This document shows, piece after piece, positions 1-64,000 of a stretch of 64,000 bases of DNA. How positions within the stretch are numbered: position 1 is the stretch's first letter; every line of letters starts with the position of its first letter. A program made the position numbers and the translations under genes. This DNA comes from Hyphomicrobiales bacterium (lineage in GTDB: Bacteria > Pseudomonadota > Alphaproteobacteria > Rhizobiales > UBA4765), in contig OZ252015.1 in NCBI GenBank assembly GCA_965247525.1, positions 592,110 through 656,109 of the forward strand, read 5' to 3'. The notes below the pieces were generated by a model. It searched no databases, was not told the DNA's origin, and was given only the letters and a program-made list of their open reading frames with translations.

Positions 1-36
1 GATCGCTTGTTGCGCTTGCTGCTGGCCGACCAATAG
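1..36 (+). CDS. possible 3' end of an upstream CDS cut by the window edge (...DRLLRLLLADQ*)
   Basis: Frame 1 is open from nt 1 to TAG at 34-36 and is GC-rich like the housekeeping genes. Composition turns AT-rich immediately after it. Too short to identify. Confidence 0.25.
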   Translation, partial: DRLLRLLLADQ

Positions 37-80
37 CGGAATTAGATCAAAAGATTATTGAACATTTTCACGAAGGCAAA

Positions 81-1169
81 TTGCAAGTTGTCGATAAAGT
101 TGAAATGCATGAAGGCTTTGATTTAGTGCAAGATCAGCAAACCGTAATAATCGAATGTGACATCTATCTATCTGAAAAGAAAACATCAGTTAGAAAAAAT
201 TTAAGTATCATGCACATGTCCATGATGAGCGGTGTTAATGGATTAATATCAGCAATTAACGGCGCACCCTTTCTTTTAAACGGCAGCCAAATTCAGCATC
301 ACGCGACGCCTTTTCCATTCGTAGTTGGTCGCGAGCTTTTTTCGCCATTATATATTGGACAAACAGAAAAGCAGGAAATTTATATTTCTAAAAATTTCGG
401 TTCTTATGAAAATGTAATTGTTTTAGCAGGTCTTTCTGACAACTATTTTCATTTTCTATTTGATATTCTTGGTACATTGGCATTCATTAAACGAGAGATT
501 TGGGAAAAATCAAGATTCCTTATTTTTGGCGAAAGCTTAAAACCTTTTCAAAAAGATCTTTTGCGCCGCATCGGGATTGAAGATAATCGCGTTGACCTTG
601 CACCAAGAGGAAATCATTTTGTCTCTGTTCGCAACGCAACAGTAACGAGCTATCCAGCATCGCACACGGTAGCACATCCCGAGGTTGTTCGCTTTTTGCG
701 CGCTGAACTTTTACCTGTTGCTAAGTCAATAAAGCAGGGAAAGCGTGTTTACTTTGTACGCAAGAAGTCACGCGCATTTTCTTTATATGACCGAGGCAAA
801 ATCGATGCTTTGATGAAGCGTTATGGATTTATCTCATATGATCCGGCCACAATGACTATTCAAGAACAGATCGACGCAATATGTGATGCAGAAGTTATTG
901 CACTTGATGCGGGTGCCGCCGCAGCCAATCTCATCTTCGCATCGCAAAATGCTAAAGTCATTGTGATGGGAACTTCTGTTCTTGCTTTTTATGAAGCTTG
1001 GGGCTGCCTTTCTAATGTTCTTCAACTCGATTTAAGCTATGTGATGTCGCAAACTCGAATATCACCAAAATATTTACTCGTGTGGTGTGACTTCAAACCA
1101 AAAGCAGATATAAAAACCCTTGAAGTATGCTTAAGAGAGAAATGCGATGACGTTCGCCAAGCAAAATAA
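81..1169 (+). CDS. GT61/DUF563-like glycosyltransferase (capsule/LPS biosynthesis type)
   Basis: 362-aa ORF with a TTG start in the track (ATG alternative at 105). DNYFHFLFDILGTLAFI and the C-terminal GFISYDP..MTIQEQID....EVIALDAGAAAANLIFA resemble the DUF563/GT61 signature. The same frame has no stop back to nt 3, so the start is uncertain. Very AT-rich. Confidence 0.6.
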   Translation: MQVVDKVEMHEGFDLVQDQQTVIIECDIYLSEKKTSVRKNLSIMHMSMMSGVNGLISAINGAPFLLNGSQIQHHATPFPFVVGRELFSPLYIGQTEKQEIYISKNFGSYENVIVLAGLSDNYFHFLFDILGTLAFIKREIWEKSRFLIFGESLKPFQKDLLRRIGIEDNRVDLAPRGNHFVSVRNATVTSYPASHTVAHPEVVRFLRAELLPVAKSIKQGKRVYFVRKKSRAFSLYDRGKIDALMKRYGFISYDPATMTIQEQIDAICDAEVIALDAGAAAANLIFASQNAKVIVMGTSVLAFYEAWGCLSNVLQLDLSYVMSQTRISPKYLLVWCDFKPKADIKTLEVCLREKCDDVRQAK

Positions 1170-1195
1170 ATGTCGATTACAAAAGTGATGATATC

Positions 1196-2110
1196 ATGAG
1201 TTGGAAAAAACTTGGCTGTGTATTTAATTGTCAACAAATATCCAACTGGCAGAACAGTCATGCTTATGTTCCAACTACTCTGACCCTACCAGACCGAATA
1301 CGCGTTTACATCGCCTTTCGTGATGCAGAAAATATAGGGCGTATTGGCTTTGTTGATATTGATCTAGATAATCCAATGCGCGTTCTCGGTGTTTCGGAAA
1401 ATCCCTGCTTAGACATTGGGCCACTCGGCGCATTTGACGATAGTGGGATGACGCCTTTATCAGTTATAAAAAACGAGGATGAAATTTGGCTTTATTATGC
1501 CGGCTGGCATCTTTCCCAGACGGTGCGCTATCATCTTTTTACCGGCCTTGCCATCAGTTTGGATGGAGGAATAAATTTTAAAAGGCATAGCAATGTTCCT
1601 GTTCTTGACAGAACAGAACAAGCTTGGCTTGTGCGCTCTGGCGTGTGTGTTCTTAAAGATGGCGAAACATGGAAATGCTGGGGTGCGACTGGATCTGAAA
1701 TGATTGAAATTGATGGCAAAAAGATTCCGACCTATGACTGGAGTTACATCGAAAGCAAAGACGGTATTTCATGGCCTCCCCATCACAAGGTTGCGATATT
1801 TAAGGACATTGATCATGGCATTACCGGATATGGACGCTCTCATGTTTTCAAAGAAAATAATATTTATAAAGCGTGGATACCGGTGCGCACTTACAAAGGC
1901 TACCAAAGTATAGGCTATTCCGAGTCATCTGATGGCCTAAATTGGTCTGAGCTTGAATACAAAAATGGACTTTTTCCTTCAGTGGATGGGTTTGATTCAA
2001 AAGAAGTTTGTTTCCCCAACGTGTTCGATGTAGGAGCGCGCCGTTACATGGTCTATAATGGCAACGACTTCGGCAAAACAGGTTTCGGACTGGCGCTATG
2101 GCAGGACTGA
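1196..2110 (+). CDS. beta-propeller glycosidase/phosphorylase-like protein (GH32/43/130-like fold), family unresolved
   Basis: 304-aa ORF with recurring aromatic beta-strand motifs (IWLYYAGW, TWKCWGATG, YKAWIPV, YMVYNGND) typical of 5-bladed propeller carbohydrate enzymes. It sits between a GT and an ABC-2 exporter. Confidence 0.4.
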   Translation: MSWKKLGCVFNCQQISNWQNSHAYVPTTLTLPDRIRVYIAFRDAENIGRIGFVDIDLDNPMRVLGVSENPCLDIGPLGAFDDSGMTPLSVIKNEDEIWLYYAGWHLSQTVRYHLFTGLAISLDGGINFKRHSNVPVLDRTEQAWLVRSGVCVLKDGETWKCWGATGSEMIEIDGKKIPTYDWSYIESKDGISWPPHHKVAIFKDIDHGITGYGRSHVFKENNIYKAWIPVRTYKGYQSIGYSESSDGLNWSELEYKNGLFPSVDGFDSKEVCFPNVFDVGARRYMVYNGNDFGKTGFGLALWQD

Positions 2111-2952
2111 ACGTGCGTGGCACAGATTTAAAGCTTGATCGGAGCATTACTCCAAGGTCGCGTTTTAACGGAGCGGCTGAGGACCTTATTTGCGGGCTTG
2201 CTCTCTGGCACTCATGGGGTACCAAAGCCTGGTACGATATTATTTTACGCTATCGCCGCACTGTCATCGGTCCGTTTTGGATGGTGTTAACGACAGGTTT
2301 AATGATTGCTTGTCTATCCCTGATCGCACCGGCTTTGTTTGGCGGCGGCAATGCCAATTTTATACCTTATCTGACGATCGGCCTGATTAGCTGGAATTTT
2401 CTGTCCTTAAGCATAAGTGAACTTTCTGCGACATTTATCGAGCAAGGCAACGAAATACGCAATGTGCGTTTGCCCTTTTCAATTTATGTTTACAGAATTA
2501 TTCTTCGCAACATTATCAGTTATGCTCATCTTCTAACGCTGTATCTGATTGTTGCAATCTATTTTAAAATTTTTGCCTTGTCTTACATCCCGCTGTTTAT
2601 CGCTGGGCTTTTGCTCGTTGTTTTAAATTTTGTGTGGGTTGGCTTTGTTCTTGGTACACTTTGCGCGCGTTATCGTGACATTCAACAGGTTGTAGGCTCG
2701 GTCCTCACCATCGGCTTTCTTTTAACGCCGGTATTTTGGGACAAAACCCTTTTGCTTGGCACAGGTGCGCGCAGCCTGGTCGTACATCTCAACCCGTTGG
2801 CGCATATGCTTGAAATTTTGCGGGCGCCACTTCTTGCACAGGTTCCGTCTTGGGAGCATTACGCGTTTTTGATCGGCAGCGTTGTTTTAGGCTTTCTACT
2901 CATGGCATTTTTATATGCCAAAAAAATGCGCCGTGTGGTGTTGTGGATATGA
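2098..2952 (+). CDS. ABC-2 type polysaccharide/O-antigen export permease (Wzm/KpsM-like)
   Basis: 284 aa with about 6 hydrophobic helices. The N-terminal YRRTVIGPFWMVL motif matches ABC-2 permeases. Its stop overlaps the ATPase start (ATGA at 2949-2952). Confidence 0.75.
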   Translation: MAGLNVRGTDLKLDRSITPRSRFNGAAEDLICGLALWHSWGTKAWYDIILRYRRTVIGPFWMVLTTGLMIACLSLIAPALFGGGNANFIPYLTIGLISWNFLSLSISELSATFIEQGNEIRNVRLPFSIYVYRIILRNIISYAHLLTLYLIVAIYFKIFALSYIPLFIAGLLLVVLNFVWVGFVLGTLCARYRDIQQVVGSVLTIGFLLTPVFWDKTLLLGTGARSLVVHLNPLAHMLEILRAPLLAQVPSWEHYAFLIGSVVLGFLLMAFLYAKKMRRVVLWI

Positions 2953-3713
2953 CACCTGCATTGACGGTCGTTGCCGAGAACGTGTCACTCAGCTATCCGG
3001 TTTATGGCGGACCGCAAATGACACTGCGTGGAATGATAGCCGACCGGCTGTATTTCAAGGGTCGCGCAAAAACACCCAAACATGTGGCCGCCTTGAAAGA
3101 TATCAGCTTTGAAACGTTCAAGGGCGACCGCGTCGCATTGATCGGTCCCAATGGTGCAGGAAAATCTACCTTGTTGCGCCTTATCAGTGATATTTATCAA
3201 CCCGACTTAGGAAAACTCAATCATTTCGGTACTGTCCTTCCCCTTCTTGGTGCGCTACCGGGCATTAGCAGCGACGCCAGCGGTTATGAAAATATCAAAT
3301 TGGCTGTGTATTCGATCGGTCTGGCCCGCGACAGGCTTGCGGATGTCATTGCCGAGGTCGAGGAATTTTCCCAGCTGGGCGATTTCCTGTCGCTACCCCT
3401 CAAAACCTATTCGTCCGGTATGGTGGCACGCTTGTTTTTCGCTGTCCTGACATCGCTGACTGCGGATATTTTTGTGATGGATGAATTTTCTTTCGCAACT
3501 GGCGATGCTTCATTCAAGGAGCGCGCCCAAAAGCGCGCACGAAACCTTTTGGAGCGCGCAAGTACAGTGTTCATTGCAAGTCATGACAGTGATCTTTTAC
3601 GTAATACCTGTAACAAGGCGATCTATCTAAAAAATGGAACGCTGGCCGCATTCGGACCTTTCGAAGATGTTTTACGCGACTATGAAAAAGACATTGCTGC
3701 ACAGCATGGTTGA
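2949..3713 (+). CDS. polysaccharide export ABC transporter ATP-binding protein (Wzt/TagH/KpsT-like, short form)
   Basis: Walker A GPNGAGKST, signature YSSGMVARL, Walker B IFVMDE. Start chosen at the internal ATG coupled to the permease stop. No C-terminal glycan-binding extension. Confidence 0.85.
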   Translation: MTPALTVVAENVSLSYPVYGGPQMTLRGMIADRLYFKGRAKTPKHVAALKDISFETFKGDRVALIGPNGAGKSTLLRLISDIYQPDLGKLNHFGTVLPLLGALPGISSDASGYENIKLAVYSIGLARDRLADVIAEVEEFSQLGDFLSLPLKTYSSGMVARLFFAVLTSLTADIFVMDEFSFATGDASFKERAQKRARNLLERASTVFIASHDSDLLRNTCNKAIYLKNGTLAAFGPFEDVLRDYEKDIAAQHG

Positions 3714-4704
3714 TTTTGCTGAAAACAGCCCTTTGGTCAGCATTGTCATTCCAACTTACAATCAGGAAAATTTTATTGCCGAAGCAATCGGCGGTGCCTT
3801 GCGGCAGACTTACCGCAACCTTCAGATCATCGTTGCTGACGATGCTTCAATCGATGAAACGCTCAATCTGGCAAAAGATTTTGCATTGCGTGACACGCGC
3901 GTTGAAGTTCTTGAAACAACACAAAATCTGGGTATTACCAACAATGCCCGCCGCTGCGTGCCCTACATCAAAGGAAAATACGTCGTCTGGTTTGCCGGCG
4001 ACGATGTCATGTATCCGCAAAAAATCGCGCGGCAGGTTGAAGCGCTGGAAGGTGATAGCCGAGCTGCGCTGTGCTACCATAACACATCCGTTTTCGACAG
4101 CGCGCGCACTCAAGTCTTGTTCAGCTACAACGACTGGCTTATCGGCCAACGTGCTTTCGAGGGCGATATCGTCGCACCACTTCTGCTCTACAGATGTTTT
4201 ATTTCCGGCACATCTGCCATGGTTCGCGCCTCCTGCATGTGCCTGCATGATCCGCGCATTGCCGCGGCAAGCGACTGGCTGATGTTCATTGAAACAGCAC
4301 GACAAGGAGCGACGATCTATATACCGGAAATTCTCGGCGCGTATCGTCGGCACGCCGCAAATGTCACGGCGCGAAAACCATGCACGCGCGAGGAAATGCT
4401 GACCTATGACATTGTTGGTGCGCAAATGCCGCAGATGGAAAATGCCATTGCACGCGGCAAGGCACGCATGCTGCTAAATTACGGGTTCAAATATCTCTTG
4501 AAAGGCGACCTGAAAGCGTCGGCTGGATCGTTAATGGAAATGCTTATTTTAATAAGAGAAAAACCTGACATGTGTTTTTTCCTGATACGGTCATTCGGTG
4601 CAGCGTTTTTAAAAACAATATTGATGCCTTTATCGCCTTATTTTTTACGGCACCGACGCGCCAGCATGTATCTCAAGCGTTATCTTGACACATTAAAAGA
4701 ATGA
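3706..4704 (+). CDS. family 2 glycosyltransferase
   Basis: VSIVIPTYNQENFIAEAIGGALRQTYRNLQIIVADDASID is the classical GT2 N-terminal motif. The ATG at 3706 overlaps the ATPase stop by 8 nt. Confidence 0.85.
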   Translation: MVDFAENSPLVSIVIPTYNQENFIAEAIGGALRQTYRNLQIIVADDASIDETLNLAKDFALRDTRVEVLETTQNLGITNNARRCVPYIKGKYVVWFAGDDVMYPQKIARQVEALEGDSRAALCYHNTSVFDSARTQVLFSYNDWLIGQRAFEGDIVAPLLLYRCFISGTSAMVRASCMCLHDPRIAAASDWLMFIETARQGATIYIPEILGAYRRHAANVTARKPCTREEMLTYDIVGAQMPQMENAIARGKARMLLNYGFKYLLKGDLKASAGSLMEMLILIREKPDMCFFLIRSFGAAFLKTILMPLSPYFLRHRRASMYLKRYLDTLKE

Positions 4705-4737
4705 CCCCGAGACCAGATTTATCTCATCGGTAAAATT

Positions 4738-5877
4738 TTATGGCGCAACATTCATCAAACGAAGTTGTTCAAGCAGGCTGGCTGGGTCGATTGAAAAATC
4801 ATCGTGCACGGCAAATTTGTCCGTGACGGTGTAGGCACGCGGCCCCGCCAGATAAGATATATTAGCCTTGGCAATAGCTGCAAGATCGTCCCAGTAGGGA
4901 TATTTTTTATAAGGGTGGTCTGAATGAAGAACCAAAATTTTTGCTTGCGGCGCGCACCATAAAATGTTGGCAAAACTGGCGCTTGAAGGACCGACAATGA
5001 CAGATGCTCGCGAAAAGGCGGCCACTTGCTGGTCAATATTTAGGTCACCCATAGAAATGCCTTCAAACCCATACTCCCGCAGTCGGGTTTCTATTTCATC
5101 CTCATTTGTCAGCTTGCGGTAATTGCCGCCACGCTTGACGAAAAGTTTACGGCCATCTGGGCCAGCGCAGCTGTCGATAAAGGTTTGTAGAGACAGGCGC
5201 AGCTGCGCAAGAATACCCATCGGCAAATGGATGGTGCTACGGCTAGGCGGCTGCTCGTATGTATCGAGAATGCGCGAAATTTCAGAAGGATAGGTCAGTG
5301 CGCCGACACGGTACCAGCAAAGCCCGTTCAGTTTTACAACGGAGCGCTGTTTGTTTTTGATCATATCAAGAAGAGAATAAAGATTGGGGTGGAGGCCGTC
5401 GGTCACCAGCAGGGGAATTGTTGTGTCGGCAAGCAATGTCTCGGTTACGAACAGTCTCGGCAAAACCTCTACAATCCAGTGAAAATAATTGCTCTCATGT
5501 TCTTTCATTAAATGAACGCCGCATGCAATTTCATGCGGATTGACGGCATCGGTGATCAATAAAGTTTTGAGCCGGCGGCGGAGTATTGAAAGCGTACTGT
5601 TCTTGGGCGGCAATCCAAATGTTTCCCAAGACGAATAAATTTCATCGCTTAACGCTTTACCCGAGCGCGTAAGGATGAGGCCGCTGTTTGGCTTGACAAT
5701 GACATCCCTAAATGACGCCAGATATGGTTGAAGATAATCAACGCATGATGACTGATAAGGCGTGACAGCAATTTTGCGTGCACCCCACCGGCGTCTCTTA
5801 ACAAAACTGCTCGCCGATTTTAAGACCCAGCGCATCTTGCCAGCATGGACAGCGGGTAAATGCGGCGAAAACAGCAT
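4738..5877 (-). CDS. GT61/DUF563-like glycosyltransferase
   Basis: ESNYFHWIVEVLPRLF and the C-terminal GFEGISMGDL..DQQVAAFSRASVIVGPSSASFANILW match the DUF563 pattern. Start placed at the ATG 1 nt after the upstream BKACE stop; the track start is 5916. Confidence 0.65.
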   Translation of the reverse strand: MLFSPHLPAVHAGKMRWVLKSASSFVKRRRWGARKIAVTPYQSSCVDYLQPYLASFRDVIVKPNSGLILTRSGKALSDEIYSSWETFGLPPKNSTLSILRRRLKTLLITDAVNPHEIACGVHLMKEHESNYFHWIVEVLPRLFVTETLLADTTIPLLVTDGLHPNLYSLLDMIKNKQRSVVKLNGLCWYRVGALTYPSEISRILDTYEQPPSRSTIHLPMGILAQLRLSLQTFIDSCAGPDGRKLFVKRGGNYRKLTNEDEIETRLREYGFEGISMGDLNIDQQVAAFSRASVIVGPSSASFANILWCAPQAKILVLHSDHPYKKYPYWDDLAAIAKANISYLAGPRAYTVTDKFAVHDDFSIDPASLLEQLRLMNVAP

Positions 5878-5878
5878 A

Positions 5879-6736
5879 TTAAAAAGTATCGAGCCGGAGC
5901 ATCTGGCGCAGTTCAAGCGGTGTCATGACGCCGCGCCCATTCATGTCAGCAAAACCAATAGCCCGCTGAACAAGCTGCTCGTTGGTCGCGCAGGATGTGC
6001 CGTTCTGATCCAACCAAAGATTGTCTTCAAGGCCCGTGCGCACGCCATCTGCAACTATCGCGCCAAGTGCTGTCATGGACCGTTGTGTCCTGCCGGTTCC
6101 ACCCAGGCTGTAAAACGTGCCTTCAGGCAATGCCGAAATCACAGCGGAAATACTCAAAAGATCGGACTGTGCTGACGCAATGTTGCCAAAGATCAGATTG
6201 GCATAATGTGGCGGCTTGCAACCAAGTTTACTAATCAAATACGCCATGTAATTTGCCATGCCGAGATCAAAAATCTCAAATTCAGGGCAAATGCCCTTGT
6301 CGTGCATGGTTTCGATAAGCCGCAAAATCATATCGGGCGAATTGATGCTGGCTTGCTGTGAAAAATTGATGGAGGACGGGGTGAGAGACGCCATATCCGG
6401 CTTCAGGTCTCCGGTCAGCTGCAACACATCGGAGCGTTCCGCAAATGTGATATGGCTTCTGCCCGAACATGAAACGCAAATAAGAAGGTCTGACCTGTGC
6501 GTCCTGATACCTTCTATGATCTGCGCATAAATTTTCCGATCACAGCTTGGAAAGCCTTCCGCGCTTCGGGCGTGAAGATGCGCAATGGTGACACCAAGCT
6601 CGGCGGCGCGCAGCACATCTTTGACAATTTCTTTGGGCGTCAACGGGACATGCGCACTTATCGCACGCGTTGGCACCATGCCGGTGGGCGCAAGATTGAT
6701 GATCAAGGGCGCAGTCTTGGGCACGACCTTTGTCAT
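5879..6736 (-). CDS. beta-keto acid cleavage enzyme family protein (BKACE, DUF849; 3-keto-5-aminohexanoate cleavage enzyme-like)
   Basis: 285 aa. IINLAPTGMVP...PLTPKEI..DV..AAELGVTIAHLHAR, PDMASL, PEFEIFD and GVRTGLEDNLW follow the DUF849 TIM-barrel pattern. Confidence 0.75.
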   Translation of the reverse strand: MTKVVPKTAPLIINLAPTGMVPTRAISAHVPLTPKEIVKDVLRAAELGVTIAHLHARSAEGFPSCDRKIYAQIIEGIRTHRSDLLICVSCSGRSHITFAERSDVLQLTGDLKPDMASLTPSSINFSQQASINSPDMILRLIETMHDKGICPEFEIFDLGMANYMAYLISKLGCKPPHYANLIFGNIASAQSDLLSISAVISALPEGTFYSLGGTGRTQRSMTALGAIVADGVRTGLEDNLWLDQNGTSCATNEQLVQRAIGFADMNGRGVMTPLELRQMLRLDTF

Positions 6737-7407
6737 GAAACACTTACGCCATTGTAGCCGGCAATGCCGGATTTGGTGACTTTGGCGGGATGGCCCATGA
6801 CAAGCGTATTGGCCGGCACGTCCTCAACAACAACTGAACCGGCCGACACGACCGCGTTTTCGCCTATGAAAAGACCCGGCAGCACAACAGCGCCAGCGCC
6901 AATGACTGCGCCGCGTCCGACCGTGACATGGCCGGCGACTGTCACACCAGGGCCGATTGAGACGTAATCGTCCGCGATGAAATGATGGCCCAGTGAGGCT
7001 GATCTGTTGACAAAAACATGGCGGCCCAGCCGGCACACGCCACCAGCCGTGACCCCGCAATTCACATAGCTGCCTGTACCGGCTTCAAATGAGCTTGGCA
7101 CGATTGCGGTGGGATCTATCAGACAGGCAAAGTCGTTCGCACCGCGACTTTTCAGTTCTTTCAACGCATTTTGGCGGTGGCCCGGGGTAAACAGCGGAAC
7201 GGCAATAGGATGCGTAAAGAGTTCAGCGTCCACACTGTCGATGTAAATAGTGTCATCGCTTCTGGTTGAAAAATCATCGCCGTCTATGTTTTTGATGGTG
7301 GCAAGAATGGGAATCCCAAGCCGCATACATGTCTGCTCGACATCAACAATAATCGGCGAGCCGACACCATAGAGCACGACAGACAATAACGACGCGCTTA
7401 ATTGCAT
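6733..7407 (-). CDS. NeuD/PglD-family sugar O/N-acyltransferase (left-handed beta-helix, hexapeptide repeats)
   Basis: 224 aa. An N-terminal Rossmann-like VVLYGVGSPIIVDV is followed by hexapeptide repeats (IGPGVTVAGHVTVGRGAVIGAGAVVLPG..IGENAVVSAGSVV). It overlaps the BKACE start by 4 nt. Confidence 0.75.
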   Translation of the reverse strand: MQLSASLLSVVLYGVGSPIIVDVEQTCMRLGIPILATIKNIDGDDFSTRSDDTIYIDSVDAELFTHPIAVPLFTPGHRQNALKELKSRGANDFACLIDPTAIVPSSFEAGTGSYVNCGVTAGGVCRLGRHVFVNRSASLGHHFIADDYVSIGPGVTVAGHVTVGRGAVIGAGAVVLPGLFIGENAVVSAGSVVVEDVPANTLVMGHPAKVTKSGIAGYNGVSVS

Positions 7408-7424
7408 AACCCTTACTCAAAACA

Positions 7425-7500
7425 TGGTGGGTGATGTAGGGCTCGAACCTACGACCCGGTGATTAAGAGTCACCTGCTCTACCAACTGAGCTAATCACCC
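7425..7500 (-). tRNA. tRNA-Lys (anticodon CUU)
   Basis: The reverse complement folds as a 76-nt cloverleaf: GGGTGAT-TA-GCTC-AGTTGGTA-GAGC-A-GGTGA-CTCTTAA-TCACC-GGGTC-GTAGG-TTCGAGC-CCTAC-ATCACCC-A-CCA. The CCA is encoded. Confidence 0.95.
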
Positions 7501-7585
7501 CACGACATGTCTCATGCGCGAAAGCCCGCACGGCGTCAATGGTTCAAAAACCTGTCAGGCTTTGAGATTATTGAAGCTTTTTAGA

Positions 7586-8488
7586 CTATAATGTCATTGT
7601 CCCCTGGCTCACAACCACGGCCTGTCCGCCAATACGCGTGCCTGACAGCCGTCCCGCGCTGATTTCAACCTCCAGATTGATACGGCTTGGGCGACCCATT
7701 TCGACACCTTGTTCAACAGCATAGGTATGCATGCCGTCCGCAAGGCTTTCATATCTCGCCAGAGCGCCAGCAAATGCCGCAGCGCCAGCACCGGTTGCCG
7801 CATCTTCACGCAGCTCGCGGTCGATTGAGAACATGCGTGCCCGAAACTGAAAATCGCTTCCCTCAGGCAAGCGTGTATAGACATAGGCCGACGAGCCGAC
7901 ACTGTCCGTCCAGATGGGCGCCATCGGGCGCAGCCGATGCAGCGCATCGCGGTCGCGCACGGGAATGCAGACATATTCAACACCCGCCGAAAAACGCACA
8001 GGCTTGTGATTGTCAAACCCGATATCGGACGGCATCAAGCCAAGGGCAACGGCAAGGCGTTCGCGCGGCGGTGCTTTTGCGGTCTCTAACGCCAGTTTTG
8101 GTGCATCAAATTCGGCTGTGCTTGGAGAGGTCGGGCTGAGATTAACCCCGCAACGTATAATACCGATGTGCTCTTCAAGAACAATAATCGCCTCATGCTG
8201 GTTTTGCCGTGAATATTTTTGCTCCGCCAGAAGGATTGCAGCGCCGAGCGTTGGGTGACCTGAAAAAGGCACTTCGCGCGATGGCGTGAAAATACGAATG
8301 CGCGCCGTATGCACCGGATTATGCGGCGCTAAAACGAATACGGTTTCGGAAGGGCATATTTCGCGTGCAATGGCCTGCATTTCTTCCGTGTCCAGCTCGT
8401 CGGCATTATGGACGACCGCAAGCGAGTTTCCTGTCAAAACCTTATTGGTAAAAACGTCCAATATGTGAAATTCGAATTTGCGCATCAA
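7586..8488 (-). CDS. PhzF-family isomerase
   Basis: 300 aa. The N-terminus FHILDVFTNKVLTGNSLAVV and ...SETVFV... are typical of PhzF/YddE proteins. Confidence 0.8.
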   Translation of the reverse strand: MMRKFEFHILDVFTNKVLTGNSLAVVHNADELDTEEMQAIAREICPSETVFVLAPHNPVHTARIRIFTPSREVPFSGHPTLGAAILLAEQKYSRQNQHEAIIVLEEHIGIIRCGVNLSPTSPSTAEFDAPKLALETAKAPPRERLAVALGLMPSDIGFDNHKPVRFSAGVEYVCIPVRDRDALHRLRPMAPIWTDSVGSSAYVYTRLPEGSDFQFRARMFSIDRELREDAATGAGAAAFAGALARYESLADGMHTYAVEQGVEMGRPSRINLEVEISAGRLSGTRIGGQAVVVSQGTMTL

Positions 8489-8573
8489 TTTCCCCTCAAA
8501 GACATGGATTTTGTTATCTCAGAGCTAGCGGAAGCCTTGCGTCGCCGCAAGACAAGACTGTCGCGAGATATTT

Positions 8574-9476
8574 TCATCCTCGTATTTGTTGCAAAATTTC
8601 ATCCGCTGACATTTGCGGCCAGTGCTTCATCTGTGTCCGAAACCATGTGTCCTGTCGCTTGGAGTAATGGCGCGAGGCCAATATAGCAGCTTCACTCGCG
8701 TCATCGCGGGAAATATCCCCGCGAAGATGGCTTAAAAGCTCGGGAACGCCAATCGCTTTCATCACAGGCATGTCTGCAGCAAGCTTTCGCGCCGCCAGCG
8801 CCTGCACCTCTTCAATCGCTCCTTCATCGATCATTGCATTAAAGCGTTTTGTGATGTTCTTACTGCGTTGTTCGCGGTCGCTGCGCAAAACCACACAAAG
8901 CCAGTTGTCGGGGCTGATCAGCGGTTTGGATTTTTCCTTGTGCCAATCTTGAAGTGAACGGCCGGTTGCCTCAAAAACCTCCAAAGCCCGCACCAGTCTT
9001 TGCGTGTCATTGACTTGCAAGCGCAATGCCGTTTCAGGGTCAATTTCTTTTAACCGTGCATGCAGTACAGACGCTTCTATATCTTGCGCTTCATGCCGCC
9101 ATTTTTGCCGGATTGCATCAGGGATATCAGGAACAGGCGACAGTCCTTCAAAAAGCGTGCGAAAATAGAGCCCGGTTCCGCCTACTAAAATTGGCGTTTT
9201 AATGCGGGCGATTTCTGCGCTGGCCTGCTTTGCCCATTCCGCTGCTGAAAAAGCGCAAGCACCGTCGACATGGCCATATAAAATGTGGAGCGCGCTTGTC
9301 TCATCTTTTGAGGACGGGCGCGCGGTAAGAAGGCGAAGATCGGCATAAACCTGCGCGCTGTCGGCATTAATGATGCTGCCACCTGTCCGCTTTGCAAGTT
9401 CAAGAGCCAGCGCTGACTTGCCGGATGCAGTTGCGCCTGCAATAGCAATACCACAATAAGGAATTTGGCTTGTCAT
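8574..9476 (-). CDS. miaA: tRNA dimethylallyltransferase
   Basis: P-loop GATASGKSALALELA, then INADSAQVY, GGTGLYF and the characteristic central and C-terminal helices. Confidence 0.9.
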   Translation of the reverse strand: MTSQIPYCGIAIAGATASGKSALALELAKRTGGSIINADSAQVYADLRLLTARPSSKDETSALHILYGHVDGACAFSAAEWAKQASAEIARIKTPILVGGTGLYFRTLFEGLSPVPDIPDAIRQKWRHEAQDIEASVLHARLKEIDPETALRLQVNDTQRLVRALEVFEATGRSLQDWHKEKSKPLISPDNWLCVVLRSDREQRSKNITKRFNAMIDEGAIEEVQALAARKLAADMPVMKAIGVPELLSHLRGDISRDDASEAAILASRHYSKRQDTWFRTQMKHWPQMSADEILQQIRG

Positions 9477-18569: not shown

Positions 18570-18886
18570 TGGCTTGCCAGCTATGGCGATAAACGACCGT
18601 TGCAATAAATCATTCGGACCCGGGGGCAGTACCCGGCGCCTCCACCACTCTCCCCGTTACCGGGAAGTGTTGCGGGGGCGAAACAGGCTTCGACGAAGGT
18701 TGAAAAGGCGTCTCTTTTGCTCGGCATTGTTCCGCCGTTATCGGGCTGTTTTAGAAATGCAAACGATAACTTTGCAGGACACTCAAACGTAGCTAACGCT
18801 GCTTAGTAAGTATCCACCAAAGCCCTAGGGATTTGCATCCTTAGGCGGGGTTCGGAGGCACCTGGCAACAGAAGCCTCCACTTTTC
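18570..18886 (+). ncRNA. ssrA: tmRNA (ssrA), circularly permuted two-piece type
   Basis: The acceptor piece ends CCGGG-GGCAGTA-CCCGG-CGCCTCC-A-CCA at 18620-18647. After 26 nt the coding piece starts GGGGGCGAAACAGGCTTCGACG at 18674. GGGGGCG pairs with CGCCTCC, including the G3:U70 alanine identity pair. The tag ORF at 18759-18803 encodes ANDNFAGHSNVANAA, followed by TAG TAA. A hairpin at 18854-18879 is followed by TTTT. The 5' boundary is approximate. Confidence 0.85.
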
Positions 18887-19000
18887 ATAATTATTTTGTC
18901 CCCTGTTTATATAAGGCACCGCTTCACAAGACCGTTTGCGGATTGTATCTGATTGAATCTTCGCCCACACTAAAGGCGTGATTCACCCCGAAAGGCTGAC

Positions 19001-19633
19001 ATGACCGAGGATATGATCCGTTACGACCTCTTGGCGCAGGAAGCCTTGCGCGGTGTCGTCAAAAAAGTTCTGCAAGATACCGCAAAGGGCGGCCTTCATG
19101 GCGAGCATCATTTCTATATCGCCTTTGATACCAATTATGCAGGGGTCAGACTGTCGCAGCGCCTGCGCGAGCAATATCCGAACGAAATGACCATTGTCTT
19201 GCAGCATCAGTTCTGGGATTTAACCGTTAGCGACCACGCGTTTGAAGTGGGTCTGTCCTTTGGCAATGTGCCCGAGCGCTTGGTTATTCCTTATGACGCC
19301 ATCAAGGGGTTCTTTGATCCCTCGGTGCAGTTTGGCCTTCAGTTTGAAATCATCGATCTTGATGATGAAAATGCCGAAGACGACAGTGCCGGTGAAGAAG
19401 ACGGACAAGACAATATCGAAGGCAGCGACAATATCCCTGCCGGCAAAGCGAAAAAGCCCGTTAAAGGCAAGACCAAAAAACTGGCAGCAAAAGCGCCAGA
19501 AGGAACCGGCACGGATGTCGCGCAGATGACGCCCAAAGCAAAACCAGCGAGCGGTAAAAAAGGCGATACGCCGCCAGATGGCCCAGGCGCTGAAGTCGTA
19601 AGCCTTGATAAGTTTCGCAAACCTAAAAATTAA
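19001..19633 (+). CDS. sspB: alpha-type SspB, ClpXP adaptor for ssrA-tagged proteins
   Basis: [13 protein letters not shown]...HHFYIAFDT...[16 protein letters not shown]...[11 protein letters not shown] matches the alphaproteobacterial SspB fold region. A long acidic/basic linker leads to a C-terminal [11 protein letters not shown] ClpX-binding-like tail. Confidence 0.8.
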
Positions 19634-19638
19634 ACCCG

Positions 19639-21027
19639 ATGAGCACACGTACAGAAACGGATACATTCGGCGCGCTTGAGGTCGAATCCGATCGCTATTG
19701 GGGTGCACAATCACAGCGCAGTCTTGGCAATTTCAAAATTGGCTGGGAAAAGCAACCGACCGCGATGATCCGCGCTTTTGGCATCGTTAAACGCGCCGCA
19801 GCTGAAACCAATATGGAACTTGGCCTGCTTGATCCGCAGATTGGCCGCGCCATTGTTGCGGCTGCGACCGAGGTGATGGAAGGAATGCTCGACGCGCATT
19901 TTCCGCTTGTTGTCTGGCAGACAGGGTCCGGCACTCAAACCAATATGAACGCCAATGAAGTCATTTCAAACCGGGCGATTGAAATGCTTGGCGGCGAGAT
20001 GGGCTCTAAAAAACCTGTTCATCCAAACGACCATGTGAACATGTCGCAGTCGTCGAATGACAGTTACCCAACGGCTATGCACATCGCCGCCGCTGAAATG
20101 GTGGCGCACCAGCTTTTCCCCGGTCTGGCGCATCTTGAAAAAGGCCTTCGCGACAAGCAAAAAGCCTTTGCTGAAATTATCAAAATTGGCCGCACCCACA
20201 CGCAAGATGCAACACCGCTGACATTAGGGCAGGAATTTTCTGGCTATGTCGCTGCTGTTCACCGCGGCATCAGGCGTATCAAGGCGACGCTTGACGATGT
20301 GTACGCGTTGGCGCAGGGCGGCACGGCTGTCGGCACGGGCCTGAACGCGCCGAAAGGCTTTGCTGAAATGTTCGCACAAAAAGTCGCGACGATTACAAAG
20401 CTGCCATTCATCAGTGCTGACAATAAATTTGAGGCGCTTGCCTCGCATGGGGCATTGGCTTTTATGCACGGCGCGCTGGCCTCGCTTGCTGCCGACATGT
20501 TCAAAATTGCCAATGACATCCGTTTTCTCGGCTCTGGCCCGCGCTCCGGTCTTGGTGAGTTGATCTTGCCTGAAAACGAACCCGGTTCGTCAATCATGCC
20601 TGGCAAAGTCAACCCAACACAGGCCGAAGCGTTGACGATGGTGTGTGCGCAGGTCATAGGCAATGAAACCACCGTAACTTTTGCCGCAAGCCAAGGCCAT
20701 TTTGAACTTAATGTGTTCAAGCCTGTTATTGTCTACAATGTGCTCCAATCCGTCCAGCTTCTGGCCGATGCGGCGCGCAGCTTTCAGGACCATTGCGTTG
20801 CGGGCATTGAAGCAGATACCAAACGCATTGCCTTGCTGATGCAGCAATCTTTGATGCTGGTAACAGCCCTTGCGCCGCATATCGGCTATGACAATGCTGC
20901 AAAAATCGCCAAGACAGCACATAAAAACGGCACGACATTGCGCGATGAAGCGGTCAAGTCCGGCCTTGTCAATGACAATGATTATGACCGTATCGTCGAC
21001 CCGACAAAGATGATCGGCCCGTCCTGA
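19639..21027 (+). CDS. fumC: class II fumarate hydratase
   Basis: 462 aa. [13 protein letters not shown] signature, [23 protein letters not shown]. Confidence 0.95.
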
Positions 21028-21410
21028 TGGACGATCTGCTTAAACTTCGGCTCGATGACGTCATCGTCGACATGTCAATCGGCATCTACCCGTTTGAGAG
21101 ATTTGCTGAGCACCCAAACCGCCTGAAAATCAGCATTGAGCTTCATGCCGATATTGCGCCGGGGCCGCTCGCAAAAGCTGAGATGATCGACTACGCCTAT
21201 GTCTATCGTTTTTTAAAAACCCTGCCCGGCCAAGGCCATGTCGATTTGCTGGAAACGCTGGCCGACCAGATCACAGAAAATTGTTTTTCGCTGCAACGCG
21301 TTAAAGCGTGCCGCGTCGTGATCTTAAAAATCTCGCTGCTGAATGATTGCGCTGGCGCAGGCATTGATGTTGTGCGCACGCGCAAAAGCTGGACAGAGCG
21401 AAACGCTTGA
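21027..21410 (+). CDS. dihydroneopterin aldolase family (FolB-like) protein
   Basis: 127 aa. IGIYPFER....RLKISIEL is like FolB tunnelling-fold proteins. TGATG is coupled to fumC. Confidence 0.65.
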   Translation: MDDLLKLRLDDVIVDMSIGIYPFERFAEHPNRLKISIELHADIAPGPLAKAEMIDYAYVYRFLKTLPGQGHVDLLETLADQITENCFSLQRVKACRVVILKISLLNDCAGAGIDVVRTRKSWTERNA

Positions 21411-21444
21411 GTCACACTCATCCTTGAAATTTCAGGGAGGCATT

Positions 21445-21909
21445 ATGACTGAAGATCTTCACAAAACGGTGTTTGTTCCTTTTCTGCCGCAGGAAGCATT
21501 CCATCTTTTCGTCAGCGCAATCGGCGAATGGTGGCCATTGTCGAAAGACACGCTCAGCGGCGACCAGCCCGACCAGCGCGGCATTTCACTCGTGATCGAG
21601 CCGCATGCAGGTGGCCACATGTTCGAACTTATGAAAGATGGAAGCCATAAAAACTGGGCGGATGTCATGCGCTACAAGCCCGGCGAAGACCTTTTGCTGT
21701 GCTGGCGCAAAGGCCGTCCCGTGGCGCAAATGACGGAAGTTGAAGTTGTGTTCACGCCTGCGGGGTCAAGCACCAAAATCGATCTTTGCCATCGTTGTTT
21801 TAAGCGTTTTGGCGACGAAGCAGACGCTTTACAAAAACATTATGATCTGGCTTGGACAAAAATCCTTGAGGGTTTTATCTCTTACTGCGCCACGCATCAG
21901 GCGGCGTAG
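21445..21909 (+). CDS. SRPBCC (AHSA1/START-like) domain protein
   Basis: ATG at 21445 is preceded by GGGAGG. The pattern F.PFLPQEAFHLFVSAIGEWWP is typical of AHSA1-type SRPBCC proteins. The track start at 21343 overlaps folB-like. Confidence 0.6.
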   Translation: MTEDLHKTVFVPFLPQEAFHLFVSAIGEWWPLSKDTLSGDQPDQRGISLVIEPHAGGHMFELMKDGSHKNWADVMRYKPGEDLLLCWRKGRPVAQMTEVEVVFTPAGSSTKIDLCHRCFKRFGDEADALQKHYDLAWTKILEGFISYCATHQAA

Positions 21910-22097
21910 TGGCCGAGATTATCAATTTGCGCCGCAAGCGAAAAGACAAGGCGCGCGGCGACAAAGCCGATGCGGCGTCTGAAAACCGGGCACGCTTTGG
22001 TCAGACCAAAACCACAAAACAAAAAACCGAAATGGAAAAATCCAAACTTGAAAAAACGCTCGACGGTGCCAAGCGCGACGAGAGCAATGAGACTTGA
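21909..22097 (+). CDS. DUF4169-like small basic protein
   Basis: 62 aa with a GTG start. IINLRRKRKDKAR....RARFG.TK is characteristic of DUF4169. It directly abuts the next gene. Confidence 0.55.
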   Translation: MAEIINLRRKRKDKARGDKADAASENRARFGQTKTTKQKTEMEKSKLEKTLDGAKRDESNET

Positions 22098-22319
22098 GTG
22101 AAAAAACGTTCCATTACGATTGCCGGTCACCGCACCTCTGTCTCTCTTGAAGCACCATTTTGGGAGGCATTTCAAAACCTTGCAGACCGACAAAACTTGC
22201 CACTTGCTGCGCTTGTGCGTGAAATTGACGCAACCCGCGGTGCGGCAAATCTGTCATCCGCAATCCGCATTTATGTGCTGAAGCAAGCCTTGGGCAGCAA
22301 AATGCCAGAACATGCTTAA
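22098..22319 (+). CDS. ribbon-helix-helix domain protein (RHH_4-like)
   Basis: 73 aa with a GTG start. SITIAGHRTSVSLEAPFWEAFQNLA......LAALVREID.....NLSSAIRIYVL matches the RHH_4 pattern. Confidence 0.6.
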   Translation: MKKRSITIAGHRTSVSLEAPFWEAFQNLADRQNLPLAALVREIDATRGAANLSSAIRIYVLKQALGSKMPEHA

Positions 22320-22393
22320 AAACCAAGTCTTTCTGCTGGAATCATGCTCAAGAATGCTTATCTTAGAGCCTTGAATCAGCAAGGACACAGATT

Positions 22394-24751
22394 TTGAGCT
22401 CCGCCGACCCTGCCCGACCATTTCCGCCGCAAGACAGCCTATCTGCACAGGCCATGCAGGCGAGTGCGCCGCAGTCGCATCGTGGTTATCTCGACGCCCT
22501 CAACCCCGAACAGCGCGAGGCAGTAGAAGCAACAGACGGCGCGGTTCTGGTTCTTGCCGGTGCCGGAACGGGCAAAACCCGTGTGCTGACAACACGCATC
22601 GCGCATCTTTTAAATCTCGGACTGGCGCGACCCAACCAAATTCTGGCCGTGACTTTTACGAACAAGGCGGCGCGCGAAATGCGTGAACGCATCGGCGCAT
22701 TGATCGGGCAATCGGTCGAAGGCATGCCATGGCTTGGCACGTTCCATTCCATCGGACGCAAACTTGTGTCCATCCATGCCGAAGCATTGAACCTGTCCAG
22801 TAATTTTACCGTGCTCGACACCGATGATCAGATCCGTTTGCTCAAACAGCTTTTGAAAGCAAATGACATCGATGACAAACGCTGGCCAGCGCGTCTGCTT
22901 GCCAATCTAATTGATGGCTGGAAAAATCGCGGACTTGAACCCTCTGCCGTTCCTGCAGGTGACGCCGCGTTTTTTGCCAATGGTAAAGCGATCGAACTTT
23001 ACACGGCTTATCAGGAGCGCATGCGCGTTCTCAACTGCGTCGATTTTGGTGATTTGCTGCTGCTGCCGATACGCCTTTTTCGCGACAATCCTGATATTTT
23101 GCAAAATTACAGACAGCGTTTTCGCTATCTGCTTGTCGATGAATACCAAGACACCAATGTCGCGCAATATCTATGGCTGCGGCTGCTATCCGGCGGCGCA
23201 CAGGCCAATATCTGCTGCGTCGGTGATGACGACCAGTCGATCTATGGCTGGCGCGGGGCTGAGGTTGATAATATTCTTCGCTTTGACAAGGATTTTCCCG
23301 GCGCGAAAGTGATCCGTCTGGAGCGCAACTACCGCTCGACGGGACATATCCTTGGCGCTGCCGCAAAACTGATTGCCAACAACAGCGACAGGCTGGGCAA
23401 AACATTGTTTCCGGCAGGCTCGGACATGGGAGAGCCTGTTACAATTACCTCATTGTGGGATTCAGAAGAGGAAGCCCGTTACATCGGCGATGAGATTGAG
23501 GCGTTGCAGGCAAAAGGCCGCAAGTTGAATGATATGGCCATCTTGGTGCGCACCTCAGCGCAGATGCGTGCTTTTGAAGAACGTTTCGTCACATTAGGAC
23601 TTTCTTATCGCGTTATCGGCGGCCCACGCTTTTATGAGCGGCAGGAAATTCGCGACGCCATGGCGTATCTGCGCGTTACAGCCAACCCCAATGATGACCT
23701 TGCATTCGAGCGCATCGTCAATGTGCCCAAGCGTGGTCTTGGTGATGCCAGCATTCAGCAATTGCATATTGAAGCGCGCGCACATGGAATTTCTTTGCTT
23801 GAGGCCGCAAAACGTCTCATTCAAACCGAAGATCTGAAGCCTAAAATACGCACCACATTTACAGAGATCGTCAAAAATTTCGACCGCTGGAAAACAAGCA
23901 TTGAAACTTTGCCACATGTGCAGCTTGCGGAAATGATTTTGGATGAAAGCGGTTACACGTCGATGTGGGGCAATCTGCGCACCGTGGAAGCGCAAGGCCG
24001 GCTCGACAACCTGAAAGAGCTTGTGCGCGCGCTTGGCGAGTTTGACAGCCTGCCAGCTTTTCTCGAACATATTTCGTTGATTATGGACACGGACAAAAAT
24101 GATGCGCAGGACGCCGTCAGTATTATGACGCTGCATGGCGCGAAAGGCCTTGAATTTCAAACGGTGTTTTTACCCGGCTGGGAAGAAGGCCTGTTTCCGT
24201 CACAGCGCTCGCTTGATGAAAATGGCCGTGCAGGTCTCGAAGAAGAACGCCGCCTTGCTTATGTCGGTATCACGCGCGCCAAGGAACTTGCCAAAATTAC
24301 ATTTGTGCAATCACGCATGCTGCATGGCTCATGGTCGTCGACCATGCCATCGCGCTTTATCGATGAACTGCCGCAGGACAATGTGGAAGTGACCCCCGGC
24401 CCTATGCAGGAACGCTATGGCGCCTATTCGATGAATATGTCGAAGCTTGTTAGCAGCAGTTTTGACCCCGAAACAGGCGCGCGCGCATCGCCGGGCTGGC
24501 AGCGTGCGCAGGAACGCTCGTCATTTGAAAAAATGGGAAAGTCATTTAAGCCGCAGGGTAATTTTATTGAAGGCCAGGTCATTCGCCGCGGCGAAAATCC
24601 AGCTGCGCATCCTTACACATCTGGTATGCGTGTGTTTCACCAAAAGTTCGGCTATGGTTTTGTGCGCTTGGTCGAAATTGATCGGCTGACCGTTCAATTT
24701 GAAAAGGCTGGCGAGAAAAAAGTGCTTGCCGGGTTTGTGAGCGCGGCGTGA
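22394..24751 (+). CDS. uvrD: ATP-dependent DNA helicase (UvrD/PcrA/Rep family)
   Basis: LNPEQREAV, GAGTGKT, FTNKAA.EM, DEYQDTN, YRS, TLHGAKGLEF, VGITRA. The TTG start at 22394 is uncertain; ATG alternative at 22454. Confidence 0.9.
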   Translation: MSSADPARPFPPQDSLSAQAMQASAPQSHRGYLDALNPEQREAVEATDGAVLVLAGAGTGKTRVLTTRIAHLLNLGLARPNQILAVTFTNKAAREMRERIGALIGQSVEGMPWLGTFHSIGRKLVSIHAEALNLSSNFTVLDTDDQIRLLKQLLKANDIDDKRWPARLLANLIDGWKNRGLEPSAVPAGDAAFFANGKAIELYTAYQERMRVLNCVDFGDLLLLPIRLFRDNPDILQNYRQRFRYLLVDEYQDTNVAQYLWLRLLSGGAQANICCVGDDDQSIYGWRGAEVDNILRFDKDFPGAKVIRLERNYRSTGHILGAAAKLIANNSDRLGKTLFPAGSDMGEPVTITSLWDSEEEARYIGDEIEALQAKGRKLNDMAILVRTSAQMRAFEERFVTLGLSYRVIGGPRFYERQEIRDAMAYLRVTANPNDDLAFERIVNVPKRGLGDASIQQLHIEARAHGISLLEAAKRLIQTEDLKPKIRTTFTEIVKNFDRWKTSIETLPHVQLAEMILDESGYTSMWGNLRTVEAQGRLDNLKELVRALGEFDSLPAFLEHISLIMDTDKNDAQDAVSIMTLHGAKGLEFQTVFLPGWEEGLFPSQRSLDENGRAGLEEERRLAYVGITRAKELAKITFVQSRMLHGSWSSTMPSRFIDELPQDNVEVTPGPMQERYGAYSMNMSKLVSSSFDPETGARASPGWQRAQERSSFEKMGKSFKPQGNFIEGQVIRRGENPAAHPYTSGMRVFHQKFGYGFVRLVEIDRLTVQFEKAGEKKVLAGFVSAA

Positions 24752-25650
24752 CAACACTTCTCATCACCGCTGAACTACCCGAGCATAAAGCCAAGCTCCT
24801 GGCCGATAAGCTTATGGAGGGCGAGCATTTTTTGCCCGTGCAGGCGGCTGCCGCGTTTGAAGCCGCGCCGCCATTCTGGCGTTTTGAAGCGTGGAGCGTT
24901 GAGGCGATCGACAAGGCCGATTTTTTGCAGGCCGCGCGCCAGCTGACAAATGACAATACGCTTGATGGGTTTCGCTATCAGACTGTCGACGACAAGGACT
25001 GGGTGGCCAAAAGTCTTGCCGACTTGCCGCCCGTGCGCGCCGGTCGCTTTGTCGTATTTGGCTCGCATGACCGCGACAAGGGCCGCGTCAATGAGCACCG
25101 CATTGAAATTGAAGCCAGCCTTGCCTTTGGCACGGGCCACCACCCGACGACACTCGGCTGTATGTTAGAGCTGGATCGCTGGTGCAAAAAAGAAAAGGCC
25201 GGCGGCTTCCCACACCGCAGCCTGAAACCGACGCTTCTCGATGTCGGCACCGGAACCGGTGTTCTGGCGCTTGCCGCCGCGCGGGCATTGCCTTTGCGCG
25301 CGATCGCCACCGATCTTGATGCCAACGCCATCATCGTTTCAAAACGCCATCGCCAACTGGCCGGGCGGCAGAGCCAAGTGGAATTGCAGGTGGCGCGCGG
25401 AACAGACCACAGCGCCATTCGACGCGCATCGCCCTATCCGCTGGTGATCGCAAACATTTTGGCAGGACCGCTTGTCAGTCTTGCCCCTTCGCTGGCGCGC
25501 GTTACGAAAAGTGGCGGCACGCTTATTCTTTCGGGCCTGCTGCACTGGCAGGCGCGCCGCGTTTTTGCCGCCTATCTCCGGCAAGGCTTTAAATTTGAGC
25601 GACGGCGGATTATTGGTGATTGGGCCACGCTCGTTCTCGTCAAACGCTAA
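24748..25650 (+). CDS. prmA: ribosomal protein L11 methyltransferase
   Basis: FGTGHHPTT..CL, DVGTGTGVLA, ANILA. The GTGA start overlaps the uvrD stop. Confidence 0.85.
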   Translation: MTTLLITAELPEHKAKLLADKLMEGEHFLPVQAAAAFEAAPPFWRFEAWSVEAIDKADFLQAARQLTNDNTLDGFRYQTVDDKDWVAKSLADLPPVRAGRFVVFGSHDRDKGRVNEHRIEIEASLAFGTGHHPTTLGCMLELDRWCKKEKAGGFPHRSLKPTLLDVGTGTGVLALAAARALPLRAIATDLDANAIIVSKRHRQLAGRQSQVELQVARGTDHSAIRRASPYPLVIANILAGPLVSLAPSLARVTKSGGTLILSGLLHWQARRVFAAYLRQGFKFERRRIIGDWATLVLVKR

Positions 25651-25661
25651 GGATCGAACTC

Positions 25662-31190
<5,529 letters not shown>

Positions 31191-31199
31191 CCGGTAACA

Positions 31200-32066
31200 T
31201 TACCCCGTAATGTTTTTGAATGCGCGTGAAATCCAGGAACTTGGTGCCTCCTGGGGTGTCGTTCCTGCACCTTCCAACAAAGCGTAGGCATCCTTGTACC
31301 ATTGGCTTTGCGGAAAATTATGCCCCAGAACTGCGGCCGCCGCCTGTGCTTCATTGACGATGCCGAGCGCGAGATAGGATTCAACGAGACGGTAAAGTGC
31401 CTCTTCGACGTGGCGTGTGTTTTGATACTGCTCAACCACAACGCGGAAACGGTTGACGGCGGCAAGATAGCTTTTCTGCTTCTGGTAGAAACGGCCGACA
31501 TCCATTTCCTTACCGGCGAGCTGGTCGCGGGTGGCCTGAATGCGCTCCTGTGCCACCTGCGCATATTGCGATTGCGGATGCTGGGTCGCAAGGTCTTGAA
31601 ATGCGGCCAGCGCTTTTTTGGTGCGCGACTGGTCGCGTGTCACATCTGGAATTTGTTTGTAATAGGAGTCGGCCATCAGGAATTTTGCGTAAGCAATGTC
31701 CTCAGAACCTGGATGCAGACTGACATAGCGCTCTGCTGCCGTAGCGGCGCTGTCATAGTCCTCGGCTTGATAATAAGAGTAAGCGGCCATCAGGCGCCCT
31801 TTTTTTGCCCATTCGGAATAGGGATGGCCTTTTTCAATGTCTTCGAATTTCTTCGCCGCATCTTTCCAGCTGCTATTTTTCTGGAGCTGCAAGCCTTCAT
31901 TATAAAGCTGCTCTGCTGGCAGCGATGGCGTGACCGTGTCTTCGCTCGACGCTGGTTTAAAAATACTGCCGATACCGGAATCGCTGTCGCACCCGCCAAG
32001 TGTCAGCGCAAAACCAAGCATCGTAACGGCAAAATAAAAAGAAGCAAAAGGCGTGCGCAAAAACAT
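31200..32066 (-). CDS. bamD: outer membrane protein assembly factor BamD (lipoprotein)
   Basis: Lipobox LTLGGC. TPR-like repeats. YSEWA...YYQ...Y..A pattern. Confidence 0.85.
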   Translation of the reverse strand: MFLRTPFASFYFAVTMLGFALTLGGCDSDSGIGSIFKPASSEDTVTPSLPAEQLYNEGLQLQKNSSWKDAAKKFEDIEKGHPYSEWAKKGRLMAAYSYYQAEDYDSAATAAERYVSLHPGSEDIAYAKFLMADSYYKQIPDVTRDQSRTKKALAAFQDLATQHPQSQYAQVAQERIQATRDQLAGKEMDVGRFYQKQKSYLAAVNRFRVVVEQYQNTRHVEEALYRLVESYLALGIVNEAQAAAAVLGHNFPQSQWYKDAYALLEGAGTTPQEAPSSWISRAFKNITG

Positions 32067-32199
32067 TGAGAATCCAAACTGTAACTGGTGTGCGTTCGGC
32101 TTAGCACGCCGCGCAGGCTTCCGACAACCGTCTGCCCCTTCTCATCTAACGCAAAAATGCGCCAATTATGGCGCATTAAGATGCTTTCCGTGTCAAAAC

Positions 32200-32400
32200 C
32201 TAGTGTTTTTTGTTGAGATCTTCAGGGCCGGTAATACCGCCGCCGGGCTGTGTGATCGCCAAAGGATCACTTGCCGGAAAAGTGCCTTTCAGCTCTTTAT
32301 TGAGGTCTTTGGCCTCATTTTTTTTGGTGTCGCGGCCTGTCGCCGTATCGCATGAGTTTTCGTTTTTCACGCGGCCTGAATTTGTTGCTTTGTCATTCAT
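32200..32400 (-). CDS. small hydrophilic hypothetical protein (66 aa)
   Basis: The ATG is preceded by AAGGAG 9 nt upstream. Lies between lpxC and bamD on their strand. No recognisable domain. Confidence 0.4.
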   Translation of the reverse strand: MNDKATNSGRVKNENSCDTATGRDTKKNEAKDLNKELKGTFPASDPLAITQPGGGITGPEDLNKKH

Positions 32401-32456
32401 TGGGTTTCACTCCTTACGCTGTTCTTAAAACGCGTCAGATGTGCAAACAGTTCCGT

Positions 32457-33446
32457 TTAAGAACGACTGGGTGTGAATGTCGGGGCTGAAAAACGCATGC
32501 CCATCGGCAGACGCGCGGGGCGGACGACCGTGGGGTTCAACTCGGTAACGCGATAGGCAGCGCGGTCAATAAAAAGAGCGTTTAAAATACCGGCATTCAG
32601 CTTATGCCCGCCCTTAAAGGAGCGAAACTGCGCACGCAGCGGCATGCCCGCCAGCGCAAGATCGCCAATGGCATCCAGTGCCTTATGGCGTACGAACTCA
32701 TCTTCAAAGCGTAGCCCTTCGGCGTTGAGCACATTTTGCTCGCCAAGAACAACCGTATTGGCCAGAGACGCGCCAAGGCCAAAACCTGCAGCGCGAAGGC
32801 GCTCCGCATCTTTGAAAAAGCCAAATGTGCGCGCTGGCGCAAGATCGTCACGAAAGCTTTGTGCGGTCACATCCGCGCAATAGCGCTGGCGGCCAATGGC
32901 CTGCGATGCAAAGTCAATCTCGATGTCCAGTTTAAACCCGTGATAGGGCAGCAGTTCAGCCCACTGGCTGCCATTGTCGATACGGACAGGTTTTAACACT
33001 TCAATGACGCGGCGCGGTACGTTTTGCACCACCGTGCCGACAGCATCAATTGCCGCAACAAAAGGCGCAGCCGAACCGTCAAGAATAGGAACCTCGCCGC
33101 CTTCAATATCGATAGCGGCATTATCAATACCAAGCCCGCGCAGGCTGGCCATGATATGCTCGACCGTTGAAATTGTGGAGCCGTCATCACAGCCCAGAAT
33201 ACTGGCAAGCTCTGTTGCCGCCAGTTTTGAAACCTGTGCGGGGACAGGTTGGCCGTCGCGGTAAAAAACAATGCCGCTATGGGGCGGTGCAGGAGAAATG
33301 GCAACCGAAGACGCGCGACCGCTATGAACGCCAATGCCATCCAGACGAACAGGTTTTGCTAACGTGGACTGCCAGACTTGCAAACTAAAAAAACCCCCGA
33401 CGCACTGCTTGCTGCAGATTTGAAACTGCGCCCAAATCATAAACAC
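32457..33446 (-). CDS. lpxC: UDP-3-O-acyl-N-acetylglucosamine deacetylase
   Basis: GIGVHSG, STVEH..A.L.G.GIDN, HK.LD.IGDL.L. The true start is probably downstream of the track start, for example TTG at 33383 (LQVWQSTLAKPV...). Confidence 0.9.
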   Translation of the reverse strand: MFMIWAQFQICSKQCVGGFFSLQVWQSTLAKPVRLDGIGVHSGRASSVAISPAPPHSGIVFYRDGQPVPAQVSKLAATELASILGCDDGSTISTVEHIMASLRGLGIDNAAIDIEGGEVPILDGSAAPFVAAIDAVGTVVQNVPRRVIEVLKPVRIDNGSQWAELLPYHGFKLDIEIDFASQAIGRQRYCADVTAQSFRDDLAPARTFGFFKDAERLRAAGFGLGASLANTVVLGEQNVLNAEGLRFEDEFVRHKALDAIGDLALAGMPLRAQFRSFKGGHKLNAGILNALFIDRAAYRVTELNPTVVRPARLPMGMRFSAPTFTPSRS

Positions 33447-33703
33447 AGTGTTGCTACCCGCTCATAGAGCCGTATTCTTGGCATAAAAGCACATCACAAA
33501 CCGCAACATATTGTTACAATCTTTAGACCAAGACCTTGAAAAAGCAGGGTTTTGCGTAACAGAGGCTCTTAATCGAAGAGTTATCCACCAGACAGTTGTT
33601 TTGGAAAAGAATGCAAGCGTCCCAATCTTTAATACGTGCAATACATCTTGCGTTTTTATTTGAAATTTGTTTAATCGCCTCATATTTTTATTGGATATTG
33701 ACA

Positions 33704-34732
33704 ATGCCGGATAACGCCAAATCTTTTGCCATTCAGGGTCTCACAGGAACAGGACTAGTTGGGTTAGGCACCCTTGCCTATCGCAGAGGGTTTTCACTGC
33801 GCAGCCACCAAACGCTTGTCGTTCAATTGGCCCATCAACTCGCAAGCCAGCCTGTTTTAAAGTGTGAGCCGGTAGATATCCATGAAGCCGTTAAAACCCG
33901 CAAAGGCTCAATATTTGATCTTGTTGATCCTCTCAAAGGCAAATCGCTTAAAGCTGCAAGGCGCGATCCAACAGGATTTTTTGCCGAACGATTTAAAGAG
34001 CACAAAGACGCCCATCTAGCGCGGTCGGCTTGGCTGTATAAATCTGAAAACAAGATTGGTCTTGAAATCGCCAGGCCTTTTGACTTGCCAGATTTGAATG
34101 CGACGATGACAAAAACCGAACGTCTTGCAGCACTCAAAGACGGGCAGATCAACGGTATTTATTCACGCAGCCATACAATGCTTGGCGATAGTTTTCATCG
34201 AATTGAATTTGAAGACGATTACAGACCTTATGATCTCAAAACCGCATTAGGAAAATCTGATTTTGATACCAGATTTCCCACCCATGACATTTTTGCAGAA
34301 CTTCAAACTGACATGCCCGTTCATGTTTCAAAAACACCATCACATATCACCAGCAGCACAATCAGTAATACGATTGAAACATTTAAAGAGGATGTCGCAG
34401 AGCTGCAACGTGCAGATCCTCAATGGAAACCGTTTCTTTCAATAGATGAGGCGTTTGACATGCCCGCAGATGCCAAAGCTCATTTAAGCGTTGTTTCAGA
34501 TGCAATTGATAAAATGAAATTAAAAACCAAAAATGTCTTGAGTGATATTTCGTTGAATGAATTTAAGCTTCGCGAGATTAATCTTAGCGAGCTGAAAGGC
34601 TTCAGAAAATTTTTCAAAACGCCCGAAACGTGGATGATTGGTGGCGCTGTCGCGATTGCTGCAGGTCTTGGTCTTGGTGTTTATGCTGGTTACAATCTTC
34701 TCAAAACGAGTGATGAATCTTCGCAAGATTAA
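33704..34732 (+). CDS. hypothetical protein with N- and C-terminal hydrophobic segments (orphan)
   Basis: AT-rich ORF; the track ORF starts at 33596 and the first convincing ATG is 33704. Hydrophobic FAIQGLTGTGLVGLGTLAY near the N-terminus and WMIGGAVAIAAGLGLGVYAGYNLL near the C-terminus. No domain recognised. Confidence 0.55.
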   Translation: MPDNAKSFAIQGLTGTGLVGLGTLAYRRGFSLRSHQTLVVQLAHQLASQPVLKCEPVDIHEAVKTRKGSIFDLVDPLKGKSLKAARRDPTGFFAERFKEHKDAHLARSAWLYKSENKIGLEIARPFDLPDLNATMTKTERLAALKDGQINGIYSRSHTMLGDSFHRIEFEDDYRPYDLKTALGKSDFDTRFPTHDIFAELQTDMPVHVSKTPSHITSSTISNTIETFKEDVAELQRADPQWKPFLSIDEAFDMPADAKAHLSVVSDAIDKMKLKTKNVLSDISLNEFKLREINLSELKGFRKFFKTPETWMIGGAVAIAAGLGLGVYAGYNLLKTSDESSQD

Positions 34733-34783
34733 CTTGTGTTTAGCATGTGGCCCGCATGGCCAATCTTTTACCCATATGCAAAG

Positions 34784-34808
34784 ACACCGGACACAAGGCC
34801 CGGTGTTT
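34784..34808. terminator. candidate bidirectional hairpin terminator between the convergent orphan gene and ftsZ
   Basis: ACACCGG-acacaaggc-CCGGTGT followed by TTT on the + strand and CTTT on the - strand. Confidence 0.4.
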
Positions 34809-34829
34809 GAATAAGGTTGAATAAAAGAC

Positions 34830-36491
34830 TTACGGGTTGTTACGGCGCAGGAAGGCCGGAATCTCCAGATAGTCGTCATCTTGCGAACGGGGCTGCGGTG
34901 CCGGTGCACGTGGGGCCAGTTGCTCGCTGTAATCGCGGCGGGCGACAGCCTGTTCGGCTGGCAGACGACGCTGCTCATTCTGGCCCGTGCGCGCGATCGG
35001 CGGGGCTGCAACGCGAGGCATCTGGAAGCTTGGCTCGGAACGTTCTTCGCTTTGCATTTCGTCCTCGGCATAGCGGCTTTTGCCAAACCCAAGCGCGGCG
35101 AGACGGTCACGAAGACCAGCGCGTTTTTCTTCGACATGCGGAACCGATTGCGGTGCATCGCTGCGTGCCGCTTCAATCTGGCGCTGTGCAACTTGCGGCA
35201 AATCTTCGATGCGCGGCATGCGCTGGCTGCGCGTGTCTGGGCGTGCCGGCTCAGGCGGAATGAAGCTGGTCTGCACAGGCTCATAACTTGGTTCGGCAAA
35301 TTGCGGCTGTTCCTGCACCGGCGATGATGGTGTGATCGGACGGATCATAACGTCTGGGTCCGAAAAGCTTGGCGCAGAGGCTTTTGGCTCTTCATACTGC
35401 GGCTGGAATGTTTCAGTCTGTGGTTCAAGTGTCGACTGGATTGAGACTTGTGGTGTGGCATAGCCAAGGCGTTGGCGCTGGTTATGCTCAAGCGAGCTCA
35501 GCGGCGCTGTCGATTTTGACGACATCGAATTGTCGATGCCTGTTGCAACAACCGACACACGGATGATGCCCTCTAAGCTATCGTCATAAGTTGCGCCGAC
35601 AATGATGTTGGCTTCCTGATCGACTTCTTCTCTGATGCGTGTGGCCGCTTCATCAAGTTCATAAAGCGTCATGTCGCGGCCGCCGGTGACTGAAATCAGC
35701 AGGCCACGTGCGCCCTGCATTTCAACATCATCAAGAAGCGGGTTGGAAATGGCAGCTTCTGCAGCGCGGATGGCGCGGTTTTCGCCCGAGGATTCGCCCG
35801 TGCCCATCATGGCTTTGCCCATTTCGCGCATCACGGAGCGCACGTCGGCAAAATCAAGATTGATGAGACCTTCTTTGACCATCAGGTCGGTGATGCAGGC
35901 AACACCTGAATAAAGAACCTGGTCAGCCATGCCGAACGCATCGGCAAAAGTGGTTTTTTCATTGGCGACGCGGAAAAGGTTCTGGTTCGGGATGACGATA
36001 AGCGTATCGACCATTTTCTGCAGTTCTGAAATACCTGCATCGGCTGTGCGCATGCGCTTCACGCCTTCGAAATGGAATGGTTTGGTGACAACACCGACAG
36101 TCAAAATGCCCATTTCTTTTGCGACGCGCGCGATTACCGGCGCTGCGCCTGTGCCTGTGCCGCCGCCCATGCCCGCGGTGATGAACACCATATGCGCGCC
36201 GGAAAGGTGGTCACGGATTTCTTCGATTGTTTCTTCAGCAGCTGCGCTGCCAACTTCCGGGTGCGAGCCTGCACCAAGACCTTCGGTGACAGCAACGCCC
36301 ATCTGCACGATGCGCGCGGCACGCGAGGCTGCAAGTGCCTGACTGTCCGTGTTGCCGACGATGAAATCGACACCTTCCATGCCAGCAGAAATCATATTGT
36401 TGACGGCGTTGCCACCTGCTCCACCGACACCGAAGACCATCAGGCGTGGTTTCAACTCGGTGATGTCCGGCACTTTGAGATTGATCGTCAT
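34830..36491 (-). CDS. ftsZ: cell division protein FtsZ (long C-terminal linker)
   Basis: ATG at 36491 is preceded by [19 protein letters not shown], the tubulin signature [11 protein letters not shown], a long P/Q/E-rich linker, and the conserved C-terminal [12 protein letters not shown] peptide. The track start at 36566 runs into intergenic repeats. Confidence 0.95.
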
Positions 36492-36524
36492 GTTACCCTC
36501 TATGCTTATCAAAAGCGGCAATTT

Positions 36525-36537
36525 GCGCGGGGCGCTC
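36525..36537. repeat. inverted copy of the core of the 36-bp B repeat (GCGCGGGGCGCTC)
   Basis: Exact reverse complement of GAGCGCCCCGCGC present in B1 (36706-36718) and B3 (36777-36789). It lies 34-46 nt upstream of the ftsZ ATG on the coding strand. Confidence 0.8.
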
Positions 36538-36552
36538 ATGCCTTTACGCTCT

Positions 36553-36614
36553 GGCAGTCCGGGCAAGCCCTCATGCCGTAATCCAATGGCAGTTCGGGCA
36601 AGCCCTCGTGCCGT
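36553..36614. repeat. two direct copies (A1, A2) of a 27-bp element GGCAGTYCGGGCAAGCCCTCRTGCCGT
   Basis: A1 at 36553-36579 and A2 at 36588-36614 differ at 2 of 27 positions. Confidence 0.9.
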
Positions 36615-36700
36615 TACCCATCAAAATGCACTGATCTGGTGGATACTTGGTTAATTTTCGAATGATGATGAGGCTTAACAAGTTTTTATTTGGCTGCTCG

Positions 36701-36799
36701 CGCCCGAGCGCCCCGCGCGAATGGCGCAAAAGAAACCGTCCGAGCGTCCCGCGCGAATGGTGCATAAAAAACGCCCGAGCGCCCCGCGCGAACGGCGCA
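36701..36799. repeat. three tandem copies (period 35-36 bp) of CGYCCGAGCGYCCCGCGCGAAYGGYGCA
   Basis: B1 36701-36728, B2 36737-36764, B3 36772-36799. Each contains an internal GCGCC...GGCGC hairpin. Confidence 0.9.
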
Positions 36800-36833
36800 T
36801 AAAGCAAGCCAAGTTCTCGTGTGTTTTTTAATA

Positions 36834-36857
36834 GGCAGTTCGGGCAAGCCCTCGTGC
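36834..36857. repeat. third copy (A3) of the A element, immediately after the ftsA stop codon
   Basis: GGCAGTTCGGGCAAGCCCTCGTGC is identical to A2 over 24 nt. Confidence 0.9.
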
Positions 36858-36859
36858 TT

Positions 36860-38173
36860 TTAAAAACTTTCGCGAATCCAGGAGCTCATACGGGACATAT
36901 AACCGTCAGTTCCTGTCATCAGCTGGCGCATACGGCGCGGCTCGATCTGTTCGATCTGCGCAATCTGCGGATAAATCGTAAGACCGAAGACAGAGGCAAA
37001 GGCAGGGCCTTTTGCAGCTTCAGGGAGGCTTGAGACACCCAGCGGACGACCGATGCGGACCTGACGCCCGAAAATACGGCGGGCAACTTCGCCAAGACCT
37101 GTCAGCTGCGATGCGCCGCCCGTCAAAACCACGCAACGCCCGGCTTGGCTTAGCAAATTGCTGGCTTTCAGCTTGTCGCGGACAATTTCAAGAATTTCTT
37201 CAACACGCGGGCGAATGATGCGCACCAGATGCGAGCGTGGGATTTGGTTTTGCTCATGCTCATCGCCGACCTGCATGATGTTGAGAAACTCATGCTCGTC
37301 CGATGGGCAAGGCAGAGGCGAGCCATGCAGGGTTTTCAACCGCTCTGCATGCTGGATGGGTGTCGAAAGCCCCATCGCAATATCTGTTGTGATGTGGTGG
37401 CCACCAACAGGCACGCTGTCGGCATGGACAAAACGCCCGTTCTGGAACACCGCAAGACTTGTCGTGCCGCCGCCGCAGTCAACCACGCAGGCGCCAAGCT
37501 CGGCCTCATCATCGACAAGAACGGATAGGCCGCTGGCATAAGGCGTTGCCACAACCGCATCGACATGAAGGTGGCAGCGTTCAATACACAAAACGATGTT
37601 ACGGATGGGCGCGCTGTCGGCGCTGACCACATGCATGTCAACGCCAAGATTTGCCCCAAGCATGCCGCGTGGGTCGCGAATGGCCGTTGCGTCATCAAGC
37701 GTAAAACCGACAGGCAGAGAGTGCACAACGCTGCGGCCTTCGCGCAGAGAGTGGGCAGAGCCCGCTTCTAACACGCGGCGGATGTCGATGTCTTCAACTT
37801 CATGGCCGTCGATTGCGACAGAAGCGGCATAGGCTTCCGATGTCAGGCGGCCTGCGGACACATTAACAATTAGGCTTTCAACTGTGAGTCCGGACATGCG
37901 TTCAGCGGCATCGACGGCAAGGCGGATCGATTGCTCTGCCGCATCCATATCAACGATAAGGCCAGACTTGATACCGCGTGCGCGGTGGTGGCCAAAGCCG
38001 ACAAGGTCAACCGTATGAGTGCGGTTTGGCAGCATCTGGTTTTGCTCAACCGGACGAAGACGCGCGATGGCGCAGACAATTTTCGATGAACCGATATCAA
38101 GCACGGTTACTGTTGTCGCCCTTTTGGGTGATAACGGTTTCAACCGGCTGTTCTTGCGGAGAAGGGAACTCAT
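36860..38173 (-). CDS. ftsA: cell division protein FtsA
   Basis: 437 aa, actin-like ATPase. LDIGSSKI, VDCGGGTT, GGASQL.G. Confidence 0.95.
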   Translation of the reverse strand: MSSLLRKNSRLKPLSPKRATTVTVLDIGSSKIVCAIARLRPVEQNQMLPNRTHTVDLVGFGHHRARGIKSGLIVDMDAAEQSIRLAVDAAERMSGLTVESLIVNVSAGRLTSEAYAASVAIDGHEVEDIDIRRVLEAGSAHSLREGRSVVHSLPVGFTLDDATAIRDPRGMLGANLGVDMHVVSADSAPIRNIVLCIERCHLHVDAVVATPYASGLSVLVDDEAELGACVVDCGGGTTSLAVFQNGRFVHADSVPVGGHHITTDIAMGLSTPIQHAERLKTLHGSPLPCPSDEHEFLNIMQVGDEHEQNQIPRSHLVRIIRPRVEEILEIVRDKLKASNLLSQAGRCVVLTGGASQLTGLGEVARRIFGRQVRIGRPLGVSSLPEAAKGPAFASVFGLTIYPQIAQIEQIEPRRMRQLMTGTDGYMSRMSSWIRESF

Positions 38174-39219
38174 GCACGACCTCCTTGCACTTTCTGGACA
38201 ATGACGGGAGCCTTGATTGCAGCAGGCGCGGCGCGCTTTGCGGCAGGCTTTGTATTTAGTTTATCGTCGCGTTCTTTTGCAGCGGCTTCCGACAGGCGCA
38301 CGATGACGCGGTCTGGCAGACGCAGATCGACAATGCTGATATCGCGATTGAGAAGCGCGTCTTTTTTATCAAGCTCTGCAAGCTTTGAAAGCGCGGTCTC
38401 GAAATTCTGTTCTGGCAATTTGATATCGGTGCCCTCGGACAATTTTAAATTCCAGCGCCGGTTGGCAACATAGATCGCCGCACGCAAACGGGATTGAAGC
38501 GCAGGATATTGCTCCAAGGCCGACAAAAGCTTCGTCGCCTGCGCATCAGCGCCCTTGCCGACAATCAACGGAAGGCCTGAAAAGCGCTGGTCGTTGTAAG
38601 GGCCGATTTGGCGGCCGTCCTTGTCGATCATCAACACATCGCCGCCAAGCTGCCACAGCGCGTAAGGCGTGCGTTCAGTCACGTTTACTTCCAATGTTCC
38701 CGGCATGATCAGGCGGACGGACGCCGTTTTGATCCAAGGAATATCAAGAAAGCGCTGACGCGTTTCTTCAGTGTTGATGGTGAAGGCCGAACTTGACGGT
38801 GTGATGTCGAGGATTTTGGTAACCTCGGAATCAGAGAGGCGGCTTCCGCCTTCCACGCGAATTTCGCGAATGCCGAAACCGAATGTGCGCGCCGAGACGG
38901 CGGCAACAAGCTGGCCGGTTGATTTCAGTTTTTCTGCAGCATCGCCAAACACAAGCGCTGTCACAAGAACAAGAATATAAAAACCGGTCACAGCGTAAAG
39001 GCCGGAGCGCGGCGGAATGTCCCCGCTGAAAAGCTTGCGGCGCCATGTGGGGCGCTCGATTTTTAAAAGCTGGCGTTGCGGCTTGAGAGTGCGCTGCGGT
39101 GTCTGCGCATTTGTGCGGCGGCGGGGTTTTTGGCTGCGAGAGATTTTGACAGGCGATGGAAAAAGGCGCGGGAGAGCCGCTTCGGCCAAACGTCCCGATA
39201 GTGCCTTTATCGATTGCAC
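38170..39219 (-). CDS. ftsQ: cell division protein FtsQ
   Basis: GTG at 39219 is preceded by GGAGGA 6 nt upstream and overlaps the ddl stop. A basic cytoplasmic N-terminus, one TM helix (LYAVTGFYILVLVTALVFG), and POTRA plus FtsQ domains. The track start at 39336 lies inside ddl. Confidence 0.85.
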   Translation of the reverse strand: MQSIKALSGRLAEAALPRLFPSPVKISRSQKPRRRTNAQTPQRTLKPQRQLLKIERPTWRRKLFSGDIPPRSGLYAVTGFYILVLVTALVFGDAAEKLKSTGQLVAAVSARTFGFGIREIRVEGGSRLSDSEVTKILDITPSSSAFTINTEETRQRFLDIPWIKTASVRLIMPGTLEVNVTERTPYALWQLGGDVLMIDKDGRQIGPYNDQRFSGLPLIVGKGADAQATKLLSALEQYPALQSRLRAAIYVANRRWNLKLSEGTDIKLPEQNFETALSKLAELDKKDALLNRDISIVDLRLPDRVIVRLSEAAAKERDDKLNTKPAAKRAAPAAIKAPVIVQKVQGGRA

Positions 39220-40124
39220 GATGCATCCTCCAAAATCCAGCGCACCAGATCTTGAAAGGTATGTCCCGCGTGAGCCGCAAGTTCCGGTACGAGCGATGTT
39301 CGCGTCATGCCGGGCTGTGTGTTCACCTCGAGACACACCAATCCGCCCTCATTCGCCAATGGGTCAAAACGGAAATCACTCCGCGTTACGCCACGACAAC
39401 CAAGGGCACGATGCGCCTTCAAGGATAACTGTTGTATTTCTTGGTAAATATTCGGTTTAATACGGGCGGGAAGAATGTGTTTTGACCCCCCCTCGCTGTA
39501 CTTCGATTCATAGTCGTAAAAACGCGCTGTTTGCACAATTTCGATAACGCCCAGAGCCACTTGGCCCATGACGGCACAGGTCAATTCGAGACCGGGCGCA
39601 AATTTTTCAGCTAAAAATATTTCTTCCAGAGGCCAATCATCGCGCGTTAACTCTTGTGGCGGATGCGCCATTTCGTCCGTGACAATATAAACCCCGACCG
39701 ACGAACCTCCCGTATTCGGCTTCAACACATAAGGCGGTTTGAGAACGTGTTTTTTCGCCGCTTCCGCCCGGCTGACGAGCTTTCCCTCGCAGACCGGAAC
39801 CCCTGCTTTTGCCAGATGGATTTTGGCCATCTGCTTGTCCATCGCCAGCGCGGAGCTGAGAACGCCAGAATGCGTATAGGGAATTTTCATAAGCTCAAGC
39901 AGACCCTGAACCGTTCCGTCTTCGCCGGGCGAGCCATGCAGCGCCAGAAATGCGATGTCCGGTTTCAGACCGGAGAGCACTTGGCCGAGATCAGGCGTGA
40001 CATCGACACGGCTGAGACGGTGGCCAAGGCTTTCAAGAGCATCAGCGCACTGCGCGCCCGTATTGAGCGACACCTCGCGCTCGGACGACCAACCACCCAT
40101 CAACACCGCAATATGCTGGCTCAT
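39207..40124 (-). CDS. ddl: D-alanine--D-alanine ligase
   Basis: AVLMGGWSSEREVSL.TG, HG..GEDG..QG.LE, ATP-grasp motifs, EVNTQPGMT. Confidence 0.95.
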   Translation of the reverse strand: MSQHIAVLMGGWSSEREVSLNTGAQCADALESLGHRLSRVDVTPDLGQVLSGLKPDIAFLALHGSPGEDGTVQGLLELMKIPYTHSGVLSSALAMDKQMAKIHLAKAGVPVCEGKLVSRAEAAKKHVLKPPYVLKPNTGGSSVGVYIVTDEMAHPPQELTRDDWPLEEIFLAEKFAPGLELTCAVMGQVALGVIEIVQTARFYDYESKYSEGGSKHILPARIKPNIYQEIQQLSLKAHRALGCRGVTRSDFRFDPLANEGGLVCLEVNTQPGMTRTSLVPELAAHAGHTFQDLVRWILEDASCNR

Positions 40125-41081
40125 TTAAACCGCTCCTGCGAGTTGAAACGCACGGACTTCGCGCCCCTGTTCAAAATCGCCCAGGCGCTTGATTTCCCAA
40201 TCGAGTAAAATTCCTGATGTCTCGTGCACGCGCGCGCGCACCTGCTCGCCAAGCGTTTCCAAATCATACGCGCTCGCCTGATTGTCGTTGATCATGAAAT
40301 TGCAATGCAGCTCCGACATATGTGCACCGCCGACGCGAAGATTGCGGCATCCTGCTTTGTCGATCAACTGCCAAGATTTGTCAGGCAAAGGGTTTTTGAA
40401 TGTCGAGCCGCCGGTGCGCGATTTAATCGGCTGGGTCTGTTCGCGTTTGGCCTGGATCTCATTCATCTGTTTTAAAATCGTGTCCTTGTCGCCTGCCGTG
40501 CCTTGAAACAGAGCCTGCGTAAAAATCAGGTCTTGCGGCGCGTTTGTATGGCGATAGCTAAAGCCAAAATCCGCATTGCCGAGAATGTGCAATGTTCCGC
40601 GCCGGTCAACGGCGCGCGCTTCCACGAGAACGTCTTTGGTCTCCGCTTCATAGGCGCCGCCATTCATGCGTAGCGCACCACCTATTGAGCCTGGAATACC
40701 GCGATAAAAAGCAAGGCCCGCAATCCCTGCCTCCGCCGCCGCGCGTGCGGCGTGAATGTCCGGCACCGCTGTTCCGACGCGCAAACGCTGATGCGATTCC
40801 ACTTTAATGTCGCCAAAGCCTTTGGCGGAGAGACGGATTACAATACCGCGCAGGCCGCCATCGCGCACGATCAGATTTGAACCAAGCCCCACTGTGGTGA
40901 TCGGCGTTTCTTTTCTGATGCGTTCGAGAAAATAGCAGAGGTCTTTCTCATCAGCGGGGGTGAACAAAACTTCCGCAGGGCCCCCAGTACGAAACCATGA
41001 AATTTGCGCCATCGGAAATTCACTTTGCAAACGACCACGCAAATCAGGCATCCGCGAAGAAAGGTCATTACAAAGGCTCAT
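40125..41081 (-). CDS. murB: UDP-N-acetylenolpyruvoylglucosamine reductase
   Basis: FRTGGPAE, GLGSNL.VRD.G, GIPGSIGGA, GSTFKNP. Confidence 0.95.
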   Translation of the reverse strand: MSLCNDLSSRMPDLRGRLQSEFPMAQISWFRTGGPAEVLFTPADEKDLCYFLERIRKETPITTVGLGSNLIVRDGGLRGIVIRLSAKGFGDIKVESHQRLRVGTAVPDIHAARAAAEAGIAGLAFYRGIPGSIGGALRMNGGAYEAETKDVLVEARAVDRRGTLHILGNADFGFSYRHTNAPQDLIFTQALFQGTAGDKDTILKQMNEIQAKREQTQPIKSRTGGSTFKNPLPDKSWQLIDKAGCRNLRVGGAHMSELHCNFMINDNQASAYDLETLGEQVRARVHETSGILLDWEIKRLGDFEQGREVRAFQLAGAV

Positions 41082-41785
41082 GCCGCCTTCTCCACAACAT
41101 CAAGCCATGTGGCAAAAACATCATGCGCTGTTTTGAAAGAGGCCTCACCATAATCTTTCGCCTGTGCGCGGATATCAGCCTCCGTCATTCCCGCAATCGG
41201 CAAATCGTCAGCGTGGTTGATAAACCAGCGTTCAATCCATTCAGGTCGTGCTTCAAGATGAAACTGCAGTGCAAGCTGGTGCGGCAGTTTGCGATAGGCT
41301 TGCACGGGGCAAAAATCATTAAAGGCAAGAAGCTCGCAGCCGTCTGGCAGTGCGCAATTGTCGCCATGCCAATGCGGAATGGGTTTGCCATCGATGGCGC
41401 ATAGACAGGAATTTTTACCGCAATCGGTCAGCGCCACTTCGTGCCATCCCACCTCGCGCGAGCCACTGGCGCGCACTTCAGCTCCAAGCGCCGCCGCCAT
41501 GATCTGCGCCCCAAGACAAATGCCAAGCAAAGGTCGCCCCGCGGTAAGCCGTGCGCGCACGCCGTCAATTTCTTCGCGCAGGAATGGGTATTTATCGGCT
41601 TCATAGACACTGCGCGGCCCACCAAGCACGATGATAAGATCAGTATCGACCCAGATGTCGGTTTTGAGCTCTCCAGCGGCAGCGTCGATATAACAAGTTG
41701 AATAACCGTAGTCTTCAAGCAGCGGCGCTAAGGCGCCAAGGCCTTCAAACGTGACATGGCGCACGGCAAGGCAGCGCTTGGTCAT
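41078..41785 (-). CDS. class I glutamine amidotransferase-like protein (GuaA N-domain type)
   Basis: 235 aa. Nucleophile elbow LLGICLGAQ and a late QFHLE (His-Glu). Its start abuts the murC stop at 41785 and its stop overlaps the murB ATG (ATGA). Confidence 0.8.
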   Translation of the reverse strand: MTKRCLAVRHVTFEGLGALAPLLEDYGYSTCYIDAAAGELKTDIWVDTDLIIVLGGPRSVYEADKYPFLREEIDGVRARLTAGRPLLGICLGAQIMAAALGAEVRASGSREVGWHEVALTDCGKNSCLCAIDGKPIPHWHGDNCALPDGCELLAFNDFCPVQAYRKLPHQLALQFHLEARPEWIERWFINHADDLPIAGMTEADIRAQAKDYGEASFKTAHDVFATWLDVVEKAA

Positions 41786-43191
41786 CAGGCCGCCTTTTGC
41801 GCCAGTTCATTTGGCAGATTGGTTGCCCATTGCGTGATCGAACCTGCGCCAAGGCAGATGACGAGATCGCCCGGCTCACCGTTTTCGCGAACGAGACGCG
41901 CAAGCTCTTCAGGCTTTGGCAATGCAAGCACATTGCGATGGCCGTGTGCGCGCAGACCTTGTATCAAATCATCCTGCATCGCGCCTTCAATCGGCTGCTC
42001 GCCTGCGGAGTAGGTATCCGCGACGATGACAATATCAGCATCATTAAAACAGGTGCAGAACTGGTTGAACAGTGACAACAAGCGCGTATAGCGATGGGGC
42101 TGCACGACCGCAATCACCTTGCCTTCGGCAACGCTGCGCGCTGCTTTCAGTGCCGCCGCAATCTCAACGGGGTGATGGCCGTAATCGTCGATGATTGTTA
42201 CACCGTTCCAGTCGCCTGTATGCGTGAAACGCCGTTTCACGCCTGAGAAACCGGCAAGGCCTTTGCGAATGTCGTCATCATTAATACCAAGCTGAAGCGC
42301 GACAGACACAGCCGCCGTCGCATTCAGCGCGTTATGATGACCGGGCATTGGAATAGAAAGATTTGAAACAACGCGGGTTAAACCGGTTTTACGGTTGGTG
42401 TAAGCAAGCTCGAAATTTGTGCGGATGCCTTTATGCGTCAGGTTGAATAGACGCACATCGGCCTGCGGGTTTTCGCCATAGGTGACGACACGCCGGTCTT
42501 CGATGCGGCCGACAAGCTGCTGCACAACCGGATGGTCGATGCACATGACGGCAAAGCCATAAAACGGAATGTTTTCGATAAATTGGATGTAAGCCCGTTT
42601 GGCTTCATCAAAATCACCGTAATGGTCGAGATGTTCAGGATCGATATTGGTGACGATGACAACGTCGGCCGGAAGCTTGACGAAAGTGCCGTCGCTTTCA
42701 TCTGCTTCAACCACCATCCATTTGCCAGCGCCAAGGCGCGCATTGGTGCCATAGGCATTCACAATGCCGCCATTGATGAATGTCGGGTCGAACCCGCCTG
42801 CATCCAGCAGCGCCGCAACCAGAGATGTGGTCGTGGTCTTGCCATGGGTGCCGCCAATCGCGACACACGAGCGGAGGCGCATCAATTCGGCGAGCATTTC
42901 AGCGCGGCGCACAACGGGAATATGATTTTGCCGCGCCAGCATGAGTTCTGGATTGTCGCGTTTCACCGCGGATGAGACGACAACCACTTCAGCATCGCCA
43001 AGATTGTCTTGGTTGTGCCCGATATGGATGACAGCGCCTTTTTCAGCGAGGCGCTTGGCATTGGCGTTTTCCGCGATATCCGAGCCTTGGACTTTATAAC
43101 CAAGATTGATCAGGACTTCGGCAATGCCGGACATGCCGATGCCGCCAATACCGATAAAATGGATGATGCCGACATTCTGTGGGATTTTCAT
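41785..43191 (-). CDS. murC: UDP-N-acetylmuramate--L-alanine ligase
   Basis: [28 protein letters not shown], Mur ligase middle and C domains. Confidence 0.95.
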
Positions 43192-43203
43192 ATGATTTAA
43201 GTC

Positions 43204-44325
43204 CTATTTCGGTGCAGAAACAGTCTTATCGGCTGATTTTGCGGTCTCTTCAACATAATTTGCAAGCAAAATGGCAGCATCGGGTCGGCCAAAACTTTTG
43301 GCGGCACGCGCGCATTTTTCCATAAAAACAGGGTCTTCCAGCGTGTTGAGCAGCAGCGCACCAAGACGCTCGTTGTTCAACTCTTTTTGTTCGGCAAGAA
43401 TGGCCGCGCCGCTTAACGCAAGGCTTTGTGCATTTTTAAGCTGGTCATTGTCGATGGCGTTGGGCAGCGGCACAAGAATGGACGGCCGACCGATGACGGT
43501 CAGCTCATTGACGGTTGACGCCCCCGAGCGGGCGATCACCAGATGGGCGTCCGCCATTCTTTGCGGCATATCGGCGTAAAAGCTTTCAACTTCAAAATGA
43601 CGAAGACTGAGCTGCTCAAATGCCGCGATAAGTTTTTGTCTGTCTTCGGGGCGCGCCTGCTGCGTGACGATAAGCCGTGCGCGCAAGCGGTCTGGCAAAA
43701 TGGACAATGCGCCGGGCAGCACGTCGGCAAAAATACGTGCCCCCTGGCTGCCGCCAAAGATCAGAAGTCGAATATCGCCATCGGCCGCCGGCGCTTCGTA
43801 AGGTTTCTGCGCGGCCTCGATAACGGCTTCGCGCACCGGCATACCGACAACGCGCGATTTGGCCTGCCAAGCGCTTTCAACCAGCGTGGTATTTTCGGTG
43901 GCCAATGCAATGGCGCTGACATTTTTTGCCAAAATACGGTTGGCGCGGCCAAGTACTGCATTGGCTTCATGAATCAATGTCGGCATTTTCAGATGTGTCG
44001 CGGCCTGCAGCGGCGGCAGCGTCGGGTAGCCGCCAAACCCGACAATAATATCTGGCCTGCTTTTACGTAGCAGCCTGCGTGCTTTGACGTAGCCGCGCGC
44101 AAGTTTGTAAAGCGTTCGCGCCAGCGCAACAGGGCTGCGGCCTCTGATCGTGTCAGACGAAATGACGTGAATTTTGCTGGCTTGAAACTTGTACTGGTCG
44201 CAACGCTCGTCCGTTGCAAGCTCGATTGTCCAGCCGCGTTTTTGCAGCTCTAACCCAAGCGCCTGCGCTGGAAACAAATGTCCGCCGGTGCCGCCCGCAG
44301 CGAGCAATATTTTGCGCGCGCTCAA
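43204..44325 (-). CDS. murG: undecaprenyldiphospho-muramoylpentapeptide beta-N-acetylglucosaminyltransferase
   Basis: LAAGGTGGHLFPA, GGSQGA, R.GASTV.E. Confidence 0.95.
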   Translation of the reverse strand: MSARKILLAAGGTGGHLFPAQALGLELQKRGWTIELATDERCDQYKFQASKIHVISSDTIRGRSPVALARTLYKLARGYVKARRLLRKSRPDIIVGFGGYPTLPPLQAATHLKMPTLIHEANAVLGRANRILAKNVSAIALATENTTLVESAWQAKSRVVGMPVREAVIEAAQKPYEAPAADGDIRLLIFGGSQGARIFADVLPGALSILPDRLRARLIVTQQARPEDRQKLIAAFEQLSLRHFEVESFYADMPQRMADAHLVIARSGASTVNELTVIGRPSILVPLPNAIDNDQLKNAQSLALSGAAILAEQKELNNERLGALLLNTLEDPVFMEKCARAAKSFGRPDAAILLANYVEETAKSADKTVSAPK

Positions 44326-45470
44326 CTGTGCTCACCCGGATAAGCGGCAGCGGTTGAAGAGCGCAGCACATGTGTGGAACGACGGCGCGTCAGCGCCAGC
44401 AAAAACCCCATGCCGACAGCTCCCGCAATCATTGATGAGCCGCCATAGGAAATGAACGGCAATGTCATGCCTTTGGCCGGAATAAGATTGAGATTGACGG
44501 CAATGTTGATGAGCGCCTGCAAACCAAAAAGCAGTGTCAGCCCTGCAACGGAAAGCCGCGTAAAATTATCCTCAGAGCGGATGGCAAACCACAGGCCGCG
44601 CAAAACGATGAATGAAAAAACGCCAACAAGCGCAATCAGAAAAATAATACCGAACTCTTCGCCCGCAACAGAAAAAATGAAATCGGTGTGGCTGTCGGGA
44701 AGTGAGCGTTTGACGATCCCCTCACCCGGCCCGACACCAAACCAGCCGCCATGCGAGATTGATGCAACGGCTGTGTTTACCTGTAGATTATCGCCTGTGC
44801 CATGCAGAAAGCGGTCAATGCGGCTTTGCACGTGCGGCAGCATAACATAGGCCGCAGCTAAACCGCCGCCGCCCGCAGCGGACAGCATGAAAATCCAGAA
44901 CCACGGCATGCTGGCGATAAAGAACATGCCCGCCCATATTGAGCTCAGCAAAACAGTCTGTCCGAAATCCGGCTGCAATAGGAAAAGCGCAAGAACGCTG
45001 GCCAGCAAAGCGGCTGCCAGCAAAGTGCCGGGGAAACGCCGCTGGCGCAGGCCCTCCGCCATTAGCCAGCCTGCAACAACCACAAAGGCTGGTTTGATAA
45101 ATTCGGAAGGCTGCAAAGAAAAGGATGCAAAATTCAGCCAGCGCGTCGCGCCTTTGACTTCAACACCGATGAACAAGGTTGCAATCAGCGCCAGAAACAT
45201 TGCGCCAAATAAATAAAGGCTGGCGCGCCGCACCATGCGCGGGCTGAGAAGCGAAACACCGACCATGAGGAATACGGACGGAATAAGAAACATGGCATGG
45301 CGTTCGACATAATAAAAGGCAGGTAGGCTGCGCTTTAAGGCGATCGGCGGGCTGGCCGCCAAGGACAGCACAAAGCCTGCAGCCATCAAGACAAGAACGC
45401 TGAACAGCAGCGGGCGATCGACCGTCCACCACCATTCACTAAATCTGGTTTTGCGTGCGCGGCTTGTCAT
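44322..45470 (-). CDS. ftsW: peptidoglycan glycosyltransferase FtsW (SEDS)
   Basis: About 10 TM helices. RWL....SLQPSEF.K, HTDFIF...GEE.G. Start chosen at the ATG 1 nt after the murD stop (MTSRARKTRFSEWWWTVDRP); the track start is 45491. Confidence 0.9.
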   Translation of the reverse strand: MTSRARKTRFSEWWWTVDRPLLFSVLVLMAAGFVLSLAASPPIALKRSLPAFYYVERHAMFLIPSVFLMVGVSLLSPRMVRRASLYLFGAMFLALIATLFIGVEVKGATRWLNFASFSLQPSEFIKPAFVVVAGWLMAEGLRQRRFPGTLLAAALLASVLALFLLQPDFGQTVLLSSIWAGMFFIASMPWFWIFMLSAAGGGGLAAAYVMLPHVQSRIDRFLHGTGDNLQVNTAVASISHGGWFGVGPGEGIVKRSLPDSHTDFIFSVAGEEFGIIFLIALVGVFSFIVLRGLWFAIRSEDNFTRLSVAGLTLLFGLQALINIAVNLNLIPAKGMTLPFISYGGSSMIAGAVGMGFLLALTRRRSTHVLRSSTAAAYPGEHS

Positions 45471-45471
45471 G

Positions 45472-46869
45472 TCAGGCCTTTTGAAACCCATCTAATTTTT
45501 GTGCGGCAGCAACGAAAGCCTCTCCGCGCGCTTCAAAGTTTTTGAACTGGTCGAAAGACGCGCAAGCGGGCGAGAAAAGAACATTGACTTGCGACCTGCC
45601 AGATTTGAGCGCATCGCGCGCGGCCAGCATCACTGCATTGTCCACTGTCTCAGCCATTGTCACCTCAACCTGTCCTTGAAGCGTCGCCGCAAAGTCTTTG
45701 GCCGCCTCACCTATTAAATAGGCGTGAATGATATTGGGAAAGAAAGTGTTAAGACTTTGTATACCGCCTGATTTTGCCCGGCCGCCTGCAATCCAGAAAA
45801 TATCGTAGAAACTGGCCAAAGCCTTGGCTGCAGCATCCGCATTGGTGGCTTTACTGTCATTTATGAAGGCCACGTTGCCCACAGTGCCGATACGCTGCAT
45901 CCTGTGGGCAAGCCCAGAAAAACTGCGCATGGCGCTGACAATGGCGTCTTGTGGCAATCCAAGCGCCAGCGCGGCCGCAAAAACAGCGGCGGCATTTTGC
46001 GCGTTATGCGTGCCGCGCAAGGCCGGACAGGTGGAAAGGTCAATCAGCACTTTGGCCGTTCCGTCCGGCGCGTGATAGAGCGTTGTGCCGTTCAGCCATA
46101 TGCCGTCCGGCATTTTATGATGGATTGAAACGGCTGTCAGCGGTTTTCCGATTGCGCGCAGATGTTTTGCAATCTTTGCGCAGAAATCATCATCGACACC
46201 GACAATGGCCATTCCGTCATCGCGCACATTTTCAACAAGGCGGGCTTTAACTGCGCCGTAATGCGCCATGTCACCATGTCGGTCGAGATGGTCTTCGCTT
46301 AGATTGAGCAAAATGGCGATGTCCGCATCAAGCGATGGCGCAAGATCGATCTGGTAGCTTGAACATTCAAGCACGGTGATCTGGTTGTCACCAAGCTCAA
46401 GATCTAGCGCGGCCCTACCAATATTACCGCCCATCATCACAGGCTTTTTCTGCGCCGTGCTTAAAACATGCGCACAAAGCGCGGTCGTGGTCGATTTGCC
46501 ATTGGTGCCAGTGATCGCGACCAGCTTTGAATGCGGCGAGGTAAACCGCCGCTCGCGGCAAAACAGTTCAATGTCGCCGATGACTTCAATTCCGGCGGAT
46601 GTAGCAAGCTGCGCCGACCAATGCGGCAGCGGATGCGTCAACGGCACGCCGGGGCTAAGAACAAGCCCGTCAAAATTTTTAAAATCATAATTGCGCAGAT
46701 CATCGACGGTAAGGCCCACGGCTTTTGCGGCGTCACGGCCGCTGTCATTGTCATCATAAGCGATGACTTTGGCGCCGCCTGCAACCAGCGCTTTTGCCGT
46801 TGCCAGCCCCGAACCGCCAAGCCCGAACAGCGCGTATTTTTTATGCTCCGCGTGGTGAAGTGGGATCAT
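45472..46869 (-). CDS. murD: UDP-N-acetylmuramoylalanine--D-glutamate ligase
   Basis: GLGGSG.A.A.AL, GTNGKSTT. The ATG at 46869 overlaps the mraY stop (TGATG). The track start at 46926 lies inside mraY. Confidence 0.9.
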   Translation of the reverse strand: MIPLHHAEHKKYALFGLGGSGLATAKALVAGGAKVIAYDDNDSGRDAAKAVGLTVDDLRNYDFKNFDGLVLSPGVPLTHPLPHWSAQLATSAGIEVIGDIELFCRERRFTSPHSKLVAITGTNGKSTTTALCAHVLSTAQKKPVMMGGNIGRAALDLELGDNQITVLECSSYQIDLAPSLDADIAILLNLSEDHLDRHGDMAHYGAVKARLVENVRDDGMAIVGVDDDFCAKIAKHLRAIGKPLTAVSIHHKMPDGIWLNGTTLYHAPDGTAKVLIDLSTCPALRGTHNAQNAAAVFAAALALGLPQDAIVSAMRSFSGLAHRMQRIGTVGNVAFINDSKATNADAAAKALASFYDIFWIAGGRAKSGGIQSLNTFFPNIIHAYLIGEAAKDFAATLQGQVEVTMAETVDNAVMLAARDALKSGRSQVNVLFSPACASFDQFKNFEARGEAFVAAAQKLDGFQKA

Positions 46870-47951
46870 CAGCGCAGTTTGAGTGTCGACAGGCCAATAA
46901 GCGCAAGCACAACAGCGATAACCCAAAAGCGCATGACGACCTGCGCCTCCGACCAGCCCAGATGTTCAAAATGGTGATGGATGGGCGCCATTTTAAAAAC
47001 GCGCTTGCCTGTCAATTTAAACGAACCGACCTGCACGATAACAGACACCGCTTCCATGACGAAAATGCCACCGATGATGGCAAGCACAATTTCATGTTTT
47101 GTCGCGACCGCAATCGAACCCAGAAGACCGCCGAGTGCGAGAGAGCCGGTGTCACCCATAAAAATCTGCGCTGGCGGCGCGTTATACCACAAGAAGCCAA
47201 GCCCCGCGCCAATGACAGCGCCGCAGATAACGGACAATTCACCCGTGCCTGCGGTGTAAGTAATCTGCAGATAATTTGCGAAAACAATATTGCCGCAAAG
47301 ATAAGAGATAAGACCAAAGCTGGCGGCCGCAACCATCACTGGCACGATGGCAAGTCCATCAAGACCATCGGTCAGATTGACGGCGTTTCCCGCGCCGACA
47401 ATGACAAAGGCGGCAAAAGCGATGAAGAACCAGCCAAAGTCGATGACCCATTCCTTGATAAACGGGAAGACAAGATGCGTGCTCAGCGGTTCTGGTGTTT
47501 TGTTGACCAGAAGCGCGCAGGCAATTGCGGCAAACAAAAACTCGGCCGCAAGCCGCCATCTGCCGCTGAAACCATTGTGCGATTGCTTGGTGACTTTGAG
47601 ATAGTCATCATAAAAGCCGATCAGGCCAAACCCTATGGTGACCATCAACACAATGACGACAGTCGGGTTAGTAAAATCAGCCCACAGCAATGAAGAAAAA
47701 ATGATGCCTGACAGGATCATCAGCCCGCCCATGGTCGGCGTGCCTGCTTTGCTGAGATGGCTTTTAGGACCGTCTTCCCTAATGGGTTGTCCCTTGCCCT
47801 GCTTTAGGCGCAGGGCGCTGATAATGCTGGGGCCAAACATGAACACAAAAGCCAGCGAGGTAATCGTGGCGGCACCGGTGCGAAACGTAATGTAACGGAA
47901 CAGGTTGAGAATCTGAAAATGACCCTCCCACATGCTGAGCAATTGTAACAT
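46869..47951 (-). CDS. mraY: phospho-N-acetylmuramoyl-pentapeptide transferase
   Basis: K.GTPTMGG, DD......[31 protein letters not shown]. Confidence 0.95.
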
Positions 47952-47960
47952 TTTTGTCCT

Positions 47961-49373
47961 TTAATGTTCGGCTTGCGAAAAACGCGTGAGAAGTGATTCA
48001 ACAACAGGTCCCATCCTGCTGCCATTCGACCCTTTAATCATAACAACATCGCCTGGCGAAATGCTTTCAATAAGTTTTTGCTCAATGGCGGCAGATTGCA
48101 GGTTGTGCTGGCCACGAAGGCTCAGCGGAAGCGCGTCCCACAGGTTTTTCATAGCTGGGCCTGCCAGAAAAACCGTGTCGATTTTTTTGCCCTGAAGCGC
48201 ATCGGCAAGGCCGCGATGAAGGTCGGGCGAATGCTCGCCCAGTTCAAGCATATCACCCAGAACCGCAATGCGCCGGCCACCGCGCCCTGTCGGCGTTTCG
48301 CCGAGAAGCGCCAATGCAGCGCGCATGGATGTCGGGTTTGCATTGTAACTTTCGTCAATCAAAACAAATTCACCTGTGCCGCAGCTGAGTTTGTAGCGGG
48401 CCCCGCGGCCTTTACCGGCACGCATGCTTGCAAGGGCAAGACCCGCCAGCGCCAAATCGGCACCGAGAATTTTGCAGGCCGCAATAACCGACAAAGAATT
48501 ATGGGCAATATGAATACCGGGCGCGCCAATCCGATACGTCATTTCGGTGCCCATTACAGACACATCAAGATGCGATTCATCTGTATGGAGCACAATCTGC
48601 TTGAGGCACACATCTGCGTTTTTATGCTCGCCAAACAAAATTGTTTTTGCGCCGCATTTTTTGGCCGCCGATACAAGGCGCTCGCTTTGCGCAATGTCGG
48701 CATTGATGATGGCCGCGCCTTGAGGCTCCAGCCCCGTAAAAATTTCCGCTTTTGCATCGGCGATATCGTCGAGGTCTTTAAAAAATTCGAGATGGACGGG
48801 CGCAATTGTCGTCACGATGGCGGCATGCGGTTTTACCAGCGCGACAAGCGGCATAATTTCGCCCGCATGATTCATACCAATTTCAAACACGGCATACGCA
48901 CAGTCGCGCGGCATGCGCGCAAGCGACAATGGAACGCCCCAGTGATTGTTAAACGAGGCAACGGAGGCATGTGTTTTGCCGGACGCCTCAAGCGCCAGAT
49001 GCAGCATTTCTTTTGTGCCCGTCTTGCCAACAGACCCCGTAACAGCGACGATTTTTGCGGCCGATTGAGAGCGGCGCAATTTCGCAATCGCGCGCAGCGC
49101 ATCTTCAACGTCATCGACAACAAGATAGACGCCGTTCGGCAATCCGCTATGCTGGTCTTTGCTCACAAGGCTGACGACAGCGCCTGCTTTCTCGGCCGCT
49201 TCGACAAAGCTGTGGCCGTCAAACCTGTCGCCTTTTAAAGCAACATACATGTCACCGGCTTTGAGCGTGCGTGTGTCGATTGAAAGACCATGCACACAGA
49301 CCGGCGCACCGCCCTGCCATTGGCCGCCTGTCGCGCTGGCAAGTTCGTCGCTGGTGTAAAGCGCATCGGTCAT
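47961..49373 (-). CDS. murF: UDP-N-acetylmuramoyl-tripeptide--D-alanyl-D-alanine ligase
   Basis: DSR.L..GD.F.AL.G...DGH.F, TGS.GKT.TKE, DESYNANP, GDM.ELG. Confidence 0.9.
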   Translation of the reverse strand: MTDALYTSDELASATGGQWQGGAPVCVHGLSIDTRTLKAGDMYVALKGDRFDGHSFVEAAEKAGAVVSLVSKDQHSGLPNGVYLVVDDVEDALRAIAKLRRSQSAAKIVAVTGSVGKTGTKEMLHLALEASGKTHASVASFNNHWGVPLSLARMPRDCAYAVFEIGMNHAGEIMPLVALVKPHAAIVTTIAPVHLEFFKDLDDIADAKAEIFTGLEPQGAAIINADIAQSERLVSAAKKCGAKTILFGEHKNADVCLKQIVLHTDESHLDVSVMGTEMTYRIGAPGIHIAHNSLSVIAACKILGADLALAGLALASMRAGKGRGARYKLSCGTGEFVLIDESYNANPTSMRAALALLGETPTGRGGRRIAVLGDMLELGEHSPDLHRGLADALQGKKIDTVFLAGPAMKNLWDALPLSLRGQHNLQSAAIEQKLIESISPGDVVMIKGSNGSRMGPVVESLLTRFSQAEH

Positions 49374-50821
49374 TGGCTGGCCTCAATCGCAAGTCGTACC
49401 GCTTCATGGTCGGAAAAAGGAAGAAGCTCGGTGCCGACGATCTGTCCTGTCTCATGGCCTTTGCCGGCGACGATCAGAACATCGCCGTTCTGCAATTGTG
49501 CAATCGCAGCCCTGATGGCCTCGCCGCGATCGCCAATTTCAGTTGCACCGGGCGCGGCCTCAAGAATGGCACGGCGGATATCCGCCGGTTTTTCGCTGCG
49601 CGGGTTGTCATCCGTCACGATGACGATATCCGCTTTTTCAGCCGCAATCGTTCCCATCAAAGGCCTTTTGCCCTGATCGCGGTCGCCGCCGCAGCCAAAT
49701 ACAATTAGCAACCGGTTCTGCACATAGGGGCGAATGGAATCGAGGAGTTTTGCCATCGCATCCGGTTTGTGCGCGTAATCGATGTAAATGCCCGCGCCGT
49801 TTTTCTCGGCGACCTTTTCCATGCGGCCCTTCACACCATTCAGAATTTCAAGCGCGGCAAACACGTGTGGCGCGGCGCAACCTGTGGCCAAGGCAAGACC
49901 TGCCGCAACCAGCGCGTTGCTGGTCTGAAAATCGCCGATCAGCGGCAGCACCAGTTCAGCGCGCCCCCAAGGGCCGCCCAATGACAAGTGCTGGCCTTGC
50001 GCAAGCCTTTCGCGCTTGATCAGCTGGAGATGTTCGCCGCCCTCACCCACCGTCCACAAGTTCAGTTTTTTGGCGCGCGCGGCGTCGATGAAATCATCGG
50101 CATAAGGACTATCTGCCGCGACAATGAAGGGCGCGCCCTCCGGCAATAGTTCGTTGATGAATTTCAGCTTGGCCTGAAGATAGCTTTCCATATCAGGGTG
50201 ATAATCGAGATGGTCGCGCGTCAGGTTCGTAAATGCGCCAGCTTTAAACCTGACCCCGTGCAGACGATATTGGTCAAGGCCGTGCGACGAGGCTTCCAAT
50301 GCCAGATGTGTGACATGTGCCTGTGCCAGTTGCGACAGCATCCAATGCAGCGCGATTGGGTCAGGCGTTGTCAACGAGCCTTGTGTTTCGCCCTGCTGGG
50401 TGACAATACCAAGCGTGCCAAGACTTGCCGCCTGAAACCCGCAGTGCGAATAAATCTGGCGCAGAAAACTTGCAACCGATGTTTTGCCGCTTGTACCGGT
50501 AATTCCGACGATCATCTCAGGTTGGTCGGCGTAAAATCGCGCGGCGATCGTTGACAGAGTATGGCGCGGATCTTTGGATAACACCCATGGAATATTTGCA
50601 GGGTGTCCTGCTGGCGCCGGGCTTGCCGCCAAAACCGCGCTCGCGCCGCTAGAAACCGCGTCATGTACAAAAGCCATGCCGTCGCTGCGCGTGCCTTTGA
50701 GGGCAGCAAAAAGCGTCCCCGGCGCGACTTTCCGACTGTCTGCGCTTAACGCATCAATCGAAACTTCGCCTGAGCCTGAAATAACGGCTTCGCCGTTTTC
50801 AACAAGATCCTTCAATAACAT
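49370..50821 (-). CDS. murE: UDP-N-acetylmuramoyl-L-alanyl-D-glutamate--2,6-diaminopimelate ligase
   Basis: DSRKV.PG.LF.AL.G...DG, GITGT.GKTS, DYAH.PDA, the DNPR motif (DDNPRSE), GKGHE. Confidence 0.95.
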   Translation of the reverse strand: MLLKDLVENGEAVISGSGEVSIDALSADSRKVAPGTLFAALKGTRSDGMAFVHDAVSSGASAVLAASPAPAGHPANIPWVLSKDPRHTLSTIAARFYADQPEMIVGITGTSGKTSVASFLRQIYSHCGFQAASLGTLGIVTQQGETQGSLTTPDPIALHWMLSQLAQAHVTHLALEASSHGLDQYRLHGVRFKAGAFTNLTRDHLDYHPDMESYLQAKLKFINELLPEGAPFIVAADSPYADDFIDAARAKKLNLWTVGEGGEHLQLIKRERLAQGQHLSLGGPWGRAELVLPLIGDFQTSNALVAAGLALATGCAAPHVFAALEILNGVKGRMEKVAEKNGAGIYIDYAHKPDAMAKLLDSIRPYVQNRLLIVFGCGGDRDQGKRPLMGTIAAEKADIVIVTDDNPRSEKPADIRRAILEAAPGATEIGDRGEAIRAAIAQLQNGDVLIVAGKGHETGQIVGTELLPFSDHEAVRLAIEASQ

Positions 50822-50862
50822 CGGACATGATTAGTCCTGAGTTGCTGTTATGGGTCAAGCCG

Positions 50863-52611
50863 TTAGCGTGCAAACGAGACCGGTTCTGCACCGGCCAGAC
50901 GGTCAAGGCGCGGCGTGATCGACAGAAGCGGCGCTGCTCTTGCAATGATCCGGCCCGTTGTCGGCGCGGCGTTGAAGCCCGCAACCGCTGTGCCGCCTGT
51001 TTCGGCATTCTTTTTCGGCTCGTCGAGAACGACGAGCAAAACATATTCTGGCTTGTCCATCGGGAAGGCGGCCATAAAATCTGTCATCAGGCGGTCTTTG
51101 TTATAACGGCCGTTGATGACCTTTTCAGCCGTTCCTGTTTTGCCGCCAACATTATAACCCGGGACATCTGCCTTTTTACCCGAGCCAGTGAGCACGTTTT
51201 GGCGGAACACATCGCGCATCTGCTCCGATGTTTCAGCTTTCAAAACGCGTGGCGCAAGCGCGCGTGCCTCTTCGACCGTGCGTTTCTGGAATGTCGGCTG
51301 CACTAGATAGCCGCCATTCATCAATGCCGCTGTTCCGGCGACAGCCTGCAAAGGCGCAACGGCAATACCGTGGCCAAAGGCGATGGTCGCTGTATTAATG
51401 ACGCCCCACGTTTTTGGCAGCTGCGGCGCGGCGCTTTCGGGAAGCTCTGTCGTCAGGCGTTTCAGCATGCCAAGACGTCCGAGAAATTCTTGCTGCTTTT
51501 CAGCGCCCATCGCCATGGCAATACGTGCGCTGGCAATGTTCGAGGAATGGACAAAGGTTTCCATCAAATCAAGGAAGCGGCCCGTGCCGTGAAAGTCATG
51601 AATGGTGTGATTGCCGATATGGAGTGGGAATCGCGCATCAACCTTGTCATTCATTTTGAATTGGCCTGAATCAAGCGCCATCGCCAGCGTAAACGCTTTA
51701 AATGTGGATCCCATTTCATAAGTGCCGGTGGTGATGCGGTTGATGCGGTCTGGTAGCAAAGCCTCCTGCGCATCATTCGGGTTGTAATCTGGCAGCGATG
51801 TCAGCGCGACAATTTCGCCTGTGTTGACGTTGAAGATCAGACCCGAGGCGGCATTCGCCTGATAACGGCTCATCGCATCGGCCAGCTCGTCATGCAGCAC
51901 ATGCTGGACGCGCAGATCAAGCGCAAGCTGAACGGGTTTTTGCTCATCGGTCGCAAAACCTGCGGCTTGCAAAGCAGAAAGGCCGCGTGTCTGGTCGACC
52001 CATTTTTCCAAACCTGCAATGCCCTGGTTATCAACGTTCACATGGCCAAGCACATGCGAAATCATGCGGCCGGCAGGATAGACGCGGCGGTTTTCATCAC
52101 GAAAATCGATGCCTGGCAGGCCAAGCGCGTGCACGCGGCTTTGCTGGTCGGGAGTAATTTCACGCTTCAACCAGACGAAGCCTTTGCCGGATTCAAACTT
52201 TGTACGCAGGTCTTTCGCGCTGAGATCGGGGAAAATATGCGCAAGCTGTTCAGCCGCATCGTCGGCATCGATAATGCGTTTTGGTTCTGCAAACAAGGAT
52301 GGCTGGCGAATATCGGTGGCCAGAATCTGGCCGTTGCGATCAAGCACATCAGGACGCACCGTTGAGGGCATATCATTGGCGTAAGCGCCGCTGCGCTCGC
52401 CTTCAGGATACACGGCCAGAAAAGCAAGGCGCCCGGCGATGATAGTGTAAATCATTACAAAAGTGCTGAATGTAATCAGCAGGCGGGCACGGCCCTGATC
52501 GCGGCGTTTTTTATGAACGCCATCGAGATTAAGCTGGTAAACCTGCTTTTTTTGCTGACGTGGAAGCGGGCCTAAAAGTGACGTGACGGCTACTGACATG
52601 ACTGAACTCAA
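50863..52611 (-). CDS. ftsI: penicillin-binding protein 3-type transpeptidase (FtsI)
   Basis: N-terminal TM helix, PBP dimerisation domain, the transpeptidase motifs STFK and SSN, and GGKTGTA containing the KTG triad. Confidence 0.9.
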   Translation of the reverse strand: MSSVMSVAVTSLLGPLPRQQKKQVYQLNLDGVHKKRRDQGRARLLITFSTFVMIYTIIAGRLAFLAVYPEGERSGAYANDMPSTVRPDVLDRNGQILATDIRQPSLFAEPKRIIDADDAAEQLAHIFPDLSAKDLRTKFESGKGFVWLKREITPDQQSRVHALGLPGIDFRDENRRVYPAGRMISHVLGHVNVDNQGIAGLEKWVDQTRGLSALQAAGFATDEQKPVQLALDLRVQHVLHDELADAMSRYQANAASGLIFNVNTGEIVALTSLPDYNPNDAQEALLPDRINRITTGTYEMGSTFKAFTLAMALDSGQFKMNDKVDARFPLHIGNHTIHDFHGTGRFLDLMETFVHSSNIASARIAMAMGAEKQQEFLGRLGMLKRLTTELPESAAPQLPKTWGVINTATIAFGHGIAVAPLQAVAGTAALMNGGYLVQPTFQKRTVEEARALAPRVLKAETSEQMRDVFRQNVLTGSGKKADVPGYNVGGKTGTAEKVINGRYNKDRLMTDFMAAFPMDKPEYVLLVVLDEPKKNAETGGTAVAGFNAAPTTGRIIARAAPLLSITPRLDRLAGAEPVSFAR

Positions 52612-52638
52612 AACACTGAACTGAAAACGCGAAAAAAC

Positions 52639-53223
52639 TTAGTACAAAGACGGGATCGACAAACCTGAAGGCAGTGGTGGTGCGGCAACTTTCGGCGCAA
52701 TTTTTGCTTTCGAAGGTGCGCGCACAACCGGAATAGACGGAAGATTTGCCTGTTTGACAGACGGGACGCTGACAGGTTTCGCGGCAATGGCGGCGGCCGC
52801 TGGAATGACTTTTTTATCGATCGGGGTTTCAAGCCCAGGCTGCGCGTCTAGCGTCGTGATGAATTTTCCGAGGTCCGGCCCGCGCTCCGGCAATTCATAG
52901 GCAAACGCCATTTGCTGGATACTGGCATTTTTGAATTCGGGCAAATGGCGCGCAGCCAGGGCTTGCAGGCGGGCGGGCTGGTTGACGGCACTCCATTCGG
53001 CACGAAGCGTGGTGATGCTTTGCTGTTCCTGGGCAATCTGCTCTTCAAGGGACGCCGCTTCATGCGCCAGCTTCGACGTGCGATATTTCACGTTATAGAC
53101 AAAGCTGGCAGCGGTAATCACTGCTATGAAAAGGAACATCACAAGATAACGCATGACGTAAATGCAACCCAACTTCACAAAATTCATGGCCGGTAACGAC
53201 CGGTCAACCATGGCTATAATCAA
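52639..53223 (-). CDS. ftsL: FtsL-like cell division protein (start uncertain, long Pro/Ala-rich tail)
   Basis: A single TM helix (YLVMFLFIAVITAASFVY) is followed by a coiled-coil (EAASLEEQIAQEQQSITTLRAEWS..NQP.RLQ), in the ftsL position between rsmH and ftsI. Possible starts at 53223, 53187 and 53154. Confidence 0.6.
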   Translation of the reverse strand: MIIAMVDRSLPAMNFVKLGCIYVMRYLVMFLFIAVITAASFVYNVKYRTSKLAHEAASLEEQIAQEQQSITTLRAEWSAVNQPARLQALAARHLPEFKNASIQQMAFAYELPERGPDLGKFITTLDAQPGLETPIDKKVIPAAAAIAAKPVSVPSVKQANLPSIPVVRAPSKAKIAPKVAAPPLPSGLSIPSLY

Positions 53224-53275
53224 ATCATTTAGATTAAGAAGTGGTGCACAACCTGCAGAATTTGCCCAATTGTCT

Positions 53276-54184
53276 CTATAATTTTATTCCCGAACGCAAC
53301 CGCGCCGAGCGCGCACGCGGATTTTGCCGTGCTTCGGCTTCGCTGGCGGCGACTGGCTTTGCAAGTCGCCATTCATTCTTTTTTAAGTCCTGCGGCGGGA
53401 CATGGCGCGATGGCGCGCGTTGCGGTGCAAAAAACTGTTTTACAATCCGGTCTTCCAATGAATGGAAACTGACACTGCAAAGAACACCGCCTGTCTTTAA
53501 AAGATCGTGTGCCATATGAAGAAGTTTTTTCAGCTCTTCAAGTTCTTCATTCACGGCAATACGCAGGGCCTGAAAACTGCGGGTTGCCGGATGGATTTTG
53601 TCTTTCGGGTGGCGGCCCAGCGTTTGCTCGATCAGCACGGCAAGCTGGCGCGTGGTGGTGAAGGCTTGCGTTTTGCGCTGCTCGACAATCGCCTTTGCGA
53701 TGTGCCGCGATTTACGCTCGTCGCCATACTGATAAATCAGATTGGCCAGCTCTTCTTCGGGCAGGCCGTTGACGAGGTCCGCAGCGCTCGTGCCGTCACT
53801 GCTCATGCGCATATCAAGCGGGCCGTCGCGCATAAACGAAAAGCCGCGTTCGGCCTGGTCGATCTGCATGGACGACACACCAAGATCAAGCACGATGGCG
53901 TCGACATGCGGAACGCCGTGCGCTTCAAGCTGCACACGCATCTCGCTAAAAGGTGCGTGGATCAGGGTTAAATTGCCCTTGGCCTTTTCAACCATCGCCT
54001 GCCCATCACGAATGGCGTTGGGGTCGCGGTCAAAGGCAATAATTGTTGCGCCGGCCTCAAGAAACGCGCGTGTGTATCCGCCAGCGCCGAATGTGCCATC
54101 GACAATCACTTTGCCGTTTTGTGGTTTGACACAGGCCAAAACCTCGGCAAGCAAAACAGGAATATGGTGCTCCGTCTCTATCAT
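53276..54184 (-). CDS. rsmH: 16S rRNA (cytosine1402-N4)-methyltransferase
   Basis: HIPVLL.EV, DGTFGAGGYT, DLGVSS.Q.D...RGFSF, SFHSLEDR.VK. The ATG at 54184 is chosen because the longer track ORF (to 54277) overlaps rnpB. Confidence 0.9.
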   Translation of the reverse strand: MIETEHHIPVLLAEVLACVKPQNGKVIVDGTFGAGGYTRAFLEAGATIIAFDRDPNAIRDGQAMVEKAKGNLTLIHAPFSEMRVQLEAHGVPHVDAIVLDLGVSSMQIDQAERGFSFMRDGPLDMRMSSDGTSAADLVNGLPEEELANLIYQYGDERKSRHIAKAIVEQRKTQAFTTTRQLAVLIEQTLGRHPKDKIHPATRSFQALRIAVNEELEELKKLLHMAHDLLKTGGVLCSVSFHSLEDRIVKQFFAPQRAPSRHVPPQDLKKNEWRLAKPVAASEAEARQNPRARSARLRSGIKL

Positions 54185-54191
54185 CTTTAAA

Positions 54192-54610
54192 ATATCCAGT
54201 CGGCCTGTAAGCCGGGTTCTGTTCGCCTGTGTTCGCTGAATTTGGATACAGCATTCAAAAGCGTGGCAGCCATTCATCTCATCTGCCTTTTACAAGACAG
54301 TTCTAGCAACCGACCCGGACAGCGCACCGGAAACGGTGTTGGATCGCATGAAGCAAGCCAATGCTGTCCCTATTTGGTTTTGCTCCCGGTGGGGTTTGCC
54401 ATGCCACCTCTGTTACCAGAGGCGCGGTGCGCTCTTACCGCACCTTTTCACCCTTACCACCCCTGCCCGAAAGCTTGAATGGCGGTTCCTTCTCTGTGGC
54501 ACTGTCCCTGGGGTCGCCCCCGCCGGACGTTATCCGGCACCGTTGTTTCCTGGAGCCCGGACTTTCCTCGAGAACTTGCGCCCTCGCGGCTGCCCGGCCG
54601 ACTGGATCAG
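54192..54610 (-). ncRNA. rnpB: RNase P RNA (type A)
   Basis: The reverse complement contains the universally conserved GAGGAAAGTCCGGGCTCC (+ strand 54551-54568) and ACAGAACCCGGCTTAC (+ strand about 54210-54227). The P1 helix is formed by CCAGTCGGCC (5') and GGCCGACTGG (3'; + strand 54596-54605 and 54196-54205). Ends are accurate to within a few nt. Confidence 0.9.
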
Positions 54611-54721
54611 CCCTCATTGCACTTCAATACAAAATGTCAACGCCAATTCGTCTCAAACGTGATGGAACGATTGCAAATGCCGAGCGGTTCTTATTTTACG
54701 ATAGAAACAAGGAGAAAAACA

Positions 54722-55408
54722 ATGACAAAACTGAGCCTTATGATTGCAGGCACGCTCGCACTGCTCTCTTCCACATCTGTGTTCGCTCAAAATGCAACAG
54801 CGCCCGCGGAAGGTGAAAGACGTATTCTTATCACCTACGACAATATGACAACAGGTCAGGAGTTTTCGCCGTCGGTGTTTTTCACGCACACGTCCAGCGC
54901 AACTCCTCTTTTTAAAGAAGGCGAAAAAGCATCATTTGAACTGATGCGGCTTTCAGAAGAAGGAAACATTTCGCCCGCCATTGTTGGCGCCGCGATGAAA
55001 CTTGGCACAGGTTATGGTCAGGTTGTAACGGCATTGCCAACAGCCGCTGGAAAAAACAGTAAGGTTGAAATCAATGTCAGCAAAGAATTTCCACTTATCA
55101 GTGGTGCTTTCATGCTCGGCAAAACCAACGACGGTTTTAGCGGTGTCACAAGTATCAACGCGTATGAGCTAAAAGAGCCATTAAGTGTTGATCTTGTTGC
55201 CTATGATGCAGGTACCGAAAAAAACAATGAAAAAAAGGCGTCTCTTATTGCATTGATGGGCACTGACCGCGATCCTGAAAACGGCATAATTGCAAAACAC
55301 ACCGGGATACGCGGTGATGCGGATGCGCCAGCAAGCTGGAAATTTGATGTGAACAAACCGGTGGGACACATTACATTTACGCCAGTCTCAGCGGACATGA
55401 GCCAATAG
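54722..55408 (+). CDS. secreted spondin_N-domain-like protein
   Basis: The ATG is preceded by AAGGAG (54709-54714). Signal peptide MTKLSLMIAGTLALLSSTSVFA. ITYDNMTTGQEFSPSVFFTH, MLGKTNDGF and YDAGTEKNNE resemble bacterial spondin_N proteins. The upstream part of the track ORF (54479-) overlaps rnpB. Confidence 0.6.
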   Translation: MTKLSLMIAGTLALLSSTSVFAQNATAPAEGERRILITYDNMTTGQEFSPSVFFTHTSSATPLFKEGEKASFELMRLSEEGNISPAIVGAAMKLGTGYGQVVTALPTAAGKNSKVEINVSKEFPLISGAFMLGKTNDGFSGVTSINAYELKEPLSVDLVAYDAGTEKNNEKKASLIALMGTDRDPENGIIAKHTGIRGDADAPASWKFDVNKPVGHITFTPVSADMSQ

Positions 55409-55412
55409 GCTT

Positions 55413-56153
55413 TTAATTCGGCAGCGATAATATCAGCTGGTGCAAGGTCGCAACTGTCGACGGGTCCGCAATCCCGTCGACTTTTTTCTGGCGAAAATGG
55501 CGCTGAAAAGCCGTCACGGCAAACACTGTTTTGGTGTCGAAGGCGCCGGTGACTTCAACCTCATAACCATAAATTGACAGCATGCGCTGCAGCGCGCCGA
55601 CATGCGCGCCGACATCTCCCGCCCCAAAACTGTTGCCTTTTGTGTTGACGGCAACCGGCGTGACATAATGGCCAATACCTTTTTTATGCAGCTGCGCCCA
55701 CGGAAATTTTTCACCCGGGTCCTGCTTCCTGTCAGGCGCCACATCGGAATGGCCAATCACGCGCTGCGGCGGAATGGCATGCGTTTTTAAAATATCGAGG
55801 CAAAGCTCTATGAGCGCATCAATCTGCTTTTTTGGGAAATCCTGATAGCCCCATTCATGGCCAGGATTGCAGATCTCGATACCGATGGAGCGCGAATTGA
55901 TATCACGCTCTCCCGCCCAAAAACTTTTTCCAGCATGTTGCGCGCGCATGTCCTCATCGACATGGCGATAAATCTCGCCCTGTTCGCCGATCGTATAGTG
56001 CGAGGACACCAGCGATTCCGGGTCGCACAGCCGCGTGACGGCGTCTTCGCATTTTTTCATACCCGTGTAGTGCAGCAGCAAAATATCAACAGGAAACGCG
56101 CGCCGTTCGGCAAAGTTTGGTGATGGCGCATCAATGAATTGAGTTTTGGACAT
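55413..56153 (-). CDS. N-acetylmuramoyl-L-alanine amidase (Amidase_2, AmpD/AmiD-like) with C-terminal PG_binding_1 domain
   Basis: LLLHYTGM, SSHY.I...G.I, AQHAG.S.W, SIGIEI.NPG, IGHSD.AP.RK.DPG. C-terminal GALQRML..YGY.V.VTG.FD..T..AV.AFQRHF. Confidence 0.85.
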   Translation of the reverse strand: MSKTQFIDAPSPNFAERRAFPVDILLLHYTGMKKCEDAVTRLCDPESLVSSHYTIGEQGEIYRHVDEDMRAQHAGKSFWAGERDINSRSIGIEICNPGHEWGYQDFPKKQIDALIELCLDILKTHAIPPQRVIGHSDVAPDRKQDPGEKFPWAQLHKKGIGHYVTPVAVNTKGNSFGAGDVGAHVGALQRMLSIYGYEVEVTGAFDTKTVFAVTAFQRHFRQKKVDGIADPSTVATLHQLILSLPN

Positions 56154-56215
56154 AAGCGCAGTCTTGCCCGATTTTCAGGCAAAACAATATCGCTTAAATC
56201 GCTTTCAAACGGCTT

Positions 56216-57448
56216 TTAGCGATTGGCGGCTTTTTTATCATCGCGCTGGCGTGCCTTAATCAGCCCCTGCAACAATGCCCGCATTTCTGGCGTGATCTGG
56301 TCACTGTTGAAATCGCCCTTTGGCATATAGTGGAGCATGAAGGCGATCACTGCATTTTTCGTCACATCGTCATATGTGCCCGTCACGGTCAGCTCACCAT
56401 CCGAGCCTTTAATCAATGCGCCCTTGTCATCGCGTGCGGCAATTTTTGTAAAGCCAGCATCGAGAAGCAGTCTTTGATCATCTGAAATGCTGCGACCATT
56501 TGCGGTTTGTGCGTCACTTTGCCCATAGCGTGTGGTCACGCCTTTTGGGTCAACTGAGACCTTGTCCGGCCATAAGCCAACTTTGTCGGTCTTGCTGAAC
56601 CAATGCCACGGCAAAGCACCACGCTTGCCGTCGGCAAGCTGTTTGGCAGGGAATACAGCACCCGGATCACAGCGGTTGCCGACATGTTTTGGGTCAAAGA
56701 ACTTATAATCCGAATGATAGATAAAGTCTTTGTCGTCGATGTTCCAAAAAGATTTCATGCCAACTGATAGTTTACGATAAGCCTCGACCTGTTTGTCTGT
56801 GTAGGCTGGCTGATCTTTAAAATTGGTCGCCTGAGTGCAGTCGTCTGTCAACGCATTGGTGGTCGGCGGGCCTTCATTTTCAATTTCAACGCCGATCAGA
56901 TGGTCATTGCCTTTTTCTTTGGCGTTAAAACTGCCCGCGCCTGAATGCCATGCACGCTCTTCTTCATCTATAAGTAAAAATACATTTCCACTTTTATCAA
57001 TAATATAATTGGCTGAGGTCCCGTTGCGGTTTTTGGTGACAGTGCCGTCATCGTTCTTTTTGTCTGTGATTGTGCCTTGATTGAAAAGTTTGATCGTTTC
57101 GTTAAACGGCACGACCGTATTATGTGTCATCACGCCGTCAATATTTGGCATGCCTGTGGTCTTGTCAATCGGGCGCTGGTTGCAATTGTTCGCCAGATTG
57201 TCGCAAGGCTTCATGAGGTATTTCAAATAAATGCGGATGCCGTAGCGGGTGATATATTTCCCAAGAACAGGGTCTTCCTTGATCTCTGACTGCTCCAGCG
57301 CTGTTCGCTGTTCAAGAAGCTTCTTCTGGTCAGGATTGTTTTTGCCGCCAAGATTTGCAGCTTTGAGGCTATTTGCAAAAACGTTCGGTGTTTTGAGGAC
57401 ATTGGCTGTTGAGGTTGAGGACAGTTTGGTAATCATCATAAAATCCAA
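56216..57448 (-). CDS. atypical Amidase_2-domain protein with long N-terminal extension and divergent PG-binding-like C-terminus
   Basis: MTHNTV, SANYIIDKSGNVFLLIDEEERAWHSGAG, LIGVEIENEG, IYHSDY......NRCDPG give the zinc-amidase core with insertions. The roughly 100 N-terminal residues are S/T/N/K-rich with no signal peptide. The track start is TTG 2 nt after the dxs stop; ATG alternatives at 57439 and 57436. Confidence 0.65.
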   Translation of the reverse strand: MDFMMITKLSSTSTANVLKTPNVFANSLKAANLGGKNNPDQKKLLEQRTALEQSEIKEDPVLGKYITRYGIRIYLKYLMKPCDNLANNCNQRPIDKTTGMPNIDGVMTHNTVVPFNETIKLFNQGTITDKKNDDGTVTKNRNGTSANYIIDKSGNVFLLIDEEERAWHSGAGSFNAKEKGNDHLIGVEIENEGPPTTNALTDDCTQATNFKDQPAYTDKQVEAYRKLSVGMKSFWNIDDKDFIYHSDYKFFDPKHVGNRCDPGAVFPAKQLADGKRGALPWHWFSKTDKVGLWPDKVSVDPKGVTTRYGQSDAQTANGRSISDDQRLLLDAGFTKIAARDDKGALIKGSDGELTVTGTYDDVTKNAVIAFMLHYMPKGDFNSDQITPEMRALLQGLIKARQRDDKKAANR

Positions 57449-57450
57449 AA

Positions 57451-59364
57451 TCAGGCACTTAAAATTTGAAGCTTATTATGTGGTTCTATTTTCTCGTATA
57501 ACTCTTTAAGTGTATCACCAATTCCTGCCGCATCAAGCCCTGCCTGCGCGTACATGATGTCCGGGTTGTCCTGATCCTGGAAAAGGTCTGGCAATGTCTT
57601 TGTGCGAACGATCAGGCCATCATCGAGCAGACCCTCATCGCTCAAAAGATGCAGCACATGCGCGCCAAAACCGCCTTTTGAGCCCTCTTCAATTGTCACA
57701 ATCGCTTTGTGTTTTTGTGCCAGAGAAACAATCAAGTCGCGGTCGAGTGGTTTTGCAAAGCGCATGTCGGTCAAAGTCGGATTGAAGCCTTCACGCTGCA
57801 GCTGCTCAATTGCTTTTTTGCACTCGCCAAGCCTGGTGCCAAGATTGAGCACGGCAATATCTTTACCGTCCGCGATGATACGACCTTTGCCAATCGGCAA
57901 AACCTCGCCCTTTTCTGGCAGATCTAGCCCCAAGCCTTCGCCGCGCGGATAGCGAAACGCGATTGGGCCATCGTTATAGGCCGCAGCTGTGGCGACCATG
58001 TTCATCAGTTCAACCTCATCGCCCGCCGCCATCACCACAAAATTGGGAAGGCAGCACAGATAGGCCAAATCAAAAGCACCGGCATGGGTCGGGCCGTCAG
58101 CGCCAACAAGTCCGGCACGGTCGATCGCAAAGCGCACAGGCAGATTTTGTATCGCTACGTCATGAACCAGCTGGTCATAGCCACGCTGCAAAAAGGTGGA
58201 GTAAATCGCGCAAAACGGTTTCATGCCATCGGCCGCAAGGCCGGCGGCAAATGTTACGGCATGTTGCTCGGCAATGCCAACATCGAAGGTGCGTTCGGGA
58301 AACTGTTTTTCAAAAGCATCGACGCCCGTGCCCGATGGCATTGCCGCTGTGATGGCAATGATTTTATCGTCGGCTTTTGCTTCCGCGATCAATGCATCGC
58401 CAAATACTTTTGTGTAAGACGGGGCGGCCGCCTTGGATTTCTTTTGCGCGCCGCTCGCAACATCAAAGGTCTGCACACCGTGATATTTGTCATCTGAAGC
58501 CTCGGCAGGCGCATAGCCCTTGCCTTTTTGCGTGACGACATGAACGAGGATCGGCCCGTCTTTTGCCGCTTTGACATTGCGCAGCACCGGCAGCAGATGG
58601 TCAAGATTATGCCCGTCGACCGGACCGACATAGAAAAAGCCAAGCTCTTCAAACAACGTGCCGCCCGTGAGATAGCCCCGCGCATGCTCCACCGCACGCG
58701 TGATCGCGCCATCAATGGTTTTGCCGAATTTTTGTGTCAGCTGTTTGCCGATATCGCGAAGCGACAAATACGCACGGCCTGAAAGAAGCCGCGCCAGATA
58801 AGCCGACATGGCGCCAACAGGCGGCGCAATCGACATGTCATTGTCGTTGAGAATCACAATCAGCCTTTTGCCAAGCGCGCCGGCATTGTTCATGGCCTCA
58901 TAGGCCATGCCTGCCGACATTGCCCCATCCCCAATCACGCAGACAACGTGTCCGCTTTCCTGCTTCAGATCGCGCGCCACCGCAAAACCAAGGCCTGCGG
59001 AAATTGAGGTCGATGAATGTGCGGCTCCGAACGGGTCGTATTCGCTCTCTGCGCGCTTGGTAAAACCGGACAACCCGCCACCTTTGCGCAAAGTGCGGAT
59101 GCGGTCACGACGCCCTGTCAGGATTTTATGCGGATAGGCCTGATGGCCGACATCCCAGATAATCTTGTCGCGCGGCGTGTCGAATACGTAATGCAGCGCC
59201 ACAGTCAGTTCAACCACACCAAGACCCGCGCCGAGATGGCCGCCTGTGACAGATACGGCGTCAATGGTTTCGCGCCGTAAATCGTCGGCGACTTTTTTGA
59301 GATCGGCTTCGCCAAGGTTGCGCAGGTCAGCTGGCAGAATGACAGTGTCAAGGAAAGACGTCAT
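57451..59364 (-). CDS. dxs: 1-deoxy-D-xylulose-5-phosphate synthase
   Basis: 637 aa. GGHLG..LG.VEL, the ThDP motif GDGA...GM..EA.N, transketolase Pyr and C domains. Confidence 0.95.
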
Positions 59365-59621
59365 GAGCCGCCGGACTCGTCATCGAGAGGGTCCGTGCCT
59401 TCAATACCACTTTGGCCGAGACGAATTTTTTCAACTTTGAGTTCAGCATCGCGAAGCAGAACTTCGCAGCGGTTGCGCAAAGCTTCGCCGCGCTCATAGG
59501 CAGCAATCGAATCCGCAAGCGGGATATCACCGCGCTCCAGCTTGGTAACAATCTGTTCCAGCTCGCCAAGCGCGGCCTCGAACGTCAAACTGCTGAAATC
59601 TGCTGTTGCTGCCTTGGCCAC
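59361..59621 (-). CDS. xseB: exodeoxyribonuclease VII small subunit
   Basis: 86 aa. FE.AL.ELE.IV..LE.G...L..S...YERG..L...C. Overlaps the dxs start by 4 nt. Confidence 0.85.
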
Positions 59622-59684
59622 GATTGTCCCTTTGTTTTGTCCTTTGCAGCATATAAGCCATTTTCGGGCAAGCCGCGAGGGGTT

Positions 59685-60599
59685 TTAAGCCATCAAAACC
59701 TTGATATGTGCAGCAACCGATAGCGACAGCCCCTGTAAATCATAGCCGCCTTCCAGCACCGACACGAGCCGTCCGTTGCAATGATGCGCCGCAATATTTT
59801 TAAGGCCTTGGGTGATGAACGCAAAATCGTCCTCTTCCACTTCCAGCTGCGCCAGAGGGTCGCGCCAATGCGCATCAAAACCTGCTGAAATGATCAGCAG
59901 ATCAGGTTTAAAAGTTTCAAGCGCCGGAAAGATTTTATGCTGGTAGGCATCACGAAACTCCGGGCCATGTGTGCCCGGCGCCAGCTCGATGTTCAAAATA
60001 TTGCCAACACCCGTTTCATGCTCAGAACCCGTGCCCGGAAAACAGGGCGACTGATGTGTGGACGCGTAAAACACAGAAGCGTCATTTTGGAAGATGTCCT
60101 GCGTCCCGTTGCCGTGATGCACATCGAAATCGACAATCGCAACGCGTTTGATTTTATATTCGTCCTGCGCATAGCGTGCGGCAACTGCCACATTGTTGAT
60201 CAGACAAAAGCCCATGGCTTTGTCATGCTCCGCGTGGTGGCCGGGTGGACGCACCGCGCAAAACACATTGTGCGCCTGCCCTGTCATTACCGCATCAACG
60301 CCTTGGCAGGCTGCGCCTGCGCCATGCAAGCTTGCGATCAAACTGCCTTCTCCAAACCATGTGTCAGGGTCAACTAGCCGCTCGCCGCTGTGGTTCAAAA
60401 GACTGTCGATATAGGCATCATTATGGACACGGCGCACCGCCTGCTCGCTCGCCGCTTTTGATTTTGTTCGTAGCAGCGCGGTAAAGCGGACGTCGCTCAA
60501 TGCATCTTCAATCTCCAGAAGCCGGTCAGGTCTTTCAGGATGGCCTTCGGGCGGACGATGATTGAGAAACAATGGATCTGAAATCAGAAGTGTCGTCAT
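59685..60599 (-). CDS. histone deacetylase-family (acetylpolyamine/acetoin utilisation type) deacetylase
   Basis: RPPGHHA, VDFDVHHGNGTQ, SAGFDAH..DPL, LEGGY. Confidence 0.85.
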   Translation of the reverse strand: MTTLLISDPLFLNHRPPEGHPERPDRLLEIEDALSDVRFTALLRTKSKAASEQAVRRVHNDAYIDSLLNHSGERLVDPDTWFGEGSLIASLHGAGAACQGVDAVMTGQAHNVFCAVRPPGHHAEHDKAMGFCLINNVAVAARYAQDEYKIKRVAIVDFDVHHGNGTQDIFQNDASVFYASTHQSPCFPGTGSEHETGVGNILNIELAPGTHGPEFRDAYQHKIFPALETFKPDLLIISAGFDAHWRDPLAQLEVEEDDFAFITQGLKNIAAHHCNGRLVSVLEGGYDLQGLSLSVAAHIKVLMA

Positions 60600-62305
60600 G
60601 CGGCGTTGAATAGCCCTGCATCAAGCGGCATGCTTTCCGTAATGCTGTGCTGCAACCCTTCAACCATGACGACATGATGCTCCGCAAAATAACGCGCCAG
60701 AGATATATAAGCCGCGTCATGATGGTCGAGCGCGAGCTTGGCCAGCGCCGCGCCGCCAATGGCCAGTGCTGAAAGCCGCAAAAAGGCAACACCGTGATTT
60801 TGTGCTTTTTCAGGACCCGCACTTATTAAAAACGCACTGGTGCTTTGCAGCGCGTGCGCCGCATGGGTCAGTTTTATTGAGGTTGAACCGAAGGCTTCGT
60901 CTTTTGCACTGTCGACACGCTGCGCAATTTCGCGAATGCGTTTAACCTCTTCATTCATCAGCCCGCCGCCGCGCAGATTAAGCTTACGGCCGACAAGATC
61001 ATTGGCTTGAATACCGTTTGTGCCTTCATAGATCGCGGCAATGCGCGCATCGCGGTAAAACTGCGCTGCGCCCGTTTCTTCAATAAAGCCCATACCGCCA
61101 TGTACCTGAATGCCGAGCGAGGCGACTTCATTGGCAATGTCCGTTGAAAAGGCCTTTGCAATCGGCGTTAACAAGGCGGCGCGGTCGGCGGCGATGCTGC
61201 GCACATTTTCGTCTTTTTCGAGTTGAGCGGCATCAAGACCGGAGGCCGTCATGTAGCAGATCAGGCGTGCCGCCATTATTTTTGCGCGCATGTCTGTCAG
61301 CATGCGCAGCACATCGCCATGGCCGATAATTGTCGGTGCGCCGCTTAAGGTTTTGCCTTGCTGGCGCTCACGCGCATAATGAAGTGCATGTTGGTAAGCC
61401 GCTTCGGCAATGCCAACGCCTTGCAGCCCGACACCAAGGCGCGCACTGTTCATCATCGTGAACATGCACTGAATGCCGCGCCCTTCTTCGCCAATCAGAT
61501 AGCCGGTCGCGCCGCCTTTGTCGCCGGCAACCATTGTGCATGTGGGCGAGCCATGAATGCCAAGCTTGTGTTCTAACCCCGCGCAGTGAATGTCATTGCG
61601 CGCGCCATCATCAAGAATTTTTGGAACGAGAAACAGCGACAGCCCTTTGATGCCATCATTTGAAGTACGCGCCAGTATGAAATGAAGAATGTTCGGCGTC
61701 ATGTCATGCTCGCCGTAAGTAATGTAAATTTTCGTGCCCGACAATTTATACGTGCCGTCATCATTTCGCGCAGCGCTCATGCGGATTTGTGCAAGATCGG
61801 AACCTGCTTGCGGCTCGGTCAGCAGCATTGTCCCTGTCCATTCGCCCGAAACCAGTTTTTCAAGATAGCGTGCTTGCAAGTCTTTCGTGCCATGCGCATG
61901 CAGCGCTTCGATCGCGCTTTTGGTCAGCATCGGGCACAGGCCAAACGCCATATTCGCGCCGTTCCAGATTTCGGTTGTTGCCGCGTTTAAAAGCGAGGGA
62001 AGATTTTGCCCGCCAAAATCGGCAGGGCCATCAAGCGCGTTCCAGCCTGCGGCGCACCAGTCGCGATACGCCTCTGCCCAGCCTTGGGGAAGTGTTATCT
62101 TGCCATCGATCAGTTTGGCGCCGACACTGTCGCCAAGACGGTTTAGCGGCGCAAGGCGCGTATTGGCAAACCTGCCCGCCTCTTCAACAACGGCGCGCGC
62201 ATCATCTTCGCCGAGACTGTCATAAAGGCCGTGTTTGATAGCATCTCTCAGCCCTGCTGATTGCAGAGCAGCGATAATGTCGTCAACAGGTGCGGTGTAA
62301 GCCAT
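60596..62305 (-). CDS. long-form acyl-CoA dehydrogenase
   Basis: LTEPQAGSD, GEHD...N, and QVHGGMGFIEE....QFYRDARI..IYEGTNGIQ, with a C-terminal extension. Start placed at ATG 62305 (MAYTAPVDD...). Confidence 0.85.
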   Translation of the reverse strand: MAYTAPVDDIIAALQSAGLRDAIKHGLYDSLGEDDARAVVEEAGRFANTRLAPLNRLGDSVGAKLIDGKITLPQGWAEAYRDWCAAGWNALDGPADFGGQNLPSLLNAATTEIWNGANMAFGLCPMLTKSAIEALHAHGTKDLQARYLEKLVSGEWTGTMLLTEPQAGSDLAQIRMSAARNDDGTYKLSGTKIYITYGEHDMTPNILHFILARTSNDGIKGLSLFLVPKILDDGARNDIHCAGLEHKLGIHGSPTCTMVAGDKGGATGYLIGEEGRGIQCMFTMMNSARLGVGLQGVGIAEAAYQHALHYARERQQGKTLSGAPTIIGHGDVLRMLTDMRAKIMAARLICYMTASGLDAAQLEKDENVRSIAADRAALLTPIAKAFSTDIANEVASLGIQVHGGMGFIEETGAAQFYRDARIAAIYEGTNGIQANDLVGRKLNLRGGGLMNEEVKRIREIAQRVDSAKDEAFGSTSIKLTHAAHALQSTSAFLISAGPEKAQNHGVAFLRLSALAIGGAALAKLALDHHDAAYISLARYFAEHHVVMVEGLQHSITESMPLDAGLFNAA

Positions 62306-62385
62306 TGGTCCTGATTCCCTTTTGATGTCTTTTAAGCCAGACTGGCCTTGCGCGCCAGCAGGACGGCAGTGCAAAAAGGGGCGCT

Positions 62386-64000: not shown

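Follow-up and report, generated by a model that had tools for sequence, protein, structure and literature searches.

FtsZ and FtsA are needed in a fixed ratio and are made from adjacent genes, and to our knowledge the setting of this ratio is largely unknown outside Escherichia coli, Bacillus and Caulobacter. The locus described here comes from a lineage of uncultured alphaproteobacteria with contigs of about 2 Mb, whose nearest named FtsA matches are from Hyphomicrobiales (Kaistia, Mesorhizobium) at about 63% identity. Its ftsA-ftsZ spacer is filled with short repeats. What are these repeats, and do they belong to this junction or have they merely settled in it?

The repeats in the ftsA-ftsZ spacer

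In the window, by which is meant the whole 64-kb stretch of DNA that was analyzed, both genes lie on the minus strand: ftsA at 36860-38173 (437 aa in the list of open reading frames, with a TAA stop at 36860-36862) and ftsZ at 34830-36491 (553 aa, with its ATG at 36489-36491). The spacer from the ftsA stop to the ftsZ ATG thus spans 368 nt (36492-36859). The ftsZ start region (36489-36501, minus strand) consists of this ATG and the Shine-Dalgarno sequence AGAGGG at 36496-36501, and the ribosome-binding site (RBS) and the MTINLK start were found to be kept in all relatives compared, which argues against reading the repeats as an N-terminal extension of FtsZ.

A sequence-only reading had described two repeat families, A and B, and one inverted copy of the B core in this spacer. 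A and B are indeed the two strongest repeat families across the 64-kb window. The three A copies at 36553, 36588 and 36834 were each found to have 0-1 mismatch to the consensus, with 0 such copies expected in shuffled sequences; A3, said to begin 3 nt beyond the ftsA stop, actually lies 1 nt past it and has A instead of G as its first base. The tandem B units were recovered by a repeat search with starts at 36701, 36737 and 36772, and TRF described 36701-36804 as a repeat of period 35-36 with 2.9 copies and 81-85% matches. The inverted core was located at 36522-36537, with complementarity that reaches 17-24 nt at 83-90%; it was seen to be no fragment, however, as it belongs to a complete A-type hairpin, A0, in phase with A1 and A2.

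Could such an array be a product of assembly? The array recurs, with unchanged copy numbers, in another, independent metagenome assembly of this species (L001; L-numbers such as L001, L006 and L017 are labels of the related loci compared), and it is therefore not an assembly artefact. The FtsA of L001, which has Pfam FtsA/SHS2_FTSA matches, is identical to that of the window, and the nucleotide identity over the locus is 98.8%. Five differences were observed within the array: the linker between A2 and A1 has three, pyrimidines of the internal loop account for two, and the stems and B have none.

A single hairpin family

The division into two families and an inverted core did not survive closer comparison: by structural descriptor, shared architecture and pairing, the seven copies in the spacer are one hairpin family with compensatory changes. 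Each unit of 25-26 nt reads, from 5' to 3', a 4-bp outer stem, YGA, a 4-bp inner stem, a loop of 2-3 nt, the returning inner stem, RRAY and the returning outer stem, with YGA and RRAY forming a 3 x 4 internal loop. The A unit is GGCA-CGA-GGGC-TT-GCCC-GAAC-TGCC, the B unit on the + strand is CGCC-CGA-GCGC-CCC-GCGC-GAAT-GGCG, and A0 combines an A-type outer stem with a B-type inner hairpin.

Four copies are in the sense of the mRNA. A3 (36834-36858, minus strand; AGCA-CGA-GGGC-TT-GCCC-GAAC-TGCC; 31.3 bits with the covariance model) follows the ftsA stop, and A2, A1 and A0 stand in tandem with a 35-nt period before the ftsZ RBS, all on the minus strand: A2 (36588-36612) has the sequence GGCACGAGGGCTTGCCCGAACTGCC, A1 (36553-36577) follows A2 at a distance of 35 nt along the mRNA, and A0 (36517-36542; GGCA-TGA-GCGC-CCC-GCGC-AAAT-TGCC; 38.1 bits) follows A1 at the same distance, with its end 25 nt upstream of the ftsZ ATG. 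Three copies, with a period of 35-36 nt, are antisense to the mRNA and read as sense hairpins on the + strand: B3 (36772-36797; CGCC-CGA-GCGC-CCC-GCGC-GAAC-GGCG; 39.1 bits), B2 (36737-36762; a copy weakened by three C-to-T changes; 31.3 bits) and B1 (36701-36726; 38.8 bits). A-rich linkers trail the sense units and, when the + strand is read, the B units as well.

A scan of the window with a structural descriptor of this architecture gave seven matches, all seven of them in the spacer, the expectation under a first-order Markov model of the window being 1.8 per 64 kb. The covariance model, R1, scored the seven copies at 30-39 bits and the next best site in the 64 kb at 14 bits (E = 0.22). In an alignment of the 12 distinct copies, with N inserted in 2-nt loops, 96.9% of the stem cells were found to be paired, as against 7-48% with slid partners, and three of the eight stem pairs showed compensatory double changes. 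These form the series GGGC/GCCC to GCGC/GCGC in the inner stem and GGCA/TGCC to AGCA/TGCT to CGCC/GGCG in the outer stem. Taken singly the hairpins are weak (-6 to -11 kcal/mol), with z-scores near 0 against shuffled sequences.

Is the family dispersed or bound to one locus?

With R1, no copy was detected outside the spacer in the 64-kb window, which amounts to about 3% of the 2.04-Mb genome, or outside ftsA-ftsZ spacers in the roughly 114 kb that 11 related loci provided. The sequence-only reading had posed a choice between a dispersed REP family and a locus-specific element, and for this extent of DNA the copies fall on the locus-specific side. An exact scan for the A core in one genome for each of 185,579 species gave 15 single matches, 14 of which are unrelated or in coding DNA. 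The one match from the lineage, in the metagenome-assembled genome (MAG) JAZKID01 (L006), lies in the ftsA-ftsZ spacer, 2 nt past the ftsA stop, and is the sole exact copy in that assembly; the scan revealed no multi-copy genome among the 185,579 species.

A degenerate family pattern gave 11 matches in JGI metagenomes, none of them adjoining ftsA or ftsZ. In viral contigs (IMG/VR), A had 0 matches and B had a single chance match without the outer stem, and blastn of the whole spacer against PLSDB plasmids returned chance-level matches only. As a separate observation, five of the 11 JGI matches come from a single locus, unrelated to the one described here, that seems to lie upstream of a gene resembling response regulators.

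The sister species L018 shows what dispersal looks like in this lineage. Its palindrome CCTCCCCCC-N4-GGGGGGAGG was found at no fewer than five, that is at least five, intergenic sites within 18 kb, its ftsA-ftsZ spacer included. The L018 palindromes are a genuine dispersed family, and the A/B hairpins behave differently: in the available DNA, the module is restricted to one lineage and one locus. A low-copy family may be dispersed elsewhere in the genome of the window species, about 3% of which the window covers.

Distribution and conservation among relatives

The spacers of the relatives differ in length and content. The outgroups L037 and L039 (FtsA 72-74%) have a spacer of 45 nt and no element. 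In L019, L021/22 and L034, the spacer is 29-61 nt long and has a conserved hairpin with the loop AGGATCC after the ftsA stop. L035 and L036 have this AGGATCC hairpin, then one A copy and then the RBS; in L006 the order is one A copy, the AGGATCC hairpin and the RBS. L020 has at least two tandem A copies directly past the stop, with the inner stem GCGC/GCGC, and its contig breaks within these copies. L017, of the same genus as the window species, has a 334-nt spacer with A-type copies at the A2 and A0 positions, the latter a positional ortholog of A0, and L018 has a 500-nt spacer with other palindromes and no A. A copy abutting the ftsA stop (1-2 nt after it) is thus present in the window, L006 and L020, and a copy 17-25 nt upstream of the ftsZ ATG in the window, L017, L035 and L036. 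Outside the window species, every copy is in the mRNA sense, and the B array was found in no other species examined, L017 included. In relatives that lack the module, a different hairpin immediately follows the ftsA stop.

In the ftsA tree, carriers of the module occur in both sub-clades, and the module is missing in four of the 10 species-level lineages of the clade (L018, L034, L021/22 and L019), which indicates that it is dispensable. Between the two groups of copies in the window lies an AT-rich unique segment (36613-36700, minus strand), common to L017 and L018 by alignment, with a small hairpin, CAC-CAGATCA-GTG, at 36629-36641. This segment is a possible remnant of the AGGATCC hairpin of the clade. 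Since the copies flank this possible counterpart, an ancestral two-copy arrangement followed by differential loss is the simplest account of the distribution, although it may instead reflect repeated gain.

How strongly is the hairpin conserved? L017 is no close strain of the window species, with a nucleotide identity of about 84% and 53% identity at four-fold sites, so its differing upstream spacer half is ordinary divergence. The downstream half of the spacer aligns between the two, with the inner stems of A2 and A0 swapped (GGGC/GCCC vs GCGC/GCGC) and their pairing kept. The 25-mer of A2 is identical, letter for letter, in the window, L006, L035 and L036. At four-fold sites of ftsA, L006, L035 and L036 are only 36-42% identical to the window, that is, saturated, and 49-61% identical among themselves. 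Identity of the 25-mer despite such saturation points to purifying selection on both sequence and shape, or to recent transfer; lateral transfer or gene conversion could have produced it in place of selection.

The B array on the mRNA strand

Read as mRNA, B3 forms a hairpin of -11.2 kcal/mol followed directly by U6, B2 forms one of -5.7 kcal/mol followed by GUUUCUUUU, and B1 has no U-tract after it; B1 and B3 both fold to about -11 kcal/mol. The three C-to-T changes of B2 appear as G:U pairs when the + strand is read and as A.C mismatches when the mRNA strand is read, and the G:U pairing through which the sequence-only reading had joined B2 to the inverted core is therefore an A.C mismatch in the mRNA. 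A terminator consensus scan, which needs at least five uninterrupted pairs, called none of B1, B2 and B3, and the genuine ftsZ terminator in the window has the same style of GC-rich hairpin and U-rich tract. From their sequence, B3 and B2 may be weak intrinsic terminators at most.

The B array is probably a young expansion specific to this species. The idea that it is a copy of the A2-A0 array together with its linkers was rejected, as the linkers mismatch.

How might the module act?

The explanation that best fits these observations, for which confidence and doubt weigh about equally, is that the repeats are a lineage-restricted and locus-bound candidate cis-acting RNA hairpin module, acting on mRNA stability, processing or translation, that was amplified in this species. 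The sense hairpin would be a cis-acting RNA element of the ftsQAZ transcripts. The copy at the ftsA stop would mark or protect the 3' end of an RNA that ends with ftsA. REP hairpins have a link to mRNA stability and can make ribosomes stall shortly before a termination codon (PMC12306157). The stop-abutting copy may slow terminating ribosomes. The module as a whole would shape the segmental stability or the processing of the ftsQAZ message and possibly a translation of ftsA that is coupled to termination. The copies just 5' of the ftsZ RBS would stabilize the ftsZ message in its 5' part, or define that part, and the stop-side and RBS-side hairpins would jointly help to set the FtsZ:FtsA ratio.

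Under the same explanation, amplification in the window species would have given the three tandem sense copies before the RBS and the inverted triplet B1-B3 in the ftsA-proximal half, where B3 and B2 could terminate transcription incompletely before it reaches a possible separate ftsZ promoter in the AT-rich block. This block (36613-36700) contains TTAACC (36649-36654) and GTATCCACC (36638-36646) and may be a candidate proximal ftsZ promoter; a sigma-70 consensus scan of the spacer gave no match on the mRNA strand, the AT-rich segment included. We infer the RNA-level action, the mechanism through stability or translation, the terminator activity and the promoter position from the DNA letters. 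Counting against this explanation are the weakness of the single hairpins, the lack of the module in four of the 10 lineages, and the antisense B copies, which cannot do the RNA job of the sense hairpins on the mRNA.

The exact conservation of YGA and RRAY suggests that something recognizes the hairpin, as a passive barrier needs no such loop. An extended form of the module reading, itself rather unlikely, is that the YGA/RRAY hairpin is a site for a trans-acting regulator of FtsZ, tuned by copy number (1, 2, or 4 sense and 3 antisense), with a B decoy RNA or A0:B helices added in the window species. If this regulator-site reading were true, the module would be a cell-division control element without a described counterpart.

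What else could explain the repeats?

Among the rival explanations, the one that survives best, although quite doubtful, is that the hairpins are titratable sites for a trans-acting FtsZ regulator, either a protein or an sRNA, and that the + strand of the B array is transcribed as an antisense decoy, by the logic of CsrB/RsmZ or of StfZ in E. coli. It would account for the retention of loop and internal-loop nucleotides beside the stems, with YGA/RRAY present in A, A0, B and the copies of the relatives, and for the full architecture that the B units retain on the + strand, A-rich 3' tail included. It also agrees with the three changes of B2 being G:U-compatible on the + strand only, even though chance alone would put all three C-to-T changes on one strand about 1 time in 8. 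In E. coli, the ftsA-ftsZ spacer does give rise to a cis-antisense RNA (PMC9628754). Against titration, a consensus scan detected no promoter-like site on the + strand near the B array, the predicted binding factor is without a candidate, and B is species-specific.

Unlikely is the alternative of a selfish or neutral REP/BIME- or MITE-like element that was spread by a transposase (RAYT or IS200/IS605-like) or by slippage in a tolerant spacer. The REP/MITE alternative had been raised by the sequence-only reading, and as to form it fits: the units are short imperfect palindromes in both orientations and in tandem clusters with a period of 35-36 nt. The copy number varies between species (1, 2 or 7), the phylogenetic distribution is patchy, the placement relative to the conserved AGGATCC hairpin in L006 is unlike that in L035/36, the contig of L020 breaks inside tandem copies, and the same spacer of the sister species L018 holds genuine dispersed REP-like palindromes. 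As to dispersal it fails where testable, with 0 copies beyond the spacers in the 64-kb window and the roughly 114 kb of relatives, one exact copy in the L006 MAG, no multi-copy family among the 185,579 species genomes, and plasmids and viral contigs empty of the family. The selfish-repeat explanation is further weakened by the 25/25 identity across lineages with saturated neutral sites, by the orthology of the A2 and A0 positions between species, and by the elements having no target-site duplication around them.

The least probable of the three, and very unlikely, is the RNA switch proposed by the sequence-only reading, in which A0 pairs with B1, B2 or B3 in the read-through ftsA-ftsZ mRNA and the mutually exclusive helices control how ftsZ is translated or processed. 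The capacity to pair is real. Folding of the minus-strand leader, which that reading had put forward as a check, placed an A0:B3 helix in both the minimum-free-energy structure and the ensemble of the 401-nt leader (16.5 bp expected); the A0 duplexes with B3 (-43.9 kcal/mol) and B1 (-42.5 kcal/mol) are both strong, and the leader folds somewhat better than its shuffles (z = -2.07, 3/100). The role as a switch was not upheld, however. The complementarity of A0 and B is automatic, because B is the hairpin family of A0 inverted, and so it is the trivial outcome of inverted copies of one family. Among the species examined, the B array occurs in the window species alone, and the A copies of the relatives have no B partner. 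The unpaired probability of the Shine-Dalgarno sequence is 0.43 with B, as compared with 0.41 and 0.38 without B, and the end of the A0:B helix is at least 15 nt from it. Moreover, the A0:B2 duplex reaches only -29.0 kcal/mol through its A.C mismatch, co-transcriptional folding prefers local hairpins and B:B pairing, and an ftsZ promoter in the AT-rich block, if present, would leave B outside the main ftsZ mRNA. Given a B array in one species, inherent complementarity and equal exposure of the Shine-Dalgarno sequence, the long-range helices are most probably a by-product of the inverted duplication.

Comparison with known systems

Several other identities were tried and rejected. A MITE would have terminal inverted repeats within a target-site duplication and would come or go as one unit; B3 and A0 can be read as 24-nt inverted ends, but A0 and A2 have orthologs in L017, which lacks B, and the sequence has no exact flanking duplication. 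For a sigma-54 promoter (TGGCAC-N5-TTGC, GG-N10-GC), GGCACGAGGGCTTGC has GG-N11-GC, and A0 and B have no TTGC. A kink-turn, with its 3-nt bulge 5' of tandem G.A/A.G pairs and an opposite strand free of unpaired nucleotides, does not suit the 3 x 4 loop, in which, judged from the letters, tandem G.A pairs would be possible and 1 and 2 nucleotides would stay unpaired on the two strands, and the spacers of only 9-10 nt speak against a CRISPR array. Rfam gave no match to the spacer, either at the gathering threshold in a search of the whole window or at E <= 10 with permissive filters in a search of the spacer. In the literature searched, no repeat or hairpin element of the ftsA-ftsZ spacer is described for alphaproteobacteria.

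B3 and B2 share with intrinsic terminators a GC-rich hairpin and an immediate U-rich tract on the mRNA strand. Unlike in intrinsic terminators, the stems of B are broken by 3 x 4 internal loops and amount to -6 to -11 kcal/mol, and B1 is without a U-tract. In Caulobacter, the ftsZ promoter is under cell-cycle control by CtrA, DnaA and CcrM (PMC3708114). Upstream of A2-A0, TTAACC is like a CtrA half-site and GTATCCACC is like a DnaA box; both are motif resemblances only, lying outside the repeats.

The ftsQAZ cluster of E. coli has multiple promoters inside ftsQ and ftsA, and DicF also acts there. It presents the same junction and the same need for a post-transcriptional FtsZ:FtsA ratio, but its ftsA-ftsZ spacer is 60 bp long, has no repeats and shows no sequence or structure similarity to the spacer in the window. 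The cis-antisense RNA from the E. coli spacer is StfZ (PMC9628754), and RNase E is stated to keep up the FtsZ/FtsA ratio of this bacterium (Tamura 2006, as cited in PMC10064930).

The closest likeness in function would be to intercistronic hairpins, and that in form is to REP elements. The hairpins between pufA and pufL of Rhodobacter capsulatus and the REP between malE and malF of E. coli are intercistronic barriers to 3'-5' decay and landmarks of processing. They too are hairpins that separate cistrons of a single operon whose products are needed in unequal amounts. There the upstream product is the abundant one, whereas here the downstream product, FtsZ, should be; in addition, the repeats in the window are multiplied and partly inverted, and they are known from sequence alone.

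REP/BIME elements of enterobacteria and pseudomonads are likewise imperfect palindromes of 20-40 nt, intercistronic or 3' in position, in both orientations and in clusters with short linkers, and those next to a stop codon or in an intercistronic gap can shield the mRNA upstream of them and hold up ribosomes at termination (PMC12306157). The window family agrees with REPs in being extragenic, short (25-26 nt, within the range of about 14-40 nt for REPs) and stem-loop-forming with a common consensus. A genome with REPs has tens to hundreds of them scattered through it, whereas copies of the window family were seen only in one spacer, and assignment to REP was rejected on dispersal wherever this could be tested (the 64-kb window of about 3% of the genome, the relatives and the 185,579 species). 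Also unlike REPs, the family has been retained in different species at one orthologous locus, and there its sequence is identical.

REP-like palindromes can be locus-bound and selected, not just dispersed, which bears on how repeats are classified. If the module is merely a passive hairpin, it adds modestly to the known intercistronic stabilizers. A hairpin kept letter for letter while neutral sites were randomized is, in addition, a concrete candidate, open to experiment, for an element of post-transcriptional control in a lineage that is uncultured. The form itself is that of REP/BIME; what appears to be new, as judged from the literature searched, is the occurrence of locus-bound, selected intercistronic palindromes that were amplified in one species.

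Conserved elements of the ftsA-ftsZ spacer

In addition to the hairpin repeats, the ftsA-ftsZ spacer of the clade contains a second conserved element, a hairpin with the loop AGGATC(C/A) located directly 3' of the ftsA stop codon. This hairpin was found in six related loci (L019 11254-11290, L021 11318-11345, L034 2804-2835, L035 1723-1752, L036 1607-1636 and L006 7360-7385), and window 36629-36641 is a possible counterpart. Its stems were observed to covary (GCATC/GATGC, GTATC/GATAC and GCAAC/GTTGT). The loop sequence GGAUCC is self-complementary and recurs within the final ftsA codons (TGG ATC CGC).

Immediately upstream of the A2-A0 array, the three tandem sense-strand hairpin copies preceding the ftsZ ribosome-binding site, the window shares with the same-genus relative L017 and the sister species L018 a block containing a CtrA half-site-like TTAACC followed by the DnaA-box-like GTATCCACC (window 36638-36654, minus strand). 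The block may mark a cell-cycle-regulated ftsZ promoter; a sigma-70 scan gave no support for this promoter reading.

Other repeats and pattern matches

In L018, several intergenic regions, among them the 500-nt ftsA-ftsZ spacer, are occupied by a REP-like family that is truly dispersed, with the sequence CCTCCCCCC-N4-GGGGGGAGG and flanks of the GGGTTAGGGTGGGGG type (sites at 41-79, 5969-6005, 9314-9381, 14327-14421 and 16107-16153). In five related JGI metagenome contigs, GGCATGAGCGCTTGCGCGAATTGCC or a close variant fits the pattern of the window's hairpin family (L025 1550-1574, L026 4603-4627, L030 8285-8309, L031 8482-8506 and L033 427-451). These matches lie immediately upstream of an apparent response-regulator gene in an unrelated, higher-GC organism, and may extend into the 3' end of the preceding gene. 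They were judged to be chance resemblances.

Genomic surroundings

Between ftsZ and lpxC, the window carries a low-GC insertion (33447-34829) that is absent from L017. It contains an ORF of 378 aa (33596-34732, plus strand), convergent with ftsZ and with no matches in Pfam, NCBIfam or PADLOC. A terminator-like hairpin of ftsZ, CACCGG...CCGGTG followed by TCTTTG, is located at approximately 34785-34810. At the same junction in L019 (13708-14559), the inserted DNA carries a gene with a Phage_Mu_F domain as well as an ORF that has no annotation, and the presence of insertions in both L019 and the window suggests that this junction is a recurrent insertion point.

The GC content is 44-46% in window bins 1-4000 and 16001-20000, versus about 52-57% elsewhere in the window. 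The window also encodes a two-piece (permuted) alphaproteobacterial tmRNA (18529-18882, plus strand), a class A RNase P RNA (54192-54605, minus strand) and one tRNA (7428-7500, minus strand). Within the dcw cluster of this lineage, a glutamine amidotransferase gene (PF00117) lies between murC and murB, at about 40.1-41.8 kb in the window and at L017 6392-7099, L018 3858-4568, L019 6375-7085 and L021 6339-7094.
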